Assembly (NCBI GenBank): GCA_964383535.1
Contig: CAYLHS010000002.1
Location: 4,555-68,554 of the forward strand
From: an uncultured Acidimicrobiia bacterium
GTDB taxonomy: Bacteria; Actinomycetota; Acidimicrobiia; Spongiisociales; UBA4744
Reading direction: 5' to 3'
Length of the DNA stretch: 64,000 nucleotides
Shown here: piece after piece, positions 1 through 64,000 of the stretch
Position numbering within the stretch: position 1 is the first letter of the stretch
Layout of the letters: each line of letters begins with the position of its first letter
Made by a program: the position numbers and the translations under genes
Notes under the pieces: model-generated
Databases searched by the model: none
Told to the model about the DNA's origin: nothing
What the model saw: the letters and a program-made list of their open reading frames with translations, nothing else

Positions 1-2
1 AG

Positions 3-767
3 GCGGAGGTCAACCAGTTCCTCGTACTCCACGGATCACCGTCTCAGTCGGCCCTCGCACATGTCATCGAAACCGACCCCGAGGTGACCCTCGCCAGGGT
101 CCCGGGCACACGAAAGGCGTTCGGTGTCGAACCCAAGAACGTCCGGCAGACGCTGGCCCTCGACCTGCTCCTCAATCCTGACGTTCCGGCAGTGTCGGTC
201 ATGGGCCTGGCCGGTACGGGCAAGACGTACCTTGCGCTCGCCGCGGGGCTCGAGCAAGTCCTCGAAGCGGGACGCTACCGGCGCGTCGCCGTGTATCGAC
301 CACTCGTCGCCGTGGGACGACAGGACGTCGGGTACTTGCCGGGCGACCTGTCGGAGAAACTCGCCCCTTGGATGGCAGCCGTTCACGACAATCTCTACGC
401 GCTGTTCTCGGACGGAGGGCCGCGGGCGGCCCGCGACGCAATCGTCGAGCTCATCGACCGCAACGTCCTGGAGCTTGCCTCGATCACTTATCTGAGGGGA
501 CGGTCGATCACCGGAGAGTTCGTGATCATCGACGAAGCTCAGAACCTGGAGCTTTCCACGCTGAAGGTGATCCTCACCCGGATGAGCCGCGATTCGAAGG
601 TCGTGTTCTGCGGCGATCTGACCCAAGTCGACAACCCGTACATCTCCCCCTATGGAGGGGTCGCGGCGCTCATCGAGAAGTTCAAGGGCAACCGGTTGTT
701 CGGGCATGTGACCCTGGAAAAATCCGTACGGAGTCCTCTCGCCGAAATGGCGGCGAACGTCCTGTAG
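3..767 (+). CDS. phoH: PhoH-like ATPase, 5' end outside the window
   Basis: Open frame from the window start. Walker A GLAGTGKT and DEAQN Walker B-like motif. C-terminal region typical of the PhoH family. Confidence 0.75.
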   Translation, partial: AEVNQFLVLHGSPSQSALAHVIETDPEVTLARVPGTRKAFGVEPKNVRQTLALDLLLNPDVPAVSVMGLAGTGKTYLALAAGLEQVLEAGRYRRVAVYRPLVAVGRQDVGYLPGDLSEKLAPWMAAVHDNLYALFSDGGPRAARDAIVELIDRNVLELASITYLRGRSITGEFVIIDEAQNLELSTLKVILTRMSRDSKVVFCGDLTQVDNPYISPYGGVAALIEKFKGNRLFGHVTLEKSVRSPLAEMAANVL

Positions 768-889
768 GGCTCGCCTGGCTGACTCGCTCGTTTCCAGGGA
801 GGGCGAAGTCCGACGTTGGTGGACTCAACCGAAGGTCCAGGACGGGCCGTTCCCACCAACGTCGCCAGCAACGGCCGGCGCGGCCGGCC

Positions 890-2296
890 TCAGAGGTCCC
901 TCACGTGGCTCACGTACGACTCCTCTCGCATGAGGATTCGACCCGTGACGGAGTATGTGAGCGCGCTCACCGCCAGCGACGCCACGACACCCGGGGTGCC
1001 GAACTGACTGAGCGGTGCACCAGGGAGCCCATCCTTGAGCAACTGCACCCACCAATCGGCCCCGGAAGGACTCACCCACTGGTAGACGGCGAAGCCGAGC
1101 AGCAGTGAGAGGATGGCTGCGACGTTGACGCCGCGGTAGACCCCTCCTCTTTGGTAGAGATCCCGTGACATGTAGGCGCCACCGCGAACGAGATAGAAGT
1201 CGGACAGAAACACACCGAGGATCGGGGCGAGGACGCTCATCAGAAACCCGAGCACGCCGAACAGGTCGCGAGTGGAGACCAGCACTGCCACAGCCGTTGC
1301 AGCAGCCGGCCCCACAATGATCGCCACCCATTCGGGCGGGTCGATTCCCAGCGACCTGAGCGCTCGTGTCGGCATGACGAGAAACAACGGAGCTCCGTCC
1401 AACTCGGCGAAAACGACCCACGCCAGAAGCGCGAGAGCAGCCCCGACCCCGGCGAGCGGACCGCCGAGCTTCGCGACGATCTCGGCGGGATCCACGATGC
1501 CAGGAGAGGTCGCGGCGGCCAGGCCACCAGCCATTAGAACGATCAGTGCCGAGACCCCGAACCCAGCGCCGACGGCCGCGGGCGCGCTCCGCTCGTCGGG
1601 AAGCGCCCTGGTGGTATCGACGATCAGCGGAAAGAACAACACGGCAAGCCCAACGATCATGTCGACCCCCAGCCAGAACCACGGTGATGGGGTCTGGGCG
1701 CGAGTCGCTTCGAGGTTCACATCCGCGGCAAGCCTCCACACGATCCACATGGCCGCAGCGAGACCGCCCCAGAATGCCACGCGTCGAACCCACCAGCGGA
1801 GTGCCCCTCCGACGCCGAGGCCCACCGCTGCAACCGCCGCGATCACCACCCCGACGAAGTCCGGAGGTGTGAACGACCCGAGGTCGCCGACCGCAGTGGC
1901 GAGCACGATGCCGACGACGCGCAGCTCGAGGGCGGCGAGCACGATCAACAGCGCTGCATGCACGAAGAGGTAGAGAGCCGCGCCGATCGTTCCCAACGAC
2001 GGCTTGAGCAGTACGGCCAAGCCCTCGCCGTACCTCGACCCGGGCCGCGCAGCGACCCAGAGCACACCGACGGCGACGACCACCCCCAAAGGAACGGCTA
2101 GCAACAACTGCGTCGCGGAAAGCCCCAGCCCACCCAGCGACGTACTGACCATCAGTATGTAACCGACGACAACGACCGGCACCCCGAGGGTCACAGCCAC
2201 CCACAGACTCGTGAGTTCTGCCGGACTCAGAGCGTCGTCGGCCCGCTCAACGAAACGACGCACGTTCGAGAGTCTAGATTCGCCCGCTCCTACCAT
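890..2296 (-). CDS. Polytopic membrane transporter, NCS1-like (cytosine/purine/allantoin permease family). Start uncertain: 2320, 2296 or later.
   Basis: About 470 aa with at least 10 hydrophobic helices and Gly/Ala-rich TM segments. The start overlaps the divergent rlmN start. Confidence 0.45.
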   Translation of the reverse strand: MVGAGESRLSNVRRFVERADDALSPAELTSLWVAVTLGVPVVVVGYILMVSTSLGGLGLSATQLLLAVPLGVVVAVGVLWVAARPGSRYGEGLAVLLKPSLGTIGAALYLFVHAALLIVLAALELRVVGIVLATAVGDLGSFTPPDFVGVVIAAVAAVGLGVGGALRWWVRRVAFWGGLAAAMWIVWRLAADVNLEATRAQTPSPWFWLGVDMIVGLAVLFFPLIVDTTRALPDERSAPAAVGAGFGVSALIVLMAGGLAAATSPGIVDPAEIVAKLGGPLAGVGAALALLAWVVFAELDGAPLFLVMPTRALRSLGIDPPEWVAIIVGPAAATAVAVLVSTRDLFGVLGFLMSVLAPILGVFLSDFYLVRGGAYMSRDLYQRGGVYRGVNVAAILSLLLGFAVYQWVSPSGADWWVQLLKDGLPGAPLSQFGTPGVVASLAVSALTYSVTGRILMREESYVSHVRDL

Positions 2297-2302
2297 GGGC
2301 CG

Positions 2303-3343
2303 GTGACGTATCTCGCACATCCAGACGATTTGTCCGGGCTCCTCCCGGGGGAGCCGCGGTATCGCGTGGACCAGCTTCGACGTTGGCTGTACGTGACACC
2401 CGTCTTGGATACGGCCCAGATGACGAATCTGCCGCAGGATGTGAGAGAGCGCCTTGACCTTTGGCCGTTCACGGTGGAAGCGGAGCGGGCTGCCGACGGT
2501 GGCCGTACCGTCAAGTGGCTCTTCAGATCCGCCGACGGAGCGGCGATCGAGACGGTCCTCATCGGCTACCGCGACAGGGCAACGGTGTGCATCTCATCGC
2601 AGGCAGGCTGCGCACTTGGATGCACGTTCTGCGCAACCGGTCAGTTCGGCTTCGAGCGGCATCTCGAGCCGGGTGAGATCGTCGCCCAAGTCGCGTACGC
2701 CCGAGCTCACCTTCGCACCGTCGGCATGCCGGGAGTCCCTGACCGGGTCACGAATGTCGTATTCATGGGGATGGGTGAGCCGCTCGTCAACTACGAACGT
2801 GTCCGTGAGGCAATTCGACGGATGATCGAAGAGATGCACATGTCGGCCAGGTCGATCACCGTCTCGACCGTCGGAATCGTCCCGGGCATCCTGCGACTCA
2901 CCGCCGATCCGTGGCCGGTGAATCTGGCAGTGAGCCTGCACGCAGCAGACGACGAGCTTCGAACCTCACTCGTGCCGATCAACGCCCGCTACCCGCTGGC
3001 GGCCATCGAGGCGGCGGCAGCGGGCTACTTCGCAGCGAAGGGACGGCGGATCTCGATCGAGTGGACCCTGATGGATGAAGTGAACGACTCCGATGAACAA
3101 GCGGATCGCCTTGCTGCGATCGCGAGACGCCTGCGAGCGCACGTGAACGTCATCGCGATGAACCCGACCCCGCTGTCACCCTTCGGGCCGTCGGGACGCA
3201 TCGATCGCTTCCTCGATCGACTCGAGCACGCCGGTGTCAACGCGACCCGCCGCGTGAACCGTGGCGGCGAGATCGACGCCGCCTGCGGACAGTTGCGGGC
3301 GAACGTGCCCCTCAAGGGCTCCCGAGCGCAGGCCGACACTTGA
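2303..3343 (+). CDS. rlmN: 23S rRNA/tRNA m2A methyltransferase RlmN (radical SAM)
   Basis: CALGCTFCATG CxxxCxxC radical-SAM motif. YRVDQLRRWLY N-terminal signature. GTG start. Confidence 0.9.
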   Translation: MTYLAHPDDLSGLLPGEPRYRVDQLRRWLYVTPVLDTAQMTNLPQDVRERLDLWPFTVEAERAADGGRTVKWLFRSADGAAIETVLIGYRDRATVCISSQAGCALGCTFCATGQFGFERHLEPGEIVAQVAYARAHLRTVGMPGVPDRVTNVVFMGMGEPLVNYERVREAIRRMIEEMHMSARSITVSTVGIVPGILRLTADPWPVNLAVSLHAADDELRTSLVPINARYPLAAIEAAAAGYFAAKGRRISIEWTLMDEVNDSDEQADRLAAIARRLRAHVNVIAMNPTPLSPFGPSGRIDRFLDRLEHAGVNATRRVNRGGEIDAACGQLRANVPLKGSRAQADT

Positions 3344-3346
3344 GGC

Positions 3347-4246
3347 ATGCGATCCATAGCCGCGTTCGTCGTCGTCCTGCTCGCCGTGGCAGCCGGTAAC
3401 GCTGCATACGTCGTGAAGGCAGGTGACAACCTCTCGAAGATCGCCGAAGCGAACGGAACAACCGTCCACGCCATCGCCGATGCCAACCACATCACGAATC
3501 CGAACCTGATCCAGATCGGTGACTCACTCGTGATCCCCGGAGACGATACCTACCTCGTACGGGCAGGCGACACCCTCGCAGGGATCTCGGCAACGACCGG
3601 AGTGCCGATCGACCAGATCAAGGCGGCGAATGGCATCTCCGACCCCAACACCATCTACGCGGGGACAAAGCTCAGACTCGACGGACCGAGCACCCCCGTT
3701 GAGCACGTCACGAAGCCGGCAACCTACACCGTCGAGAGGGGGGACACGCTGGGCGGCATCGCACTCCACTTCGCGACCAGCGTGGACGAGCTGACCAGAA
3801 CGAATTCGATTCAGGATCCGAACGTGATTCGTGTCGGCACCGTGCTCACCGTGCAGGAAGGCACGTGGCTCTGCCCCGTTTCGAACGCGACATTCTTCAA
3901 CGACTGGGGATTCCCCCGCTCGGGTGGACGCTTCCACACCGGTAACGACCTCTTCGCTCCGCTCGGTTCTCCCGTCTATGCCCCGGTCAGCGGAACCGTG
4001 AAGCAGGTGGTCGGCTCGATCGGTGGCAACCAAGTCGACGTGTCCGGGAACGACGGCACCGTCTACATCGCAAGCCACCTCGACCGCTTCGGAGCGACCG
4101 GCAGAGTATCGGCAGGCGATGTCATCGGCTACGTCGGCACCACGGGCAACGCCGCCGGCGGACGACCGCACGTGCACTTCGAAATGCATCCCGGCGGCGG
4201 CGACGCCGTGAATCCGTACCCCGTGCTCTCGAGAGCCTGCGGATAG
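3347..4246 (+). CDS. Secreted LysM-repeat (x3) peptidase M23 (peptidoglycan endopeptidase)
   Basis: Signal peptide. Three LysM repeats (YVVKAGDNLSKIA, YLVRAGDTLAGIS, YTVERGDTLGGIA). M23 motifs HTGNDLFAP and HVHFEMHP. Confidence 0.85.
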   Translation: MRSIAAFVVVLLAVAAGNAAYVVKAGDNLSKIAEANGTTVHAIADANHITNPNLIQIGDSLVIPGDDTYLVRAGDTLAGISATTGVPIDQIKAANGISDPNTIYAGTKLRLDGPSTPVEHVTKPATYTVERGDTLGGIALHFATSVDELTRTNSIQDPNVIRVGTVLTVQEGTWLCPVSNATFFNDWGFPRSGGRFHTGNDLFAPLGSPVYAPVSGTVKQVVGSIGGNQVDVSGNDGTVYIASHLDRFGATGRVSAGDVIGYVGTTGNAAGGRPHVHFEMHPGGGDAVNPYPVLSRACG

Positions 4247-4395
4247 CCGAGGCGGCAAAGGCGCCGAGGCGGTACCTTGTACCGCGTATGGCCGCCCAGC
4301 GGCGGGCGGACCGTGGGCCGGCTACGTCGGCTCCCTCCGTCCTCGGCTTCGCCTCGGCCACCTCCCAACGTTGGGCTCCGCCTGGGGGAGGAAAC

Positions 4396-4414
4396 GGGCT
4401 CGCGAATCGAGCCC
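4396..4414 (-). terminator. Possible weak intrinsic terminator hairpin after the DUF885 gene
   Basis: GGGCTCG-cgaat-CGAGCCC, a 7-bp GC stem abutting the stop codon. The T-tract is poor (GUUUCC). Confidence 0.2.
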
Positions 4415-6060
4415 TACTCCAGAACCAGATCCCGCAGCAGGTCCAGGCCGACCCCGCCCGATCCTAGGACGCGAGCGTGGAACTCCTTGAGGTCTCCTCC
4501 CCGGCCGAGAAACTCCTCCCGCAGCTCCAGAATCGCTCGCTCACCGACCTTGTACGAGATCGCTTGACCTGGCCAGCCCAGGTAGCGCGTGACCTCGGAC
4601 GCTGCGTAGTCGCCGGCGAGGAATGCGTACCTGGTGAGGAGCTCCACGGCCAGTTCGAATGTCCATCGCTCTCCAGGGTGGAACTGAGCGTCGTCAGGGA
4701 TGGCGAGATCGAGATGGGATCCGATGTCGACCACGACGCGGCACGCCCTGAGCATCTCGGCCGACAGCATCCCCAGTACATACTCCGGTTTGTCCAAGTA
4801 GCCGAGTTCGTCCATCAGCAGTTCCGTGTACAACGCCCAGCCCTCCCCATACCCCGGATACCAGACGAGGAGCCGGTGGAGACGGGTCAGATGATCGGCG
4901 AGTGTCATTGCCACCCCGATCTGGAGATGATGCCCCGGGAACCCTTCGTGATAGGCGGTGCTCACCTCGTCCCACAGAGGAAACACCTGCTTGCCGCCGG
5001 TGGACCACCACACGCTGCCGGGCCTCGAGAAGTCCTCACTCGGCTGCATGTAGTAGGCGCCGAGGGCGCCTCCCGGTGGCGCGATCTTGACGTCGACCCT
5101 CTTGACCGGCTCGGGGATGTCGAACGCCGTTCCGTCGAGGTCACGGACGGCCACGCTCAACCTCTCTGCCATGAAGTCCACGAACTCCGCTTCGCTATGC
5201 GCGCAGCGGGCCGGATCCGTCGAGAGAAGCTCGATGACATCATCGAGTGACCTGGTCGGGTCGATGAGCTTTGCAGTCTCGACCATCTGTCGGCGCAGGT
5301 CCGCGACCTGCCCCCACCCCCACCGATAGGTCTCCTCGGGATCGATCTGCATCCCGAGGAACCTGCTGGTGGCTCGCACATAGCGATCCCGACCAACACC
5401 ATCTGCGGTCGGGGCATCCGGCATATAGGTCGACTCGAGGTAGTCGGCGAATGCCGCGGAGGCCTTCTTCGCCGCCGATATGGCAGATTCCATCGACGCA
5501 CACAGGTCTTCGGTCATCGTGTCCGAGGCAGCCAGGTCGTCTGCGAATCGGTGCAACGGTGAACCGGCGCCGGCCAACACCCTGGCCTGCTCGATCACGG
5601 CCTGCACCTGCCGGCGCGCGGCGAGCACTCCCTCGTGGCGCCCCTCTTCCAGCGTTGCCTGGTAGCCAGAGAGTGGTTCGTTGAAGCTCGCAAGACGGGC
5701 GATGATGTCGTCCCACGTCGAGGTGTCCTGAATGTCGAGCACCTCGCGCAGCTGCTGAAACGGTGACGCGATGTTGTTGAGATCCCGGAGCAGATCCCCG
5801 TGATCGAACTGCCTCAGCCACTCATCGAGGAACGCCAATGTGATTCGCCACGCGACCTTCTCCCATCGCTCCGAAGGCTCCCCCAGCTCCACCAGTTGTG
5901 AGCGGTAGCTGACCGCGAGTGCTCGCAGCTTCTCTATGCCGGTGGGACCGAGATCGTCCCACAAGTGGTCACGGCCGGGCAACCCAACCATCGTGCATGT
6001 GACGGGAGACAGCTCCAAGTACTCGTCGAGGAAGGCATCGCTCAGTGTGAATGCGTCCAT
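4414..6060 (-). CDS. DUF885 family protein (predicted metallopeptidase-like)
   Basis: 548 aa. HEGFPGHHLQ HExxH-like motif. Length and composition typical of DUF885. Confidence 0.75.
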   Translation of the reverse strand: MDAFTLSDAFLDEYLELSPVTCTMVGLPGRDHLWDDLGPTGIEKLRALAVSYRSQLVELGEPSERWEKVAWRITLAFLDEWLRQFDHGDLLRDLNNIASPFQQLREVLDIQDTSTWDDIIARLASFNEPLSGYQATLEEGRHEGVLAARRQVQAVIEQARVLAGAGSPLHRFADDLAASDTMTEDLCASMESAISAAKKASAAFADYLESTYMPDAPTADGVGRDRYVRATSRFLGMQIDPEETYRWGWGQVADLRRQMVETAKLIDPTRSLDDVIELLSTDPARCAHSEAEFVDFMAERLSVAVRDLDGTAFDIPEPVKRVDVKIAPPGGALGAYYMQPSEDFSRPGSVWWSTGGKQVFPLWDEVSTAYHEGFPGHHLQIGVAMTLADHLTRLHRLLVWYPGYGEGWALYTELLMDELGYLDKPEYVLGMLSAEMLRACRVVVDIGSHLDLAIPDDAQFHPGERWTFELAVELLTRYAFLAGDYAASEVTRYLGWPGQAISYKVGERAILELREEFLGRGGDLKEFHARVLGSGGVGLDLLRDLVLE

Positions 6061-6234
6061 GGGGAGATCCTAGGGTCAGGGCGAGCTCTCCTCGGCCGCC
6101 CCCAGCTGTCGGTTGTCAGTCCACTGCACCTGCCGGTTCTGGATTCCAGGCCCCGGCGTCCTCAGGTCGCTCGCCTATGAAATGCGAAGCGGCGCTCCCA
6201 CCGACAACCGAATACCTGAGCGGACGCGGTTCGC

Positions 6235-7404
6235 TCAAGAAGCTCGCCCGTTGGAGCGCGCGATGTGTCCCAGCATGCGGGCGCTCGGCTTGATCGATCG
6301 TCGCTGGGTCACCCGATCGACTCCGATCAACCCGAAGGTCGGTCCGTAGCCGAAGACCCACTCGAAGTTGTCGAGAGCGCTCCAGTACGTGTAGCCGATG
6401 ATGTCGATGCCGTCACCGATGCACCGCTCCACCCCGTCGAGCGCCAATTCGATGAACGCTTCCCTGCGTCGATCATCTGTCGCCGCGATACCGTTCTCTG
6501 TCACGTACACGGGCAACGAGGTGACGGAAGCCGCACGTCTGATAGTCGCCTCCAGTGCGCTCGGGCGGAATTCGTATCCCATCAGCGTCAGCTCCGCGCC
6601 GTCTTCGGGACCGAGGTACCCGGCGGGGGAAACCCGCTCGCGAGAGTAGGTCTGCACGCCGATGAAGTCGTCGCCGGCAGTCGCCTCGAGGAATACGTCC
6701 TCCATCGGGCGCCGTAGCTGGTCGACCATCGCCTCGCCCCCGTCGACGGCCGTCCACTCCGACATGGCGAGCGTCATCCCTACGCGGCATCCCGGCGCCG
6801 CTGCGCGGACCGCTTCGACGGCACGACGGTGCGCTTCGATCAGAACCCGGTTCGCACCCTCCCTGGCCTCCGGGTCACGAACACCCGGCGGAAACAGACC
6901 GGTCAAGTAGCCGTGGGTCGCAACGACGTTCGGCTCGTTGATGGTGCACACCATGTCGACGAGATCGGCCAGGCCCCGGATAGACCAGGCGGCGAACCCG
7001 CCAAACCGTTCAGCCGTCTCCTTCTCCGACCAGCCCCCACGGCGGGCGAGCCAGCGCGGCGTGGTGAAATGGTGGAGCGTGACGATCGGAGTGATCCCCA
7101 GATTCCGACACGTCTCACTCATCCGTCGGTAGTGGTCGAGCTGGGCGTACGAGAACTCGCCATCTTCCGGCTCCAGGCGGCTCCACTCGAGCGAGAACCG
7201 GTAGGCGTTGAACCCGAGGTCGGCGAGTATCTTCAGGTCGTCTCGGTACCGGTGGTAGTGATCCACCGCGTCGCCCGATGATTCGACGCAGGGTGACATC
7301 GGGTCGTGTTCCCACGCCCACCAATCGTTGTTCCAGTTGCCGCCTTCCACTTGGTGCGCCGCCGTGGCGGTGCCCCAGAGAAACCCGTCCGCATAGACGC
7401 TCAT
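6235..7404 (-). CDS. GH1 beta-glucosidase/beta-galactosidase
   Basis: N-terminal FLWGTATAAHQVEGG. TENG nucleophile motif (YVTENGIA). NEP acid/base motif (INEPNV). Start chosen at MSVYADGF. Confidence 0.85.
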   Translation of the reverse strand: MSVYADGFLWGTATAAHQVEGGNWNNDWWAWEHDPMSPCVESSGDAVDHYHRYRDDLKILADLGFNAYRFSLEWSRLEPEDGEFSYAQLDHYRRMSETCRNLGITPIVTLHHFTTPRWLARRGGWSEKETAERFGGFAAWSIRGLADLVDMVCTINEPNVVATHGYLTGLFPPGVRDPEAREGANRVLIEAHRRAVEAVRAAAPGCRVGMTLAMSEWTAVDGGEAMVDQLRRPMEDVFLEATAGDDFIGVQTYSRERVSPAGYLGPEDGAELTLMGYEFRPSALEATIRRAASVTSLPVYVTENGIAATDDRRREAFIELALDGVERCIGDGIDIIGYTYWSALDNFEWVFGYGPTFGLIGVDRVTQRRSIKPSARMLGHIARSNGRAS

Positions 7405-7473
7405 GACCGCTGAGCCTATTCGCCGGAATGCCTTCGCGCGAGGGTTAGTGTCGGATACTCCAGAGAGGAAAGA

Positions 7474-8289
7474 ATGAGCGCACTGGTAGAGCCGAACGCA
7501 CGCGTCACGCAGAAGGACGAACTCACCCCGCGGCTGATGATCCTTCGCGTCGTACCAGACGGATGGCAGCTTCCCCACTTCGAGGCAGGTCAGTACATGG
7601 TGCTTGCGCTTCCCCCGACAGCACCCCGATACGCACTGTCCAAGCCTGAGACGAGGGAGCCCTCGCCAGATCGGATGATTCGGAGAGCGTACTCAATCGC
7701 CTCGTCGTCTATGTCCGGTGAGTACATGGACTTCTACATCAGCATGGTGAGCACGGGTGCGCTCACACCCCGGCTCTTCGCATTGGAAGTCGGCGATCGT
7801 CTGTGGATGTCCGATCACCCGAAAGGAATGTTCACCCTCGCCGACGTCCCGAAACACAAGCACATCGTGCTCGTTGCGACAGGAACCGGACTCGCACCGT
7901 ACATGAGCATGCTCACATCGCATCTCGAGTGCGGTGGCACGCGAAAGTTCGCGGTCCTCCACGGGGCCGACCACTCATGGGACTTGGGATACAGAGCGGA
8001 GCTCGAGGCGCTCCAGCACCTCTGCTCGAACTTCACGTACATCCCAACCCTCGACCATCCGGAGGATGAGCCGGTCTCATGGCAAGGCGACACGGGGTGG
8101 GTCCAGGGACTGTGGAAGGCGGGTGGGATCGAGGCGGCATGGGGGTTTCGGCCTTCGCCGGACACCACGGAGGTGTTCCTGTGCGGCGTCCCGGGCATGC
8201 TCGACGACATGCTCGAGCTCCTCACCGCCGAAGGGTTCACCGAGCACACGCGAAACGATCCCGGCGAGATCCATGTCGAACGGTACTGA
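7474..8289 (+). CDS. fpr: Ferredoxin--NADP+ reductase (FNR-type flavoprotein)
   Basis: RRAYSIAS FAD-binding RxYS motif. GTGLAP NAD(P)-binding motif. RBS AGAGAGGAAAG. Confidence 0.8.
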   Translation: MSALVEPNARVTQKDELTPRLMILRVVPDGWQLPHFEAGQYMVLALPPTAPRYALSKPETREPSPDRMIRRAYSIASSSMSGEYMDFYISMVSTGALTPRLFALEVGDRLWMSDHPKGMFTLADVPKHKHIVLVATGTGLAPYMSMLTSHLECGGTRKFAVLHGADHSWDLGYRAELEALQHLCSNFTYIPTLDHPEDEPVSWQGDTGWVQGLWKAGGIEAAWGFRPSPDTTEVFLCGVPGMLDDMLELLTAEGFTEHTRNDPGEIHVERY

Positions 8290-8501
8290 AGATGTGATCC
8301 GCTATTGGCGGACCCACGGCTAGTACCTCGTACGCGACCACCGTTGCGACGAGGCCCCGGGGCGGCCGTATGCGCGACACAAGATGTGGTGGTTGCTTCC
8401 ACATTCCGCCGCGGTACGAGACGCCGGATACGGGATACGTGCCGTGCCCGGCCGGCGGGCAGCGCACCACAAGTAGGCTTCGTGACGGAGGAGGCGATGT
8501 G

Positions 8502-10772
8502 ATGCCAGAAGGCAAGCATTTCAGTGAAGCTCTCGAATATCACTCGAAAGGCAGACCCGGCAAGACCGAGGTCATTCCCACCAAGCCGACAGCCACACAG
8601 AGCGACCTCGGCCTCGCATACACACCAGGCGTTGCGGAACCGTGCCTCGAGATCGCCAAGGAACCCGACGACGTATTCAGATACACCAACAAGGGCAATC
8701 TCGTCGCGGTCGTCAGCAACGGCACCGCAGTACTGGGGCTTGGCAACATTGGCCCGCTCGCAGGAAAGCCCGTCATGGAAGGCAAGGCTGTCCTGTTCAA
8801 GCGTTTCGCCGATCTCGACGTGTTCGACATCGAAATCGACACGATGGAGCCGAAAGACGTCATCCGATTCTGCGAGATGCTCGAACCCACCGTAGGTGGC
8901 ATCAACCTCGAGGACATCCGAGCACCGGAGTGCTTCGAAATCGAGGACGCCCTCAAAGAGCGCCTCGACATCCCCGTCTTCCACGACGACCAGCACGGTA
9001 CGGCAATCATCGCAGGTGCGGGTTTTCTCAACGCGCTCGGCCTGACCGGGCGCTCGATCGAGACGACAACAGTGGTGTTCAACGGCGCGGGTGCCGCCGG
9101 CATCGCGACTGCACGCTTCTTCGAACGACTCGGCGTCCGTCCCCAGAACATCCTCATGTGCGACTCACGGGGGGTCATCTACGAAGGGCGCAAGGAGGGG
9201 ATGTCCGGGCGCAAGGCAGAGTTCGCGCGCCGCACCGACAGACGCACACTCGAGCAGGCACTCGAGGGCGCGGACTGTTTCGTCGGTGTATCGGTCGCGG
9301 ATGCAGTCACCAAGGAGATGGTCAAAGGCATGGGTGACAATCCGATCATCTTCGCCCTTGCAAACCCCAATCCGGAGATCCGCTATGAGGATGCCGTCGC
9401 CGCTCGGCCCGACGCCATCGTCGCCACAGGTCGCAGCGACTACCCCAACCAGGTCAACAACGTGCTCGGGTTCCCATTCATCTTCCGTGGGGCCTTGGAC
9501 GTGCGTGCTCGCGGCATCAGCGAGGGTATGAAGGTGGCAGCGGCCCACGCGCTCGCCGACCTTGCGAGAGAACCGGTACCCGATTCGGTTTTGAAAGCCT
9601 ACGGCATCGATCATCTTGCGTTCGGCACCGAATATCTGATCCCGAAGCCGTTCGACCCGAGAGTGCTCTGGCACGTCGCGCCCGCAGTGGCCCAGGCCGC
9701 CATCGACGAAGGGCTCGCACGCAAGCCGTATTCCGACATCGATACGTACCGGGAAGAGCTTCGCTCGAGGTTCCAGCCGGCCTACGGTCTCACCCGCACC
9801 GTCGCTGTCAAGGCCCAGGCACACCCGATGCGTGTCGTGTACCCACACGGGGCAGATATCCGGATCGTCCGTGCGGCGAGGAGGGTTGTCGATGAGAGGA
9901 TCGCCGCGCCAGTCATCCTCGGGAACGTCGAAGATATTCGCTCGATCGCCGAAGAGAAGCAGGTATCGCTCGATGGGATCCGCTTGTTCGATCCCTACGA
10001 CGAGCACGAGGCGCGAAACCGTTACGCCGACGAGCTGTACCGTCTGCGTGGACGCAAGGGAGTCGCCCCCGAGGATGCCCACCGAGCGGTTCTCGATCCC
10101 AACCTGTATGCGGCGATGATGCTCCACGAAGGTGACGCTGACGCCGTCCTCGGCGGATTGACATCGAACTACCCCGATACCGTCCGACCCGCCCTCCAAG
10201 TGCTGCCGCTCGAGGAGGGACGGAGCATCGTGTCGGCGATCTACGCCGTCATCCTCAAAGATCAGGCGGCGTTCTTCCTCACCGACTGCGCCGTCAACAT
10301 CCTGCCGACAGCCGAGCAGCTCGCCGAGATCGCCATCTCGACCGCCGACTACGTCGAGGACGCGTTCGACGTCGAACCCCGAATCGCGTTGCTGTCCTAC
10401 AGCAACTTCGGATCGGCGTCGGGAGAGGAACCGGAACGGGTACGTAGGGCCGTCACGATCTGCTGGGACCGCAGACCGGATCTCCAGGTGGACGGCGAGA
10501 TGCATGCCCGGACCGCGGTCGACGCCCCGCTGATCGCACGCCAACACTCCTTCAACCGGCTCGGGGGACGCGCGAACGTACTCGTTTTCCCCAACCTCGC
10601 GGCAGGCAACGCCGCCTATCAGCTGCTGTCGAAGCTGGGAGGCGCACAGGTGATCGGACCGATCCTGACCGGTGTCTCCAAGCCGGTGCACGTGCTTCAA
10701 CGAGATGCCGAGGTGGGCGACATCGTCAACCTGACCGCAATCGCAGTGCTCGACGCACAGAGCAAGGCGTAG
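8502..10772 (+). CDS. maeB: NADP-dependent malic enzyme with C-terminal phosphate acetyltransferase-like domain (MaeB type)
   Basis: About 756 aa. Malic enzyme N-terminus (LAYTPGVAEPC) and NAD-binding domain. PTA-like C-terminal domain. GGAGGAGG RBS 6 nt before the ATG. Confidence 0.9.
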   Translation: MPEGKHFSEALEYHSKGRPGKTEVIPTKPTATQSDLGLAYTPGVAEPCLEIAKEPDDVFRYTNKGNLVAVVSNGTAVLGLGNIGPLAGKPVMEGKAVLFKRFADLDVFDIEIDTMEPKDVIRFCEMLEPTVGGINLEDIRAPECFEIEDALKERLDIPVFHDDQHGTAIIAGAGFLNALGLTGRSIETTTVVFNGAGAAGIATARFFERLGVRPQNILMCDSRGVIYEGRKEGMSGRKAEFARRTDRRTLEQALEGADCFVGVSVADAVTKEMVKGMGDNPIIFALANPNPEIRYEDAVAARPDAIVATGRSDYPNQVNNVLGFPFIFRGALDVRARGISEGMKVAAAHALADLAREPVPDSVLKAYGIDHLAFGTEYLIPKPFDPRVLWHVAPAVAQAAIDEGLARKPYSDIDTYREELRSRFQPAYGLTRTVAVKAQAHPMRVVYPHGADIRIVRAARRVVDERIAAPVILGNVEDIRSIAEEKQVSLDGIRLFDPYDEHEARNRYADELYRLRGRKGVAPEDAHRAVLDPNLYAAMMLHEGDADAVLGGLTSNYPDTVRPALQVLPLEEGRSIVSAIYAVILKDQAAFFLTDCAVNILPTAEQLAEIAISTADYVEDAFDVEPRIALLSYSNFGSASGEEPERVRRAVTICWDRRPDLQVDGEMHARTAVDAPLIARQHSFNRLGGRANVLVFPNLAAGNAAYQLLSKLGGAQVIGPILTGVSKPVHVLQRDAEVGDIVNLTAIAVLDAQSKA

Positions 10773-11909
10773 CTACAAGCTGGTGATGGTCTCCCGAATG
10801 AGGAAGTCGACGACCGCCTCGAGCGCCTGCTGCTCGTCGGCGCCATCGGCAAGCGCGGCGTCGTAGGTCGCCACTTGCCGGTCGGCACTGGTGCCACGCA
10901 CCAGAATCTCGGGCACCGCATGGAGTTCCGTGAGGCACCCGAGTTCGGCAGCGTCTTCTTCCAGCTCGTCGATGAGCTCGTCGACGAGGCCCTGAATCGA
11001 AACCAGTGCCCCCTGCCCGAAGTCCATGAGTGGGGCGTGGATGCCATAGCGCTGCGCCCTCCACATGTTCTCCTCGATGAGCATCCTCGCGTAGGTTCGC
11101 CACCGCTTGTTCTCGGAGCGGAGACGGAACAGCATGTGCATGAGCGACACGGTGAGCGCGGCCAGAGCGACCCCATCGTCAAGCCGGGTACAGATGTCGG
11201 TGACCCGCATCTCCAGCGTCGGGTAGCGGGCGCTCGGCCGAATATCCCACCAGAGCTTCGTCGCATCCTCGATCAGTCCGGCATCGACCAGCACGTCCAC
11301 GTGCCGCTGATACTCCCCCCAGCTGGTGAACTGAACTGGTGTGCCGGTGCGCGGGAGCGACTTGAACACCGATGACCGGTAGCTCTTCAGACCCGTGTGT
11401 TGTCCGTGCCAGAACGGCGACGACGTACTCAAAGCGAGAAGGTGAGGCAGGAAGTAGGCGAACTGGTTCATGAGGTCGATTCGCATGTCGTCGTCGTCGA
11501 TGCCCACATGCACGTGCATCCCCGAGATCACGAGCCGTCTCGCCACCGTTTCGAGTTCGCGAAGCAACACCTGATAGCGGGTCTTCTCCGTGACGAGCTG
11601 CTCGCCCCAGCGCGCGAACGGATGGGTCGATGCAGCGATCGGAGCAAATCCGTACCGCCCGGAGACCTCGGAGACCACCCGTCGGAGCCGGGCGAGGTCG
11701 GCCCTGGCTTCGCCAATGGTATGGGAGATGCGGGTGCCGACTTCGATCTGGCCCCGAAGGAACTCCGGACTCACCTGCCCTTCGAGCTGCCGGCTGCATT
11801 CGGACATGAGCTCCGCCGGTGGATCCTTGACGAGATCCCTCGTCGCGAGATCGACGAGCATGTACTCTTCCTCGATTCCGACGGTGAAGCTCGGACGTGG
11901 AACCGGCAC
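10773..11909 (-). CDS. ybdK: Carboxylate-amine ligase, glutamate--cysteine ligase family 2 (YbdK-like)
   Basis: GCS2 family signature along the full length (FTVGIEEEYMLVD, GMHVHVG). Confidence 0.8.
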   Translation of the reverse strand: MPVPRPSFTVGIEEEYMLVDLATRDLVKDPPAELMSECSRQLEGQVSPEFLRGQIEVGTRISHTIGEARADLARLRRVVSEVSGRYGFAPIAASTHPFARWGEQLVTEKTRYQVLLRELETVARRLVISGMHVHVGIDDDDMRIDLMNQFAYFLPHLLALSTSSPFWHGQHTGLKSYRSSVFKSLPRTGTPVQFTSWGEYQRHVDVLVDAGLIEDATKLWWDIRPSARYPTLEMRVTDICTRLDDGVALAALTVSLMHMLFRLRSENKRWRTYARMLIEENMWRAQRYGIHAPLMDFGQGALVSIQGLVDELIDELEEDAAELGCLTELHAVPEILVRGTSADRQVATYDAALADGADEQQALEAVVDFLIRETITSL

Positions 11910-11966
11910 GATCGCTCCCTCCTCCGCCTCACCATATCAGCGACGGACCGACTGAGGACGAGCGAA

Positions 11967-12419
11967 TCAGGGGCTCGTGACGAACACGCTCATGTCGTGA
12001 CAAGTGATGATGTCCTCGGGGAAGTCGGGGAATTGCTGCTCCAACGAATCGCGGACCTCCGACTCACTCGTTGCCGGGCCCTCCCATCCGATGTGGAATA
12101 CGTAGCCGGGCTCCTGGACGAACAGCATGGTCCCGAGGTCGTTGCTGAACCGAACGGTGATCAAGTCGTACCCGCCCTGCCTCGCGAGTTGAAGCAGATC
12201 CGCGTCGAACTCCGTGCCGACGACCTCGGGCTTCTCCTCCTGGAGGTAGGTGTAGACCTTGCTGATCTCGAAGACGGCGTCATCCGAACTCGGAATGATG
12301 TACGCCACGTTCTCGCAGCCCGCCATGGTCGTTGCAGTGGGCAGCGTGGTTGTGGCGGCACCGCCTCCGCACGCGGAAAGCAACAAGAGCGAGGCAATGA
12401 GCATGGCCAGGTATCGCAT
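11967..12419 (-). CDS. Small lipoprotein, hypothetical
   Basis: MRYLAMLIASLLLLSACGG signal peptide with lipobox. The upstream part of the six-frame ORF is Arg-rich out-of-frame junk. Confidence 0.55.
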   Translation of the reverse strand: MRYLAMLIASLLLLSACGGGAATTTLPTATTMAGCENVAYIIPSSDDAVFEISKVYTYLQEEKPEVVGTEFDADLLQLARQGGYDLITVRFSNDLGTMLFVQEPGYVFHIGWEGPATSESEVRDSLEQQFPDFPEDIITCHDMSVFVTSP

Positions 12420-12474
12420 GAGGCGATCATGATGCCAGGCTGAAGAACCTACCCCAAGCGATAGACTCCCCCCG

Positions 12475-12993
12475 ATGCTCCTCGGTGCACTCCTCATCTT
12501 CTGTCTCCGGCTGGTCGACGTCTCCATCGGCGCCGTCCGCATCGTCATGATCGTGCGAGGCGAACGCTGGATCGCCGGTCTCCTCGGCTTCTTCGAGTCC
12601 CTCACCTGGGTCATCGCCGCAGGGCTGGTCTTTTCGAATCTGCACTCACCTGTTCGCATGGTCGCCTACGCGGCCGGGTTCGGCGCAGGAACCATCTTGG
12701 GTTCGACACTGGAACGCGTGCTGAAACTCGGAAAGACCGTCCTGCGAGTCATCACGCCGACCGATACCCCCGAGGTCGCGCCATCACTCCGTCAGGCGGG
12801 TTTCGGGGTGACAGTAGTCAACGCTGAAGGCAAGCAAGGGGAAGTTCGACTCGCCTTCACGGTGATTCCCCGAAAGCGAGCCGCCGAGGCGCTGCAGATC
12901 GTCTCTCGAGTCAACCCGGAGGCGTTCCTCACGCTGGAAGACGTAACGCAGCCCGAACTGCAGGCACACAGATCGTCACGCCTCAGGAAGTGA
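12475..12993 (+). CDS. UPF0316 family membrane protein (DUF5698/DUF2179)
   Basis: Pattern SNL...AYAAGFGAGTILG...GFGVTVVNAEG...RKR...NPEAF matches UPF0316/DUF2179 proteins. Confidence 0.55.
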   Translation: MLLGALLIFCLRLVDVSIGAVRIVMIVRGERWIAGLLGFFESLTWVIAAGLVFSNLHSPVRMVAYAAGFGAGTILGSTLERVLKLGKTVLRVITPTDTPEVAPSLRQAGFGVTVVNAEGKQGEVRLAFTVIPRKRAAEALQIVSRVNPEAFLTLEDVTQPELQAHRSSRLRK

Positions 12994-12996
12994 CGG

Positions 12997-13731
12997 TCAC
13001 AGCAGCATCCGAAGGGCTGCAGCGACCGCGGCTACGACCAGCACCCAACGGATCCACCCCGCACCTTTCTTGATGGCCAGCCGGGACGCAACGAAGGCTC
13101 CGGTCATGTTGCCGACACCGAGGATCAGCCCGGCTCGAAGGTCAACCTGTGAAGCGGTCGCGAAGAAGAAGAGCGTCACCGGCGTGTAGGCGAGGATGAT
13201 CACGACCTTCGCCGCGTTCCCCTTCACCAGTCCGAGGCCGCTACCGAGCACCAACCCGGCCAGCAGCAGGAACCCGACGCCTGCCTGGACGAAACCGCCA
13301 TACAGCCCGATGCCGAAGAACGAGATGCTTCGCCACGGCTCCTTCAGTCGAGGTTCCCCCTCTCTCATCCAGCGTGAGGGTCCGACGAGCACGGACAACG
13401 CGACCAGCACGATCACCAGTCCGAAGATCCGCTTCATGACGTCCGCCGGAATCTGTGTTGCCACCCATGCACCACAGGCTGCACCCACGATGGTCGGCAG
13501 CACGACCGCTTTCACGAGCCGCCATGGCACTTTGCCACCTCGATGGAACGAGATGGACCCGACGATGTTTTGCATCAGGATGGCGATGCGATTCGTCCCG
13601 TTCGCGACGCTGGCGCCCACCACCTCGACGAGAACCGGCAGCGAAATGACGGATCCTCCGCCGGCGACCGTGTTCACGAAGCCTGCGATGATGCCGGTGG
13701 CAAGCAGAAGGAGGACAGTTGGGGCCGGCAC
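12997..13731 (-). CDS. TauE/SafE family sulfite/anion exporter (DUF81)
   Basis: 244 aa, 7-8 TM. Internally duplicated halves with Gly-rich motifs (VAGGGSVISLPVL). Confidence 0.75.
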   Translation of the reverse strand: MPAPTVLLLLATGIIAGFVNTVAGGGSVISLPVLVEVVGASVANGTNRIAILMQNIVGSISFHRGGKVPWRLVKAVVLPTIVGAACGAWVATQIPADVMKRIFGLVIVLVALSVLVGPSRWMREGEPRLKEPWRSISFFGIGLYGGFVQAGVGFLLLAGLVLGSGLGLVKGNAAKVVIILAYTPVTLFFFATASQVDLRAGLILGVGNMTGAFVASRLAIKKGAGWIRWVLVVAAVAAALRMLL

Positions 13732-13873
13732 GTGCGGGATGGTACAGGGTTTGAGAATCCCCTAAGAATCTCTGCAGAGTGCCGTGAGAATCACCTCGAA
13801 CAGGGTCTCACATCGCTGCGGCACCATACCATTTCCCCATGGGAGCCTCGACAACACTCGACACGGAGACCCA

Positions 13874-14959
13874 ATGAAACGACTAGCCATCGCAACCGCA
13901 CTCCTGCTGGCAACTGCGGGATGCACCCTGAACACCTCAACCACCCCCGATACGACGACGACCGGGGCCACGGTCGTCTCGGCAGTGCCGACGACCTCGA
14001 CCACACCCTCGACTTCCGCCGTGTATGGGCTGTTCGACATCTCGCCACTCGTGCGTACCGCAGAATCCGGAGTCGTTGCCGTCACTCAGGACCAGGTCAT
14101 CACCGACTTCCTCGGGAACTCGCAGGAGTTGCCGGCTGGCGCGGGAACAGGTGTCGTCATCGACGGACAAGGGCACATCCTGACCAACTACCACGTCATA
14201 CAGAACGCGTCGAAAGTGACCGTCACGGCCCACGACGGCAAGGCCCGTCCAGCGACGGTTGTCTCCTCTGCTCCTCTCCAGGACCTCGCGGTCCTCGAAG
14301 TGTCGGACACGACGGATCTCGCCCCCCTTCCCCTCGGTGACTCCGACTCGATCGAAGTCGGAGACCCTGCTATCGCCATCGGCAACGCGCTCGCCCTGAA
14401 CGCCTCGGAACCGACCGTGTCGCTTGGCATCATCTCTGCGCTCCACAGGCAGATCCAGACGGAACTCGGGACCGTTGAGGACGCGATCCAAACCGACGCA
14501 GCGATCAACCCCGGCAACTCCGGTGGTCCTCTGCTGAACGCCGCCGGCCAAGTCATCGGCATCAACACGGCGATCGCCGGCAATGCGCAGAACGTGGGCT
14601 TCGCCATTCCCATCAACAACGCAAAGCGCGTGCTGAACCGCTTCGAGCGTGGTGTGGGTCAGCCCTACCTCGGTGTCGCGGTCGCCGACAACTCCCAAGC
14701 GGCGGCCGAGCAGCTCAACCTGTCGATCGACACCGGAGCCCTACTGACCCAGATCTATCCAGGAAGCGCAGCCGACCAGGCAGGGCTGCAGCAGTACGAC
14801 GTGGTCGTGACATTCAACGGGATCGACATCGCCAACGCATCCGACCTGGTCAACGCGATCAACGACACCGACCCCGGTCAACAAGTCCAGCTCGAGTATG
14901 TGCGAGGTGATGCTCACGAGACCGCGACCATCACCGTCGACGAACGCCCGTCTGCGTGA
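13874..14959 (+). CDS. HtrA/DegP-family trypsin-like serine protease with PDZ domain; lipoprotein-like signal peptide
   Basis: Catalytic triad context: His in TNYHVIQ, Asp in DLAVLE, Ser in GNSGGPL. C-terminal PDZ domain. Thr-rich linker after the LLATAGC signal. Confidence 0.85.
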   Translation: MKRLAIATALLLATAGCTLNTSTTPDTTTTGATVVSAVPTTSTTPSTSAVYGLFDISPLVRTAESGVVAVTQDQVITDFLGNSQELPAGAGTGVVIDGQGHILTNYHVIQNASKVTVTAHDGKARPATVVSSAPLQDLAVLEVSDTTDLAPLPLGDSDSIEVGDPAIAIGNALALNASEPTVSLGIISALHRQIQTELGTVEDAIQTDAAINPGNSGGPLLNAAGQVIGINTAIAGNAQNVGFAIPINNAKRVLNRFERGVGQPYLGVAVADNSQAAAEQLNLSIDTGALLTQIYPGSAADQAGLQQYDVVVTFNGIDIANASDLVNAINDTDPGQQVQLEYVRGDAHETATITVDERPSA

Positions 14960-14999
14960 TTCCGAGACTGACCTGCCACCGTATCCCCTCCCCGGCAGG

Positions 15000-16991
15000 T
15001 CAGTCTCGCGCCCCTTCCTCGCCGGTAGGTCTGAGACGGTGCAGAAGGCGTTCCCTCATCCGCTCATCGCCGAAACAGGTGATCCTGTCGCCCGCCCGTA
15101 TGACCGTGCCCCCCTGTGCCACCAATACCTCGCCTTCGCGAACCACCGAGACGGCGAGGCACCCCTCCGGCCATGGCACCTCCTTCACTTGCCTGCCGAC
15201 GGCCATCGAACGCTCCGGAACGACGAAGTCGAAGAAGTGACTGCCAACCCTGGTCTTGAGCCGGTAGTGCTCGCGCTCGGCGGCCTGCCGGAGAGCGGCA
15301 CCCCTGGCCCGGTGATAGGCGTTCACGGCGTCTTCCCGACGGAACATCCCTACCAGATGCCGTGCATCCTCATCATCGACAACGGGGATCCTCCCGACAC
15401 CCAGCGCCGCCATTCGCTCGAGCGCTTCCGATGCGGCCGTTGATGGGGTCACGGTGACGGGTTTCGGCGTCATGGCGTCCTGGACCAGCACCTGGTCGGA
15501 CGGACCACCGGCGCGAACAACGTCGGCCACCGTCACCACTCCCACGAGATGCTCATCGGCGTCGACGACCGGCAGCCCATGGTGCCGTTCTCTGTCGAAC
15601 ATCCCTTGGAGCTCGCCGAGGGTCGTGTGCGCGACGACCGCCATGGAGTCGACCGTCATTGCGTCCCCGACCCGAACGGTGTCCAGTAGATCGATCTCGC
15701 CACCCCTGGTCACTCGGATCCCCATCCGGGTCAGCGGCTTCGTGTAGGCGCTGTCCGGATACAGGCGCGGCGCAACGAGCATCGCAACGGCGGCCGCAAC
15801 CATCAGCGGCAGCACGAGCCCGTAGTCACCGGTCACCTCGAACACGATGAGGATCGCCGTCAAGGGGGCGCGGGCGACGGCGGTGAACGCGGCCGCCATT
15901 CCCACCAGCGCGAAGGCCTCGGGGTGAAGCACCGAGACGTGCCACACACTCCCGAGCACGTGGGCGAAGCCGGAACCGATGGTCGCACCGATGAAGAGGC
16001 TCGGCATGAAGATGCCACCTGAACCTCGAGCACCGAACGTGGCGCCGGTTGCGATCGGCTTGACCAAGGCAAGGACCAGGAGGAACCACCAGACGAGACC
16101 CGACTCGCCGTTGAGGAGCCCACCGATGAACGACTGGCCGGTGCCGGCGATCTCAGGGAAGAACGTGACCGGAATCGCAACGGCGAACGACACGAGCAGT
16201 GGGCGACGCCACCCTCTCAGCACGTCGGGCTTGTCCTCCCAGAAGTCGAGGGACCACAGCAGCACCAAACCGCCGGCGACGCACAGCAACCCGAGGACGG
16301 CATAGGCGAGAAGTTCGGTGGGGTGTCCGATCGAGTGTGCGGCCACACTGAAGGTGAGTCCCTCTCCCAGGATGCTGTGGGAAACGACGGCACCGGCGAC
16401 CGTCGCCACCACGACCGTGTGAAGGTGTCTCACCGAGAAGCTGCCGAGGATCACTTCCATCGCGAAGAACATCCCCGCGATCGGGGCGTTGAACGTCGCG
16501 GCAATTCCCGCGCCCGCCCCCGCGGCAACGAGACCGATCACGCCGCCTTCTGGAAGCTGGAGTCGCTTTCCGACGAACGATCCGAGTCCAGCGCCGATCT
16601 GCGCAATGGGGCCTTCACGACCGGCGCTTCCGCCTGCACCAATCGTGATCGCGGATGCGATGACCTTCAAGGGACCGACGAGCCACCGGATGGCACCACC
16701 AGACACCGTGATCGCAGCCAGGATCTGCGGAACGCCGTGACCAGCCGCTTCGGGAGCGAACGTCTTCGTGAGCCACCACGAAGCCATCAGCGCGGCCGGT
16801 ATCACCACGAGTGGAACCAGATGCGGTATCTGAACGATGCCGTCGAGGCGCCTGACCAGCTCCGCCAGTGAGTCGATCGCCTCGATCAGAAGGACCGCTC
16901 CAAGCCCGGCGCCGGCCCCGACGAAACCGGCGACGACCATCATCGCAGTCACATTCCCAGGACGAACAAACCGGCGACGCAACGTTGTCAC
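15000..16991 (-). CDS. ClC-family voltage-gated chloride channel with C-terminal CBS pair and TrkA-C (RCK_C) domain
   Basis: GREGP, GxFxP and GIFMP ClC selectivity motifs. Two CBS domains. Terminal RCK_C domain. Confidence 0.85.
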   Translation of the reverse strand: MTTLRRRFVRPGNVTAMMVVAGFVGAGAGLGAVLLIEAIDSLAELVRRLDGIVQIPHLVPLVVIPAALMASWWLTKTFAPEAAGHGVPQILAAITVSGGAIRWLVGPLKVIASAITIGAGGSAGREGPIAQIGAGLGSFVGKRLQLPEGGVIGLVAAGAGAGIAATFNAPIAGMFFAMEVILGSFSVRHLHTVVVATVAGAVVSHSILGEGLTFSVAAHSIGHPTELLAYAVLGLLCVAGGLVLLWSLDFWEDKPDVLRGWRRPLLVSFAVAIPVTFFPEIAGTGQSFIGGLLNGESGLVWWFLLVLALVKPIATGATFGARGSGGIFMPSLFIGATIGSGFAHVLGSVWHVSVLHPEAFALVGMAAAFTAVARAPLTAILIVFEVTGDYGLVLPLMVAAAVAMLVAPRLYPDSAYTKPLTRMGIRVTRGGEIDLLDTVRVGDAMTVDSMAVVAHTTLGELQGMFDRERHHGLPVVDADEHLVGVVTVADVVRAGGPSDQVLVQDAMTPKPVTVTPSTAASEALERMAALGVGRIPVVDDEDARHLVGMFRREDAVNAYHRARGAALRQAAEREHYRLKTRVGSHFFDFVVPERSMAVGRQVKEVPWPEGCLAVSVVREGEVLVAQGGTVIRAGDRITCFGDERMRERLLHRLRPTGEEGARD

Positions 16992-17057
16992 AATCGATCA
17001 GCGTAGGCCATCTCGCCCTCGGTCTCGCGCCTTCGGCCATCCCGGTAGTGTCAACTC

Positions 17058-17555
17058 GTGGAGCATCCGTACGTTCGACTCGCCCGGGACACCCTGCGTC
17101 ACTATCTGACGACGGGGAACCTGCCGGTCCTCAAGGGGTCGTCGCCGCCGGGAGGTGTCTTCGTCTCCTTGCACGACACCAACGGCCTTCGTGGGTGCAT
17201 AGGAAGCATCAGCGGCGACTCGGACTCCCTCGAGACGGAGGTCGCCCGGCAGGCGGTCAACGCCGCTGTTCATGACCCACGTTTCCCTCCGCTGCGGGCC
17301 TCCGAAGTCGACGAACTCGACATCACCGTGTACCTCCTCGGCCCGCCGGAGGAAGTGAATACTCTCGCCTTCCTCGACCCTGCCCACTACGGACTGATCG
17401 TGGAGGGAAGGAGGGGACGTCGCGGGCTGCTCTTGCCGGCCATCCCAGGGATAGAGACGCCCGAAGCACAGGTCGACATCGCCAAGCGGAAGGCACACAT
17501 CGGCGCAGAGGAGCCCGTCCGTCTCCTCCGATTCGAAGCCACGATCCTGCACTGA
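17058..17555 (+). CDS. AMMECR1 domain protein
   Basis: LRGCIGS motif and overall AMMECR1 conservation. 165 aa. Confidence 0.8.
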   Translation: MEHPYVRLARDTLRHYLTTGNLPVLKGSSPPGGVFVSLHDTNGLRGCIGSISGDSDSLETEVARQAVNAAVHDPRFPPLRASEVDELDITVYLLGPPEEVNTLAFLDPAHYGLIVEGRRGRRGLLLPAIPGIETPEAQVDIAKRKAHIGAEEPVRLLRFEATILH

Positions 17556-17888
17556 GGCGAGTTGACGCTCGCCGTACCTCGTATGGACAGCGGCAATGGG
17601 ACCGCGGGGCGATCCGACGGGTTTCCTCGCAGAGCGACACGGAGCAGGAACGGACACGGAAGACGGTCGAAGGCTCGCGAAACAGGCCTCACCCTTCTGT
17701 CGCGTTCGAGGGGACGGGCGGCGGTAGTGCCACGAGTGCTCTTGCCCAAACCGTGGACGCGGATCACAGCCGGGGTTCCGACCGCTCGCTGCGTTCGCCG
17801 GCGACCGAGACAGGGCGCTCGAAGCAGCGACCCCGATTTCCGGTACCGACGACCGCAGTCCTCTTGGAGGCGCAACCCGGGATTGGTT

Positions 17889-17917
17889 CTTGACGTGACC
17901 GCGAAGAGCGCGTAAAC
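17889..17917 (+). promoter_or_regulatory. Putative sigma70-like promoter for the 17944 gene
   Basis: TTGACG-N17-TAAACA. AAGGGA RBS 4 nt before the ATG. Confidence 0.3.
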
Positions 17918-17943
17918 ATCTCTATGAGCGCGCAAGGGACACC

Positions 17944-18597
17944 ATGATACGAATAAGCGGGATCGTCCGCCTCCCAGATGATCTCGACTCGGGCATCACC
18001 GCAGTCGTTCAGATCGTGAACGATCAGCTCCGCCTCCGAACAGGTCGAACCGACCTCGGGAGTTGGCCGATTGCCGATGTCGACATCAACCGCGTCTCTC
18101 CGCAAGAGTTCCAGCTCGTCATCGGTGATGACGTGATCAACTTCCAGCCGACCAACCCGGACTTCTTCGCGTCACTCCAGTTCGTCGAGGCCGCCCACCA
18201 AACGACCGGAGTGAAGAAGCGAAAGAAGCAGCGCGCGGCCCGAGCTCCTGGGGACACACGTCCGCCACGGCCTGAGGAAGCTGCATCGCCGATCCCGCCC
18301 GAACCTCCGCCACCCGCCGACGAGACCATCGAACTGGACCTTACGGAGGAGAAGGTCGCGGCCCCAACCCGACCGCGTCGACTCCTCACCAGAACGAAGA
18401 ACCTCAGTGCGGCCACGCGCGATCAGCTCCGGCAAACCGGCATATGGCCCCTCGATCGGCTGAAGGCATACGGTCCCGACGACTCGGTCGCGCCCGACCA
18501 CATCCACACGTACGGAACATCCACCATCCAGGCGGGGCTCATCCGGCGGGTCTGTTCCGAGTGCGGTCACGTGTCGTTCCTCCCGAAGGAGAACTGA
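17944..18597 (+). CDS. Hypothetical protein: N-terminal PH-like domain, KKRKK/Pro-rich linker, C-terminal zinc ribbon (CSECGH)
   Basis: Good RBS and promoter. Coding-like composition. No recognised family. Confidence 0.5.
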   Translation: MIRISGIVRLPDDLDSGITAVVQIVNDQLRLRTGRTDLGSWPIADVDINRVSPQEFQLVIGDDVINFQPTNPDFFASLQFVEAAHQTTGVKKRKKQRAARAPGDTRPPRPEEAASPIPPEPPPPADETIELDLTEEKVAAPTRPRRLLTRTKNLSAATRDQLRQTGIWPLDRLKAYGPDDSVAPDHIHTYGTSTIQAGLIRRVCSECGHVSFLPKEN

Positions 18598-18617
18598 CCC
18601 CGCGGGTCGGCGCCTGG

Positions 18618-19586
18618 CTACTCCCTCCCCATCCCTCGCACGAACTCGGCGGCGATCGCAATGGCGCGAGCAGCTGCCGGATGGTCGGGCAGGATGGCAG
18701 GCCACACGTGGATCATGTCCGGCTCGATGTGGAGGGTGACCTGCGCTCCATCGGCGGTGGCCTTGTCCGCGAGACGAGTGGCGTCATCCAGGATCATCTC
18801 GCGACTACCGGCGAAGATCAACAGCGGGGGGATTCCGGCGAAGTCTCCATACATCGGCGAGGCAAGAGGATCGCGAGGGTTGTGGTCTCCGAGATATGCC
18901 GTGTTGGGTGAGGGTTCTCCCAGCGGGAGATAGTCGGTCGCCGCATTGGTGACGATGGACGCGGCCGTGTGCTCGAGGTCCGTGTATGGCGAGAACAGGA
19001 CGGCCCCGGCCGGCAGGCGACGCCCCTCGTCTCGGAGGTGAAACATCAACGCGCACGCGAGACCTCCCCCGGCCGAGTCCCCTGCGACGACGACGGTGTG
19101 CGACTCCAATGCCTCGTAGACCGCCACGGCGTCATCGACCGCTGCGGGAAATCGGTGCTCGGGACCGAGCCGGTAGTCGGGAACGAACGTCTTCAGTCCC
19201 AGTGCCCACGTGAGACGGCACGCGAACTGGCGGTGGGTGGCCGGGCTCCCTCCGAGGTATGCGCCCCCGTGCAAGTACAGCAAGATCGAGTCGTCGTCGA
19301 AGCCAACCCTCGTGATCCACTCTCCCGGCACACCACCGACGTCGCCGGGCTCGACCCGCACGAGTGTCCGCAGCTCACGGGGCACGGGTGGGTCCAGACG
19401 GCGTTCGAGGACCCGCCGGTTCGGCCGACTCATCTCCAGAATCGTCCGGAGTGCGACAACCCGCAGCTCAACCGCCCACGACCAATCATCGACCAACGGT
19501 CCGCAGGCCAGTCGCCGCACGACGGCTCGTACCACAGACCAGGCGGTGAACACGAGGAGCTTCGCCATGCCGCCCATGCTACGCAC
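18618..19586 (-). CDS. Alpha/beta hydrolase fold-3 esterase/lipase (HSL family)
   Basis: HGGAY oxyanion-hole motif. GDSAGG nucleophile elbow. Confidence 0.85.
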   Translation of the reverse strand: MRSMGGMAKLLVFTAWSVVRAVVRRLACGPLVDDWSWAVELRVVALRTILEMSRPNRRVLERRLDPPVPRELRTLVRVEPGDVGGVPGEWITRVGFDDDSILLYLHGGAYLGGSPATHRQFACRLTWALGLKTFVPDYRLGPEHRFPAAVDDAVAVYEALESHTVVVAGDSAGGGLACALMFHLRDEGRRLPAGAVLFSPYTDLEHTAASIVTNAATDYLPLGEPSPNTAYLGDHNPRDPLASPMYGDFAGIPPLLIFAGSREMILDDATRLADKATADGAQVTLHIEPDMIHVWPAILPDHPAAARAIAIAAEFVRGMGRE

Positions 19587-19630
19587 GACGTCCGCGCTAC
19601 CGCCAGAGGACCGCCGTCACCGCGACTAAC

Positions 19631-20956
19631 GTGATCGGGCTGATGAGCCGAGAGAAGAGCGACGCCCGCGGCCTGGTCATACTGGGGCTGGTTGCCGCTG
19701 TAGCGGGGTTCATCGTCGGGATCGTCGGGGGCTACTTCCGCAAGCTGTTGTTCGAAGCCGACGACCTGAGACTGTCGTTTCTCACGTGGGCCCACGATTG
19801 GTCGGGACCGGGTTGGATCCTGCTGATCCTCGTGGTTGTCGTGTGTGTCGTTCTGGCACGCCTCGTCGTCCTCGCCGTCCCACGCGTGTCCGGGAGTGGA
19901 ATCCAGGACGTCGAGGCCGTGTTCAAGGGCGAGGTTCCCGCAACCTCCTGGGAGGTGCTACCCGCCAAATTCGTCGGTGGTGTGCTCGCCATCGGGGCTG
20001 GCCTGGCGCTCGGCCGTGAAGGGCCCACGGTGCACCTTGGGGCCTCGATCGGCTCGGAGGCGGGACGACGATTCCGGCTCGACGATCAAGATGTACGCAT
20101 CCTCCAAACGGCACTCGGCGGCGCCGGGCTCGGCGTCGCGTTCAACGCACCTCTGGGCGGCGCACTGTTCGTCTTCGAAGAGATCGCCAAGACTATTCGA
20201 CTCCGACTGGGTCTTGCCACCTTGATCGGCACCTCGACGGCCATCGCCGCATCACGCATGATCCTCGGCGATCGGCCCGACTTCCTCGTCGGCCAGATCG
20301 GCACCCCCGTGGGGTGGACGCTGGTCGTGTTCCTCGCGTTTGGGGTGGTCACCGGCGTCGCGGGAGCTTGGTACAACAGGCTCATCGTGTTCATGCTCCG
20401 ACTCTCCGATCGGGCGCAGCGCGTTCCGCCGCTCGCCCAGGCCGCCGCCATCGGGGTGGTGGTAGGAGTGTTGTTGTGGTTCGACCCACTCGTCGCGACC
20501 GGAGGTGGAGATCGTCTCACCCAGGAGCTGCTCGGCGGTGGCATCGCACTCGCGTCGGTCGCCGGCTATTTCCTGATCCGCTTCTTCCTCGGCCCGCTGT
20601 CCTACGCGGGTCAGACACCGGGTGGGTTGTTCTCCCCCCTCCTCGCCGTGGGCGCGCTATGGGGGGTGGTCGTGCATGGCCTCGGAGGACATTTCCTCTC
20701 CGGTCCGGGTACGGGAGCCGCCGCGTTTGCGATCATCGGCATGTCAACGTTGTTCGCCGCGATCGTTCGGGCCCCGCTCACCGGGATCGTTCTCATCATC
20801 GAAATGACCGCAACGACGACCCTCGTGGTACCTATGCTTGCCGCTGCCTTCGGGGCGGTGATCACCACGTCGCTGATGCACAACGAGCCGATCTACGACA
20901 GCCTCGGAAGACGGATGATGGCGTCGCTTTCGCCCTTCGGAAAGCACGAGAAGTAG
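19631..20956 (+). CDS. ClC-family chloride channel (second copy, no CBS domains)
   Basis: GSGIQ, GREGP and GxLFxP ClC motifs. About 440 aa. Confidence 0.85.
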   Translation: MIGLMSREKSDARGLVILGLVAAVAGFIVGIVGGYFRKLLFEADDLRLSFLTWAHDWSGPGWILLILVVVVCVVLARLVVLAVPRVSGSGIQDVEAVFKGEVPATSWEVLPAKFVGGVLAIGAGLALGREGPTVHLGASIGSEAGRRFRLDDQDVRILQTALGGAGLGVAFNAPLGGALFVFEEIAKTIRLRLGLATLIGTSTAIAASRMILGDRPDFLVGQIGTPVGWTLVVFLAFGVVTGVAGAWYNRLIVFMLRLSDRAQRVPPLAQAAAIGVVVGVLLWFDPLVATGGGDRLTQELLGGGIALASVAGYFLIRFFLGPLSYAGQTPGGLFSPLLAVGALWGVVVHGLGGHFLSGPGTGAAAFAIIGMSTLFAAIVRAPLTGIVLIIEMTATTTLVVPMLAAAFGAVITTSLMHNEPIYDSLGRRMMASLSPFGKHEK

Positions 20957-21646
20957 GTGGACTGCGAGTTCATCCGGGCCGGTTTCCCGTCGCAGCCCGT
21001 CAATGCGCTCACCGCGCTGGCCTTCGTTGGCGCAGGTGTGCTCCTCGCCACGAGGCGGCGCGGGACGGGGCCGGTCGTGTATGGGCTGGTGCTCGTCGCG
21101 GTGGGGATGACGAGTTTCCTGATGCACGGGATGGGGCTCGACGCTGCGGCGGAGTCCGTCGCCGTGGTCTCGCTCGCCCTGTGGGTCGCGCTCTGGATGG
21201 CGCTCGGAGCCAGCAGAAAGACTGTCTGCGCGTGGGCAGTCGCGACAGCAGTGGGAGCAGCGCTCATCGCGCTCGCACCCGATGTCCGACACACCACGAC
21301 CGCCGTCGCGGCGGCCGCGGCCGCGTTGGTCCTCGTGCGGTTCCAGGATCGGAAAACGTGGATCGCGTTCACTGTGGTTGCCGGCGCAGCAGCGGTCTAT
21401 GTGCTCAGCAGGACCGGCGGTCCCTGGTGCGTCAGCTCGTCACCACTCCAAGGCCACGGCTTGTGGCACCTGATGATGGCCGTGGCCCTCTGGCTGGTTG
21501 GAGACGCGTTGGCGGACCGCCCCCAACTGCGGACGGCGGGCACGGGCTTCCCCAGCCGTGTTTTCTCCCCCTGGAGCCCGCGGGGCGACATTGGGGAAGG
21601 TGCCCGAGGCGAAACCAAGGATGGAGGAGGCCACCCACTCCAATGA
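20957..21646 (+). CDS. 7-TM membrane protein, possibly a CREST/ceramidase-like hydrolase
   Basis: GTG start directly after the ClC stop. S-x3-H (SFLMH) and H-x3-H (HGLWH) motifs typical of the CREST superfamily. Good GC3 composition. Confidence 0.4.
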   Translation: MDCEFIRAGFPSQPVNALTALAFVGAGVLLATRRRGTGPVVYGLVLVAVGMTSFLMHGMGLDAAAESVAVVSLALWVALWMALGASRKTVCAWAVATAVGAALIALAPDVRHTTTAVAAAAAALVLVRFQDRKTWIAFTVVAGAAAVYVLSRTGGPWCVSSSPLQGHGLWHLMMAVALWLVGDALADRPQLRTAGTGFPSRVFSPWSPRGDIGEGARGETKDGGGHPLQ

Positions 21647-21706
21647 CGCCCAACCCCAGCGACTCTTCCACTGTCGTACCACGCATGCGCGTAGCTCCGC
21701 CGGTGG

Positions 21707-22972
21707 CTAGCTCGCTGAGGGGACTACGACCCGCCCAAAGAACAGCAGCGCCCCGGTCTCCGTATCGCGAAGCGCGAAGATGAACGGCCGGTCGATGTCG
21801 AGGGTCACGTCGACCATTGGTGCCGACGTCGCCCGCATGACGACTGCGGTCGCTGCCGCCGCCTCGGTCCCGTTCTCGTCGACGGCGATGTACGCCTCGT
21901 GAATCACCTCGTCGACGAGCAGCTTCTCTACGGTGGTCATGCCGGAGAAGTCGGCGCTGGTTGGATCAAACGCAGTCGGCATCCCGAGCGAGGTCAGCGC
22001 CGGCCTCAGCTGAGCCTGTGTACGGAAGGTGAACTTGGGAACCGTCAACCCCATGGAGGTGGACGACAGCCCGGATACCGCCTCGCTCAAGAGACCGGAT
22101 CCGAGTTCCCGTTCCACGTCGGTGAACCGCCCTTCGTCGGGAACGATCAGAAGCATCGCCAGCGTGTCACCGGAGTACGGAAGCTGAACCGCCTGCCAGC
22201 CATCTCCGTTTGCATAGTCGAATGAGGACGTCTGATGCATCATGGGCACCGTCAGTTCCGTCCCCGCGAGGGTCGTGAACGACCCGTCGGCGGTGTCGTT
22301 GGGATCGAACTGGTGTGCCCACGTGGCGTTTAGGTACACGGCGTTGACGAGTACGAGCCGGGTCAGCTCGTTGAGAGCTCCCGCGGGGATGAGATCGGTG
22401 ATCTTGTCATTGGTCCGGGACGCCACCCACTCGTTGATCTGAATCCGAGCTCTTTCGGCGCCGGTCTTGAAGTCGACCAGCCGCATCCCGGTCCCATAGT
22501 CCTCGGCAAGGAGATCGAGGAATGGTGCTTCGAACGTCAGCCCATCCTGACCCCACAGCGAGTTGGCGAAGCTCAGCTCAACCCGATCATCCCCGCTCTT
22601 GAAGCTCCTCGACTCGAGGATCTGGTCGAGCGCGTTCATCGCGGAGTGGAACGCGGGGTCTTCGAGGTCTATGTGCAGCACGGCGGCCATCTCAGCGGCC
22701 GTTACACCCCGAGCCCCCGCGTAGGTCATGGCGAGTGCGGTCATGATGCTCGCCGGTGAGAACACGACGTTTCCGCTCCCGGTCGAGAGGACCGTGTACA
22801 GGTCGGTTCCGAACGACTCCATGCTCGAAGCAGCGTTCTCTACATCGCTGGAAGGCGCGTGCGCGGCGGCCCTCTGCGCGTCCGACATCGCCATCGCAAC
22901 CGGCGGCTCAGCTGCACAGGCGCCCGCGATCAACATCCCTACGAGACTCACTATGACGGCTTTGAAGGACAC
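21707..22972 (-). CDS. Secreted serpin (serine protease inhibitor)
   Basis: NAVYLNATW motif. Hinge GTEAAAATAVV and shutter FIFALRD. AGGAGG RBS 6 nt before a GTG start. Signal peptide with an ACA-AEPP cleavage site. Confidence 0.8.
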   Translation of the reverse strand: MSFKAVIVSLVGMLIAGACAAEPPVAMAMSDAQRAAAHAPSSDVENAASSMESFGTDLYTVLSTGSGNVVFSPASIMTALAMTYAGARGVTAAEMAAVLHIDLEDPAFHSAMNALDQILESRSFKSGDDRVELSFANSLWGQDGLTFEAPFLDLLAEDYGTGMRLVDFKTGAERARIQINEWVASRTNDKITDLIPAGALNELTRLVLVNAVYLNATWAHQFDPNDTADGSFTTLAGTELTVPMMHQTSSFDYANGDGWQAVQLPYSGDTLAMLLIVPDEGRFTDVERELGSGLLSEAVSGLSSTSMGLTVPKFTFRTQAQLRPALTSLGMPTAFDPTSADFSGMTTVEKLLVDEVIHEAYIAVDENGTEAAAATAVVMRATSAPMVDVTLDIDRPFIFALRDTETGALLFFGRVVVPSAS

Positions 22973-23166
22973 AGCAACCTCCTCGCCGCTTAGACGGCAA
23001 CGACGCCGTGGAGGTTCCCGTGCAGCCGGGCTCCGCCCGGCGTACATCGTATCTCGCACGCGACCTGATCGGGCCCACAGGCCTTGGCTGCGGCGCCAAC
23101 CTCGGCGCGTTCCCCTGCCGCACCACCCGATACGAAGTACCAGTACGGGATACTGCCCGGCGAGTC

Positions 23167-23649
23167 TCAGTCGCCTCTGAGCGCGCTCAGTCCTCCTGCG
23201 ATCACCAGCGCCGTGCCAACCAGGAGTACGAAGAATCCGAATCCCGCGCTCACGGCATACGCGGTTGGAATCAGTCCTCCGGCGTATGCCTGCGCCATCC
23301 CGGTTTGCAGCGTGTCGGCCGTGTCGAACGCATCGATCATCTTGACCACTGTGTAGGCGAGCAACGCAGTGCCGATCACGGCGGTGGTCAATGAGGCGTT
23401 CTTGCTCATGGCCTTGGAGACGGGACCCATGAGCGCAAGCACGACGACCACGACGAGGAGCACCACGAGCACGATCTGCGCCCACGTATCCAGCCCACCC
23501 CAAATGGTCGGAATGCCGGCCGGGAACGTGGGGTCGGCCTGGTGCAGGTTGGGAAGGAGCGATTCACCTGCCGTCCTGAGCGCTTTCATGAAGAGCCCGA
23601 TGACGCCGATGATCACTCCTCCGAGTATGAACAGTCGACCGGTATGCAT
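23167..23649 (-). CDS. Small membrane protein, hypothetical (4 TM)
   Basis: Hydrophobic helices. No recognised family. Confidence 0.45.
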   Translation of the reverse strand: MHTGRLFILGGVIIGVIGLFMKALRTAGESLLPNLHQADPTFPAGIPTIWGGLDTWAQIVLVVLLVVVVVLALMGPVSKAMSKNASLTTAVIGTALLAYTVVKMIDAFDTADTLQTGMAQAYAGGLIPTAYAVSAGFGFFVLLVGTALVIAGGLSALRGD

Positions 23650-23734
23650 GATCTCCCTCCACTCTGATCGCCTCCGATACTACGGACCAAAGCGGACGAG
23701 TGGAGTCTGTACGGGACTCGACCTTCGGAAAAGC

Positions 23735-24433
23735 TCAGTCGCCGCGACCGAATCGAACGAGCCAGTCGGCGACGAGACGGCCGTCGATTTGGCGATCAAG
23801 CGTCGCCAAGGCGGCGTCCACGGCAGCGTCACCGACCCGTTCCCGGCGAAGGGGCAAAGATGCCCTCGAGAAGTCGGCCGTGAACTCGGGGTGTCCCTGG
23901 ATCCCGATCATGTGACCTTCGACGCCGAACATCCATACCGGGCAGTGGTCGCTCGAAGCCAGCAGGCGGGCTCCTGGCGGCAGCTCGTCGACCTGGTCCT
24001 GATGGCTCATTACGAGGTTCAGCTCCGTCCTGGCGGGCCGCATCCACGCCGTCTGCTCGACGATTCGGCCCGTGTGGACACCCACACCCCACCCTCGGGA
24101 GGACTTTGCGACATGCCCTCCGAGCGCCTGGGCAAGCATCTGGTGTCCGAAACACACTCCGGCAAACCGATGCCCGCCCTCAAAGAGATCCACGATGAGG
24201 CGCTCGAGTCGCCGGCCGGGTTCGCCGTCCTCGTATACGGAGGCCTTGGAACCGGCGGACATCCACATGTCGCACTCCCCCAGGGAGGAGGGTTCGTCTC
24301 CCGCCGTGAGGTCATAGAACCGAAGTGTCACGTCCTGGTCGGCAAACAGGTCTTCGAACATCTTCGGATAGTCACCCGTCGCAGGGAGGAGGAAGTCCGG
24401 AATGTGATCGGGAAGCAGTATGCCGATGTCCAT
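23735..24433 (-). CDS. Class I glutamine amidotransferase-like protein (GATase1)
   Basis: GVCFGHQ Cys nucleophile motif. HPE near the C-terminus. Confidence 0.8.
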   Translation of the reverse strand: MDIGILLPDHIPDFLLPATGDYPKMFEDLFADQDVTLRFYDLTAGDEPSSLGECDMWMSAGSKASVYEDGEPGRRLERLIVDLFEGGHRFAGVCFGHQMLAQALGGHVAKSSRGWGVGVHTGRIVEQTAWMRPARTELNLVMSHQDQVDELPPGARLLASSDHCPVWMFGVEGHMIGIQGHPEFTADFSRASLPLRRERVGDAAVDAALATLDRQIDGRLVADWLVRFGRGD

Positions 24434-24497
24434 GAGCTGCCGAAGTCTACGCCATACTGCTTGGCCTGAAGCCCATGAGCCGCTACGCTGTCCTGCG

Positions 24498-24566
24498 ATG
24501 AGAGACCGCTTCTTCTTTGCGTACTTTTATGCCGGGGCCGAGGCCCGGGCCGAGGGGACGCGCTAA
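24498..24566 (+). CDS. Putative attenuator leader peptide MRDRFFFAYFYAGAEARAEGTR (Phe/Tyr-rich)
   Basis: A 22-codon ORF with 7 aromatic codons in 8 consecutive positions (FFFAYFY). It lies 95 bp upstream of the DAHP synthase/CM-tyrA-pheA operon and is followed by a terminator-like hairpin. Confidence 0.5.
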   Translation: MRDRFFFAYFYAGAEARAEGTR

Positions 24567-24591
24567 GACGTAGCAGCAAGACACCCTGAGA

Positions 24592-24618
24592 CCCGGAGCC
24601 GGAGGCTCCGGGTTCTTC
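24592..24618 (+). terminator. Attenuator terminator hairpin CCCGGAGCC-gga-GGCTCCGGG followed by TTCTTCG
   Basis: Perfect 9-bp GC stem with a 3-nt loop and a pyrimidine-rich tail. Sits between the leader peptide and the aro operon RBS. Confidence 0.45.
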
Positions 24619-24660
24619 GCGTTCCCGGCGCCACCGGTCCCAAGAGAGGACCGAGACACC

Positions 24661-25725
24661 ATGGATCCCATACGCCACCGCACCGAGACGGCGTCCGTCG
24701 TGACGGTCGGTACCGTCAACTTCGGGGATGGCTCCTATCCCGTGATCGCCGGCCCCTGTGCGGTCGAAAGCGAGTCGCAGCTGATGGCCGCCGCGAGGAT
24801 CGTGGCCGGAGCCGGAGCTTCGATGCTTCGGGGAGGCGCCTACAAGCCTCGTACTTCTCCCTACTCGTTCCAGGGTCTGGGCCGCGAGGGTCTACGCCTG
24901 TTGCACGCTGCAGGCCAAGCGACGGGTCTGCCAACGATCGCCGAGGTGATGGAACCGGGAGAGGTCGAGATCGCAGCGGCGCACCTCGACATGCTTCAAG
25001 TCGGATCGCGCAACATGCAGAACGTGCCGCTCCTACGGGAACTCGGGAAGACCGGCAGTCCGGTGCTTCTCAAACGAGGCTTCGCCGCGACGATCGACGA
25101 GTGGCTGCTGGCGGCGGAGCACATCCTCAATGCAGGGAACTCTCAGATTGTGCTCTGCGAACGGGGCATTCGGACGTTCGAAACACAGACGAGAAACACG
25201 CTCGATATCAGCGCCGTTCCAGTGGCAAAAGCACTCGGTGGTCTGCCGGTGATCGTCGATCCGAGTCACGCAGCAGGACGCCGGGACCTCATCACCCCTC
25301 TGGCCCTCGCAGGGAGGGCCGTCGGAGCGGACGGCATGATGGTCGAGGTTCACCCCGACCCGGATTCGGCGCTCTCGGATGGCCCACAGCAACTCGATGG
25401 TCGCCAGTTCGCATCGCTCATGGACGCACTCGACATCCACTCGCGCAGAGAAGAGATCGACCGCATCGACCATCGCATCATCCACCTGCTTGCGCGTCGA
25501 CTTGAGACATCCCTCGAGATCGGGCGAGCAAAGACGGCCAGAGGACTCCCGTTGCACAGCCCCGCACGCGAGGAGACGATTCTGGACATCGTGGGAGGCG
25601 AGGCCGCTCGCGCGGGGCTCGATCCTCGCGTGGTGCGAGCCATGTACGAGTCTCTTCTGACGGAGTCACGAAGTGCACAGCACCGGACGGCGTTGACGGC
25701 GGTACAGGGTGGAATCGGTGGATGA
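24661..25725 (+). CDS. Bifunctional 3-deoxy-7-phosphoheptulonate (DAHP) synthase type I-beta with C-terminal chorismate mutase (AroQ) domain
   Basis: KDO8PS/DAHPS I-beta fold ([17 protein letters not shown]). C-terminal [15 protein letters not shown]...GRAK chorismate mutase motifs. Confidence 0.85.
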
Positions 25726-26761
25726 TCGGCATGCCGGCATACTCGGCACCGGCTTGATCGGGGCGTCGATCGGGCTTTCGCTGAGTCGACTCGGATGGAA
25801 TGTCATCGGCTGGGACGAGGATCCCCTTGCGTTGTCGATCGCCCTATCACGCGGAGCCGTCTCGTCGGCGGCCACATCCCACGACGACCTGACGTCTCGC
25901 GAACTCGATCTGTTGGTCATAGCAACGCCGCCCAAGGTCACCCCGCAGATCCTCAGGGGACTCACGACCGAGGCACTCGTCACCGACGTCACCGGGATCA
26001 AGACGGACGTGATCGTTGCCGGCGCCGGTCTGACCCGGTTCGTGTCGAGCCACCCGATGGCCGGCAGAGAGGTGAGCGGGCCAGAGGCAGCGGACGCATC
26101 TCTCTTCAACGGAGCCGCGTGGATCATCGTCACCGATGGAGCCTCCGAGACGGATATCACTGCGCTCGAACGAATCGTTCGACTCCTCGGCGCCCACCCG
26201 GAGCGCATGGACGCCGAGCGCCACGACCGGGTCGTGACCGCCATCAGTCATTTGCCTCAGATCCTTGCCTCCACACTGATCACGGAAGCGACACGGACGG
26301 TGCCCGACCTTTCGCTGATCGGAGGCAGCTTCCGCGATCTCACCCGAGTCGCCGCATCTGATCCGGTCCTGTGGTCCGACCTGTTGGACACCAACCGGGA
26401 CCTCGTGGTCGAGATGCTCGCCGCCTTCGAAAAGCGCCTCGCTGGCATGTCGAGTCTTCTCGAGGCACGTCGAAAAGACGACCTGTTCGACTCACTCTCA
26501 GAGTCCGCGAGGCTTCACCGCGAACTCCACGCGCCGGTCGGTCTCGTCGAGGTCGCGCTCCCGGACCGACCAGGCGAACTCGCTGCCGTCGGGCGCGCGC
26601 TGGACCACGCCCGCGTCGACGTACGAGATCTCCAGCTCCGCCATGCCCCCTATGGGGGAGGTGGCCTGCTGCGAGTCTTCGTACACAACGCGGACCTCCC
26701 GACGCTGAGCGCGGCACTCGCCGCAGAAGGGCTGACCGTCACCAGAGAGGAGAAACGATGA
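25709..26761 (+). CDS. tyrA: Prephenate dehydrogenase with C-terminal ACT domain
   Basis: ILGTGLIGASIG Rossmann motif. HPMAG motif. C-terminal ACT domain. GTG start overlapping the upstream gene. Confidence 0.8.
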   Translation: MESVDDRHAGILGTGLIGASIGLSLSRLGWNVIGWDEDPLALSIALSRGAVSSAATSHDDLTSRELDLLVIATPPKVTPQILRGLTTEALVTDVTGIKTDVIVAGAGLTRFVSSHPMAGREVSGPEAADASLFNGAAWIIVTDGASETDITALERIVRLLGAHPERMDAERHDRVVTAISHLPQILASTLITEATRTVPDLSLIGGSFRDLTRVAASDPVLWSDLLDTNRDLVVEMLAAFEKRLAGMSSLLEARRKDDLFDSLSESARLHRELHAPVGLVEVALPDRPGELAAVGRALDHARVDVRDLQLRHAPYGGGGLLRVFVHNADLPTLSAALAAEGLTVTREEKR

Positions 26762-27567
26762 GGATCGGCTATCAGGGTGAGGAGCATTCGTACAGCCACC
26801 AGGTCGTGTCAGAACTGTTCCCAGGTGCCGAGACGCGAGGACTGACGAGCTTCCCCAGCGTGTTCGCCGCACTGGCCGACGGCTCCGTGGACCGGCTGGT
26901 GGTTCCCATCGAGAACTCGACCACAGGGAGCATTCTCGAGGTGCTCGATCGCCTCGCTGTATCCAACGCCTCCATCGTGGCGGAGTACTACGGGCATGTG
27001 CGCCACGCGCTCATTGGACGACCAGGAGCGACCACGGAGACGATCCGACGCGTCCTGTCGCATCCGGAGGCGCTCGCACAGGCCAGAGAGACACTGGCGA
27101 TCAACGGGTGGGAACCTGTCCCCGTTCCAGACACGGCCGGCGCCGTGCGGATCATCGCGGAGGGGGGAGACCCCGCCCAGGCCGCCCTCGCCCCACCCGC
27201 TTCGCGAGAGCGGTACGGGCTGGAGATTCTCATGTCGGATGTCGTGGACCGCGCCCACAACGCGACCCGGTTCGTGGTACTCGCGCCGGATTCCTGCGAA
27301 CCGGTCATTGATGCGGACAAGACCTCGATCTGCTTCGCAACATCGCACACGCCGGGAGCACTGGCCCTCGTCCTCACCGAGCTCGGCCTGCGGGGCGCGA
27401 ACCTCACCCGAATCGAGTCGAGGCCGGGCGACACTGCCTGGACGTACCGGTTCTTCGTCGACCTCCTTCATGCTCCAGGACCTGAAGGCGTCGAACGGGT
27501 CCTCCAGCCTCCGCCGGCATCCATGCACGAACTCACCGTGCTCGGATCGTATCGAGCCGTTCGCTAG
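26758..27567 (+). CDS. pheA: Prephenate dehydratase with ACT domain
   Basis: PDT domain (TRF, ESRP motifs). ATGA overlap with the tyrA stop. RBS AGAGAGGAG. Confidence 0.85.
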   Translation: MRIGYQGEEHSYSHQVVSELFPGAETRGLTSFPSVFAALADGSVDRLVVPIENSTTGSILEVLDRLAVSNASIVAEYYGHVRHALIGRPGATTETIRRVLSHPEALAQARETLAINGWEPVPVPDTAGAVRIIAEGGDPAQAALAPPASRERYGLEILMSDVVDRAHNATRFVVLAPDSCEPVIDADKTSICFATSHTPGALALVLTELGLRGANLTRIESRPGDTAWTYRFFVDLLHAPGPEGVERVLQPPPASMHELTVLGSYRAVR

Positions 27568-27619
27568 ACCAGTCAATCCTTATTGCCTCAATCATCGTTG
27601 AGGTATTAGGATCGAGTGG

Positions 27620-28270
27620 ATGGATATCGAGTCGAGAGCGAAACGGCACGCAGCGTTGGGCGACCCGATTCGACTTGCCCTCGTCGACGACCTGTCCACC
27701 TCGGATCGCACTCCCGGCGAGCTGTCGCAGCGCCATGGTGTGCCATCCAACCTCCTCGCGCACCATCTCGACGTTCTCGAGAAGGCAGCGTTGGTCGTTC
27801 GACTGTCGTCATCGGGCGATGCTCGGCGCCGGTATGTCCACCTCAAGCACGAAGCACTCACCGGGCTCGGCGTTTCGTTTCCGGCTCCGGACGGTCCAGT
27901 GCTCTTCATCTGCACGCACAACTCCGCCAGATCGCAACTCGCGGCAGCCGTGTGGTCGGAGAGCCTCAGTGAACCAGCATCGAGTGCCGGCACTCACCCT
28001 GCAGAGAGGATCCATCCCGGCGCCGTGGAAGCAGCAGCCCGAGCAGGCTTGGACATCAGCGGCGGACGACCACGGTCGATCGACGAGATCGAGCTTCAGC
28101 AGTCACTCGTGATCACGGTCTGTGACCGGGCGCACGAGGAACTGACCCCGGAGGCAACGTGGTGGCACTGGTCGACGCCCGATCCGGTCGACCTGGCCAC
28201 ACCGGAGGCATTCGATGGTGCGCTCGCTGCACTCCGAGACAGAATCGAAACCCTTGGGAGGACTCGATGA
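27620..28270 (+). CDS. ArsR-family HTH regulator fused to LMW-PTP-type arsenate reductase (ArsC)
   Basis: N-terminal ArsR HTH (LGDPIRLALVDDL...ELS...LAHHL). C-terminal CTHNSARS P-loop of a thioredoxin-coupled ArsC. Confidence 0.75.
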   Translation: MDIESRAKRHAALGDPIRLALVDDLSTSDRTPGELSQRHGVPSNLLAHHLDVLEKAALVVRLSSSGDARRRYVHLKHEALTGLGVSFPAPDGPVLFICTHNSARSQLAAAVWSESLSEPASSAGTHPAERIHPGAVEAAARAGLDISGGRPRSIDEIELQQSLVITVCDRAHEELTPEATWWHWSTPDPVDLATPEAFDGALAALRDRIETLGRTR

Positions 28271-28890
28271 CCACCGACGTCATTCGCCAGATCACCGACC
28301 GTATCGCACCGGACTACGAGCAGATCTTTCCTCGGGAGATCACCCAGCGAATCGTCGCCGAGTCGCTGAGCACGTTGAAGGAGCAAGCGACCATCACCGC
28401 ATGGCTCCCGACCTTCGCTGAGCGATTCGCTCGAGATCGGCTGCGCGCGCTCGCAAAGGCCGAGCATCTCGTCGACGACGAACGCCCCGCCGTGCTCTTT
28501 CTCTGCGTGCACAATGCAGGCAGATCGCAGATGGCGGCCGGCCTGCTCCGACACCTCTCAGGCGGGGCAATCGCGGTGTTCTCAGGTGGTTCCGAGCCTG
28601 CCTCCGAGATCAACTCGGTTGCCGTGCAGGCCATGGCCGAGATCGGCATCGATATCACGAGCGAATTCCCCAAGCCGTGGACCAACGAGGTCGTCGGTGC
28701 CGTCGATGTCGTCGTGTCGATGGGGTGCGGTGACGCCTGCCCCATACTCCCGGGAAAGCGCTACCTCGACTGGGAACTGGAGGATCCTGCCGGCAAGACC
28801 ATCGAGGTCGTACGGCGGGTTCGTGACGAGATCGCGCGACGTATCAGGGGCCTCGTCACTGAACTCGGCGTCGAACCGCGGACTGTCTGA
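28267..28890 (+). CDS. arsC: LMW-PTP-type arsenate reductase with about 70-aa N-terminal extension
   Basis: CVHNAGRSQMA P-loop. ATGA overlap with the upstream gene. GGGAGGA RBS. Confidence 0.75.
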   Translation: MTTDVIRQITDRIAPDYEQIFPREITQRIVAESLSTLKEQATITAWLPTFAERFARDRLRALAKAEHLVDDERPAVLFLCVHNAGRSQMAAGLLRHLSGGAIAVFSGGSEPASEINSVAVQAMAEIGIDITSEFPKPWTNEVVGAVDVVVSMGCGDACPILPGKRYLDWELEDPAGKTIEVVRRVRDEIARRIRGLVTELGVEPRTV

Positions 28891-28943
28891 TTCACCCTGG
28901 TCATCGCCGGTGATCTCACGTAGAGTGACATCAGGGAGGGAAC

Positions 28944-29354
28944 ATGGCGACCACGAGAGCGTCGGACCGAAGCGGCTATGTCGCAGCGATCATCGTCAAC
29001 GCGGCGCTGATCTACCTGCTCAGCAACCTCCTCGAGTGGAACCTCCTGCCGTTCCTCACAAACGACTTCGTGACGGTCAGGGGGTTGATCCGGCTCTCGC
29101 TGATCGTGGCAATCGTCTTCAACGCGGTCTTCCTGACCTTCGACGTCCCATGGTTCAGATCCACGGGACGTATCGTGATGAGTGGGCTCAGTCTTGTCGT
29201 CTCGGTGGCCCTGTACCGGACGTTTCCTTTTGACTTCTCACCGTACAGTTTCGACTGGTCGACCATCGTGAAGGTGCTCGTCGCGATCGCAATCGGCGGA
29301 TCGGCGATCGCGATCCTCGCCGAGCTGGTGAAGCTCGTACGCGGGAACAGGTAG
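28944..29354 (+). CDS. Small membrane protein, hypothetical (4 TM)
   Basis: Hydrophobic segments. No recognised family. Confidence 0.4.
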   Translation: MATTRASDRSGYVAAIIVNAALIYLLSNLLEWNLLPFLTNDFVTVRGLIRLSLIVAIVFNAVFLTFDVPWFRSTGRIVMSGLSLVVSVALYRTFPFDFSPYSFDWSTIVKVLVAIAIGGSAIAILAELVKLVRGNR

Positions 29355-29491
29355 CCAAGCCTGAGCCTCGGCTGTTGGGATCTTCATTGGTGTGAACGGC
29401 TCTTCCATCTCCCGCTCCACCGCATACACCCTCAACATCGGGCTCCGCCCTGCTGTGGGAAATGGGAGCAGAGGCTCACCTCACGAGCCCT

Positions 29492-30529
29492 CTAGCCCGG
29501 TTCGACGCCTATCTCGGTTGCCTTGATCGACACCCACACGACCGACCCAGTAGTCAGCTCGAGCGACCGAACGGAGTCCGACGTGACCTCCACGGTCAGG
29601 GGGAGAGGCGTCCCGACGTTCAGCCTCGCACGATCTCCCAGCGATTCGACGAGATCGATCGTCGTCTCCCACGAGTTCCGAGGGCTTCCCTCCGGCCGAC
29701 GGAGGTGCAGTGAAATGGCCCTGGGGTGAATCGTTGCGAGCACGGGACCTGCAATCGTGTGGTCAGCGATGTGGACGACGTGAGAGCCGATGGTGACGGT
29801 GCCCCGCTCGGCGAGGCCCGTGAACAGGTTGGAGCCTGCCAGATCTGCAACGTACGGGGTCCGGGGTCGCAACCGGATGCTCTCGGCGGTGCCACGTTGG
29901 GTGATAGACCCATGTTCGATGACGAGGATCTCGTCGGCGAGCAGAAACGCCTCGCTGGGATCGTGGGTGATCAGCAGCCGCGGCCCATCGAACGCGTCGA
30001 GGTGCTCGGCGAGGGTTCGTCGAAGCCGCGTGCGAGTAGTGACATCGAGTGCAGCAAGCGGTTCGTCGAGGAGCAACACCTCCGGGCGAGTGGCGAGAGC
30101 ACGGGCAAGCGCGACTCGCTGCGCCTGGCCGCCCGACAGCTGATGGGGCTTGAGGTGGGCCACCTCCGAGAGACCGAGCCTTGCCACCCAGTCGTCGACC
30201 ACCCCTTCGCGTTCCGCGCCAAACGCCACGTTCTGGACAACCGTCATGTGAGGAAACAGGATGTAGTCCTGAAACACGACTCCCATGTGCCGCGACTCCG
30301 GTGGAGCGAACACGCCAGCGGCAGGATCATCGAGCACACGGCCGTCGAGTGTCACTCTGCCCTCTTCGAGTGGCAGGAGACCGGCCAATATGGCAACGAT
30401 CGTCGACTTCCCCGCCCCGTTCGGTCCGAGTAGCGCAACGGTCCGTCCGGTGGGCACGGTCATCGCCACGTCGAGTCTGAACCCCGTGCCGTGACCGAAG
30501 ACGATGCGCGCGTCGAGACCGGTCACCAT
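29492..30529 (-). CDS. modC: Molybdate ABC transporter ATP-binding protein with C-terminal MOP/TOBE domain
   Basis: Walker A GPNGAGKST, LSGGQ and Walker B LLLDEP motifs. C-terminal TOBE domain. Overlaps the modB stop by 7 nt. Confidence 0.85.
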   Translation of the reverse strand: MVTGLDARIVFGHGTGFRLDVAMTVPTGRTVALLGPNGAGKSTIVAILAGLLPLEEGRVTLDGRVLDDPAAGVFAPPESRHMGVVFQDYILFPHMTVVQNVAFGAEREGVVDDWVARLGLSEVAHLKPHQLSGGQAQRVALARALATRPEVLLLDEPLAALDVTTRTRLRRTLAEHLDAFDGPRLLITHDPSEAFLLADEILVIEHGSITQRGTAESIRLRPRTPYVADLAGSNLFTGLAERGTVTIGSHVVHIADHTIAGPVLATIHPRAISLHLRRPEGSPRNSWETTIDLVESLGDRARLNVGTPLPLTVEVTSDSVRSLELTTGSVVWVSIKATEIGVEPG

Positions 30530-31311
30530 GTCTTCCACCAACGGTCGCGCAGGGTGACGAGGACGGCCAGCGATATCGCCACCATGACCAGACTCAACGC
30601 GATCGCCGTGTCGCGATTGCTCTCCAATGCGACGAAGACTGCAAGCGGCAGCGTCTGGGTGCGTCCCTGCAGATTGCCCGCGAAGGTGATCGTCGCACCG
30701 AACTCGCCGAGCGCCCGTGCCCAGGTGAGGACGAGTCCGGCTCCAATCGATGGCATGATCATCGGGAGTGTCACTCTGCGCAGGACGGTCCATCGTGTAG
30801 CGCCCAACGTCGCCGCGGCGCCCTCGTATCGCGCGTCGAGGTTGCGCAACGCGCCTTCGACCGTGATGACGAGGAACGGCATGGCGACGAACGTGACGGC
30901 AAGAATGACACCCCAGACCGAGAACGGCAGTACGAGACCCGTCGCCTTGTAGAGAGGCTCTCCCACGAGCCCCCGACGGCCAACTGCGAAGAGCAGTGCC
31001 GCCCCGCCGACTACAGGTGGCAGGACCAGTGGGAGCAGCACCATCCCCCTGAGCAGCGTTCGCCCCGGGAACTCCACCCTGGCGAGCAGCCACGCGAGGG
31101 GAACACCAACGACGGCCGCGATCACCGTCGCACTCAGCGACGAGATCAACGACAGCTTCAGCGCATCCACAACGATCGCGCTGGACAACAGCGATGGGAG
31201 ATCCCGCCACGGCGTTCGTGCGAGCAGACTGATCAGCGGCACGACGAAGACGCCCGCACCGAGTGTCGCGAGCGCGATGAGCAACAGAGGCGGACGGCTC
31301 CGACGGCTCAT
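30523..31311 (-). CDS. modB: Molybdate ABC transporter permease
   Basis: BPD_transp_1 EAA-like loop (ALGEFGATI). 262 aa. ATGA overlap with modA. Confidence 0.85.
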   Translation of the reverse strand: MSRRSRPPLLLIALATLGAGVFVVPLISLLARTPWRDLPSLLSSAIVVDALKLSLISSLSATVIAAVVGVPLAWLLARVEFPGRTLLRGMVLLPLVLPPVVGGAALLFAVGRRGLVGEPLYKATGLVLPFSVWGVILAVTFVAMPFLVITVEGALRNLDARYEGAAATLGATRWTVLRRVTLPMIMPSIGAGLVLTWARALGEFGATITFAGNLQGRTQTLPLAVFVALESNRDTAIALSLVMVAISLAVLVTLRDRWWKTW

Positions 31312-32051
31312 GGTGCAGCGAAGCCGTAGCGCGAGAGGATCGCCTGTCCCGCGTCCGACAGGACGAACTCGACGAACGCGTCGGCTCCTCGGGGATTGGG
31401 GGCCGAGACGAGGGCGGCGATCGGATACCTTGCGACCACATTGTCGGACGCTGGGATCTCGATTCCCTCGACTCGCCCGCCGGCCGACGCGACATCGGTC
31501 ACATACACGATGCCGGCATCCAACTCACCGAGCTCGATCTTGGTGAGCAACGCGCGAACGTCGGGCTCGTTGGAATCGATCGATGGAACGACCCCCGCCT
31601 TCTCGAGTGCCTGGCGACCGAAGTTGCCGCAGGGAACGCCTTCGGCACACAGCCCGATCAGAAGGCCGGGTCGGGAGAAGTCGGCAAGACCGGTCACGCC
31701 GGCAGGGTTGCCGGGCGCTACCGCAATCTCCAGAAGGTTCGATGCGAACACTCGCGGCTCACCCGCGACCTCACCCGCAGCGACCACGCTGTCCATATTG
31801 GACATGTTGGCAGAGGCGAAAACGTCCGCGGGAGCCCCTTCGATGATCTGCTCACGCAGCGCCGAACTCCCGGCGAAGTTGAGTACGACGTCGTTTCCGG
31901 GATAGGCGGCCTCAAACGCCGTCTCGATCTCGGCGAACGCATCGGTGAGTGACGCTGCTGCGGAGACCCGAACCTCCGACGACGATCCGCCACACGAGAC
32001 GATGACCATCGCCAAAACGGCCGGCACGCACAGGGGCAGCGACTTCTTCAC
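31308..32051 (-). CDS. modA: Molybdate ABC transporter substrate-binding lipoprotein
   Basis: Lipobox VSCGG. ModA-like fold motifs (SAAASL, GAPADVFASA). Confidence 0.85.
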   Translation of the reverse strand: MKKSLPLCVPAVLAMVIVSCGGSSSEVRVSAAASLTDAFAEIETAFEAAYPGNDVVLNFAGSSALREQIIEGAPADVFASANMSNMDSVVAAGEVAGEPRVFASNLLEIAVAPGNPAGVTGLADFSRPGLLIGLCAEGVPCGNFGRQALEKAGVVPSIDSNEPDVRALLTKIELGELDAGIVYVTDVASAGGRVEGIEIPASDNVVARYPIAALVSAPNPRGADAFVEFVLSDAGQAILSRYGFAAP

Positions 32052-32133
32052 GGGCCGGAAGGTAGCAGCGGCAGGCTACGGGGCTGCACGCGAGTCGGTC
32101 GGCTACTCGCGCAAGAGCTGCTTGACTCGTGAC

Positions 32134-33351
32134 ATGTCATCGACATGGCCACTGGTAGCCGTCCTCGTCGTGGCGTTCCTCGGGGCGATGTTCTTGGCAG
32201 CGTCCGAGACCGCCCTGCTTCGCATCAGCAAGGCACGGGCCTCCATGCTCCGCCACCAGAGCGGCCGTCGGGGGGTCAGGCTCGCCGTGCTGATCGGCGA
32301 TCTTCCACGCGTGCTCAACACCATCCTCCTGCTCGAACTCCTGGCACAGATCGCGTCCGCGACCGTGACTGGAATGCTCGCCGCGCAGTGGTTCGGATCG
32401 GTAGGGGTGACGGTCGCATCGATCGTGCTCACGATGCTGCTCTTCGTCTACGCGGAGGCAATTCCGAAGACATTCGCGGTCCGGCACGCGGACAGGGTTG
32501 CCCTTCGGGTCGCGTCGGCCGTCTCTTTGCTCGCCGCACTGATGAGACCGATCGTGTCGGTGCTGGTGTGGGTGGCGGATCTCCAGGCTCCCGGAAAGGG
32601 CATCGCGGCGTCACCAACGATCACCGAGCACGAGCTTCGGTGGCTCGCACGGAGCGCGGCCGCCGAAGGTGAGATCGACGTGACCGACAGGGAGATGATC
32701 GAACGGGCGTTTCGATTCGGTGATCGAAGGGCCGACGACATCATGGTTCCCAGGACCGACATCGTTGGAGTCCCCTCGGCCAGCACCATCGAGCAGGCGA
32801 TCCACGTCGCCATCGAGTCGGGACACAGACACCTGCTCGTGTACCAGGGGACCCTCGATGACATCCTCGGTGTCGTGTCGCTGCGTGTCCTCGTAGCCGT
32901 ACCGGCGGACCGCCGAGCCATCACCGTCGATCATCTGTTGTCGCGCCCTCTGACCGTCCCCAGGTCGAAGCACATCACTGCCCTTCTGCGCGAGATGCAG
33001 TCCGATGGGACACACCTCGCAGTCGTGATCGATGAGTATGGGGGAACGGCCGGGCTGGTCACGATCGAGGATATCGCCGAGGAGCTGATCGGCTCGGTCA
33101 CCCAAGACGAGCTGATTCGAACCGGCGACTCGACATGGTCGGTGGCCGGCCTCCTTCCTGCGGAAGACCTCAGGGATGCGTTGGGTGCAGATCTTCCAGA
33201 CGGCGACTGGAACACAGTGGGCGGACTCGTTGTCGGGCTCCTCGAACGACTCCCCCGTCTGGGTGATGAAGTGACCGCAGCGGGCTATCGGTTCCGAATC
33301 ACGTCGATGCGTGGACACCGTATCCACCGCATCGAGGTGACCGCGGTATGA
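32134..33351 (+). CDS. CNNM/HlyC-CorC family protein (DUF21 + CBS pair + CorC_HlyC transporter-associated domain)
   Basis: N-terminal 4-TM DUF21. Two CBS domains. C-terminal CorC_HlyC domain. Confidence 0.8.
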   Translation: MSSTWPLVAVLVVAFLGAMFLAASETALLRISKARASMLRHQSGRRGVRLAVLIGDLPRVLNTILLLELLAQIASATVTGMLAAQWFGSVGVTVASIVLTMLLFVYAEAIPKTFAVRHADRVALRVASAVSLLAALMRPIVSVLVWVADLQAPGKGIAASPTITEHELRWLARSAAAEGEIDVTDREMIERAFRFGDRRADDIMVPRTDIVGVPSASTIEQAIHVAIESGHRHLLVYQGTLDDILGVVSLRVLVAVPADRRAITVDHLLSRPLTVPRSKHITALLREMQSDGTHLAVVIDEYGGTAGLVTIEDIAEELIGSVTQDELIRTGDSTWSVAGLLPAEDLRDALGADLPDGDWNTVGGLVVGLLERLPRLGDEVTAAGYRFRITSMRGHRIHRIEVTAV

Positions 33352-33354
33352 GCG

Positions 33355-34482
33355 TCAGTATCTGAGGACGGCTGCAGCGACTGTTCCTTCCGGCGCGCCG
33401 AGGTACACCGAGCCTCCGTGGCGCCACGTCTCGACAACCGACATATCCACAAGATCTCGATCGCCAGGCCGATAGGCCTCGTGCTGGGCAACCAAGCCCT
33501 CTGCGGCGGTTCCCCACACCGTGACTGCGGGGTCGACGAACAGGCTGGCAACACGACCGTCTCGCGCCGCGCGCACCACTCCTTCGATGGTTCGTTCGGC
33601 CGGGGCGGCTCCGCTCGCGAGGGTCAGCCGTACAGCATCCCTCTCCCTGTCGAAGAAGGAACCGGCGATCTGCCACGCACGCGCTCGCAGCCCTTCGTCT
33701 CGAACGACGTCCGGGTTGCCCACGACCTCACCCTCGAGTATCAGCGGATGCCGGCTCGCCGCCCGGTAGATGGGCAGAAGGTACTCGACACCGGCGAGCA
33801 CGAGCGGGACGTCCGGCTCGATCAACGCGGCAACCCCTCGGTCGATCGTTCTGAAGAATCGATCGAGGCGCCTGTCGTCAGTTTCCTTGCCCATGCCCTG
33901 GCCGTGGAAGATCGCCGTCGGACTCCCGCGACCACTCACCCCCGACTGATGAAACTGAAGCTGGCGTTCGAGGTCTTCGTGTTGCAGCACTTCAGACATG
34001 CTGGTCGGAAGCCCTCCGACATCGATCTCGCCGACCTCGAACCTCGTTGCCCAGAGGAGTCGCACCCGATGTCGACTGAGCGCGAGCACATAGACTCGCG
34101 CACCGCTGCTGATCACCTCGAGGAGCGGCTTGACGTGGAAACCGTCACCAACGGTCACACGCTCCTCGAAAGAAACCGGCAGCCGAAACGTGTGGAGCTG
34201 GTCGGCCGACAAGAACGCCGCAAGCCCGTCGCCCTGATGCTGCCAGAACGCCGAGTCAGCAATCAGATCGACAATCGGCTTCAAGAGCCGATCTGCTTCA
34301 GGTCCTCTCTTGCCCGTTTCCTCGACGAGCATCCTGCGCGCTTCTCTGGCGAGGTTCTTCATGCGGATCGGATCCTGCTGGATCTCGGGCCCGGCCCGAT
34401 GAGTTGGCAAGTAGATGGAGATCGCCGGGGAGGCTCTCACATCGACGAGGGTCCCGAAACTCTCGCGGCTCACGACGTCCAT
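33355..34482 (-). CDS. eRF1/Pelota-like (baeRF-type) protein with HGQG motif; function unknown
   Basis: 376 aa. GAAGGGAG RBS. FHGQGMGKE loop resembling the release-factor GGQ motif. Divergent from an RsiV-like lipoprotein. Confidence 0.5.
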   Translation of the reverse strand: MDVVSRESFGTLVDVRASPAISIYLPTHRAGPEIQQDPIRMKNLAREARRMLVEETGKRGPEADRLLKPIVDLIADSAFWQHQGDGLAAFLSADQLHTFRLPVSFEERVTVGDGFHVKPLLEVISSGARVYVLALSRHRVRLLWATRFEVGEIDVGGLPTSMSEVLQHEDLERQLQFHQSGVSGRGSPTAIFHGQGMGKETDDRRLDRFFRTIDRGVAALIEPDVPLVLAGVEYLLPIYRAASRHPLILEGEVVGNPDVVRDEGLRARAWQIAGSFFDRERDAVRLTLASGAAPAERTIEGVVRAARDGRVASLFVDPAVTVWGTAAEGLVAQHEAYRPGDRDLVDMSVVETWRHGGSVYLGAPEGTVAAAVLRY

Positions 34483-34539
34483 GGATCTCCCTTCGCGGGC
34501 CACCACCTCCAAACCTACACGTGGCGATACAGTGGAGGG

Positions 34540-35328
34540 ATGCGACGCCTCATCCTCATCGCAGTCGTTGTCGCGACGGGTTGCACCGTCAGCCCCTCTT
34601 CGACGACCCTGCCGAACTCTGCCCCGACAACGACGTCGACGACAACCCCCGCGACCACGACCAGCACGACGTCGATGCCCACCACCACGACCACGACCGC
34701 GACCCAACCAACGACAACCACCGCGCCGGCACCGGATGTCCTCACACAGACTCGATCCGACGAATCGGCGACCTTCCAGCTGACCGTGAACTCCCCCATC
34801 GTCGAGCATGTCGACAAAGCCGCTCAGATCAACGAACGGATCGCACAGACGATCGGCGAGACCGTTGACGCATTCCTCGTTCAAGCGGCGCGGACGGGCG
34901 TGGAAAACGTCGCTGGCCCCCATCAGCTCCACGTCTCCTATCGGACGGGCACGGTGACTCCTACCCTGTTGAGCCTGGAAATCGACGTCTCCACATACAT
35001 CTCCGGAGCGGCACATCCCTCCGAGACGGTCTCCGCCTTGACGTTCATCGACGGAAACCAGACCAGCGTCTCGGACCACATCACCAACACCGATGAGGTT
35101 GCCAATGCACTCGCGACCTCGATCGCCCAGCAGTTCGGAGGCACCCCTGTCGAAGTCATCGACGCCGTAGGCGGAGCTGATCAGCTTCTCGAGCTTGCCA
35201 ACTTCCTCGTCACGGACGGCGGGGTCATCGCCTTGTTCGACCAGTATGCAGTGGCTCCCGGCGCTGCCGGCATCGTGCGAGTGATGATCCCGTTCGACCA
35301 ACTCACCCTCTCCGGGTGGCCCTCCTGA
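34540..35328 (+). CDS. Lipoprotein with Thr/Ser/Pro-rich linker and RsiV-like DUF4163/DUF3298 domains
   Basis: MRRLILIAVVVATGCT lipobox. About 50-aa TTTST low-complexity linker. C-terminal FDQYAVAPGAAG motif typical of DUF3298. Confidence 0.6.
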   Translation: MRRLILIAVVVATGCTVSPSSTTLPNSAPTTTSTTTPATTTSTTSMPTTTTTTATQPTTTTAPAPDVLTQTRSDESATFQLTVNSPIVEHVDKAAQINERIAQTIGETVDAFLVQAARTGVENVAGPHQLHVSYRTGTVTPTLLSLEIDVSTYISGAAHPSETVSALTFIDGNQTSVSDHITNTDEVANALATSIAQQFGGTPVEVIDAVGGADQLLELANFLVTDGGVIALFDQYAVAPGAAGIVRVMIPFDQLTLSGWPS

Positions 35329-35355
35329 CAAGGACCGGCGGTATCCTCAGCTACC

Positions 35356-37080
35356 GTGAGACAAGCCCTGATGGCAACCTTGCTCGTCGTTGCCACGGCG
35401 TGCACCCCCGTATCAACGGCGGGCACCGCCACCTCACGTGCGAGCACGTCTACGACATCGACGACCTCGACTCCGACGTCCACCACTTCCGCGCCGACCA
35501 CGACCGTCCTACCAACAACCACGACCGCCCCACCAACAACCGCGACGATCGCCCCACCAAGCGGGGGCAACTGGGACGATCGGGTCTTCTACGAGATCTT
35601 CGTACGGTCGTTCATGGATTCGGACGGCGACGGCATCGGGGACTTCAACGGCATCACCTCGAAGCTCGACTACCTCAACGACGGCGATCCTTCCACGACA
35701 ACCGACCTCGGGGTCACCGGCATCTGGCTGATGCCGATCTTCGTATCACCGTCGTACCACGGGTACGACGTGATCGACTACACAGACGTGAACCCGGACT
35801 ACGGCACGCTCGACGATCTGCGGAATCTGGTGAATGAGGCGCACAAAAGGGGCATCGCCGTCATCCTCGACTTCCCCATCAATCACACGTCGCAATACAA
35901 CCCGTGGTTTCAGAAGTCGCAGGCGGGCGACGCTGAGTACACGGATTGGTACATCTGGTCCGATACCGACCCCGGAACCCGCGGACCGTGGGGCGAAAAG
36001 GTGTGGTACCGGACCGGCGACCACTACTACTTCGCCTTGTTCGCCTCGAACATGCCCGACCTGAACCTCCGGAACGACGACGTGACCAGCGAGCTGTACG
36101 ACATCGCAGACTTCTGGCTTGCCCTCGGTGTCGACGGATTCCGGCTCGATGCGGCCCAACACCTCATCGAGGACGGCTCCATCATGGAGAACACACCCGA
36201 GACCAAGCAATGGCTCGCTGCGTTCGATGAACACATCCACGAGGTAGCCCCTGACTCATTCATCATCGGCGAAGTATGGAACTCGACCGATGTGTCCGCT
36301 TCGTACGTCCCCGAATCCGTCGACTCGACATTCGAGTTCGACCTGTCGGACGCCTGGCTCCAGGCAGCGAAGGACGGCCATGCGCCTCCATTCGACGAGG
36401 CTCTGGCCACCGCCCTCGCCGACTACCCCGTCGATTCGTTCGGCACGTTTCTGACGAATCACGACATGAACCGAGTCATGAGCCAGCTCGCCGCGAACAT
36501 CGACCTGGCCGAGCTGTCGGCAACATGGCTCCTGACCGGTCCCGGCATCCCGTTTCTCTACTACGGCGAGGAGGTAGGCCTCCGAGGCATCAAGCCGGAT
36601 CCACAGATCCGCACGCCGATGCCGTGGACGTCCGAGAAAGGACGGGTCGGATTCACCACGGGAGTGCCGTGGGAGCTCCCCTGGACCGGGTACGACACGT
36701 TCAACGTCGCTGATGAGACCGGTGATCCCGACTCCCTGCTCAGCACGTACCGAACGCTGATCCACTTGCGTGAAGCCACACCTGCCCTTGACCACGGCAC
36801 CACGATGCTGGTGGAGGCCGGCTCCGAGCATCTCGTCTCCTATCTTCGATCAGAGGGAACCGGCCATGTGCTCGTCGTCCTCAACTTGTCGAAGGATCCC
36901 GTCTCGGACTACGGGCTGACGCTCACATCAGGACCACTTGCCGACGCGGTGAAGACCGAGTCCCTGGTCGGACCGAACGCCTCGACGCCGGAAGTGACCG
37001 ACGGTGGATTCAATGGATACAGGCCCGTCGGGAGCGTGGCAGGCTACGGCAGGTTGGTGATCGATCTCAGCGATCGGTGA
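35356..37080 (+). CDS. GH13 alpha-amylase family lipoprotein (alpha-glucosidase/trehalose synthase-like)
   Basis: Lipobox VVATACT plus Thr/Ser/Pro linker. GH13 regions I-IV (DFPINH, GFRLDAAQH, EVWN, FLTNHD). Confidence 0.85.
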   Translation: MRQALMATLLVVATACTPVSTAGTATSRASTSTTSTTSTPTSTTSAPTTTVLPTTTTAPPTTATIAPPSGGNWDDRVFYEIFVRSFMDSDGDGIGDFNGITSKLDYLNDGDPSTTTDLGVTGIWLMPIFVSPSYHGYDVIDYTDVNPDYGTLDDLRNLVNEAHKRGIAVILDFPINHTSQYNPWFQKSQAGDAEYTDWYIWSDTDPGTRGPWGEKVWYRTGDHYYFALFASNMPDLNLRNDDVTSELYDIADFWLALGVDGFRLDAAQHLIEDGSIMENTPETKQWLAAFDEHIHEVAPDSFIIGEVWNSTDVSASYVPESVDSTFEFDLSDAWLQAAKDGHAPPFDEALATALADYPVDSFGTFLTNHDMNRVMSQLAANIDLAELSATWLLTGPGIPFLYYGEEVGLRGIKPDPQIRTPMPWTSEKGRVGFTTGVPWELPWTGYDTFNVADETGDPDSLLSTYRTLIHLREATPALDHGTTMLVEAGSEHLVSYLRSEGTGHVLVVLNLSKDPVSDYGLTLTSGPLADAVKTESLVGPNASTPEVTDGGFNGYRPVGSVAGYGRLVIDLSDR

Positions 37081-37852
37081 ACTCGGCAATCACGGGTGCG
37101 TGGTCGCTCGGCTTGCCTTCACCGGCCGTCGGTCTGCGCTCGTTTCGGTCGACCCGCACCTCGGTGCAGCGGTGGGCGAGTGACAGTGTGCCGAGGATGA
37201 GATCGATGCGCAGGCCGAGGCCCCGATGGAAGGCTCCTCCCCTGTAGTCCCACCAGGTGAACGGACCGTTCTGGTCGTCGTGGATGCGTAGGAGATCGAC
37301 GAACCCCCAGTCCATCATGGCTCTCAGGCGTCTGCGCTCCGCTTCGGAATGGTGCACCTGGCCGGATAGGAGCTCCGGATCGTAGACGTCCCGGTCGTCA
37401 GGGGTGATGTTGAAGTCCCCGGCGATAACGACGTTGCCACCGGGATCGAACGTCTCGGCGATCCACCTTTGGAGCGCCTCGAGCCACGCCAGCTTGACCT
37501 CGTACATCGGATCAGAGAGGTCGCGTCCATTGACGACATACGCGCTGATAGTCGTCAGGTCACCGAAAGTTGCAGCGATGACCCTTGCTTCGTCCGAGAT
37601 CGGGTCATCGGTGAATCCCGTCGTAGTCGCGTCAGGTTCGGCACGCGAGAGGATCGCCACGCCATTGAACGGCGCCTGTCCGTGTGTGACCGCGTGGTAT
37701 CCGGCCGCCTGAATCTCGAGAAACGGAAAGTCGTGGTCGAGGAGTTTGGTCTCTTGCAGTAACAGGAAATCGGGCTGCTCCCGCGCCAGGAGGGCAAGGA
37801 CCCTCGGGAGGCGGGCGCGTAGGGAATTGACATTCCACGTGATGAGCCGCAT
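37067..37852 (-). CDS. xthA: Exodeoxyribonuclease III
   Basis: MRLITWNVNSLRAR N-terminus. EEP fold motifs (QETK, GDFN, SDHAPV). Confidence 0.85.
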   Translation of the reverse strand: MRLITWNVNSLRARLPRVLALLAREQPDFLLLQETKLLDHDFPFLEIQAAGYHAVTHGQAPFNGVAILSRAEPDATTTGFTDDPISDEARVIAATFGDLTTISAYVVNGRDLSDPMYEVKLAWLEALQRWIAETFDPGGNVVIAGDFNITPDDRDVYDPELLSGQVHHSEAERRRLRAMMDWGFVDLLRIHDDQNGPFTWWDYRGGAFHRGLGLRIDLILGTLSLAHRCTEVRVDRNERRPTAGEGKPSDHAPVIAEFTDR

Positions 37853-37997
37853 GAGCAGGAGGGTAGTTGACGGTTGCGTCGGGCCGGACCAGGCAGTATG
37901 CACCTGTCACTTGATGCCAGTCGTCGAGACCGAATGCCTCGGTATTGCCTACTCCTCGCTCTAGGGTTGCCAGTCGAGACCCAAGCAGGTGTGTGTG

Positions 37998-38750
37998 ATG
38001 AGGCGGATGGTGGCCACGGACATGGACGGAACGTTCATCGGCGACGACGACACGATGCACGTACTTTGGGACGACCTCCAAGCCGCCGACATCACCCTCA
38101 CCTTCTCGACCGGTCGCAACATTCCTGCCATCGAGACCTTCTATGCAGACCACGATGAGGATCGCCGCGCGATTGCGTGCGTGTGCATGGTCGGCACGGA
38201 GGTCTGGTTCTTCGACGGCGGCCAGTACCGTCTGGATCCTGGCTGGAGTGACTACATCTCCGAAGCGTGGGACAAGGATGCCGTCGAAGACATCCTGCGC
38301 GAGCTGCCCGGCGCACACATCCAGGAAGCGGAGTGGCAATCTCCCTTCAAGGCCTCGTACTTCCTCGAAGACGACGCCGACGCAGGTCTCGCCCACATCC
38401 AACGGCGCCTCGACGAACTCGGCCTTCGGGCCAAGGTGATCTACTCGGCCGGCAAGTTCCTCGACTTGCTCCCCCACCGATCCGGCAAAGGAGGCGCGGT
38501 TCGCTATCTGGCCGAGCAACTCGGCATGGACCAGGTCGTTGTCGCTGGGGACACCGGCAACGATCTCGACATGATGCGTGCCGATCTCGGCTTCAGCTGC
38601 ATCGCTGTCGGCAACGCCACCGAAGAACTCGCATCGGTCCACGAACCGCAGATCTACCATGCAGACGCACCTTACGCGGCGGGGATTCGCGAGGGATTGG
38701 AGCACTACGGCTGGCTTTCTCCACAAGATGTGGGCAAAGATGGCCGATAG
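37998..38750 (+). CDS. HAD-IIB phosphatase, sucrose-6F-phosphate phosphohydrolase (S6PP)-like
   Basis: DMDGTF motif I. GDTGNDLDM motif IV. Immediately upstream of and overlapping an SPS-like GT4 gene. Confidence 0.7.
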   Translation: MRRMVATDMDGTFIGDDDTMHVLWDDLQAADITLTFSTGRNIPAIETFYADHDEDRRAIACVCMVGTEVWFFDGGQYRLDPGWSDYISEAWDKDAVEDILRELPGAHIQEAEWQSPFKASYFLEDDADAGLAHIQRRLDELGLRAKVIYSAGKFLDLLPHRSGKGGAVRYLAEQLGMDQVVVAGDTGNDLDMMRADLGFSCIAVGNATEELASVHEPQIYHADAPYAAGIREGLEHYGWLSPQDVGKDGR

Positions 38751-40155
38751 GGATTACAGCGTCCAAGGAGAGATCGTGACCGGCGCTTTCGCGGATCCCG
38801 GCCGAACACATGTCCTCATGGTCACCAACCATGGTGTCCATGAATGGAAGGTGATTCCCGGCCTGCCCGACACAGGTGGCCAGAACGTATACGTGAACCA
38901 ATTCAGCGAGGCACTCGTCGCGCAGGGGTACCGAGTGACGATCGTCAACCGCGGCGGCTACCCGAACCCATCGACCGGACGGCCACAGGTGGGCACGAGA
39001 TACCACCCTTCAGGACACGCTCGGATCCTGTACCTGGAAGATGGAGATCCTGAATTCGTCCGCAAGGAAGACATGGCCGAACACATCCCCGCCCTCGTCA
39101 CGGATCTCCAGGCCAAACTCGCGTCAGACGCGGACACCTATCAGTTGATCATCTCCCACTACTGGGATGCCGGAGCCCTCGGCGCAAGCCTCAATCTTCG
39201 GGCAGCGACCCGCGTTCCCCACGTCTGGGTACCGCACTCGCTCGGAGCTCTGAAAAAGCGCAACATGGATCCGTCCACGTGGCACGGGCTTCGCATCGAC
39301 GAGCGGATCCAACACGAAAAGGCGCTGCTCCCGGAGCTCGATGGTGCCGTCGCAACGTCCACCGCCATTCGTGACACCTTCCTCAACGACTACGGGTACA
39401 TGCCGAAGTACCTCTTGCCGCCATGCGTCGACATCGACCGGTACCGCCCCCGCGCCGGGAGCGAGTGCGATCACATCTTCGAGTTCCTCGCTGCGCACTC
39501 CAACCGCACGGCCGCGGAGTTGCGAACCCGCACAATCGTCACCGAGATCAGCCGGACCGATCGCACAAAGCGCAAGGACGTCCTCATCAATGCGTTTGCC
39601 CGGGTTCATGAGCGGTTGCGCGGCGCATTCCTGGTCGTCGCGCTCGATCCGCACGCGGGACCGGCCTACGACGAGGCGGCAGCCCTGATCCATGACCTGC
39701 ATCTCGAGGATGACGTAGCGGTCCTCGGCTCGGTGTGGGAACAGCTCCCGTGTCTGTACGCCGTGACGGCCGTCTACTGCACGCCCTCGGTCATGGAGGG
39801 ATTCGGGATGAGTGCAGAGGAGGCGGCCGCCACCGGTAAACCTGTGATCGCCTCCGACCTTGTTCCCTTCGCTACCGAACACCTGCTGGGCGGGAACCCG
39901 AGCCACGTTCGTTTCGACGGCCTCGCCGACCCGAAGCGTGTTCTGCTCCAGGGCGAAGGCGCGATCGTCGTACCGGCCGACGATGTCGAAGGGTTCGCCC
40001 ACGCTTTGGAAATGCTCCTCAGCAACGACCAGCTCAGAGCTGACATGGGCGACAAGGCACTGGGCATCACCGTTCCCTATTTCACATGGGAACGACGAAC
40101 TCGAGATCTTCTCAACGACCTTGGAGTCACGCCGACCCACAATCCTGCATCGTGA
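38728..40155 (+). CDS. GT4 retaining glycosyltransferase of the sucrose-phosphate synthase/MshA-like clade
   Basis: GLPDTGGQNVYV N-terminal signature. C-terminal GT4 EGFGMS...E motif. Start overlaps the HAD gene. Confidence 0.75.
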   Translation: MWAKMADRDYSVQGEIVTGAFADPGRTHVLMVTNHGVHEWKVIPGLPDTGGQNVYVNQFSEALVAQGYRVTIVNRGGYPNPSTGRPQVGTRYHPSGHARILYLEDGDPEFVRKEDMAEHIPALVTDLQAKLASDADTYQLIISHYWDAGALGASLNLRAATRVPHVWVPHSLGALKKRNMDPSTWHGLRIDERIQHEKALLPELDGAVATSTAIRDTFLNDYGYMPKYLLPPCVDIDRYRPRAGSECDHIFEFLAAHSNRTAAELRTRTIVTEISRTDRTKRKDVLINAFARVHERLRGAFLVVALDPHAGPAYDEAAALIHDLHLEDDVAVLGSVWEQLPCLYAVTAVYCTPSVMEGFGMSAEEAAATGKPVIASDLVPFATEHLLGGNPSHVRFDGLADPKRVLLQGEGAIVVPADDVEGFAHALEMLLSNDQLRADMGDKALGITVPYFTWERRTRDLLNDLGVTPTHNPAS

Positions 40156-41057
40156 CCGATTTCGCCGACACACTCACCAACACCTGGCAGGCTCAGAACG
40201 ATGAGGGGTTCCTCCTGTCCGCCCCGGAAGGCATCGAGGAACGGTCCCTGCCGGATCCGGATGTCGGCGTCACCTACCGACTTCGCTGGATGCCACATAG
40301 GGAAATCCGCTCGGACACCGCCGAACTGGAACGACGCGGGATACTCAACCCCAACCGTCGTGACGAGGACCTGTTTCGCGACCCGCGAGACCCGTCGGGC
40401 CGGCACTGCTTCCTCTGCGCTCAGAACATCGCCGAGTGCAACCCGATGGAGCGGCTCATCCCCGTTCGGCTGGCCGGCCGTGACTATCTGATCGGCGCCA
40501 ACTTCGCCTGGATCGAACAGAACCACTTCACGGTCATGGCAGCAGAACACGTCGACCAAGACTTCACTCCTCACGTTCTCGACGCGATGGTCGACTTGTA
40601 CCGACGTGCAGGCGGGGAGTACCGAGTGCTGTACAACGGAGCGCAGGCCGGAGCGACGATCCCCTGGCATCTTCACTACCAGATCACCACCGAACGCCTT
40701 CCCGTGGAGGACCTGCCGGAGGGGAGCGAAGCCCGCTACCCGGCGGCGCTGCGGCGCGTCCAGGTAGATGGACAAGGAACACTCACCGCGCTCGCCGCGG
40801 TGAACGACTGGATCGCGCCGGACCCTGAGCACCGTCGTGTCAACGTGCTCATCGCCGGCGCGGTCGCCCAGCCGATGGTGCACGTATTCTTCAGGGACCG
40901 TCGCCTTTCGCACGCCACGATCAAGGGCCTGATGGGTGGGTTCGAAATATGTGGTGACCTCATCTACAGCGAGCCTGACAAGCGCACCATCTTCGAGACT
41001 GCCACCGTTGAAACGGCCCGCAACGCGATCGCCGAGGTGCGACCCCCCGAAACATGA
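40152..41057 (+). CDS. HIT-superfamily GalT-like nucleotidyltransferase/phosphorylase (GDP-hexose phosphorylase VTC2/GDPGP1-like, DUF4922)
   Basis: WHLHYQI HxHxQ HIT variant. GTGA start overlapping the GT4 stop. Confidence 0.5.
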   Translation: MTDFADTLTNTWQAQNDEGFLLSAPEGIEERSLPDPDVGVTYRLRWMPHREIRSDTAELERRGILNPNRRDEDLFRDPRDPSGRHCFLCAQNIAECNPMERLIPVRLAGRDYLIGANFAWIEQNHFTVMAAEHVDQDFTPHVLDAMVDLYRRAGGEYRVLYNGAQAGATIPWHLHYQITTERLPVEDLPEGSEARYPAALRRVQVDGQGTLTALAAVNDWIAPDPEHRRVNVLIAGAVAQPMVHVFFRDRRLSHATIKGLMGGFEICGDLIYSEPDKRTIFETATVETARNAIAEVRPPET

Positions 41058-41083
41058 CGCCGGCAGGCCGGCCGGTTCGTGGC

Positions 41084-42370
41084 CTAGTAGCGATCCCTGT
41101 CGTGCAGGCTCCTCGCCTGCTCGAATGTCGCTCGCGTCCTTCTGGCGATACCACGCCAACCGAACATGCGACGGGCGAATCTGGCCCCGGTGATCGAAAG
41201 ACGTTCCTGAAGCTGGGGGTAGCGCAGAGGCATCGACAGCATGACGGCGAACTCACGGGGACGTTTGGGGTCCGCGAACAGCGCATGGGATCCGAAGTCG
41301 AACATCTCCTCGAGACCGCCATGGATGGTCACCACGCACGGCGTCCCACACGCCATCGCTTCGACAGCAGTCATCCCGAACGGTTCATAACGAGATGGCA
41401 AAGCGAACACGGGCGCTGCGCGGTAGTACCTGGGCATATTCTCATCCTCGATGTGCCCGAGCCACCTCACGTGTTCGGTCACATCGATCTCGCCCGCGAG
41501 CGACTTCCACTTGTCGACCCTTCGCTCGTCCGCGCCTGAATTGGCGCCGATCGCCAACTGGAGACGCGCGTCGGGAACCAGCTCGCGCAGCTCTGGCAGT
41601 GCTCGGATCAGCAGGTCATAGCCCTTGTTGGCAGCGGCCCGTCCGACCGTGTACACGTCGTGCTTGCGGAACTTGATCCGGCGGCGAGCAACGGCGATCT
41701 CCGCATGTGTGATCGGGGTATACCGCGACTCGTCGATTCCCGGCGGAATCATCGAGATGTGCGGCGCGGGAACGTCGTAGTCCTCGATCAGCAACTCGAT
41801 CTGCTGGTTGCTCGTCGCGATCACCTGATCGCATCTGCGATAGACGAGGAATTCCTTGCGAATCCGTTCTTCGAACCGGTAGTCCGACTCGATCTTCTGT
41901 GTGTCGCCCTGCATGCCCCGTCGTTTCCACGAGCCGAGCGAGTGGGGGGTGTGGATGTGCGTGATGTCCAGCTCTTCGCCGATCTGTTGTCCGGCGAAAC
42001 CTGCGTCCCAGTAGTGCGAGTTGATGTACTCATAGCTGAGGCCGTGGTCGCGGAGTGTGTCGAGGAATCTGCGGACGAACTCGTCGAGGTGGTCGTGCAT
42101 GTCTTCTTTGCGAATGAAGTCCGGTCCGCCGAATGGGATCCTCCAGACCCGAAGGTGAGGGCCCATGTCGTCGAATTCCGGCTGGTCCTCGAACCTGCGG
42201 GTGACGATGTCCACCGCGTGGCCAAGCTCCACGAGCTGCTTGGCGAGTTCCAGGACGAAGACGACCTGACCACCCGTGTCCGGGAGTCCAAGTTCCGGCG
42301 CCGCAGAGAAGTATCCGTGCAGGGAGAGCATCAGGATTCTCGGAGGGCTGAAACCGGGTATGTGCTCCAT
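41084..42370 (-). CDS. Second GT4 glycosyltransferase of the SPS-like clade
   Basis: GLPDTGGQVVFVLELAKQL signature. EPFGMTAVEAMACGTP GT4 C-terminal motif. Confidence 0.75.
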   Translation of the reverse strand: MEHIPGFSPPRILMLSLHGYFSAAPELGLPDTGGQVVFVLELAKQLVELGHAVDIVTRRFEDQPEFDDMGPHLRVWRIPFGGPDFIRKEDMHDHLDEFVRRFLDTLRDHGLSYEYINSHYWDAGFAGQQIGEELDITHIHTPHSLGSWKRRGMQGDTQKIESDYRFEERIRKEFLVYRRCDQVIATSNQQIELLIEDYDVPAPHISMIPPGIDESRYTPITHAEIAVARRRIKFRKHDVYTVGRAAANKGYDLLIRALPELRELVPDARLQLAIGANSGADERRVDKWKSLAGEIDVTEHVRWLGHIEDENMPRYYRAAPVFALPSRYEPFGMTAVEAMACGTPCVVTIHGGLEEMFDFGSHALFADPKRPREFAVMLSMPLRYPQLQERLSITGARFARRMFGWRGIARRTRATFEQARSLHDRDRY

Positions 42371-42487
42371 GAGATCCTGGCTCCTTCCCGGCGCCCCTAC
42401 GGGACCTGTTGCCCGCGATGAAGAACGCCTTTGGCGGACCTCTCTGCCTCACCCTACCAAAGGGCACAGCGAACGAGAGGGGGTCGA

Positions 42488-42790
42488 CTACTCGTCGATC
42501 GCGGCGGCGAAGCCGGTGTCTTGACCCGTCAGACCGCCTACCGAGTGGGTCGTCAATCGCAGGGTGACCTTGTTCCAGCTGATCTGGATATCGGGATGAT
42601 GAAAGGCCTTCTCAGCGAGCATGGCCACTCTGGTCACGAACGAAAAGGCTTCGATGAAATCCGAGAACGCGTATGTGCGAGTGAGCGTTTCGCCATCCAG
42701 CGACCATGCCGGGTGTGCGGTCAGGAACTCGGTTCGCTCCGCAGGTGTGAGGAGATCCACGTACGTGACTCTACGAGGCTTGTGGCCCAA
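42488..42790 (-). CDS. Pterin-4a-carbinolamine dehydratase (PCD/DCoH)
   Basis: 100 aa. EAFHHPD motif. Confidence 0.8.
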   Translation of the reverse strand: MGHKPRRVTYVDLLTPAERTEFLTAHPAWSLDGETLTRTYAFSDFIEAFSFVTRVAMLAEKAFHHPDIQISWNKVTLRLTTHSVGGLTGQDTGFAAAIDE

Positions 42791-42808
42791 TCATGCTTGC
42801 ATGGGCGC

Positions 42809-43165
42809 ATGGCACTCAACGTGCTCGGCACCGAACTGCAGCCCTGCTCATTCGACCCGCTCACCGGGTACCACAGAAACGGTTACTGCGACACGGGTTC
42901 CGGAGACGTGGGTGTCCATGCGGTGTGTGCCAGGGTTACTGCCGAGTTCCTCGAGTTCTCCAAGCGAGCCGGCAACGACCTGTCGACACCGCAACCGTTC
43001 TACGCGTTCCCGGGGCTCGTGCCCGGTGACCAATGGTGCCTGGTGGCCGCCCGCTGGCAGGAAGCACTCGAAGCGGGTGTTGCCCCACCTGTCGTGCTCG
43101 AGTCCACCCACGCAGGAGCCCTCGAGTGGGTCAGCCTCGACGACTTGAAGGCGCACGCGTCATAG
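42809..43165 (+). CDS. DUF2237 family protein
   Basis: NVLGTELQPCS...GYCDTG...HAVCARVTAEFLEF conserved pattern. The six-frame ORF is longer, but its upstream part overlaps the PCD gene. Confidence 0.55.
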   Translation: MALNVLGTELQPCSFDPLTGYHRNGYCDTGSGDVGVHAVCARVTAEFLEFSKRAGNDLSTPQPFYAFPGLVPGDQWCLVAARWQEALEAGVAPPVVLESTHAGALEWVSLDDLKAHAS

Positions 43166-43209
43166 ACGCCAGCGGCGGCATGGTGCCGGTGCGATCCCCC
43201 TGCGGGTGG

Positions 43210-43431
43210 TCACGCAGCAGCGGGAAAGATCGTGACGATGTCGTGAAGCGGGATGGATTCGGTTCCGGTTTCGTGGCGGAGCAGAAGCGCCCAGCCTCCG
43301 AATGGGACCTCCATCCCCAGATACTCACCGACGACGACCGCGTCGTCCGTGGTTGCCAGATATGTCGTTCCGCACCGAAGGTGGTTGAACCGTGCACGGG
43401 TGAACGAAGACTGTCGTGCCCTCATAGGCAC
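43210..43431 (-). CDS. Small hypothetical ORF (73 aa)
   Basis: Only ORF in a 280-bp gap. Modest coding bias and no recognisable motifs. Confidence 0.2.
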   Translation of the reverse strand: MPMRARQSSFTRARFNHLRCGTTYLATTDDAVVVGEYLGMEVPFGGWALLLRHETGTESIPLHDIVTIFPAAA

Positions 43432-43448
43432 TCCTTTCTGAGGCTGAG

Positions 43449-44882
43449 TCAGGGGCGGCCGCGCCGGGGTCTGGCGGCGCTCACCTTGAGGTTTCGGCCA
43501 TCCAGTGTCGACCCGTTGAGCGCTTCGATCGCCGCCTGAGCAGCGGGGACGGTCATATCGATGAACCCGAACCCCCTGGAGCGGCCGGTTCGCCGGTCGG
43601 TGACGATGGTCGAACCGCTCACTTCGCCGAAGCGGGCGAACATCGCTCGCATCTCATCGGCAGTCGTCCGCCACGGCAGATTCGCAACGTAGAGGCTCAG
43701 ACGATCCTCCCCCTTGGGGGGCAGCATCGAGCCGGTGGGCCGCGTCACCTCCGGCGTCCGCCGCTCGAATCGACCGTTCGGAGCTTCAATTGGGATCCGC
43801 AGACCGAGCTCTCGCTGCATGCGACGCATCGGCGCGCGCTGTGCGCTGGTCACCAGCGTGATAACGGTGCCGGCTGCCCCGGCCCGCGCGGTTCGTCCCG
43901 ACCGATGGACGTAGTCCTTGGCGTCTCCTGGTGGGTCGAAGTGGATGACCGACGCGACGGCATCGATGTGGATCCCTCTCGCTGCGACGTCAGTCGCGAC
44001 AAGGGCCTGGACACGACCGGATGTGAACTCCTGGAGTGCTCTGGTTCGTTGACTCTGCGATCTGCCGCCGTGGAGGGCCACAGCACGGACCCCACACCTG
44101 GCGAGTTGCTTCACGAGCCGGTCGGCACCGTGTCGGGTGCGTGTGAACACGATGGAACGGCCCTGGGCCTCCACGAGATCGGCGGTGTGCTGCACGCGAT
44201 CGTGATGCTGGACCAACCAGAAGTGGTGTTCGGCGTCGATCGCCTCCTCTTCGGTCCCCCCGACTTCGTGAACGATGGGATCGTGCTGGTAGTCGCGGCT
44301 CAGCACGGCGACATCACCGTCGAGCGTCGCCGAGAACAGCAGAGTCTGACGATGCTCGGGCGTTCCGTCCAGGATCCTGCGGACGACCGGAAGAAACCCC
44401 ATGTCGGCCATCCGATCCGCCTCGTCGATCACGGCGATGTCCACGTGTCCGAGATCGACCGTACCCTGGCCGATGAGATCCTCGAGACGTCCCGGGGTGG
44501 CGACGAGGACATCGACACCCCTGCGCAGCGCGTTCCGTTGCGGGCCGTATCCGACCCCGCCATAGACGGCGAAGACATGCCGATCAACGGCCTTGGCGAG
44601 GGGAGACAGCTCTCGCTTGATCTGTTCAGCGAGTTCACGCGTCGGCGCGAGCACGAGCGCCCGTGGACGGTGACGATTCGCTTTGCGGACGTTGGTGAGG
44701 AGTGGGAGACCGAATGCGAGGGTCTTGCCGGACCCTGTCGGTGCCTTGCCAGAGACATCTCGTCCGGCGAGCGCATCTGGGATCGTCGCCGCCTGAACGG
44801 GGAACGTTTCAACGATGTCGCGGTCGGCGAGCACGCTGACGAGTCGGCCAGGCAGGCCGAGTTGATCGAAGTGGGTAGGCAT
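43449..44882 (-). CDS. DEAD-box ATP-dependent RNA helicase with C-terminal RRM domain
   Basis: Q-motif, GSGKT, DEAD and SAT motifs. C-terminal RNP-2 LYVANL and RNP-1 RGFGFIDM. Confidence 0.85.
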   Translation of the reverse strand: MPTHFDQLGLPGRLVSVLADRDIVETFPVQAATIPDALAGRDVSGKAPTGSGKTLAFGLPLLTNVRKANRHRPRALVLAPTRELAEQIKRELSPLAKAVDRHVFAVYGGVGYGPQRNALRRGVDVLVATPGRLEDLIGQGTVDLGHVDIAVIDEADRMADMGFLPVVRRILDGTPEHRQTLLFSATLDGDVAVLSRDYQHDPIVHEVGGTEEEAIDAEHHFWLVQHHDRVQHTADLVEAQGRSIVFTRTRHGADRLVKQLARCGVRAVALHGGRSQSQRTRALQEFTSGRVQALVATDVAARGIHIDAVASVIHFDPPGDAKDYVHRSGRTARAGAAGTVITLVTSAQRAPMRRMQRELGLRIPIEAPNGRFERRTPEVTRPTGSMLPPKGEDRLSLYVANLPWRTTADEMRAMFARFGEVSGSTIVTDRRTGRSRGFGFIDMTVPAAQAAIEALNGSTLDGRNLKVSAARPRRGRP

Positions 44883-45063
44883 GGTGAGGCTTTCCGGTTG
44901 AGTCGAATGTGCCGATCTCTTCCCCGAGGTTCGGGGTTCGGCCGAAGAGGCGGTCCAACCGGTGAGAGACTATGCCGTGTAACCACCGGGGAAGCGACTG
45001 TACGCTGGCCTCCACCCGGTGCGGCGGTAGAACCCTACCACTGACTCGAGGCAACTGGAAGGC

Positions 45064-46653
45064 TCACACCCTCGGCCCGGCATTCGCGACGGCGTTGTCG
45101 ACCGTGTCCACGTACGCTTCGAAGTTGCGGGCGAACATGCCGGCAAGCCGGCGGGCTTCCCGATCGAACGCGGCCTTTTCGTTCCACGTGTCGCGCGGAA
45201 TCAGGAGTTCAGACGGAACGCCCGGCACGGATGTCGGCACCTCGAACCCGAAGACCGGATCCTCCACATACTCGACATCGTCCAGCTTGCCCTCGAGTGC
45301 CGCGTTGAGCATCGCCCTGGTATGCGGGATACGCATCCTTGTCCCGACACCGTACGGGCCGCCCGTCCAGCCGGTGCTGATCATCCACAAGCGGCACTGG
45401 TGCTTGTCGATCTTGCCGGCGAGCACCTCCGCGTAGTCGGCCGGTGGAAGCGGAAGAAACGGTGCCCCGAAACACGGCGAGAATGTCGCCGACGGTTCGG
45501 TCACACCCCGCTCGGTCCCGGCCAGCTTCGCCGTGTAGCCACTGATGAAGTAGTACATCGCCTGCTCCTTCGTGAGCCGGACGATGGGAGGCAGGATCCC
45601 GAAGGCGTCGGCCGACAGGAACACCACGTTCTCAGGGTGCGGCCCCATCATCGTCGGCGCGGCGTTCGGCAGGTGCGCAAGAGGGTACGAACAACGGGTG
45701 TTCTGGGTGTTGGACGCGTCGGCCCACTCGGGTCGGCGGGTGTCGGGACTCACCACCACGTTCTCGAGAATCGTCTCGAACTGGTTGGCGGCCTGATAGA
45801 TGAGGGGCTCGTCCGTGTGGGAGAGGTTGATCGTCTTGGCATACGAGCCACCTTCGATGTTGAACACCCCGTCGGCTCCCCACCCGATCTCATCATCCCC
45901 CACCATCAATCGCGCAGGATCGCTCGAAAGCGTCGTCTTGCCGGTGCCCGAGAGACCGAAGATGACCGCCGAGTCACCTCGTTCTCGACCGACACTCGCC
46001 GACGCGTGCATGGGCAGCACGTTCCGCTTGGGAAGCAGGTAGTTCATCACCGAGAACACCGACTTCTTCATCTCCCCCGCATAGGTCGTGCCACCGATCA
46101 GCAGGATCTTGTGGTCGAAGCTGATGCAGATGAACACCTCGCTGCGAGTTCCGTCTCGCTCCGGGTCGGCCTTGAAGTGGGGCGCGTGGACGATCGTGAA
46201 GTCTGGGACAAACGGCTCGATCTCGTCGGAAATGTCGAACTTGCGAGGCAGGATGAAGGCGTTCCGAGTGAACAGCGAGTGCCACGGACTCTCGGTTATG
46301 CTCCTCACCGATAGCCGGTTCTTGGGGTCGGCGCCGGCGTACATGTCTTGCACGTACAGGTCGCGTTGCCCGAGGTACTCGCACACGCGCTCGTACAAGG
46401 CATCGAATACCTCCGGCTCCATCGGGTGGTTGACGTCACCCCACCAGATGTCGCGCTCGGTGCTCTCTTCCCGAACGACGTACTTGTCCATGGGGCTGCG
46501 TCCGGTGTAGGGGACGGTCTTGACGACGAGTCCGCCTCGGTGAGCCAACGACCCCTCACCTCGACGCAGGGTGTGTTCGTACAGCTCGGGGGTCTTCAGA
46601 TCCCAGAAGACGTTCTTCGTTGTCGTGATTCCGTGGGAAGCAAGCGATCTCAT
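45064..46653 (-). CDS. pckA: Phosphoenolpyruvate carboxykinase (ATP)
   Basis: [11 protein letters not shown] kinase-1a motif. N-terminus aligns with ATP-PEPCKs from MRSLASHGI. The longer TTG-start extension looks unlikely. Confidence 0.9.
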
Positions 46654-46832
46654 GAGTACAAGGGTACGCGAATGCCACGACAAGGCTCGCTGCGCTCGTC
46701 GGTTGCCGGTTATCGGTTGTCGGTCATCGATGAGACCCGCTCACGGTCTCATATTGCGAATGTGGACGCGAACCGAAATCTGAGGATTAGGGCGCCCTGG
46801 TCGGGTAGGTTGTCACCGAAGAGGGAGGGAAC

Positions 46833-47228
46833 ATGGAAGATCAGACCGGAGCGCATCGGGAATCATCAATAGGAGCGGAGCTGTTGCTCAGAGTCGGAGC
46901 GGCGATCATCATTGCCGACTGGCTCCTGTTCGCCATCATCCTCGACGAGTACTTCTTCTTCTGGGGAACGCTGCTTGTCGCCGCCTACGCGCTGTTCGCT
47001 GCCTGGGTGCGATCCAACCGACCTGCGGCATCGTGGCCGGTCCCGTTCGGATGGACCATGAAGCTGCTTGGATACTCGGCGGGCTTCCTCGGAGCCCTCG
47101 ACCTGTTGGACGATCTTCGGTTCGACGTCCTCAACGGTGCCGCCACCATCATCGGAGCCATCATCTTCTACGTCGGGGCGTTCCTCATGTTCTGGGGAGC
47201 ACGCCAACTGGACGACACGACCAGCTGA
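46833..47228 (+). CDS. Small membrane protein, hypothetical
   Basis: Strong RBS GGGAGGG 4 nt before the ATG. 3-4 TM helices. Confidence 0.5.
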   Translation: MEDQTGAHRESSIGAELLLRVGAAIIIADWLLFAIILDEYFFFWGTLLVAAYALFAAWVRSNRPAASWPVPFGWTMKLLGYSAGFLGALDLLDDLRFDVLNGAATIIGAIIFYVGAFLMFWGARQLDDTTS

Positions 47229-47239
47229 ACAACCCCCAG

Positions 47240-47258
47240 ACTTGCACAATGTGCAAGT
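47240..47258 (+). promoter_or_regulatory. TetR operator palindrome overlapping the -35 of a leaderless promoter
   Basis: ACTTGCACA-a-TGTGCAAGT, perfect 9-bp arms. -35 TTGCAC, 17-bp spacer, -10 TAGACT. TSS about 7 nt later at the GTG start. Confidence 0.5.
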
Positions 47259-47277
47259 TTGCGTAGACTGCACGTTC

Positions 47278-48015
47278 GTGTCCGATCTGCGCTCCAAGAA
47301 GAAGCTCGCCACGTACTACGCGCTGGCCACGGCTGCTCGCACGCTGACTACTGAGCGCGGGCCCGATGCGGTGACGGTCGAGGAGATTGCCGACCTCGCC
47401 GGCGTATCACCGCGGACCTTCTTCAACTACTTCTCCTGCAAAGAGGACGCCATCGTCGGCTCTGAGCCGAGGTTGGTCGCTTCCCTCGCCGAGCAAGTCG
47501 AGCAGCGACCCGCAGAAGAGGATCCTCTGACCGCGCTCGAAGCCGTCCTGACATCTGAAGAGAACGCCGATCTCGCCGAGCACTGGCGGCGTCGAGTGGA
47601 TGCTCTCGAGTCGGTGCTCGACAGCGAGGAAGACGGTTCGGAGCGGGCTCTGCGCTGGAAGCAACGAATCGAGGCACTGGAGGCAGTGCTCGATGCAGAG
47701 GAGAACTCGGATCTCGCACAGAGATGGAAGCAACGCATGGACCTTGCTCGGCGTTTCCCGCAACTTCTGCCCCGTCATCTCGCAGGCGTGGTCCAACTCG
47801 AACGCGCCCTCGCCGACGCCATCGCCTCCCGACTCGGCGTCGACGCGAACGTCGTCCCCTACCCCAGGCTCGTAGTAGCGGCGGCGGTGGCAAGTATGCG
47901 ATCGACGATCGGTTGGTGGCTCCAGAGCGACCGGAGTGTCAGCCTGTCCGAAGCAATCCACAGCGCGTTCGAAATGCTCCGCGCCGGCCTCGGCAATCCC
48001 TCCAAGGACGCCTGA
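47278..48015 (+). CDS. TetR-family transcriptional regulator with an internal triple tandem repeat insert
   Basis: N-terminal HTH (VTVEEIADLAGVSPRTFFNYF). Three roughly 23-aa repeats (SEENADLAEHWRRRVDALESVLD, SEEDGSERALRWKQRIEALEAVLD, AEENSDLAQRWKQRMDLARRF). Confidence 0.75.
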   Translation: MSDLRSKKKLATYYALATAARTLTTERGPDAVTVEEIADLAGVSPRTFFNYFSCKEDAIVGSEPRLVASLAEQVEQRPAEEDPLTALEAVLTSEENADLAEHWRRRVDALESVLDSEEDGSERALRWKQRIEALEAVLDAEENSDLAQRWKQRMDLARRFPQLLPRHLAGVVQLERALADAIASRLGVDANVVPYPRLVVAAAVASMRSTIGWWLQSDRSVSLSEAIHSAFEMLRAGLGNPSKDA

Positions 48016-49745
48016 TGCTGATCAAGATCCTTCGCGAGCACCTGCGCCCTTACAAGAAGTGGATCATCTGGCTGGCCTCCCTGCAGATGGTCGGGACAAT
48101 CGCATCGCTCTACCTGCCGAGCCTGATGGCAGACATCATCGACAACGGCGTCGTCAAGGGCGACACCGCCTACATCATGAAGACGGGCGGCGTGATGCTC
48201 GCGGTCACCCTGCTTCAGATCATCTGCACGATCATCGCCGTCTACTACGGCTCCCAGACCTCGATGGCGTTCGGTCGAGATGTGCGATCGAGGTTCTTCC
48301 ACACGGTCGGATCATTCTCCAACAAAGAGGTCGGCCACTTCGGAGCACCATCCCTGATCACGCGTAACACGAACGACGTTCAACAGGTCCAGATGCTGGT
48401 CATGATGGCGTTCACGATGCTGATTCGTGCTCCGATCACCATGGTGGGCGGAGTCATCATGGCGCTGAAAGAGGACGTCGGCCTCTCCTGGCTGGTGGCG
48501 GCGGCCGTTCCGATCCTCCTCGTGATCGTCGGGTTCATCATCAAGAACATGGTGCCCGGCTTCAGGAAGATGCAGACCCGTTTGGATACGGTCAACAAGG
48601 TCCTCCGCGAGCAAACGTCCGGCATCAGGGTGATTCGGGCGTTCGTCAGGGAACGGTTCGAAACCAATCGGTTCGGGACGGCGAACACCGATCTCACCGA
48701 CGTGTCGATCAACGTCGGCCGGTGGATGGCGGCCATGTTCCCTGCGGTGATGCTCGTGATGAACCTCTCGACGATTGCCGTCCTATGGTTCGGTGGAATC
48801 AGGATCGGCAACGGCGACATGCAGATCGGCGCGCTCGTTGCGTTCCTCTCCTACCTGATCCAGATCCTGATGGCGGTGATGATGTCGACGCTGATGCTCG
48901 TCTTCGTCCCGCGTGCCTCGGTTTCCGCCGACCGCATCGGGGAAGTGCTCGAGACGAATTCCACGGTGGTTCCCCCCGTCGACGGGATCCACGAGGTCCC
49001 AACCAGGGGCGTGCTGGAACTGCGCTCTGTCGGTTTCCAGTACGCGGGAGCGAGCCATCCCGTTCTGCGGAACATCTCGCTCACGGCCCTCCCGGGGCAG
49101 ACGACCGCGATCATTGGGTCAACCGGTGCCGGCAAATCGACGTTGGTGAACCTGATCCCACGCCTCTTCGATGCCACGGATGGGAGCGTCCTCATCGACG
49201 AAGTCGACGTGCGCGACTTCGACCCCGACGCGCTGTGGTCGAGGATCGGAATCGTCCCGCAGAGGGCCTACCTGTTCACGGGAACCATCGCCTCCAACCT
49301 CAGGTACGGCAAGCCAGATGCCACCGATGAGGAGATGTGGGCAGCGCTCGAAATCGCCCAGGCGAAGGACTTCGTCGAGGCGATGTCAGACGGCCTGGCT
49401 TCGCCAGTCGCCCAAGGCGGTACGAACGTGTCGGGCGGGCAGCGCCAACGGCTCGCGATCGCAAGAGCACTCATCCGCGAGCCCGAGATCTACTTGTTCG
49501 ACGACTCGTTCTCTGCTCTCGATGTCATCACGGATGCCCGACTTCGCCGAGCCCTCAAGCCCGTCACCGAGCACGCGACGGTGTTGATCGTCGCGCAGCG
49601 AGTGTCGACAATCATCGATGCCGACCAGATCGTCGTCCTCGAAGACGGCGCCGTGGTCGGGCTGGGTACACATGACGAGCTCATGGCAACGAGTCCCACC
49701 TACCTGGAAATCGTCGAGTCTCAGCTCGGGGCGGAGGCATCATGA
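48015..49745 (+). CDS. ABC exporter, fused permease/ATPase, subunit 1 of a heterodimer
   Basis: 6-TM domain plus NBD (GSTGAGKST, LSGGQRQR, LFDDSFSALD). TGATG overlap with the TetR stop. Confidence 0.85.
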   Translation: MLIKILREHLRPYKKWIIWLASLQMVGTIASLYLPSLMADIIDNGVVKGDTAYIMKTGGVMLAVTLLQIICTIIAVYYGSQTSMAFGRDVRSRFFHTVGSFSNKEVGHFGAPSLITRNTNDVQQVQMLVMMAFTMLIRAPITMVGGVIMALKEDVGLSWLVAAAVPILLVIVGFIIKNMVPGFRKMQTRLDTVNKVLREQTSGIRVIRAFVRERFETNRFGTANTDLTDVSINVGRWMAAMFPAVMLVMNLSTIAVLWFGGIRIGNGDMQIGALVAFLSYLIQILMAVMMSTLMLVFVPRASVSADRIGEVLETNSTVVPPVDGIHEVPTRGVLELRSVGFQYAGASHPVLRNISLTALPGQTTAIIGSTGAGKSTLVNLIPRLFDATDGSVLIDEVDVRDFDPDALWSRIGIVPQRAYLFTGTIASNLRYGKPDATDEEMWAALEIAQAKDFVEAMSDGLASPVAQGGTNVSGGQRQRLAIARALIREPEIYLFDDSFSALDVITDARLRRALKPVTEHATVLIVAQRVSTIIDADQIVVLEDGAVVGLGTHDELMATSPTYLEIVESQLGAEAS

Positions 49746-51772
49746 CCACCCCAAAGAAGATGCAGGAGACCGAACGGATCGGCGGTGGCGGCATGGGCCA
49801 CGGCCGTGGACCATTCGGCGGGGGGATGGTCGGACAGAAGTCGATGGACTTCGGACCGTCGGCCAAACGGCTCATCAGCAGATTGCGCCCCCAACGCACC
49901 AAGATCATCGTCATCATCGCCGCCGCAGTCATTGCCGTCGCGATGTCCGCGATAGGTCCGAAGATCCTAGGGCACGCGACCGACATCGTGTTCTCTGGCG
50001 CTGTCGGCAAGATGTTTCCCGCCGGCATGACGAAGGACCAGGCAGTCGCGGGTCTTCGAGCGGCTGGACAGGAGAAGGTCGCGGACATGTTGTCGGCGAT
50101 GGATGTGGTGCCTGGACAAGGCATCGATTTCACTGCTCTCGGAGACGTGCTGTTGCTTCTGGTCGGCCTGTACGCGGCATCCGCTCTCCTGACGTTCCTC
50201 CAGGGCTACGTCCTGAACGACGTGGTCCAGAACACCGTGAAGGATCTCCGATCTGACGTCGAGGACAAGCTGAACCGGCTGCCGTTGCGCTACTTCGACA
50301 CCCAGCCGAGGGGTGAATTGCTCAGCCGGGTCACCAACGACATGGACAACCTCTCCCAGACCCTCCAGCAGACGATGAGCCAGGTGATGACCTCACTGCT
50401 GACGATCGTGTTCGTCATGGTCATGATGTTCGACATCTCATGGACGCTTGCGTTGATCACGCTCGCGACGGTCCCAATCAGCATGTTCGTCGCCGCCAAG
50501 GTGATGGGGAAGTCTCGCGGCCACTTCGTCAACCAGTGGCGGAGCACAGGCGCGCTCAACGCCCAGGTGGAAGAGGCGTTCACCGGCCACTCACTCATCA
50601 AGGTGTTCGGGCGCCAGCAAGAGGTCCAGAAGACGTTCGAAACCGAGAACGAAGAGCTGTTCCAAGCCAGCTTCAAGGCCCAGTTCTTCTCCAGCCTGAT
50701 CATGCCGATCATGATGTTCATCGGCAACCTGAACTACGTCGTCATCGCGGTCGTTGGCGGACTGCGGGTTGCGAGTGGAACGCTCTCACTCGGTGATATC
50801 CAGGCGTTCATTCAGTACACCAGGCGCTTCACCCAACCGGTCACGCAGGTCGCCTCGATGGTCAACCTCCTCCAGTCCGGGGTCGCGTCGGCGGAGCGAG
50901 TGTTCGAGCTGCTGGACGCCGAGGAAGAGGCTCCGGACGAGCATCAGCCGCAGCTGATCGAGAACCCCACCGGTCAGGTGGGTTTCGACGACGTCTCCTT
51001 CCGGTACGAGGATGACCGGCCGCTCATCGAGCATGTCTCGCTGTCGGTCGAACCCGGTCAGACTGTCGCGATCGTCGGACCGACCGGAGCCGGCAAGACC
51101 ACACTCGTCAACCTCGTGATGCGGTTCTACGATCTCGACGCTGGGCACATCACTCTCGACGGTATCGATATTGCGGAGATGCGACGCCAGGATCTTCGCT
51201 CAGAGATCGGAATGGTCCTTCAGGACACCTGGCTGTTCGAGGGCACCGTCAGAGAGAACATCACCTATGGGAAGCTCGATGCGACCGAGGAGGAGATGCT
51301 CGAAGCGGCCAGAGCAACGTTCGTCGACCGATTCGTCCACAGCCTTCCGGACGGCTATGACACCGTGGTCGACGACGAAGGCAACAACATCAGTGCAGGC
51401 GAGAAGCAGCTACTCACCATCGCGAGGGCGTTCCTCGCCAATCCTCCCCTGCTCATCCTCGACGAGGCGACGAGCTCGGTCGACACGCGCACCGAGTTGT
51501 TGGTGCAGCACGCCATGGCAGCGCTGCGAAGCGACCGAACCAGTTTCGTGATCGCTCACCGCCTGTCGACGATACGCGATGCTGACCTCATCCTCGTGAT
51601 GGAGGATGGCCAGATCGTCGAGCACGGTACCCACGACGAGCTGATCGCCGCCGGCGGTTCCTACGCGACGCTGTACGCCACCCAGCTCACCGGACCGGAC
51701 GTCGCGATGCCCGCGCCCCCCACCCCACAACCCGCCTATCCGCGGCCACCGGCGGCCGGCGCCGGCGACTGA
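49742..51772 (+). CDS. ABC exporter, fused permease/ATPase, subunit 2; Gly-rich N-terminus and Pro-rich C-terminal tail
   Basis: ATGA overlap. NBD motifs GPTGAGKTT, LSAGEKQ, ILDEATSSVD. Confidence 0.85.
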   Translation: MTTPKKMQETERIGGGGMGHGRGPFGGGMVGQKSMDFGPSAKRLISRLRPQRTKIIVIIAAAVIAVAMSAIGPKILGHATDIVFSGAVGKMFPAGMTKDQAVAGLRAAGQEKVADMLSAMDVVPGQGIDFTALGDVLLLLVGLYAASALLTFLQGYVLNDVVQNTVKDLRSDVEDKLNRLPLRYFDTQPRGELLSRVTNDMDNLSQTLQQTMSQVMTSLLTIVFVMVMMFDISWTLALITLATVPISMFVAAKVMGKSRGHFVNQWRSTGALNAQVEEAFTGHSLIKVFGRQQEVQKTFETENEELFQASFKAQFFSSLIMPIMMFIGNLNYVVIAVVGGLRVASGTLSLGDIQAFIQYTRRFTQPVTQVASMVNLLQSGVASAERVFELLDAEEEAPDEHQPQLIENPTGQVGFDDVSFRYEDDRPLIEHVSLSVEPGQTVAIVGPTGAGKTTLVNLVMRFYDLDAGHITLDGIDIAEMRRQDLRSEIGMVLQDTWLFEGTVRENITYGKLDATEEEMLEAARATFVDRFVHSLPDGYDTVVDDEGNNISAGEKQLLTIARAFLANPPLLILDEATSSVDTRTELLVQHAMAALRSDRTSFVIAHRLSTIRDADLILVMEDGQIVEHGTHDELIAAGGSYATLYATQLTGPDVAMPAPPTPQPAYPRPPAAGAGD

Positions 51773-51793
51773 AGCCGGCGCGATGCTGCCCCG

Positions 51794-52483
51794 ATGAGCA
51801 TCCACCCGATTCGCCGGGATCTCATCGAGCTAGCTCCGACTGAGCGCGAAGCCATCGGTGCGTGGGCGGAGGCGAATCGAAACAACCGGGGTTGCGTTAC
51901 CGTCTGGAAGCCACCCGAAGAAACGTGGCGGTTCCTCACCTACCTCTGTGACCACCTGGGATTCCTCGCCCACGGGTCCAAACAGGGCGACATCGACGAG
52001 CTGGTTCCTGTTGGCGCGAACAGGGGTGACCTCACCGACTTCGGCAATGCGATGCAGGTGTTTGCCACCCCCGACGCCCTGTGGGCAGGCTGGTTCGCAT
52101 TGCTGAATCGAGAAATGGAGGACGGCTCGGGAACGGCCAACTCGTGCACGCGACGCTTCGACCCGAACGACCGAGACTTCAAGGAGTACTGGTTCGCGAT
52201 CTCCCACGTGAACCTCATCGGTGATCGACCCCTGACACCCGGCTACATGTATCTGCTCAGACCGGATTCCTTCAGCGCGAGGAGAGGCGAGGAGTGGGGC
52301 TCATCTCGTCCGGTCACACCCATCGCACGGGTGCCTGTCACGCCTTTCGGATGGCCGTACGCAGACGCGATCCTCGGCTATGACAGGCAGCGGCTCGACG
52401 CGCTACTCGGCCGGAGCAGTGACGGTTTCCCCTGGTTCGACGACAACCGGCTGTGGCAAGTCGTGCCCGAGGCCTACCGCTGA
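51794..52483 (+). CDS. Hypothetical protein
   Basis: 21 nt after the ABC gene, so likely co-transcribed. No family recognised. Confidence 0.45.
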   Translation: MSIHPIRRDLIELAPTEREAIGAWAEANRNNRGCVTVWKPPEETWRFLTYLCDHLGFLAHGSKQGDIDELVPVGANRGDLTDFGNAMQVFATPDALWAGWFALLNREMEDGSGTANSCTRRFDPNDRDFKEYWFAISHVNLIGDRPLTPGYMYLLRPDSFSARRGEEWGSSRPVTPIARVPVTPFGWPYADAILGYDRQRLDALLGRSSDGFPWFDDNRLWQVVPEAYR

Positions 52484-52493
52484 AGCACCTGGA

Positions 52494-53057
52494 TCAGGAG
52501 GCGTCGTGCTCGGCGAGAATCCCGTAGATCTGGCGCCTTGCCTCCTCCAAGATCTCCTGAGCCCGCTGCACCTGCGACTCCGTCCCGGCCCTCCCCACCT
52601 GCATCACGGCTGAAGCAACCTGGAACCCGATGTCGCGCAGCGCCAGGAGGTTTCGATCAACCTTGAACCCTTCCCAAGGTGGGATCTCTTCCGACGCGTC
52701 CACGAGGGCTCTGCCGTCATCCGTCAGAACGTACACCTTCTTGCCCTCGTGCTGTGTGGACTCGACGATGCCCTCGTCCTCGAGCTGGCTCAGTGTGGGG
52801 TAGATCGATCCAGGGCTCGGCTGCCACACCCCATCGGTTCGCTCGGTCAACTCCGTCATGATCTGGTAGCCATGCATCGGCTTCTCCGAGAGCAGGAGCA
52901 TGATGGCGGTTCGGACCTCACCCCTGCCAACTCTCGGGCCCGGTCCGCCGAAGAACCCGCCTCGTCGAGGGGGACCCCATCTTCCCCACCGCGGACCTTG
53001 ATGCCGTCCTCTCATCGGACCATCGCGCATATTGACTCCTTTCCAGGTGAACATCAT
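52494..53057 (-). CDS. PadR-family transcriptional regulator with Gly/Arg-rich N-terminal tail
   Basis: Winged helix HGYQIMTEL...GSIYPTLSQLEDEG. Confidence 0.8.
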   Translation of the reverse strand: MMFTWKGVNMRDGPMRGRHQGPRWGRWGPPRRGGFFGGPGPRVGRGEVRTAIMLLLSEKPMHGYQIMTELTERTDGVWQPSPGSIYPTLSQLEDEGIVESTQHEGKKVYVLTDDGRALVDASEEIPPWEGFKVDRNLLALRDIGFQVASAVMQVGRAGTESQVQRAQEILEEARRQIYGILAEHDAS

Positions 53058-53063
53058 ATCACG

Positions 53064-53079
53064 ATATATCGCGATATAT
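53064..53079 (-). promoter_or_regulatory. Candidate PadR operator: perfect 16-bp AT-rich palindrome ATATATCGCGATATAT
   Basis: Starts 7 nt upstream of the padR start codon. AT-rich island in a 66% GC genome. Confidence 0.5.
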
Positions 53080-53252
53080 TCACTTGGGCCGGGCGAGTCC
53101 TGTGATCAGGGAGCCGTTCGTCGGGCTCGTAGGCCGCGGAAGGGCCCGCTTGGGCGACTTCGTAGGCCCGTTTGCATCCTCCCCGCATGAGGGCACCCCG
53201 TGAGCCGACCGGCACCCTGCTGAGAGTCAGCGGTCCTCGATCTCCGGCGCCG

Positions 53253-54641
53253 TCACGGCTGCGAGGGAAGTACGTAGCAGGGTCCGCCTGGGTCGTAGCC
53301 GGCCGCGAGGTCGGAGACGAAGAAGTCCTGCAACTTGGTGAGCGGTGACAGGGCTCCTGCACCCAGCGTCGCATCGAGCCCTCCCTGTGCGTCGAAGGCG
53401 GCCTTGTCGGGTTTGAAGATGCCGGTGGCTCGAGCGATCGACGTGTCGAAATCGTCGCCGAAGTCATTCGCAGGGGACAACCCGGAATATGTGAGCGAGT
53501 CGATGCCCTGAGCGGCGGCCTCCACGCCCTCAGGAGTGAGGTCACCTGCCGCTGCGGCCCGTTCCAGGACAGTTCTGGCTACGAGGTACTCCAAGTACCC
53601 CTCGACGAGGCCGGCAGCCGGGTAACGGTCGGGATATGCGTCGTCCAGAACCTGGACCACATCGTTCATACCGTCGACCTTCGCTCCGAACGGCGCCATG
53701 AGCGTCGCCATATAGAGGTTCTCCGCCATATACCCACCAAGCGCCGTATCGAGCAGCCGATCGCTGAACGTCACGGTGGAAACGGCCCACTGGCCCCGGT
53801 AGCCAAGCTGCACCGCGGCGCCCATCACGGTAACGAGAGACAATGGATCGGCTGCCATCCAGGTCAGATCCGCCTCGCTCTTGGCGACCGCCGCGCCCAG
53901 CGCTGTCAGATCCTGACCGGGCACGACACTTCCCTCGTATACGACTGGAAGTCCGAGCTGAGCCGCCGCATAGTTCGCTCCGGCGAGCGAGTCGCCTCCG
54001 TAGTCACCAGGGAGCCCCAGGAGCGCGAGAGCCGGGGGGTGACCGAACCGGGACTCGAAGTCCTTTGCGTACCAGCTGATCGTGTTGATGGACTCCATGC
54101 AGTAGTTGGAGCCGGTCTCCAGCAGGTTGGCGCCAAGCACTGGATCGGACCATCCCGAGTACCACGTCACGGGAATCGCGACGAGATGGTCCTCGGCCAG
54201 CTTCGGAACGATGGCGAGCGTCTGCTGGGAACCGGTCGAATGAGCGAGCATGACCACCTTGTCGTGCAACTCCTCGTACTTGGCCACGTGAGTGGCCACG
54301 TCATACCCCGTATTGGCGATCAGCAGCTCCACCTGCCTCCCTGCGATGCCTCCTGCTTCGTTTGTCTTCTGCCAGAACGCCAGTTGAGCATCGAGAACGT
54401 CGACCACCGTGCCCGAGAACGGACCAGTCAAGTCGGCAAGCACACCAAGGTAGATCGTGTCGTCCGTGACGGTGACTCCGTCGGTCTCGACCACTGGCGC
54501 GGTGGTCGACGTCGTAGCTGGAGCCACGGTCGTCGTCGAGGACGGAGGCTCGGTCGTCGTCGATGAAGTCGTTGTCGGCGAGGACGACTGCGTGCACGCC
54601 ACCACGCAGACGGCGATGAGCACGACGAAGAGGCGCTTCAT
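53253..54641 (-). CDS. ABC transporter substrate-binding lipoprotein, LivJ/Peripla_BP_6-like, with no cognate permease in the window
   Basis: Lipobox VVACTQ. TTTSSTTTEPP linker. Type I periplasmic binding fold. Confidence 0.7.
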   Translation of the reverse strand: MKRLFVVLIAVCVVACTQSSSPTTTSSTTTEPPSSTTTVAPATTSTTAPVVETDGVTVTDDTIYLGVLADLTGPFSGTVVDVLDAQLAFWQKTNEAGGIAGRQVELLIANTGYDVATHVAKYEELHDKVVMLAHSTGSQQTLAIVPKLAEDHLVAIPVTWYSGWSDPVLGANLLETGSNYCMESINTISWYAKDFESRFGHPPALALLGLPGDYGGDSLAGANYAAAQLGLPVVYEGSVVPGQDLTALGAAVAKSEADLTWMAADPLSLVTVMGAAVQLGYRGQWAVSTVTFSDRLLDTALGGYMAENLYMATLMAPFGAKVDGMNDVVQVLDDAYPDRYPAAGLVEGYLEYLVARTVLERAAAAGDLTPEGVEAAAQGIDSLTYSGLSPANDFGDDFDTSIARATGIFKPDKAAFDAQGGLDATLGAGALSPLTKLQDFFVSDLAAGYDPGGPCYVLPSQP

Positions 54642-55873
54642 GGCCCCACCTCGAACTCGATCCGCCGGCTTTGCTCCGACGGCCCGGCTCCGGCGAAGAG
54701 CTCACCGTAGGAGACGACTGCGAGTCGCGACGGAGGCACACCCTTGAGAATGAGGTACTGGTAGACGGCACCGGCCCTGGCTGTGGCCAGCTGCTCGTTC
54801 ACCTCGGAGCTGCCGACTTCGTCGGTGTAGCCGGCGATGAACACCTGAAGTCCCGGCTGCGACACGATGATGCTCGCAGCACTGTCGAGTGTCGTCTGGC
54901 TGGCAGCGGTGAGTTCTGCCGACCCCGAATCGAAGACGATGGGTGAACCCTCGACGAGGGCGCGGAGGTCTGAGCGAAGGATCGCTTCGTCCCCGCGTAG
55001 CCGCAATTTGGTGGTGACACCGGTGACACCCGGGACGGCGAGAACCGCCGCCTCCACCCGATGTGAATAGTCGAAGAATCCCTGCTCCAACACGCCGAGT
55101 GGAACGACCCCCCCAACGGTGACCCGGCCATCGATGACACCGACCTCCAGGTCGCTGAAACCGCCGTCTCGCAACGCCTGAGCCGCACGAGCCGCGAGTT
55201 TGTCGTCGGAGACGTCCACCTCGGGCGTCGACGTCTGAACGTCTGGAAGCTCGCCGACCACGAGCCGGTTCGCGATCTTCACGGCGCCGGCATCACGGAC
55301 GAGCGATGCCGCCGCGCTGCGTGCTTCGTTGGATGCCACGAAACCACCCAAGACGACGACACCGTCACGAACGGACACGACGACAGCACGGTATGCATCA
55401 TCGACGAGCGCCGTTTCGGCCCGAACGAGTAGCTCGTCATCGCCCGGTGTTCCCACCTGCAGTCGGTTGTCGACGGTAGCGACACCATCGATGGAGAAGA
55501 CGACTGTCTCCGCTTCCTCCAGAAGGGTGGTCGAAGCAACGTAGCCGCTGATCGTCACCATGTCGCCGTCGATCTGAACCGTGATGTCCTCGAAGCCCCT
55601 CGACGCGAGTTGCTGCTCGATCTGCTCGCCAAGGGATGCAGGTCGAGTAGTGACGGTTGTCGATGGGCTCCCCAGAATTCCATCCCGTTGCAGGAAGATG
55701 ACGACCCCTACCGTGATGACGAGGACGAGCAGAAGTGGGAGAAGGGGGATCCGCTTTCCGGGCGGGGGTCGATGGACGGAGGAGCGAAGGGCCTCGAGAT
55801 CATCATGCGCAAGCTGGGTGTGTCGATCAACGGGTCGGTAGATTGTCCCGTCGCCGCGATCTCGCCCCGACAC
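54638..55873 (-). CDS. OmpA/MotB C-terminal domain protein with tandem BON domains and an N-terminal TM anchor
   Basis: C-terminal GYTDEVGSSEVNEQLATARAGAV motif. 2-3 BON-like repeats. GTG start with AGAGGGA RBS. Confidence 0.75.
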   Translation of the reverse strand: MSGRDRGDGTIYRPVDRHTQLAHDDLEALRSSVHRPPPGKRIPLLPLLLVLVITVGVVIFLQRDGILGSPSTTVTTRPASLGEQIEQQLASRGFEDITVQIDGDMVTISGYVASTTLLEEAETVVFSIDGVATVDNRLQVGTPGDDELLVRAETALVDDAYRAVVVSVRDGVVVLGGFVASNEARSAAASLVRDAGAVKIANRLVVGELPDVQTSTPEVDVSDDKLAARAAQALRDGGFSDLEVGVIDGRVTVGGVVPLGVLEQGFFDYSHRVEAAVLAVPGVTGVTTKLRLRGDEAILRSDLRALVEGSPIVFDSGSAELTAASQTTLDSAASIIVSQPGLQVFIAGYTDEVGSSEVNEQLATARAGAVYQYLILKGVPPSRLAVVSYGELFAGAGPSEQSRRIEFEVGP

Positions 55874-55952
55874 GCTCAGTCCCTCTTCTCATCCCGGCCC
55901 TGCCCCCATTTCATCGGCGTTTCTTCGAGGGATCTTGAGACTGCTTCTGGCC

Positions 55953-56609
55953 CTACCCGAGGGCCGCCCGGTCGGCAACGAGGACGGCATGAAGTGCGTC
56001 AACGCGGCCGGCGGGGATCGACCGGTCTTTCGCAAGGAGCCGTGACGTGGCCGTTTGCTTGCTCGCGCCGGCAACGAGCCACACCACCTGTCGAGTCGCC
56101 GCAAGTGCCGGATAGGTGAGCGTCATCCTCCTGTGCCCCATGTAGGCGCCGCCGGTGAGCGCCACTCGACGGTCACGAACGTCGAGCACCGTGTCGCCCG
56201 GAACCAACGACGCTGTGTGCCCGTCGTCGCCGAGTCCCAGATGGATCACGTCGAAGCGGTCGGGCAGTGTCGACGCGTACCAGCCACACGCCGCCTCCAG
56301 GTCGTCGGCGTCGACCGGCATCGGTTCGATCGTCGCGCCATCGGGCAGCGACTGGACCAGATGTCCGAGATTCCGGTCCGGATCGTCTCTGGGAACGATC
56401 CGCTCATCCACCTGAAAGAAGGTCGTCTGCTCCCAAGGGAACACGGCATGCTCTCGAAGCCGACGAAACATCGGCCATGGTGTGTGGCCGCCGCTGACTG
56501 CGATCGTGAACGTCCCTCGCTCCGCCACCGACCTGCGGGCTGTCTCGGCGACCAGATCTGCTGCGTACTCGGCCGCCGCCTCGGCGGTGGCCTCCGCATG
56601 GACGTCCAC
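55953..56609 (-). CDS. pgl: 6-phosphogluconolactonase
   Basis: FQVDERIV and GLGDDGHTASL motifs. GTG start 2 nt after the gnd stop. Confidence 0.8.
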   Translation of the reverse strand: MDVHAEATAEAAAEYAADLVAETARRSVAERGTFTIAVSGGHTPWPMFRRLREHAVFPWEQTTFFQVDERIVPRDDPDRNLGHLVQSLPDGATIEPMPVDADDLEAACGWYASTLPDRFDVIHLGLGDDGHTASLVPGDTVLDVRDRRVALTGGAYMGHRRMTLTYPALAATRQVVWLVAGASKQTATSRLLAKDRSIPAGRVDALHAVLVADRAALG

Positions 56610-56611
56610 GT

Positions 56612-57643
56612 TCAGTCCTGCTTCTCGTCGTGGCCGCCGAACTGCTGCCGCATCGCGGACAAGGCCCTGTTGGCGAAATCGGCCAAGCCGCGAGACGCGA
56701 ACCGCTCCTGGAGCGCTGTCGTGATGACCGGCGCGGGAACGCCCTCTTCGATACTCGCGATTGCCGTCCAGCGACCCTCGCCCGAGTCGGAGACCCGCCC
56801 CTCGAACTCGGAAAGTTCGGGATCCTCTGCAAGGGCGTTGGCGGTGAGATCGACGAGCCACGAACTGATCACCGCGCCCCGCCGCCACACCTCCGCGACC
56901 TCGGATACGTCGATGCGGTACTGGTATGCGGCCGGGTCTCGCAGTGGTGCTGTCTCGGCATCGACATCCGTTGTGTGCATCCCCGCGTCGGCACCGTTGA
57001 TGATGGCGAGCCCTTCGGCGATCGAGGCCATCATGCCGTACTCGACACCGTTGTGGACCATCTTCACGAAGTGTCCTGCACCGGCCGGCCCACAGTGGTG
57101 ATAGCCGTCGGGCGCGGTCCCATCGGTACGAGTCCTTCTGGGAGTCGGCTCTGCGGCCGCCTTGCCCGGAGCTATCGACTTGAAGATCGGATCGAGATGC
57201 CGAACGGGCTCGTCGTCGCCACCGATCATGAGGCTGTATCCGCGTTCGAGCCCCCACACGCCCCCGCTCGTGCCGCAGTCTACGAAATGAATCCCTTTCG
57301 CCTTCAGATCGGCGTGTCGAGTGATGTCGTCGCGGTAGTACGAGTTCCCGCCGTCGACGATGATGTCGCCCGGCTCCAGGAGGGCATCGAGATGGTCGAC
57401 GACCGTGCCCACCACGGCAGCGGGCACCATCACCCATACGGCCCTCGGGGCCGTCAGTGCTGCCGCGAACTCCTCCAGGGACGTGGCCCCCTGAATGCCT
57501 TCCTTCTGGAGTGCTGCGACGGCGTCGGCATTCACGTCGAACACGACGCAGTGGTGTCCGTCGGCGGTCAGCCGCCGGACGATGTTCGCGCCCATGCGCC
57601 CCAGTCCGATCATTCCGAGTTGCATGGGTCGGTCGGTACTCAT
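56612..57643 (-). CDS. gnd: 6-phosphogluconate dehydrogenase (decarboxylating), short form
   Basis: GMIGLGRMG Rossmann motif. 6PGD C-terminal domain. AAAGGAGAC RBS. Confidence 0.85.
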
Positions 57644-59268
57644 GATGTCTCCTTTTGCAGCGCGAGATAGCGCGTGATGAGGTTGTTGGTCGACGCGTCG
57701 AACGCAGGCTCCTGCTCGCCCTTGAGCATGGGAGCGATCTGCACCGCGAGTGTCTTGCCCAACTCAACGCCCCACTGATCGAACGAGTCGATCCTCCACA
57801 AGGTGCCCTGTGTGAACACACTGTGCTCGTACAGGGCGACGAGCGTTCCGAGGCGGTACGGGTCGAGGACCTTGGCCATGATCACAGTTGTCGGCCGGTT
57901 CCCGGGCATGACCCTGTGTGGGACGATCGCCGGATCGGTCCCTTCGGCCCGAACCTCTTCGGCGGTCTTGCCGAACGCGAGGGCTCGGGCTTGAGCGAGC
58001 ATGTTTGCCATCAGCAGATCCTGCCGCTCCCCTTGCGGTGACATGGCGAAGCCGATCAGGTCGACGGGGATAGCCGTTGTGCCTTGATGCAGGAGCTGGA
58101 AGAAGCTGTGCTGCCCGTTGGTTCCCGGTTCCCCCCAGTAGACCGGGCCGGTATCCCATGAGACAGGGCTCCCTTCGGCGGTGACCCGTTTGCCGTTGGA
58201 TTCCATAGTGAGCTGCTGGAGGTAGGCGGGGAACCGGTGCAAGTACTGAGCGTAGGGGATGACCGCTGCCGACTGGACACCAAAGAAGTTGCGGTACCAA
58301 ACCGCCAACATCCCCATCAGTACGGGGAGGTTCCGCTCGAACGGGGTCGTTCGGAAGTGCTCATCCATGGCGTGGAATCCGGCAAGCATCTCGCGGAATC
58401 GCTTCGGTCCGATGGCGATCATGGTCGACAATCCGATTGCGGAATCCATCGAGTAGCGGCCGCCGACCCAGTCCCAGAACCCGAACATGTGGTCGGTGTC
58501 GATGCCGAACGCGTTGACCCTCTCTTCATTGGTGGAGACGGCGACGAAGTGCTTCGCAACCGAGTCCGGCCCAAGTGCATCCACGATCCAGTCCCGCGCT
58601 CTGGACGCATTGGTCATCGTCTCGAGTGTTCCGAACGTCTTCGAGGCAACGATGAAGAGGGTCTCGGCGGGATCGGAACCGCTGATGGCCTCGTGGAGAT
58701 CGGTGGTATCGACGTTCGACACGAACCGGAAATGGAGGCCGCGCCTGGCGTAAGCACGCAGCGCCTCGTGCGCCATGACCGGACCGAGATCGGATCCGCC
58801 GATTCCGATGTTGATGATGCTCCGGATGGGACGGCCCGTCGCGCCCTTCCATGTACCCGATCTGATCTCGTCGGCGAAGGCCGCCATCCTGTCGAGCGTC
58901 TCGTGCACCTCGGCCACGACATCGACTCCATCGACGACCAACGTCGCGTCTCGCGGGAGGCGGAGAGCCGTATGGAGCACAGATCGCCCTTCCGACACGT
59001 TGATTCGGGCGCCGGAGAACATCGCATCGATCCGTTCTGCGAGGCCGGCCTCGCGGGCAAGTTCCACCAACGATGCGAGTGCATGAGCATCGACCAGATG
59101 CTTCGAGAAGTCGGCAGCGAGGCCTACGGCCTCAACGGTCATCCGCTGGACGCGGTCGGGATCGCTCGCGAAGAGATCGCGCAGGTCGCGTGGCGCCAGC
59201 CGGTCGTAATGTGCGTTGAGGTCCTTCCAGGCGGCGAGGTCGGTGGGAAACGAGGGCTCCGTAGTCAT
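57640..59268 (-). CDS. pgi: Glucose-6-phosphate isomerase
   Basis: [10 protein letters not shown] motif and overall PGI similarity. ATGA overlap with gnd. Confidence 0.9.
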
Positions 59269-59573
59269 GGGACGATTCCTTGGTCGAAGGCGTGGTTCGT
59301 GGCTCCACCCTGGCCAGCGAATCTTACCCAGCAGGGTTCTCTCGGAGATTCAAGGAGGGTTCATCCCCCGTTCTCCTGCCGTTCACGTGTGCCACGTACC
59401 GTGTGCTCAAGTGAAGGATGTGAGTCTCTCCTCCACCTGATGGGACGACTTCCTCCGTCCCAGTCTGGCGAGGACTCGGGGCAGGAGCCGAATGGGGTAC
59501 CGGCTATCACAACCTGTCCCGGGTCCACCAGGGCACAGTCTGCGACCTTCCAACGGACGGAGGGCTCCCTGGA

Positions 59574-60716
59574 TCAGCGTGGGGACTCTCTTGCCGCAAT
59601 CGGACGGAGCACGAAGAACGCGATGACCTCTGCTGCGATCGCGGCCACAACCATCGCGACCGTCGACCGTTCATAGAGGAATCCGAGCATCGCCCCACCC
59701 GCCAGTAGGGCGATCCCGTACGAGGTGTTGAAGACCCCGTAGGCCGTCGCTCGGCGCGTGGAAGGCGAGAGGGTGGCGACAGCCGCACGCATCGTCGACT
59801 CCTGCACACCCATCGAAGCACCCCATGCGACCATCGCCGCCCATCCCACCCAGGCCAGCGAGGTGAACGAGAACAACGCAAGCATGGTGAAGAACGGCAT
59901 GACGATGAGAACACGAAGCCCCCGGGTGTCGTAGAACCTGCCCGAGACCAGTGCTGCGAGCGCATCCACGGCCATCGCGAGCGCGAACATCAGGGGGATC
60001 TGTGGATCACCAACGATGTGCCGATCGCTGAGGTGGAAGGCGATCAGAGGAAACGGGGCGAAGCCGACGGCGGCAAGGAACACGAAGACCAGATAGCGGC
60101 GTGCGTGGCCGTTTCCGAGCTGACGTGCTCCGGGACTGTCCTCTCTCGCGGCATGCCGACCGTCAGGCATCTGTCGACGCGCAATCAGAAGCGAGATCAA
60201 GGTCAACGCACCCGGGATGGCGAGCACGAGGAACGCGAACCGGTAGTCGTTCTGTTTCGCCGCCAAGATGGCTGCCAGGAGGATCGGCCCGGTGACGGCC
60301 CCCGTCTGATCGAGGGCTTCGTGAAGGCCGAATCCCCATCCCATGCCGAGCGGCTCGGCCGCGTCGGCGAGCAGTGTGTCCCTCGCTGGTGAACGCACCG
60401 CCTTCCCCAGCCGCTCGGCCACGACGAGCGCCAGCGCGAGATCGACACGCCCCACGAGGCCGAGGAGTGGAACGGCGATCACGGTCAGCGCGTACCCCGC
60501 GATGGTCATCATCCAGTAGGCGCGGGTCCGGTCCGCGATGATTCCTGTGACCGAGCGAAGGGCATAACCCGCGAACTCCCCTGCTCCGGCGACCAGTCCC
60601 ACCACACCGGCCGTCGCCCCTAGAGTCAGCAGGTACGGACCGATGACACTGCGTGCACCCTCATAGACGATGTCGGCGAGGAGGCTGACGATCCCGAACG
60701 CGACGATCGTCATCAT
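59574..60716 (-). CDS. MFS transporter
   Basis: 12 TM. Start chosen at MMTIVAFG. The upstream 60 codons of the six-frame ORF are Arg/Ser-rich and look non-coding. Confidence 0.7.
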   Translation of the reverse strand: MMTIVAFGIVSLLADIVYEGARSVIGPYLLTLGATAGVVGLVAGAGEFAGYALRSVTGIIADRTRAYWMMTIAGYALTVIAVPLLGLVGRVDLALALVVAERLGKAVRSPARDTLLADAAEPLGMGWGFGLHEALDQTGAVTGPILLAAILAAKQNDYRFAFLVLAIPGALTLISLLIARRQMPDGRHAAREDSPGARQLGNGHARRYLVFVFLAAVGFAPFPLIAFHLSDRHIVGDPQIPLMFALAMAVDALAALVSGRFYDTRGLRVLIVMPFFTMLALFSFTSLAWVGWAAMVAWGASMGVQESTMRAAVATLSPSTRRATAYGVFNTSYGIALLAGGAMLGFLYERSTVAMVVAAIAAEVIAFFVLRPIAARESPR

Positions 60717-60753
60717 CGCCCGGCGCCGGATGTTCGACCTTTCCCCAGTCCCA

Positions 60754-61107
60754 CTACTCACGACGCCGGAACCTACCAGCGGTCGGCGGCTTCTGCGGCC
60801 CTTCGATCGACCTCGGACGGCCGAGAGCCACGGTCTCAGACGGTGGCTCTCGCTCGAACGAATGGGGGAGCATGCGCAACTCTCCTGCCTCGTCACTCAC
60901 AGGCGATGGCTTGGTGCGCCGCCTGAACGCAAGCGGCAACGTTTGCAGGGCGATGAGCACGAAGGCGAACGCGCCCGTTTCGCGCGAGTAGAGGTTGGAG
61001 ACACCAAACGCCCGGAGGTCCTGTGAGGAGGCCACCGCGAGCACGAACAGGCCGACGGCGATGACGCTATCTGCAAGCCATGTGGGAATCCGGCGGTTCA
61101 TCGTCAC
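60754..61107 (-). pseudogene. Possible remnant of a sensor histidine kinase N-terminus (TM segment then RRR motif), degenerate afterwards
   Basis: The first ~60 aa resemble the HisKA_3-type sensor N-terminus (AFAFVLIALQTLPLAFRRR). The rest is low complexity. Confidence 0.2.
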
Positions 61108-61182
61108 CGATCGTACAAGGGGGGGCCGTCCAGGTCGTCCTCCTCCAGATGGATCGGTCGATCATTCTCGAGGAGGTGGAGC

Positions 61183-62952
61183 TCAGCTCCCGATGCCGAG
61201 TGTTCTTGCGAGGAACGATGCCATCTGGTCCCGCGGAACCATCGCGTCGGGACAGTACCTGAGCGGGCTCGACGAGCACCCCGTCGTGATCCCGAGTTCG
61301 TAAACCAGGTTGGCGAACGGCGCATACCAGGCATTCGGGTCGACGTCTGCGAACACCCCCGGCGCACCTCCGAGATCGGAGGTGCGATCGAACGCCCGAA
61401 CGAGAAAGGCAGCCATCTCGGCTCTGGACACCGAGCTGTCGGGGTGGAAGGTGTGGTCTGCGTAGCCGGTCGTGATCCCCAGCTCGAACGCGCGCTCCAC
61501 ATACGGGGTGAACCACTGGCCGGCGGGGACGTCGGCGAAGTACCCGTGGTAGGTCATCGAGCTGACGTCCTCCCCGACCGCTCGAATGAGAAACGCCGCC
61601 ATGGATGCCCTCGACACGAGATCCTTCGGGCAGTACCGATCGTTCGCCGGAGGATCGCAACCATTCGTCAACCCGGCGGCCGCGATAGCTTCGATGTTCG
61701 ACTCGTGGAAGTCACCGTCGTCATCGATGAACGTGCCTACGTAGTTGCCGTCGGTGAGTCGAACATACACGTGGCCGGCGGCGTCATGGAGAATGTTGGC
61801 CGAGTATGGACCGACCGAGAACGTCTCCCCGACCGCGTGTACGTGGGACGTGCCGTTCGTCGTCGCCTCGGCCGGGAATTGAGCAACCCTCGTCTCGGTC
61901 CCGAAGCAGGGGTAGCCGTCCGGTAGCCAGTTGTCGGCTGAACACACCGCTGATCGCGAATCCACCTGATACACCTCGACACCACTCTTGAGCAGGGATG
62001 CATCCCACGCGTCTGCCGGGCGGTAGTCCAACTCGTAGAAGAAACCGTCCGCGCCCCTCGGGACCACCACCATCCCAACGCCATCTCCACCAACCGCGGC
62101 CAGCCGGAACGCATGAGTGCCTCCCCCGAAGATGGCCACATCGGTTGGGTCGATCCAGCCTGCCGTGTAGCGGTTGTAGGCGGTTGTGCCGATAGGCTCA
62201 CCGGTCACTTCGTAGCCGCTCATGTTGTCGATCGGGTTGTCGTACTCGAACGCATCACCCGCAGGGTTACTGACCAGTCCCCCAAACGAATGGGGCCACC
62301 AGATGGCATGGCCGATCTCGTGGGCGATGGTGTTCCACACCGCGCTCTGGTAGGGAGGGATGGTCATGACTGCGCCGGCCCCGACCACGATTCTTCGGCC
62401 ACTTCCTGGATACACGGCGTAGTCCGGCCAGTCGTCCGCACACCCCCCGACGGTGTCTGCACAGAACCATCCAGGGTTCCCGTAGCCTGCCCCATAGCCT
62501 CCCGCCGTGACGATCACCACGCCGTCTGGCTTCGATCTCGAAGCGGCGGCCACCTTCGCTTCACACCCTGGTGCCCACGGCGGTGACCAGTACGCGAGGG
62601 CGGAGGGGTCCATCGGAATGACGTCGTCCGATCTGACCGTGCCACCGACCTTGAACACGGGCTGGTATCGGCCTTCCGAGAGCCACTGGTAGTAGGGCGT
62701 GATATGTGCATTGAGGTCACTCGTCACCGACCCAACGTCGAGGCTGACGTCCCAGTCAGGTACGTCGCAGATCCAGACTTCCCACACATCCTGCCCCAAC
62801 GAGAGCGTGGTGGTCACGGTGTCCCTGAAAGGAACCAGGTGGTTTGGATCGCCCGCATACGGGTCGGACGCCGCCTGAACACCGACCGCGAGCATGAGCA
62901 TGAGGACGACTACCAGAGCGAGTACCACGCCGGCTCTTGATCTGAATTCCAT
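61183..62952 (-). CDS. Secreted zinc metalloprotease (HEIGHAIWWPH) with three C-terminal SLH domains
   Basis: Signal peptide, GGGGGA RBS and HExxH-x5-H motif. Three SLH repeats (SRASMAAFLIRAVG, SRAEMAAFLVRAF, PRDQMASFLARTLG). Confidence 0.8.
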   Translation of the reverse strand: MEFRSRAGVVLALVVVLMLMLAVGVQAASDPYAGDPNHLVPFRDTVTTTLSLGQDVWEVWICDVPDWDVSLDVGSVTSDLNAHITPYYQWLSEGRYQPVFKVGGTVRSDDVIPMDPSALAYWSPPWAPGCEAKVAAASRSKPDGVVIVTAGGYGAGYGNPGWFCADTVGGCADDWPDYAVYPGSGRRIVVGAGAVMTIPPYQSAVWNTIAHEIGHAIWWPHSFGGLVSNPAGDAFEYDNPIDNMSGYEVTGEPIGTTAYNRYTAGWIDPTDVAIFGGGTHAFRLAAVGGDGVGMVVVPRGADGFFYELDYRPADAWDASLLKSGVEVYQVDSRSAVCSADNWLPDGYPCFGTETRVAQFPAEATTNGTSHVHAVGETFSVGPYSANILHDAAGHVYVRLTDGNYVGTFIDDDGDFHESNIEAIAAAGLTNGCDPPANDRYCPKDLVSRASMAAFLIRAVGEDVSSMTYHGYFADVPAGQWFTPYVERAFELGITTGYADHTFHPDSSVSRAEMAAFLVRAFDRTSDLGGAPGVFADVDPNAWYAPFANLVYELGITTGCSSSPLRYCPDAMVPRDQMASFLARTLGIGS

Positions 62953-63016
62953 GTTCCCCCTGGGACTCTCGAGAAGGGTACACCCGCTTGCCCGAGCCCC
63001 GATGCACCCCACAGGG

Positions 63017-63706
63017 ATGGAGTCGACCAGAAACGTGACCTGCCCCACTGGTACCGTATCGTCCGGAGGTACCGAGACGGCACTGCAGACCATCATCGCC
63101 GCGCTTGTCGCTCTTCTGGCGATCACGAATCCGATAGGGGCCGTGCCCGTCTTTCTCGAGATCACCGAGGGAACGACATCTGTTCATCGGCGCAAGGACG
63201 CCCTGCGGGCATCTGTGATCGTCGTTGCCATTCTGGCCGTTTCGGTTGTCGCCGGTCAGGCGGTGCTTGGCTTCTTCGGCATCAGTGTCGACGCACTGCG
63301 AGCTGCGGGCGGACTGATCATCGTCCTGATGGGCATCGAGATGCTCGGCGGGAGCGTGCCAAGACTTCAGAGCCATAAGGGCGGCCCAACGACGAAAGAT
63401 CAGAGCGAAGGAGCAGAGGACTCGCTCGTGGTCCCTTTCGCGATGCCGCTCGTTGCAGGCCCGGGAGCGATCGCGACCGCTGTGACACTGGCGGCGAAGG
63501 ATGACTCGATCGTGGGAATCGGGGAGACTCTCATCGCGGTCGGCGCCGTCGGGGTGATCCTGTTCGTGGCGCTCGCTGCCTCAGATGTCATTGGAAGCCA
63601 TATCAGCCGGCGTGGCCATGCCATCCTCATGAGGTTCCTCGGACTGATCCTCACAGCGATCGGCGTGCAGTACGTACTGCTTGGTGCACAGGCAGTTCTC
63701 CGCTGA
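63017..63706 (+). CDS. MarC family integral membrane protein (UPF0056)
   Basis: ITNPIGAVPVFL signature. 6 TM. Exact start uncertain. Confidence 0.65.
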   Translation: MESTRNVTCPTGTVSSGGTETALQTIIAALVALLAITNPIGAVPVFLEITEGTTSVHRRKDALRASVIVVAILAVSVVAGQAVLGFFGISVDALRAAGGLIIVLMGIEMLGGSVPRLQSHKGGPTTKDQSEGAEDSLVVPFAMPLVAGPGAIATAVTLAAKDDSIVGIGETLIAVGAVGVILFVALAASDVIGSHISRRGHAILMRFLGLILTAIGVQYVLLGAQAVLR

Positions 63707-63709
63707 GCG

Positions 63710-64000
63710 CTACTCGGCTGAACGCAACACACGAGCAACATCCTGCTCGGGCATGCCTGAGTTCTTCGCTTCGTCGACCGTCAGGGTGAGTTCCTCGGTG
63801 AGTGCATCCTCTCTGCCGGTCAAGTCGGCGGCTTCGAGTTCATCGACGAGATCTCCGAGTACTTCCATCAGTGCTTGGAGGACGAATGGCTGGCCCGATG
63901 CTGCCAGTCGAATCTCCGAGAACGCGCCGTGGACATAGTCGGATCGTGAAGGTGTCTCGGCGAGAAACACTCGTTGTCCGGCCGGGCCGCTGAACACACG
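63710..64000 (-). CDS. Hypothetical protein, N-terminus beyond the window end
   Basis: Open frame running off the window edge. Acidic helical sequence. Confidence 0.35.
   Translation of the reverse strand, partial: RVFSGPAGQRVFLAETPSRSDYVHGAFSEIRLAASGQPFVLQALMEVLGDLVDELEAADLTGREDALTEELTLTVDEAKNSGMPEQDVARVLRSAE

Follow-up and report, generated by a model that had tools for sequence, protein, structure and literature searches.

The window (the whole 64-kb stretch of DNA analysed here) contains a 227-bp gap at positions 24434–24660, between a GATase gene and a divergently read gene of aromatic biosynthesis. The GATase gene (Pfam GATase) lies on the minus strand and starts at 24433. The plus-strand gene (24661–25725) encodes a type I-beta DAHP synthase of the aroG type with a chorismate mutase joined to its C terminus (Pfam DAHP_synth_1, 1.2e–74; CM_2, 1.4e–19), hereafter DAHPS-CM. 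It is followed on the same strand by tyrA (25709–26761; prephenate dehydrogenase plus ACT, Pfam PDH_N, PDH_C and ACT) and pheA (26758–27567; prephenate dehydratase plus ACT, Pfam PDT, 1.4e–51, and ACT). The tyrA start, GTG at 25709 or 25718, is located upstream of the DAHPS-CM stop (TGA, 25723–25725), so these genes overlap, and the pheA ATG at 26758 overlaps the tyrA TGA at 26759–26761 (ATGA); the junctions of all three biosynthetic genes are thus overlapping. According to the Pfam domains, their products serve Phe and Tyr synthesis. The initial annotation had placed the gap and a three-gene aromatic operon here; the coordinates agree on the former, and the domains and overlapping junctions on the latter. 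The source organism is an uncultured MAG.

Within the gap we read the 22-codon small ORF that had been described there, MRDRFFFAYFYAGAEARAEGTR* (plus strand, 24498–24566), with an ATG at 24498, 22 sense codons and a TAA stop at 24564–24566. Its codons 5–11 (24510–24530; TTC TTC TTT GCG TAC TTT TAT) encode FFFAYFY, that is, six Phe/Tyr codons in seven, or six in eight at most, and not the seven of eight consecutive codons first claimed. The remark that the run uses rare TTT and TAT codons is right for three of them (TTT, TTT and TAT) and wrong for the other three, which are the common TTC, TTC and TAC. TTT is rare in genes of the window (23 TTT versus 316 TTC), TAT less so (57 versus 174 TAC). 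Scanning the 64-kb window in six frames, we found at least five Phe/Tyr codons in seven at one place only, the FFFAYFY run; codon frequencies of the window predict ∼0.0004 stretches with at least six in seven. A 116-aa minus-strand ORF running across the leader (24328–24678) was rejected as spurious: it has no Pfam match, and all three minus frames are broken in loci L006 and L166.

We compared the window with 20 loci that carry the same fused DAHPS-CM gene (53–90% identity) on Acidimicrobiia-type contigs. These relatives were retrieved via the fused protein alone, not via the leader. A metagenome scan with the protein alignment and generic patterns supplied at least three extra members (L081–L083), and more came from protein search and contig look-ups. 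The check for conservation of the small ORF and the hairpin in orthologous regions gave a uniform answer: leader ORF, hairpin and a T-containing tail are present in 20/20 relatives. The element is kept whatever gene lies upstream (divergent GATase, co-directional APH, others), and with tyrA-pheA, pheA alone or neither downstream. No second copy of the hairpin turned up elsewhere in the 64-kb window, and the 138 fetched non-family loci had none either.

An ORF occupies the same position in all 21 loci, and its constraints are those of codons. In 21/21 loci Phe/Tyr codons (T-[T/A]-[C/T]) occupy positions 7, 9 and 11 of the ORF, and in 18/21 Phe/Tyr also stands at codon 5. All four Phe/Tyr codons swap with one another at codons 7, 9 and 11, and the intervening codons 6, 8 and 10 vary freely (11, 6 and 9 different codons, respectively). 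The start is ATG in 19 loci and GTG in 2, and the stop may be TAA, TAG or TGA. Leader length is 21–23 codons (17 in L166), with indels of whole codons only, unlike the untranslated linker, where length differences of any size occur. Taken together, the T[T/A][C/T] positions, free spacers, stops and whole-codon indels argue that selection on the leader acts at the codon level, and are consistent with a putative translation of the ORF. The encoded peptide also has a conserved C-terminal motif, A/T-G-x-x-A-R-x-x-G-T-R. Its conserved residues fall on the RNA stems described below and its variable residues on loops, and L166 has an early stop after which the RNA is still conserved; hence the C-terminal half appears to be kept as RNA, not as protein.

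Upstream of the ORF, on the plus strand, lie a –35-like hexamer TTGGCC (24461–24466) and a –10-like hexamer TACGCT (24484–24489), which ends 8 nt short of the leader ATG. The spacing TTGnnn-17/18-TAnnnT is found in 21/21 loci, 19 of which start with TTG, and alignment positions T32, A33 and T37 show little or no variation. TACGCT agrees with TATAAT at 3/6 positions, and a scanner built on the E. coli consensus called no promoter here, its thresholds being ill-suited to a high-GC element. From the –10-like hexamer to the start codon there are 6–12 nt in the 21 loci, with no Shine-Dalgarno sequence between, so the leader ORF is probably leaderless or nearly leaderless. We propose that the hexamers form a putative leader promoter, with transcription starting at or near the leader ATG. 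The element thus extends beyond the span initially annotated, with the promoter upstream and a fifth segment and a Shine-Dalgarno hairpin 3′ of the terminator.

The perfect 9-bp stem-loop with a GGA loop reported for this gap, CCCGGAGCC-GGA-GGCTCCGGG, was located at 24592–24612, with its TTCTTCG tail at 24613–24619. Counting A24591-U24613 the hairpin has 10 bp (ΔG –19.8 kcal/mol). In all 21 loci a hairpin of 9–10 bp (–14.7 to –19.8 kcal/mol) precedes a T-containing tail, and 98.6% of its alignment cells are paired. With 4 T in 9 nt, the U tract of the window (TTCTTCGCG) is weak; L003 has the same count. In 19/20 relatives the tail has 5–8 T in 9 nt, with strong tails (7–8 T) in L006, L008, L009, L165 and L166. 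The consensus scanner, with its E. coli-style thresholds, called no terminator at the hairpin of the window, whose tail has 4 T over an 8-base span. We treat the hairpin as a putative terminator.

Segments able to compete with this hairpin follow the aromatic codons on the plus strand. The GC-rich palindromic segments noted there are near-palindromes, GCCGGGGCC (24531–24539) and GGCCCGGGC (24542–24550). The former is segment 1, the 5′ arm of an inner 1:2 hairpin found as a consensus hairpin by RNAalifold. The latter, with the purine run GAGGGGACGCGC, makes up segment 2 (24542–24563), whose partners are segment 1 plus the Phe/Tyr codons (OFF) or segment 3 plus its upstream flank (ON). Segment 3 (24582–24600) comprises the terminator 5′ arm (ACCCGGAGCC, 24591–24600) and the upstream flank CACCCTGAGA, which lengthens the antiterminator. 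Segment 4 (24604–24619) is the terminator 3′ arm GGCTCCGGG with the tail.

Two exclusive foldings fit all 21 sequences: 1:2 with the terminator 3:4, or the antiterminator 2:3 with 4:5. RNA folding, the check suggested for this region, thus yielded both a terminator and an antiterminator, with the pairing kept in every sequence. The OFF 1:2 pairing (helix 1) is realised in 80% of alignment cells and the ON 2:3 core in 94.6%. For the whole structures the figures are 84% (OFF) and 86% (ON), versus 30–56% when the partners are slid by 1–3 columns. The closing pair of 1:2 covaries, from G-C in 9 loci to A-U in 5 loci, and a hypervariable loop joins segments 1 and 2, with invariant stems. Because the paired segments hardly vary across the 21 loci, there is little strict covariation to support them, and covariation measures for the OFF structure as a whole did not differ significantly from shuffle controls.

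For the 2:3 duplex the window gives –24.0 kcal/mol; over the 21 loci the energy ranges from –18.9 to –29.1 kcal/mol and always lies below the mean obtained with a shuffled segment 3 flank. The antiterminator has lineage-specific extensions: UCUUGG/CCAGGA in L007, UCGACGUG/CACGACGA in L081 and UGAAGGG/CCCUUCA in L164. The extension beats shuffles in the divergent lineages L007, L081, L083, L164 and L168 (P-values 0.002–0.014) and is only marginally better in the window's own G-rich clade (P-values 0.06–0.15). A test of cognate versus non-cognate duplexes is clear for the divergent L007, L009 and L081/083; it says nothing about the G-rich clade, in which GGGG and CCCC runs pair in any combination.

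Unmasked full-length RNA folds to the terminator in 21/21 sequences. With a ribosome mask on codons 9–11, the 2:3 antiterminator forms in the nascent RNA in 21/21 (ΔG –20.9 to –35.2 kcal/mol; the 12 sequences folded first gave –20.9 to –30.9 under the same mask). Even under the mask the terminator is usually the favoured state at thermodynamic equilibrium, and an attenuator would therefore require kinetic, co-transcriptional control. The same need for kinetics follows from nascent RNA with a ribosome at the stop codon, for which equilibrium folding alone fails to separate the states. Against an attenuator, the window's own nascent RNA favours 2:3 at equilibrium even when untranslated. Segment 1 begins directly 3′ of codon 11, the last aromatic codon; given this adjacency and the size of the footprint, a ribosome with one of codons 9–11 in its A site would cover segment 1. 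A stall confined to codons 5–7 would not disrupt the inner 1:2 hairpin, another point against an attenuator.

These features are best explained by a transcription attenuator of the ribosome-mediated, leader-peptide kind, a sensor of charged tRNA-Phe and tRNA-Tyr that controls the DAHPS-CM–tyrA–pheA operon, a reading that we consider highly probable from comparative sequence evidence. Transcription would begin at the leader ATG, or a few nucleotides before it, from the TTGnnn-17-TAnnnT promoter, and because of this start the 22-codon ORF would be translated without a Shine-Dalgarno sequence. When Phe and Tyr are plentiful, the ribosome would reach the stop codon, segment 1 and the pyrimidine-rich Phe/Tyr codons would pair with segment 2, and 3:4 would form, so that RNA polymerase would terminate ∼120 nt into the transcript at a –20 kcal/mol hairpin with a U-rich tail. 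When either amino acid is scarce, the ribosome would stall on codons 5–11, most effectively on 9–11, and cover segment 1; the freed segment 2 would pair with nascent segment 3, block the terminator and allow the operon to be transcribed. The operon is accordingly predicted to respond to Phe/Tyr starvation. Two traits of the trpL/pheL/hisL class are found here: a short ORF enriched in codons for the downstream products, Phe and Tyr, and, in the folding models, an antiterminator that would exclude the terminator and would itself be excluded by a ribosome-coverable 1:2 pairing. The initial annotation had read the region as an attenuator of the pheL/trpL type, and codon-level conservation, exclusive pairings and the downstream Phe/Tyr genes all agree with it. 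Loci of other lineages also speak for it: homologous DAHPS-CM genes in L112 and L170 have T-box-like motifs in the equivalent place, and other phyla have unrelated aromatic leader ORFs with terminators, which suggests that this position is a recurrent site for sensors of tRNA charging.

One part of the element finds no role in the attenuator model, which counts against the model. Segment 5 (CCCGGCGCC, plus strand, 24624–24632) is complementary to segment 4; the 4:5 pairing is present in 93% of alignment cells and forms in 21/21 sequences once segment 3 is blocked. Beyond it lies a local hairpin, CGGTCC/GGACCG (plus strand, 24635–24653), which half-covers the operon Shine-Dalgarno sequence AGAGAGGA. 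The latter was placed after the tail by the initial annotation and indeed lies at 24643–24650, ahead of the DAHPS-CM start at 24661. This hairpin is paired in only 68% of cells of the MAFFT alignment, and in other clades the anti-Shine-Dalgarno arm tracks the type of Shine-Dalgarno sequence (CCUCC/GGAGG, ACUCC/GGAGU, GCUCC/GGAGC). Segments 1–5 might form a relay, 1:2/3:4 with 5 free versus 1 free with 2:3/4:5, driven by the 5′-end leader ORF that has no Shine-Dalgarno sequence, in which segment 5 gives the read-through RNA a distinct fold and a second function. Such a function could be to lock the ON fold, to affect translation or stability of the DAHPS-CM mRNA, or to present an unknown factor with a site in DNA or RNA. 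We regard this relay as possible but rather unlikely.

Control might instead be translational: ribosome stalling would remodel segments 4 and 5 and the Shine-Dalgarno hairpin and open the DAHPS-CM ribosome-binding site, and the 3:4 hairpin would be no terminator. The conservation of segment 5, which is made past the termination point and pairs with segment 4, is in line with this, as are the hairpin that half-covers the Shine-Dalgarno sequence and the weak U tract of the window; moreover, Corynebacterium glutamicum aroR is called a translational regulatory leader peptide in one paper (PMC7356990). However, a T-rich tail directly follows the hairpin in 21/21 loci and is strong in the five named above. 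In the clade of the window the Shine-Dalgarno hairpin forms in both the 3:4 and the 2:3 state, and computed Shine-Dalgarno accessibility shows no consistent difference between forced 3:4 and forced 2:3 (means 0.37 versus 0.42, signs mixed). These inconsistent changes also led us to reject, as a general rule, the idea that 4:5 pairing frees the Shine-Dalgarno sequence in read-through RNA. Purely translational control is therefore improbable.

Still less probable is an RNA that binds a ligand or protein (a riboswitch, a T-box-like element or a TRAP/PyrR-like target) and to which the small ORF is incidental. The extreme conservation of five segments with CCGG cores, with scarce strict covariation, could be read this way. 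Besides, T-box-like motifs occur at the equivalent position before homologous DAHPS-CM genes in the non-Acidimicrobiia loci L112 and L170. At permissive thresholds, however, Rfam leader families, including Phe_leader RF01859, gave no match in window positions 23500–25500 (E-values up to 10) or in six relatives (E-values up to 1). T-box RF00230 matched neither the window nor these six relatives, and the window contains no T-box motif. A constraint on RNA only would also leave unexplained why T[T/A][C/T] recurs at every second codon with Phe/Tyr interchange, why the start is kept along with an in-frame stop whose type varies, and why indels comprise whole codons; moreover, the predicted promoter sets the RNA 5′ end at the start of the ORF. 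Least probable of all, CCCGGAGCC and GGCTCCGGG might be DNA operator half-sites for a dimeric roadblock factor, or the peptide a functional micropeptide beside a structural or insulating hairpin. In favour are the half-sites of segments 3, 4 and 5, three nearly identical units that are inverted, and the conserved C-terminal peptide motif. However, these half-sites lie 95–135 nt downstream of the promoter, within the part of the leader that is transcribed, and the genes beside the element differ by locus, with no conserved regulator gene among them. Peptide conservation coincides with RNA stems, L166 shortens the peptide and keeps the RNA, and a micropeptide fails to explain linkage to DAHPS-CM in every gene context.

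We compared the proposed attenuator with known systems. T-boxes bind uncharged tRNA directly and do not need translation. Like the Firmicutes T-box leaders before aromatic genes, the Acidimicrobiia element would sense tRNA charging and act by antitermination; unlike them, it would work through translation of a leader. The E. coli pheL peptide contains FFFAFFFTF. The pheL-pheA attenuator (RF01859), a Phe-codon leader before a Phe biosynthetic gene (PMC11802643), and pheM-pheST share with our element a Phe-rich short ORF, 1:2/2:3/3:4 alternatives and an intrinsic terminator, putative in our element. Unlike pheL, the Acidimicrobiia leader mixes Tyr with Phe codons, has no Shine-Dalgarno sequence, is high in GC and has a weak U tract; the mixed codons suit an operon that yields both Phe and Tyr and also encodes the entry enzyme of the common pathway.

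C. glutamicum aroF encodes a type I-alpha DAHP synthase, whereas the Acidimicrobiia gene is of type I-beta and fused to chorismate mutase. As far as it is described in the cited sources, the aroR-aroF leader of that organism contains a Phe-Tyr-Phe leader ORF and acts by attenuation (Neshat et al. 2014, J Biotechnol 190:55; PMC11802643, PMC4046766, PMC3890552), and expression rises under Phe limitation via ribosome stalling (Neshat 2014; PMC11802643, PMC4046766). In the same organism the ilvB leader peptide is described as able to lack a ribosome-binding site (Morbach 2000, cited in PMC4046766). The initial annotation, which held such attenuators to be barely documented in high-GC Gram-positives, had overlooked the aroR-aroF leader as these papers present it (PMC11802643, PMC4046766). 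Both systems are actinobacterial and place a small Phe/Tyr leader ORF before a DAHP synthase operon. The Acidimicrobiia element differs in its longer aromatic run (four to six codons, at least every second position), in its five segments with CCGG cores and in belonging to the class Acidimicrobiia. Judged from its description in the literature, aroR-aroF, which has experimental support, appears to be the closest documented analogue, the likeness being one of function. Leader-peptide attenuators have also been predicted for actinobacterial trp, ilvB and leuS/trpS (Seliverstov et al. 2005; PMC1262725); these are classical attenuators of high-GC Gram-positives, with a leader ORF and a terminator. 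The same survey found no conserved RNA regulatory structure upstream of Phe or Tyr operons in Actinobacteria (PMC1262725), a gap that our element fills for Acidimicrobiia.

Our literature search returned no paper linking Acidimicrobiia to leader peptides, and the class is not known to have any described regulation at the RNA level. The element is a new family whose proposed mechanism is well known, and the understanding of attenuation is unchanged by it. Together with the unrelated leaders in other phyla, it points to leader peptides as a far commoner means of controlling the first shikimate-pathway enzyme outside model organisms than published work indicates. The family could join Rfam and lead to better annotation of small ORFs and of operon starts in MAGs. 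Overall, the proposed attenuator offers a well-supported model for how aromatic amino-acid biosynthesis is regulated in Acidimicrobiia, a widespread and almost entirely uncultured actinobacterial class.

The element lies between a divergent class-I glutamine amidotransferase gene (GATase, 23735–24433, minus strand) and the plus-strand gene for a DAHP synthase fused at its C terminus to chorismate mutase (DAHPS-CM, 24661–25725). Also on the plus strand follow prephenate dehydrogenase with an ACT domain (tyrA, 25709–26761) and prephenate dehydratase with an ACT domain (pheA), whose real start is the ATG at 26758; all assignments are from Pfam. Since the junctions of the three biosynthetic genes overlap, they constitute one operon. 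Two genes upstream of the operon, a 598-aa ORF (21707–23503, minus strand) matches the serpin domain over its full length (Pfam Serpin, 1.8e–107) and carries an N-terminal extension of roughly 225 residues; serpins are uncommon in bacteria. Directly 3' of the operon are two overlapping ORF calls (27620–28270 and 28159–28890, plus strand), one with an ArsR-type HTH and a low-molecular-weight (LMW) phosphatase domain, the other a second LMW phosphatase-like protein; the pair looks like an arsenic-resistance-type module.

The initial annotation had claimed a 22-codon leader ORF here, and our reading of the sequence agrees: MRDRFFFAYFYAGAEARAEGTR (24498–24566, plus strand) runs from ATG 24498 to TAA 24564–24566. 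Its aromatic block (codons 5–11, TTC TTC TTT GCG TAC TTT TAT) contains six Phe/Tyr codons out of seven, not seven out of eight as originally counted. The accompanying remark on rare TTT/TAT usage holds for three of the six aromatic codons, which end in U, and fails for the other three, which are not rare. In genes of the window (GC content 63.7%) TTT is truly rare (23 TTT versus 316 TTC) and TAT less so (57 TAT versus 174 TAC). About 42% of leader Phe codons end in U versus 7% in window genes, which lends the remark some support. The Phe/Tyr run is far above chance expectation: it is the sole place in the 64 kb, in all six frames, with at least five Phe/Tyr codons in seven, and window codon frequencies predict about 0.0004 seven-codon windows with at least six. 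A 116-aa opposite-strand ORF across the leader region was rejected as spurious because it has neither a Pfam match nor conservation.

The closest relatives of the DAHPS-CM protein come from MAGs labelled Acidimicrobiia, and its 90% identity cluster includes a protein named Acidimicrobiia bacterium. We gathered orthologous loci via the protein alone, without using the leader as a criterion: nine from one-genome-per-species contigs (L001–L009), at least three from metagenomes (L081–L083; the leader regions of L081 and L082 are identical and were counted once) and nine from protein search and contig look-ups (L161–L169). This gave 20 distinct loci with DAHPS-CM protein identity of 53 to 90%. The leader element is present upstream of the DAHPS-CM gene in 20 of 20, with both the small ORF and the hairpin kept, as the initial annotation would predict for orthologous intergenic regions. 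Neighbouring genes differ between loci, both upstream (divergent GATase, a co-directional aminoglycoside-phosphotransferase-like gene, others) and downstream (tyrA-pheA, pheA alone or unrelated genes); hence, the element moves together with the DAHPS-CM gene. Each family locus has a single copy of the hairpin motif; a search of the rest of the window and of 138 fetched non-family loci found no others. In one 90%-identical relative (L003:3001–3933) the DAHPS-CM ORF has only 310 codons versus about 354, and protein P0125 from the same cluster is also 310 aa long. Either the chorismate mutase domain is genuinely truncated, or the shortening could stem from a frameshift or from faulty assembly.

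We compared leader codons in 21 sequences, the window and its 20 relatives. The ORFs start with ATG (19/21) or GTG (2/21), use all three stop codon types and are 21–23 codons long (17 in L166). Length changes within the ORF involve whole codons only; the untranslated linker from stop to hairpin takes any base number (23 to 32 nt in loci with a full-length ORF, 39 nt in L166, which has an early stop). T[T/A][C/T] is found at codons 7, 9 and 11 in all sequences and at codon 5 in 18 of 21, with TTT, TTC, TAT and TAC freely exchanged at aromatic positions, and 11, 6 and 9 different codons are used at codons 6, 8 and 10, respectively. As judged from this alignment, RNA-structure constraint would not produce such a pattern, and the small ORF is predicted to be read as codons.

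The GC-rich palindromes, perfect stem-loop and TTCTTCG tail described initially are all present in the sequence, on the plus strand. Two near-palindromes lie inside the leader ORF: segment 1 (GCCGGGGCC, 24531–24539) and segment 2 (GGCCCGGGC, 24542–24550, with the purine run GAGGGGACGCGC). The perfect terminator hairpin (CCCGGAGCC-GGA-GGCTCCGGG, 24592–24612) starts after a 25-nt linker and, including a flanking A-U pair, has 10 bp and –19.8 kcal/mol; the tail (24613–24619) follows directly. Plus-strand segments 3 (ACCCGGAGCC), 4 (GGCUCCGGGU) and 5 (CCCGG(A/C)GCC, 24624–24632) are near-invariant in the alignment, where all five segments, with their CCGG cores, hardly change. RNA stems underlie the conserved C-terminal half of the leader peptide (A/T-G-x-x-A-R-x-x-G-T-R), and its two hypervariable residues correspond to a hairpin loop. 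In L166 the leader ORF (MSQRFYFAYFFTGPRPG, L166:1043–1096) ends early, inside segment 2, and the downstream RNA segments are kept. This half is thus conserved as RNA, and the early stop in L166 argues that it is dispensable as protein.

RNAalifold recovered the inner 1:2 hairpin and the 3:4 terminator. Two explicit structures were evaluated across the alignment, with partners slid by 1–3 columns as a control (30–56% paired). In the OFF structure (Phe/Tyr codons and segment 1 with segment 2; 3:4 formed) 84% of cells are paired, and 98.6% in the terminator alone; in the ON structure (2:3 with a short extension; 4:5) 86% are paired, with 94.6% in the 2:3 core and 93% in 4:5. The mutually exclusive terminator and antiterminator folds are both kept across the alignment, and constrained folding also finds them. 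The segments show so little variation that strict covariation is sparse, as expected where bases must fit two partners. The 1:2 closing pair is G-C in nine loci and A-U in five. The antiterminator extension is lineage-specific yet complementary (GGGG/CCCU in the window, UCUUGG/CCAGGA in L007, UCGACGUG/CACGACGA in L081, UGAAGGG/CCCUUCA in L164). Native 2:3 duplexes (–18.9 to –29.1 kcal/mol, 21 sequences) are better than the mean of segment 3 flank shuffles in 21/21 sequences and of segment 2 flank shuffles in 20/21 (the exception is L006), with P-values of 0.002–0.014 in divergent lineages but only 0.06–0.15 in the window's G-rich clade.

Codon conservation and exclusive pairings support the attenuator interpretation proposed initially, and we consider it highly probable that the element acts as a ribosome-mediated Phe/Tyr leader-peptide attenuator. 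The first nucleotide of segment 1 immediately follows codon 11, so a ribosome with codon 9–11 in the A site would cover it. When a ribosome footprint is masked on codons 9–11, nascent RNA folds the 2:3 antiterminator in 21/21 sequences (–20.9 to –35.2 kcal/mol; –20.9 to –30.9 in the first 12); unmasked full-length leaders fold 1:2 and the terminator in every sequence. The inner hairpin would not be disrupted by a stall confined to codons 5–7. With the ribosome at the stop codon, 1:2 would re-form behind it and the purine run extending 2:3 would be covered. With plentiful Phe and Tyr, transcription would terminate after about 120 nt, and with charged tRNA-Phe or tRNA-Tyr scarce it would read through into DAHPS-CM, tyrA and pheA, the overall logic being that of trpL/pheL. 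At equilibrium the terminator state is usually favoured even with the ribosome mask, and the model therefore has to invoke kinetic control; the window's untranslated nascent RNA already favours 2:3 at equilibrium. The U tract of the window is weak (4 T in 9); L003 also has 4, and all other relatives have 5–8. The inner hairpin lies 10–11 nt 5' of an invariant GCGC and, speculatively, might be a pause site synchronising polymerase and ribosome.

Simple consensus scanners with E. coli-style thresholds reported no promoter and no terminator at the leader. Alignment of the 21 loci shows in each a TTGnnn-like hexamer, a 17–18 bp spacer and a TAnnnT hexamer ending 6–12 nt 5' of the start codon (in the window, plus strand, –35-like TTGGCC at 24461–24466 and –10-like TACGCT at 24484–24489). 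No Shine-Dalgarno (SD) sequence was found between the TAnnnT hexamer and the leader start in any of the 21 loci. The leader ORF is probably leaderless or nearly so, with a predicted transcription start. Leaderless ORFs are usual in Actinobacteria. A C. glutamicum attenuator leader was likewise reported as leaderless or nearly so (Morbach 2000, as cited in PMC4046766).

Segment 5 is complementary to segment 4, the terminator 3' arm, in all loci, and in folding the 4:5 hairpin forms whenever segment 3 is occupied. As segment 5 is transcribed after the termination point, it has no part in the termination decision. That 4:5 pairing frees the SD of the DAHPS-CM gene was rejected as a general rule, the computed accessibility change being inconsistent. 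This SD, read from the sequence (AGAGAGGA, 24643–24650, plus strand; gene start 24661), is half-covered in the window clade by a local hairpin (CGGTCC/GGACCG, 24635–24653, plus strand). Other clades have matching anti-SD/SD pairs, and the SD hairpin is only 68% paired on the MAFFT alignment. The classical attenuator model requires neither segment 5 nor the SD hairpin, and conserved segment 5 is the sole unusual feature of the element.

Rfam 15 gave no family match in the window or six relatives, Phe_leader and T-box included. In a 2005 comparative survey of Actinobacteria (PMC1262725), the regions upstream of Phe or Tyr operons yielded no conserved RNA structure, and the literature we searched held no paper linking Acidimicrobiia with leader peptides. 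The closest documented system, likened here by its published description, is the C. glutamicum aroR leader, a functional analogue that contains Phe-Tyr-Phe and precedes the DAHP synthase gene aroF (as outlined in PMC11802643; PMC4046766; PMC3890552). It was discovered by RNA-seq and shown to respond when Phe becomes limiting (Neshat 2014, as summarised in PMC11802643). Its host belongs to a different actinobacterial class from that of the present element.

In L170, whose DAHPS-CM homologue is more distant (55% identity), and in L112, both from other lineages, T-box-like motifs take the place of the leader ORF. By motif inspection only, L170:1080–1200 has T-box-like GGGTGGTACCACGG and a terminator before the DAHPS-CM homologue, and L112:1171–1470 has T-box-like GGGTGGTAACGCG twice, apparently in tandem, with a terminator each. 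In four other loci (L087, L100, L106, L124) a conserved terminator-like hairpin (GCAGACGCAGGA..TCCTGCGTCTTTTGTTT) lies about 150–330 nt upstream of the match start, before DAHPS-CM genes with an N-terminal ACT-like domain.

Unrelated aromatic leader ORFs outside the family were seen in two Chloroflexota MAGs, Sphaerobacter (L061:2509–2780) and Ktedonobacteraceae (L072:1605–1870), and in metagenome contigs (L093:1061–1290; L094:1054–1300; L096:1037–1290; L099:572–830). Examples are ..SYYWFYFS.., ..WYYYFY.., MFYYYY.., ..FAYPFYFS.. and ..YAYWFYFS.., some with Trp codons. Downstream of each lie a strong GC hairpin and 5–7 consecutive T, followed by genes for ACT-domain DAHP synthase or a tyrA-like protein, and a promoter-like TTGACA/TAnnnT pair is visible by eye upstream of the leaders in L061, L072, L093, L094 and L096. 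Given their occurrence in other lineages, leaders of this kind appear to be widespread. Overall, the element represents a conserved, class-wide family of predicted Phe/Tyr leader-peptide attenuators whose kind of mechanism is well known.

Follow-up and report, generated by a model that had tools for sequence, protein, structure and literature searches.

The closest described relatives of the protein dealt with here are the Balon-type ribosome hibernation factors, which belong to the same superfamily (aeRF1) as aRF1, eRF1 and Pelota. Members of the Balon family bind the ribosomal A site with EF-Tu, independently of mRNA, and possess a bL27 trap loop. The prototype from Psychrobacter urativorans (AOC03_06830; structures 8RD8, 8RDV and 8RDW; Helena-Bueno 2024, PMC10901736) is known for the absence of NIKS and GGQ, an HP motif in a loop of the N domain and a β-hairpin in the C domain (PMC10901736, Supplementary Fig. 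5). In every solved Balon complex the loop equivalent to the GGQ loop keeps clear of the catalytic centre, and the nascent chain is not released. The actinobacterial representatives Msmeg1130 (8V9J, 8V9L) and Rv2629 (8V9K) are likewise devoid of GGQ and NIKS, end in ...LR[YW] and carry larger insertions in the C domain, as published. Balon from Synechocystis is only 30% identical to the Psychrobacter protein but was seen on hibernating ribosomes (PDB 31TX series; preprint 10.64898/2026.07.03.736309), so function is retained at such divergence.

Here, we describe a baeRF gene from an uncultured Acidimicrobiia bacterium, located in a stretch of 64,000 nucleotides that was analysed as a whole (the window). 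We consider it probable that the gene encodes a catalytically inert homologue of the Balon-family hibernation factors that binds the A site under stress. It belongs to a clade whose middle domain carries an FHG[H/Q]G loop, and in the literature we identified no experiment on any member of this clade.

The gene and its limits

The baeRF gene (Table 1) converges with a CNNM/CorC gene at a gap of 3 bp, diverges from a lipoprotein gene and appears to be monocistronic. The range 33355..35328 is the two divergent genes joined. Both strands are open throughout this range (ORFs of 658 aa and 636 aa) and neither GC3 nor codon-position composition discriminates between the baeRF gene and its antisense ORF, so the gene limits rest on homology. 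The N-terminus agrees with the family consensus, which supports the start, and homologues of the lipoprotein are 258–271 aa long, which supports the limits of the second gene. The first-pass annotation had given the baeRF protein one residue too many (376) because the stop codon was counted, whereas its good ribosome-binding site and the distance between the divergent starts were both confirmed; the former is kept in orthologues.

Table 1. Positions of the described features in the window
Feature	Position	Strand	Remarks
Balon-like gene (baeRF-1 clade, aeRF1 superfamily)	33355..34482	-	375 aa, ATG to TGA
C-domain β-hairpin, W323..H334	33481..33516	-	predicted strands 323-327 and 330-334
Long flexible middle-domain loop, residues 179-201	33880..33948	-	23 residues; pLDDT <50 for 187-199
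F192-H193-G194-Q195-G196, clade signature [FY]-H-G-[HQ]-G	33895..33909	-	from homologue alignments
N-domain motif T27-H-R-A-G-P-E-I-Q-Q-D-P-I-R-M-K-N43	34354..34404	-	gapless alignment with Balon segment
Spacer between divergent baeRF and lipoprotein starts	34483..34539		exactly 57 bp
Shine-Dalgarno sequence AAGGGAG	34487..34493	-	4 nt 5' of baeRF ATG
Conserved upstream element GTGTAGGTTTGG	34509..34520	-	putative -10 region (TAGGTT fits TAnnnT) or operator
MPT64/RsiV-fold lipoprotein gene (DUF4163+DUF3298)	34540..35328	+	262 aa; context, not part of the system

Since the two starts lie so close together, the promoters of both genes must overlap. The element GTGTAGGTTTGG ends about 26 nt before the baeRF ATG (its TAGGTT about 29 nt before) and occurs in a single exact copy in the whole window. 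It is found exactly in four orthologous loci (L001, L009, L010 and L016) despite diverged flanks, and may represent the -10 region of a promoter or an operator. Scanning 33000..35600 revealed no site resembling a sigma-70 promoter and one terminator-like site at chance level, and tRNA and Rfam scans of the window found nothing.

Kinship with Balon-type factors

The baeRF protein scores above the Pfam gathering cut-offs of PF18849 and PF18845 (122.7 and 116.8 bits; cut-offs 27.2 and 31.5), with E-values of 1.8e-35 for baeRF_family7 and 1.7e-33 for baeRF_family3, the latter being the family in which P. urativorans Balon itself falls. The NCBIfam hibernation factor families named after AOC03_06830 and MSMEG_1130 also match (9e-42 and 143.8 bits; 1.8e-11 and 43.6 bits), but both scores remain below the equivalog cut-offs of 330 bits (NF052287) and 480 bits (NF052288). 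As the first of these cut-offs is missed by far, the clade has to be considered a sister group and not a recognised Balon orthologue. NF052287 matches 120 of 120 clade members, the best E-value of 2.5e-56 being still too weak for the cut-off. A phmmer search of PDB sequences found Balon (8rd8_B, 2e-16) and, with very weak similarity, Msmeg1130 (8v9j_z, 0.006). In BLASTP the identity to P. urativorans Balon is 26% (3e-23), and the clade profile aligns with this protein end to end (residues 2-369, 3.6e-39).

The clade comprises thousands of 50%-identity clusters from Acidimicrobiia, Rubrobacteria, Gemmatimonadota and Chloroflexota that reach the cut-off of none of the three named Balon families in NCBIfam. 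Homologous loci were collected from genomes (7, with a single-protein query) and from metagenomes (80, with an alignment query). In a plasmid collection 20 weak to moderate homologues were present, and the neighbourhood on a Rubrobacter radiotolerans plasmid was uninformative. Such genes go under the names 'hypothetical protein' and 'baeRF7 domain-containing protein' and, erroneously, also 'chemotaxis protein'.

The AlphaFold (AF2) model (pLDDT 88.8, pTM 0.81) shows an N domain, an RNase H-like middle domain and a Pelota/L7Ae-like C domain, i.e., the layout of the aeRF1 superfamily, and its full length matches structures of aRF1, eRF1 and Pelota (probability 1.00). The top five positions of the Foldseek search against the PDB are occupied by Balon chains (8rd8, 8rdv and 8rdw; 8v9j and 8v9l of Msmeg1130; E 2e-21 to 1e-17), with Rv2629 (8v9k) ranking seventh (E 1.8e-12). 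All matches of the Balon family have TM scores of 0.60-0.66: P. urativorans Balon is the best of all (E 2e-21, TM 0.63-0.66), and the mycobacterial proteins reach E 6e-19 (Msmeg1130) and 2e-12 (Rv2629) with TM 0.60-0.64. aRF1, eRF1 and Pelota follow only after the Balons (TM 0.2-0.4, E 1e-13 to 1e-5). Thus, the proposal of a baeRF-type protein with an aeRF1/Pelota fold, originally made from the letters alone, is borne out by Pfam, model and Foldseek in agreement, with the amendment that the nearest structures are Balons and not aRF1, eRF1 or Pelota.

Besides equal length and the three-domain architecture, the baeRF protein has in common with P. urativorans Balon the pattern S-I-[FY]-x-x-T-H-R-x-x-P-x-x-Q-D-P-I-x-x-K-N in the N domain, the lack of both NIKS and GGQ, a long disordered loop in the middle domain, a hairpin in the C domain (in our protein model-based) and the C-terminal ...RY. 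The best-conserved block is the N-domain motif. Its Balon counterpart, T-H-R-E-H-P-A-N-D-Q-D-P-I-A-L-K-N, holds the sole HP dipeptide of Balon, in the decoding-centre loop, and within the clade H28, R29, Q36, D37, P38, I39 and N43 show little or no variation. Compared with the Balon loop T23-HREHP-A29, positions T27, H28, R29 and P32 are identical, whereas H27-P28 of Balon is replaced by G31-P32, glycine being found at this place in most clade members too. NIKS occurs neither in the query nor in any of 266 collected homologues. The predicted hairpin of the C domain, with W323 and G324 invariant in the clade, is aligned by the clade profile with the corresponding segment of Balon and is a candidate equivalent of the hairpin insertion in the EF-Tu-binding domain; a two-strand insert has been described for baeRF-1 families (PMC6514570).

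With aRF1, eRF1 and Pelota the baeRF protein has the superfamily and the domain order in common, but it is devoid of NIKS or another stop-codon motif, of GGQ and of loop A of Pelota. Its middle domain is also longer by about 20 residues, among them a helix, between the third strand and the loop. When the clade profile was aligned by hhalign with a provisional sequence of human eRF1, a weak match (probability 1%) was obtained at the conserved F-H with residues 84-151, the linker between N and M domains. By eye only, the C-terminal LRY strand resembles the same provisional sequence.

The gene context of the clade points in the same direction as the fold. Genes of HPF/RaiA (Pfam S30AE) are found on the same strand at a distance of 57-148 bp in four clade loci (38-45% identity) and within 2 kb in two further ones (six in total). 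Genes of universal stress proteins (Usp) adjoin the baeRF homologue in about ten loci and those of PRC-barrel proteins in five. One Acidimicrobiia homologue (locus L013; 49% identity) is located among CsbD, ferritin, sigma factor and RsbW/STAS/SpoIIE-type genes, which include a SigB-type module. These contexts agree with published Balon neighbourhoods, and a link between baeRF and HPF has been reported (PMC6514570). The window differs in this respect from the Balon locus: the gene has CNNM/CorC, lipoprotein, amylase and modABC genes as neighbours with no HPF/RaiA, Usp or other stress gene beside it, and tblastn of the window for a second baeRF paralogue, HPF or Usp gave nothing significant.

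From this homology, fold and context we infer ribosome binding, dependence on EF-Tu and a role in hibernation, A-site binding in stress-induced hibernation being the most likely function. The protein would derive from archaeal aRF1, with three domains and no catalytic activity, and would fill the A site under stress or in stationary phase, whether or not mRNA is bound; delivery would probably be by EF-Tu via the C-terminal domain of the protein. The THRxGP...QDPIRxKN loop of the N domain would touch the decoding centre, and the FHG[H/Q]G loop would extend in the direction of the peptidyl-transferase centre but leave peptidyl-tRNA unhydrolysed, so that ribosomes are stalled and protected. As the characterised Balons do not have a strongly conserved, length-constrained FHG[H/Q]G, the contacts made at this centre may be different ones.

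A non-catalytic rescue or recycling factor similar to Pelota/Dom34 would have the same three-domain fold, entering the A site of stalled ribosomes for subunit splitting or factor eviction rather than for long-term hibernation. Dom34-like rescue is one of the options considered for baeRF-1 (Burroughs and Aravind 2019, PMC6514570), and the Synechocystis preprint (10.64898/2026.07.03.736309) raises a possible RRF-like or Pelota-like role of Balon. Nevertheless, we judge such a function rather unlikely here, since Pelota structures reach TM scores of only 0.2-0.37 compared with 0.60-0.66 for Balon and the repeated presence of HPF and Usp genes nearby argues for dormancy. Moreover, bacteria are not known to possess ABCE1, the splitting partner of Pelota.

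The conserved loop of the middle domain

The flexible loop directly precedes an Arg-rich helix (202-220) and corresponds in its topological position to the GGQ loop of aeRF1 as well as to Balon's lasso loop; in the clade profile alignment it is paired with the Balon loop GDGGSDRSANNEN. Its length is narrowly distributed across the clade. The first-pass annotation had pointed to FHGQGMGKE (residues 192-200) as a conserved-looking element reminiscent of a catalytic GGQ. What is conserved is the glycine and not the glutamine: G194 is present in 100% of the clade, H193 in 87-96% and G196 in 88-98%, whereas Q195 is a minority state. At position 195, His accounts for 68% and Gln for 31% of the 120 nearest homologues, and among 150 representatives of 50% identity clusters the values are 57% and 28%. 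GGQ is absent from the query and appears in relatives only as sporadic, unaligned strings, and no GGQ, GxuQ or GGxSQ pattern is conserved in the homologues.

The sequence GDGGSDRS in the loop of P. urativorans Balon is clearly different from FHG[H/Q]G. It is conceivable, though unlikely, that the clade represents a mechanistically distinct branch of Balons in which the conserved loop does what it does not do in the characterised ones. It might enter the peptidyl-transferase centre and either hydrolyse peptidyl-tRNA or clamp its CCA end, and the clade would then consist of bacterial release or rescue factors of the aeRF1 type or follow a new mode of hibernation. Descent of H-G-x-G from the H-G-R-G-G-Q of eRF1 is no more than a speculative lead, because the middle domain alone, forced by hhalign against the M domain of eRF1, gave no alignment.

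An active peptidyl-tRNA hydrolase with FHG[H/Q]G as a GGQ-like catalytic loop, the original idea for this gene, appears very unlikely. In bacterial release factors the glycines and the backbone matter more than the side chain of Gln. Conservation combined with constrained length, as observed in this loop, has been tied to catalytically active families (PMC6514570). However, the low share of Gln and the lack of any GGQ, GxuQ or GGxSQ pattern speak against hydrolysis, as do the nearest structures, which are Balon and not aRF1, with a loop that in solved complexes stays away from the catalytic centre while the nascent chain is retained.

The lipoprotein neighbour and the meaning of the clade

The divergent gene encodes a protein with a lipobox signal peptide (MRRLILIAVVVATGC) and a Thr/Pro-rich linker. 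The DUF4163 and DUF3298 domains originally assigned to it were recovered, DUF3298 above the Pfam cut-off (8e-10, 39.9 bits; cut-off 24.1) and PdaC/DUF4163 marginally, 0.2 bits short of it (2.6e-6, 28.9 bits; cut-off 29.1). This pair of domains is common to RsiV (5JEN) and MPT64 (2HHI), direct sequence matches to which are weak (0.038 and 0.0028, respectively). Apart from these domains, none of the features that define RsiV as an anti-sigma factor is present: the NCBIfam RsiV model reaches 30.4 bits over 30 residues only (cut-off 250), and the lipoprotein has neither a cytoplasmic anti-sigma domain nor a transmembrane helix. It is flanked by the amylase and baeRF genes with no sigma factor gene, sigV-type or other, nearby. 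It also differs from RsiV in its linker and lipid anchor, and it bears more resemblance to the secreted MPT64-like proteins of actinobacteria, whose function is unknown. It is more plausibly associated with the alpha-amylase lipoprotein gene, which follows 27 bp downstream on the same strand, and is unrelated to the baeRF protein.

The pairing of both genes, originally noted as a combination not described before, occurs in only three of 67 loci with at least 900 bp of upstream sequence, the window included. The two other genomes are related metagenomic ones in which the whole block is syntenic (CNNM, baeRF, DUF3298, amylase, exonuclease and sugar-metabolism genes beyond), hence nothing more can be read from the two genes being adjacent. 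In L001, L016 and L017, the closest orthologues (67-69% identity), the amylase gene lies directly next to the baeRF gene and no lipoprotein gene is present, and the pairing is also absent from L011/L012 (57% identity). A conflict or quality-control module with the lipoprotein as sensor of an envelope signal and regulator of the aeRF1-like protein is therefore highly improbable in spite of the close divergent starts and the recurrence in two genomes, all the more as neither protein matches any PADLOC defence model. Assignment to poorly characterised conflict systems has given way to kinship, by sequence and fold, with Balon hibernation factors, and the link proposed with an envelope-sensing lipoprotein is better abandoned.

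For the most part the finding is ordinary: a relative of the Balon family, a GQ loop that is no conserved catalytic motif and a lipoprotein whose adjacency is local gene order. New is the large clade below the cut-offs for named Balons, with its conserved FHG[H/Q]G loop. Genes that currently carry the annotation 'hypothetical' or baeRF7 can now be interpreted as coding for probable hibernation factors of the Balon type. This helps in annotating uncultured Acidimicrobiia and in understanding how ribosomes are preserved in environmental bacteria that grow slowly. The clade also bears on the question of how uniform Balon-like factors are in their contacts on the peptidyl-transferase side.

Family assignment and predicted fold

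The gene divergent from the DUF3298 lipoprotein gene encodes a bacterial aeRF1-type (baeRF) protein, for which ribosome hibernation of the Balon type is the best-supported mechanism and a probable one. Its assignment to the baeRF proteins, already proposed in the first-pass annotation, is borne out by Pfam, where the middle domain (residues 130-310) matches baeRF_family7 (1.8e-35) and baeRF_family3 (1.7e-33); Balon of Psychrobacter urativorans is a member of baeRF_family3 too. The top NCBIfam matches are two Balon-based ribosome-hibernation-factor models, the AOC03_06830 family (9e-42; 143.8 vs a cut-off of 330 bits) and the MSMEG_1130 family (1.8e-11; 43.6 vs 480 bits), which means that the protein stays under both equivalog cut-offs. 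Among PDB sequences the sole real matches are P. urativorans Balon (8rd8_B, 2e-16) and its mycobacterial homologue Msmeg1130. Pairwise identity to P. urativorans Balon is 26%, and a profile built from the 120 closest homologues aligns end to end with Balon residues 2-369 (3.6e-39). The nearest named relatives are found in Acidimicrobiia MAGs, and no PADLOC defence model was matched. In the databases 8rd8_B and several Streptomyces and Kitasatospora plasmid homologues are labelled “methyl-accepting chemotaxis protein” or “chemotaxis protein”, an annotation error that is still propagating.

An AlphaFold2 model computed from the 120-sequence alignment (pLDDT 88.8, pTM 0.81) is confident except in loop 187-199. 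In a Foldseek search of the PDB the first five ranks are all Balon chains (P. urativorans 8rd8, 8rdv and 8rdw; Msmeg1130 8v9j and 8v9l), followed by archaeal aRF1 (4af1) and, in seventh place, mycobacterial Rv2629 (8v9k). Matches to the three Balon proteins have E-values of 2e-21 to 2e-12 and TM-scores of 0.60-0.66. The eRF1-type fold suspected from the sequence was thus recovered, with aRF1, eRF1 and Pelota/Dom34 all matched, though Balon chains come first and the other aRF1, eRF1 and Pelota/Dom34 entries rank lower (TM 0.2-0.4). A Pelota-like rescue factor would belong to this same superfamily; its structures stand well behind Balon in the ranking, and we consider such a role unlikely.

Shared structural traits of Balon proteins are the absence of NIKS together with an extended N-domain loop touching the decoding centre (in Balon through the HP motif), the absence of GGQ and an insertion within the EF-Tu-binding C domain (PMC10901736). 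NIKS occurs in none of the 266 collected sequences. The strongest block of identity to Balon lies in the N domain (query ISIYLPTHRAGPEIQQDPIRMKN, Balon VSIFVKTHREHPANDQDPIALKN) and spans Balon's sole HP dipeptide, of which the query retains Pro while His is replaced by Gly; T-H-R just N-terminal to this position is nearly invariant across the clade to which the query belongs. In the C domain a hairpin is predicted at 323-334 with invariant W323-G324, and the C-terminal ends are alike (query ...AAVLRY, Balon ...LVTRY, Msmeg1130 ...VLRW).

The middle-domain loop

In the model, loop residues 179-201 come after a middle-domain stretch of three strands and one helix and precede a long Arg-rich helix (R204, R205, R208, R211). 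Because of this topology and the HMM alignment to Balon, the loop probably occupies the position of the aeRF1 GGQ loop and the Balon lasso loop. The first-pass annotation had seen here a conserved-looking loop reminiscent of the catalytic GGQ/GxQ motif. This view cannot be maintained, since the glutamine is not conserved and the homologues thus essentially lack GQ: position 195 is His in 68% and Gln in 31% of the 120 nearest homologues, and His in 57% and Gln in 28% of 150 representatives at 50% identity. What the clade conserves instead is [FY]-H-G-[H/Q]-G, with F192 (98% of the nearest homologues; F 73% and Y 15% of the representatives), H193 (96% and 87%), G194 (100% and 95%) and G196 (98% and 88%). 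P. urativorans Balon has GDGGSDRS in its place. GGQ is absent from the query, and in relatives it is sporadic and never aligned.

According to Burroughs and Aravind (PMC6514570), loops of most baeRF-1 families are poorly conserved, variable in length and devoid of Gln, and these families were predicted to bind the A site without catalysis and to be linked to HPF. The clade fits this description in lacking a conserved Gln but not in having an unconstrained loop; the loop length is narrowly distributed about a mode of 33 residues, counted between Q176 and F210. This mismatch is the single unexplained feature. Conservation of the loop speaks for an active hydrolase working through FHG[H/Q]G, the minority share of Gln and the lack of GGQ speak against it, and we regard it as very improbable.

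Gene limits and genomic surroundings

Coordinates of the Balon-like gene and other features of the window
Feature	Position	Strand	Description
Serpin gene	21710..23503	minus	bacterial serpin (Pfam Serpin 1.8e-107); N-terminal extension of ~225 residues with no Pfam match
Balon-like gene	33355..34482	minus	ATG to TGA, 375 aa
Shine-Dalgarno AAGGGAG	4 nt 5' of ATG of Balon-like gene	minus
12-nt element GTGTAGGTTTGG	34509..34520	minus	conserved upstream of orthologues, spacers around it diverged
Lipoprotein gene	34540..35328	plus	262 aa; signal peptide and lipobox MRRLILIAVVVATGC, then Thr/Pro-rich linker
Sugar cluster	35356..42370		lipoprotein alpha-amylase, Exo_endo_phos nuclease, sucrose-6F-phosphate phosphohydrolase-like, two GT4 sucrose-phosphate-synthase-like glycosyltransferases, DUF4922
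RNA helicase gene	43452..44882	minus	DEAD-box, C-terminal RRM_1 (Pfam 3.2e-17), ~9 kb from Balon-like gene

Over 33355..35331 a 658-aa ORF (minus) and a 636-aa ORF (plus) overlap, both open throughout the same 1.9 kb, and by homology alone each proves to be a real gene over part of its length only. GC1/GC2/GC3 of the two antisense ORFs over the baeRF gene are nearly equal (0.72/0.47/0.73 vs 0.74/0.46/0.72) and do not separate sense from antisense there. Since both strands are open and codon-position GC is uninformative, gene limits were taken from homology: the N-terminus MDVVSRESFGTL fits the family consensus MDxLxRxELxxL, and lipoprotein orthologues are 258-271 aa long. The earlier description of two divergent genes with a ribosome-binding site, a 57-bp spacer and an FHGQGMGKE loop (residues 192-200) holds, the length of 376 aa being corrected to 375, and its coordinates 33355-35328 are the union of both genes. 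Within the spacer, GTGTAGGTTTGG has a single exact copy in the window; it recurs exactly upstream of the genes in four orthologous loci (L001, L009, L010, L016) and as a one-base variant in a fifth (L008). The TAGGTT within it is compatible with a TAnnnT motif, and the element is a putative promoter -10 box or operator that overlaps the promoter region of the divergent lipoprotein gene.

Of the domains ascribed to the lipoprotein, DUF3298 exceeds its Pfam cut-off and PdaC/DUF4163 is marginal (0.2 bits under its own). Its best PDB sequence match is M. tuberculosis MPT64 (0.0028), ahead of RsiV (0.038); unlike RsiV it has neither anti-sigma domain nor transmembrane helix, its NCBIfam RsiV score is 30 vs 250 bits, and no sigma gene was found near it. 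The lipoprotein alpha-amylase gene follows 27 bp downstream on the same strand. Long Thr/Pro-rich linkers after the lipobox in both proteins result in spurious “New_glue” Pfam matches.

The suggested combination with the lipoprotein was surveyed in 96 loci encoding relatives of the Balon-like protein. L008 (61% identity) and L009/L010 (57%) are the only loci where a lipoprotein homologue adjoins the baeRF gene, and their other neighbours are syntenic with the window as well (CNNM/CorC, baeRF, DUF3298, amylase, exonuclease and sugar-metabolism genes beyond). In the closest orthologues (L001, L016, L017; 67-69%) the amylase gene abuts the baeRF gene and the lipoprotein gene is missing, as it is in L011/L012 (57%) and all remaining loci. 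Counting the window, the pairing is present in three of the 67 loci whose upstream sequence reaches 900 bp or more. The adjacency is lineage-local synteny and no functional module; a joint module with the lipoprotein is scarcely credible.

All-against-all BLAST clustering of flanking ORFs from the 96 loci, with Pfam annotation of the top clusters, revealed no universal partner gene. Universal stress proteins turn up most often (about 10-12 loci, 8 of which have the gene on the same strand at a gap of 13-112 bp), followed by HPF/RaiA (Pfam Ribosomal_S30AE; 6 loci, 4 on the same strand 57-148 bp off) and PRC-barrel proteins (5 loci). In an Acidimicrobiia MAG with a 49% identical homologue (L013, 1..8353) one flank carries CsbD, ferritin/Dps and dodecin genes and the other a sigma factor and RsbW-like kinases, with STAS and GAF-SpoIIE phosphatase genes close by, a neighbourhood of the partner-switching general-stress type. 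These recurrent partners agree with reported neighbourhoods of Balon (PMC10901736) and baeRF-1 (PMC6514570). In the window no stress gene adjoins the Balon-like gene, which appears to be monocistronic and is convergent with a CNNM/CBS/CorC gene across a 3-bp gap. The wider window holds modABC, housekeeping genes and the sucrose-phosphate-type sugar cluster, which keeps most of its synteny in L008 and L009 and may produce a compatible solute.

Proposed function and standing of the clade

As a Balon-type hibernation factor the protein would, by analogy, enter the ribosomal A site independently of mRNA, with the N domain at the decoding centre, the loop of the middle domain next to the peptidyl-transferase centre and the C domain binding EF-Tu, so that ribosomes would be silenced and protected during stress. 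Homology, fold, loop motif and clade neighbourhoods are direct observations, from which we infer ribosome binding and physiology. A Balon from Synechocystis that shares only 30% identity with the one from Psychrobacter was seen on hibernating ribosomes with differing rRNA contacts (preprint 10.64898/2026.07.03.736309), which supports both retention of function at such divergence and variability at the loops.

The family is already known, the definition of baeRF-1 dating from 2019 and that of Balon from 2024. It is very large: at E <= 1e-3 it counts 7,589 cluster representatives, and at <= 1e-30 still 2,819. The query is an unremarkable new member from an uncultured actinobacterium. What remains of interest is its clade, which scores beneath the NCBI cut-offs of the named Balon families and conserves an FHG[H/Q]G loop motif.
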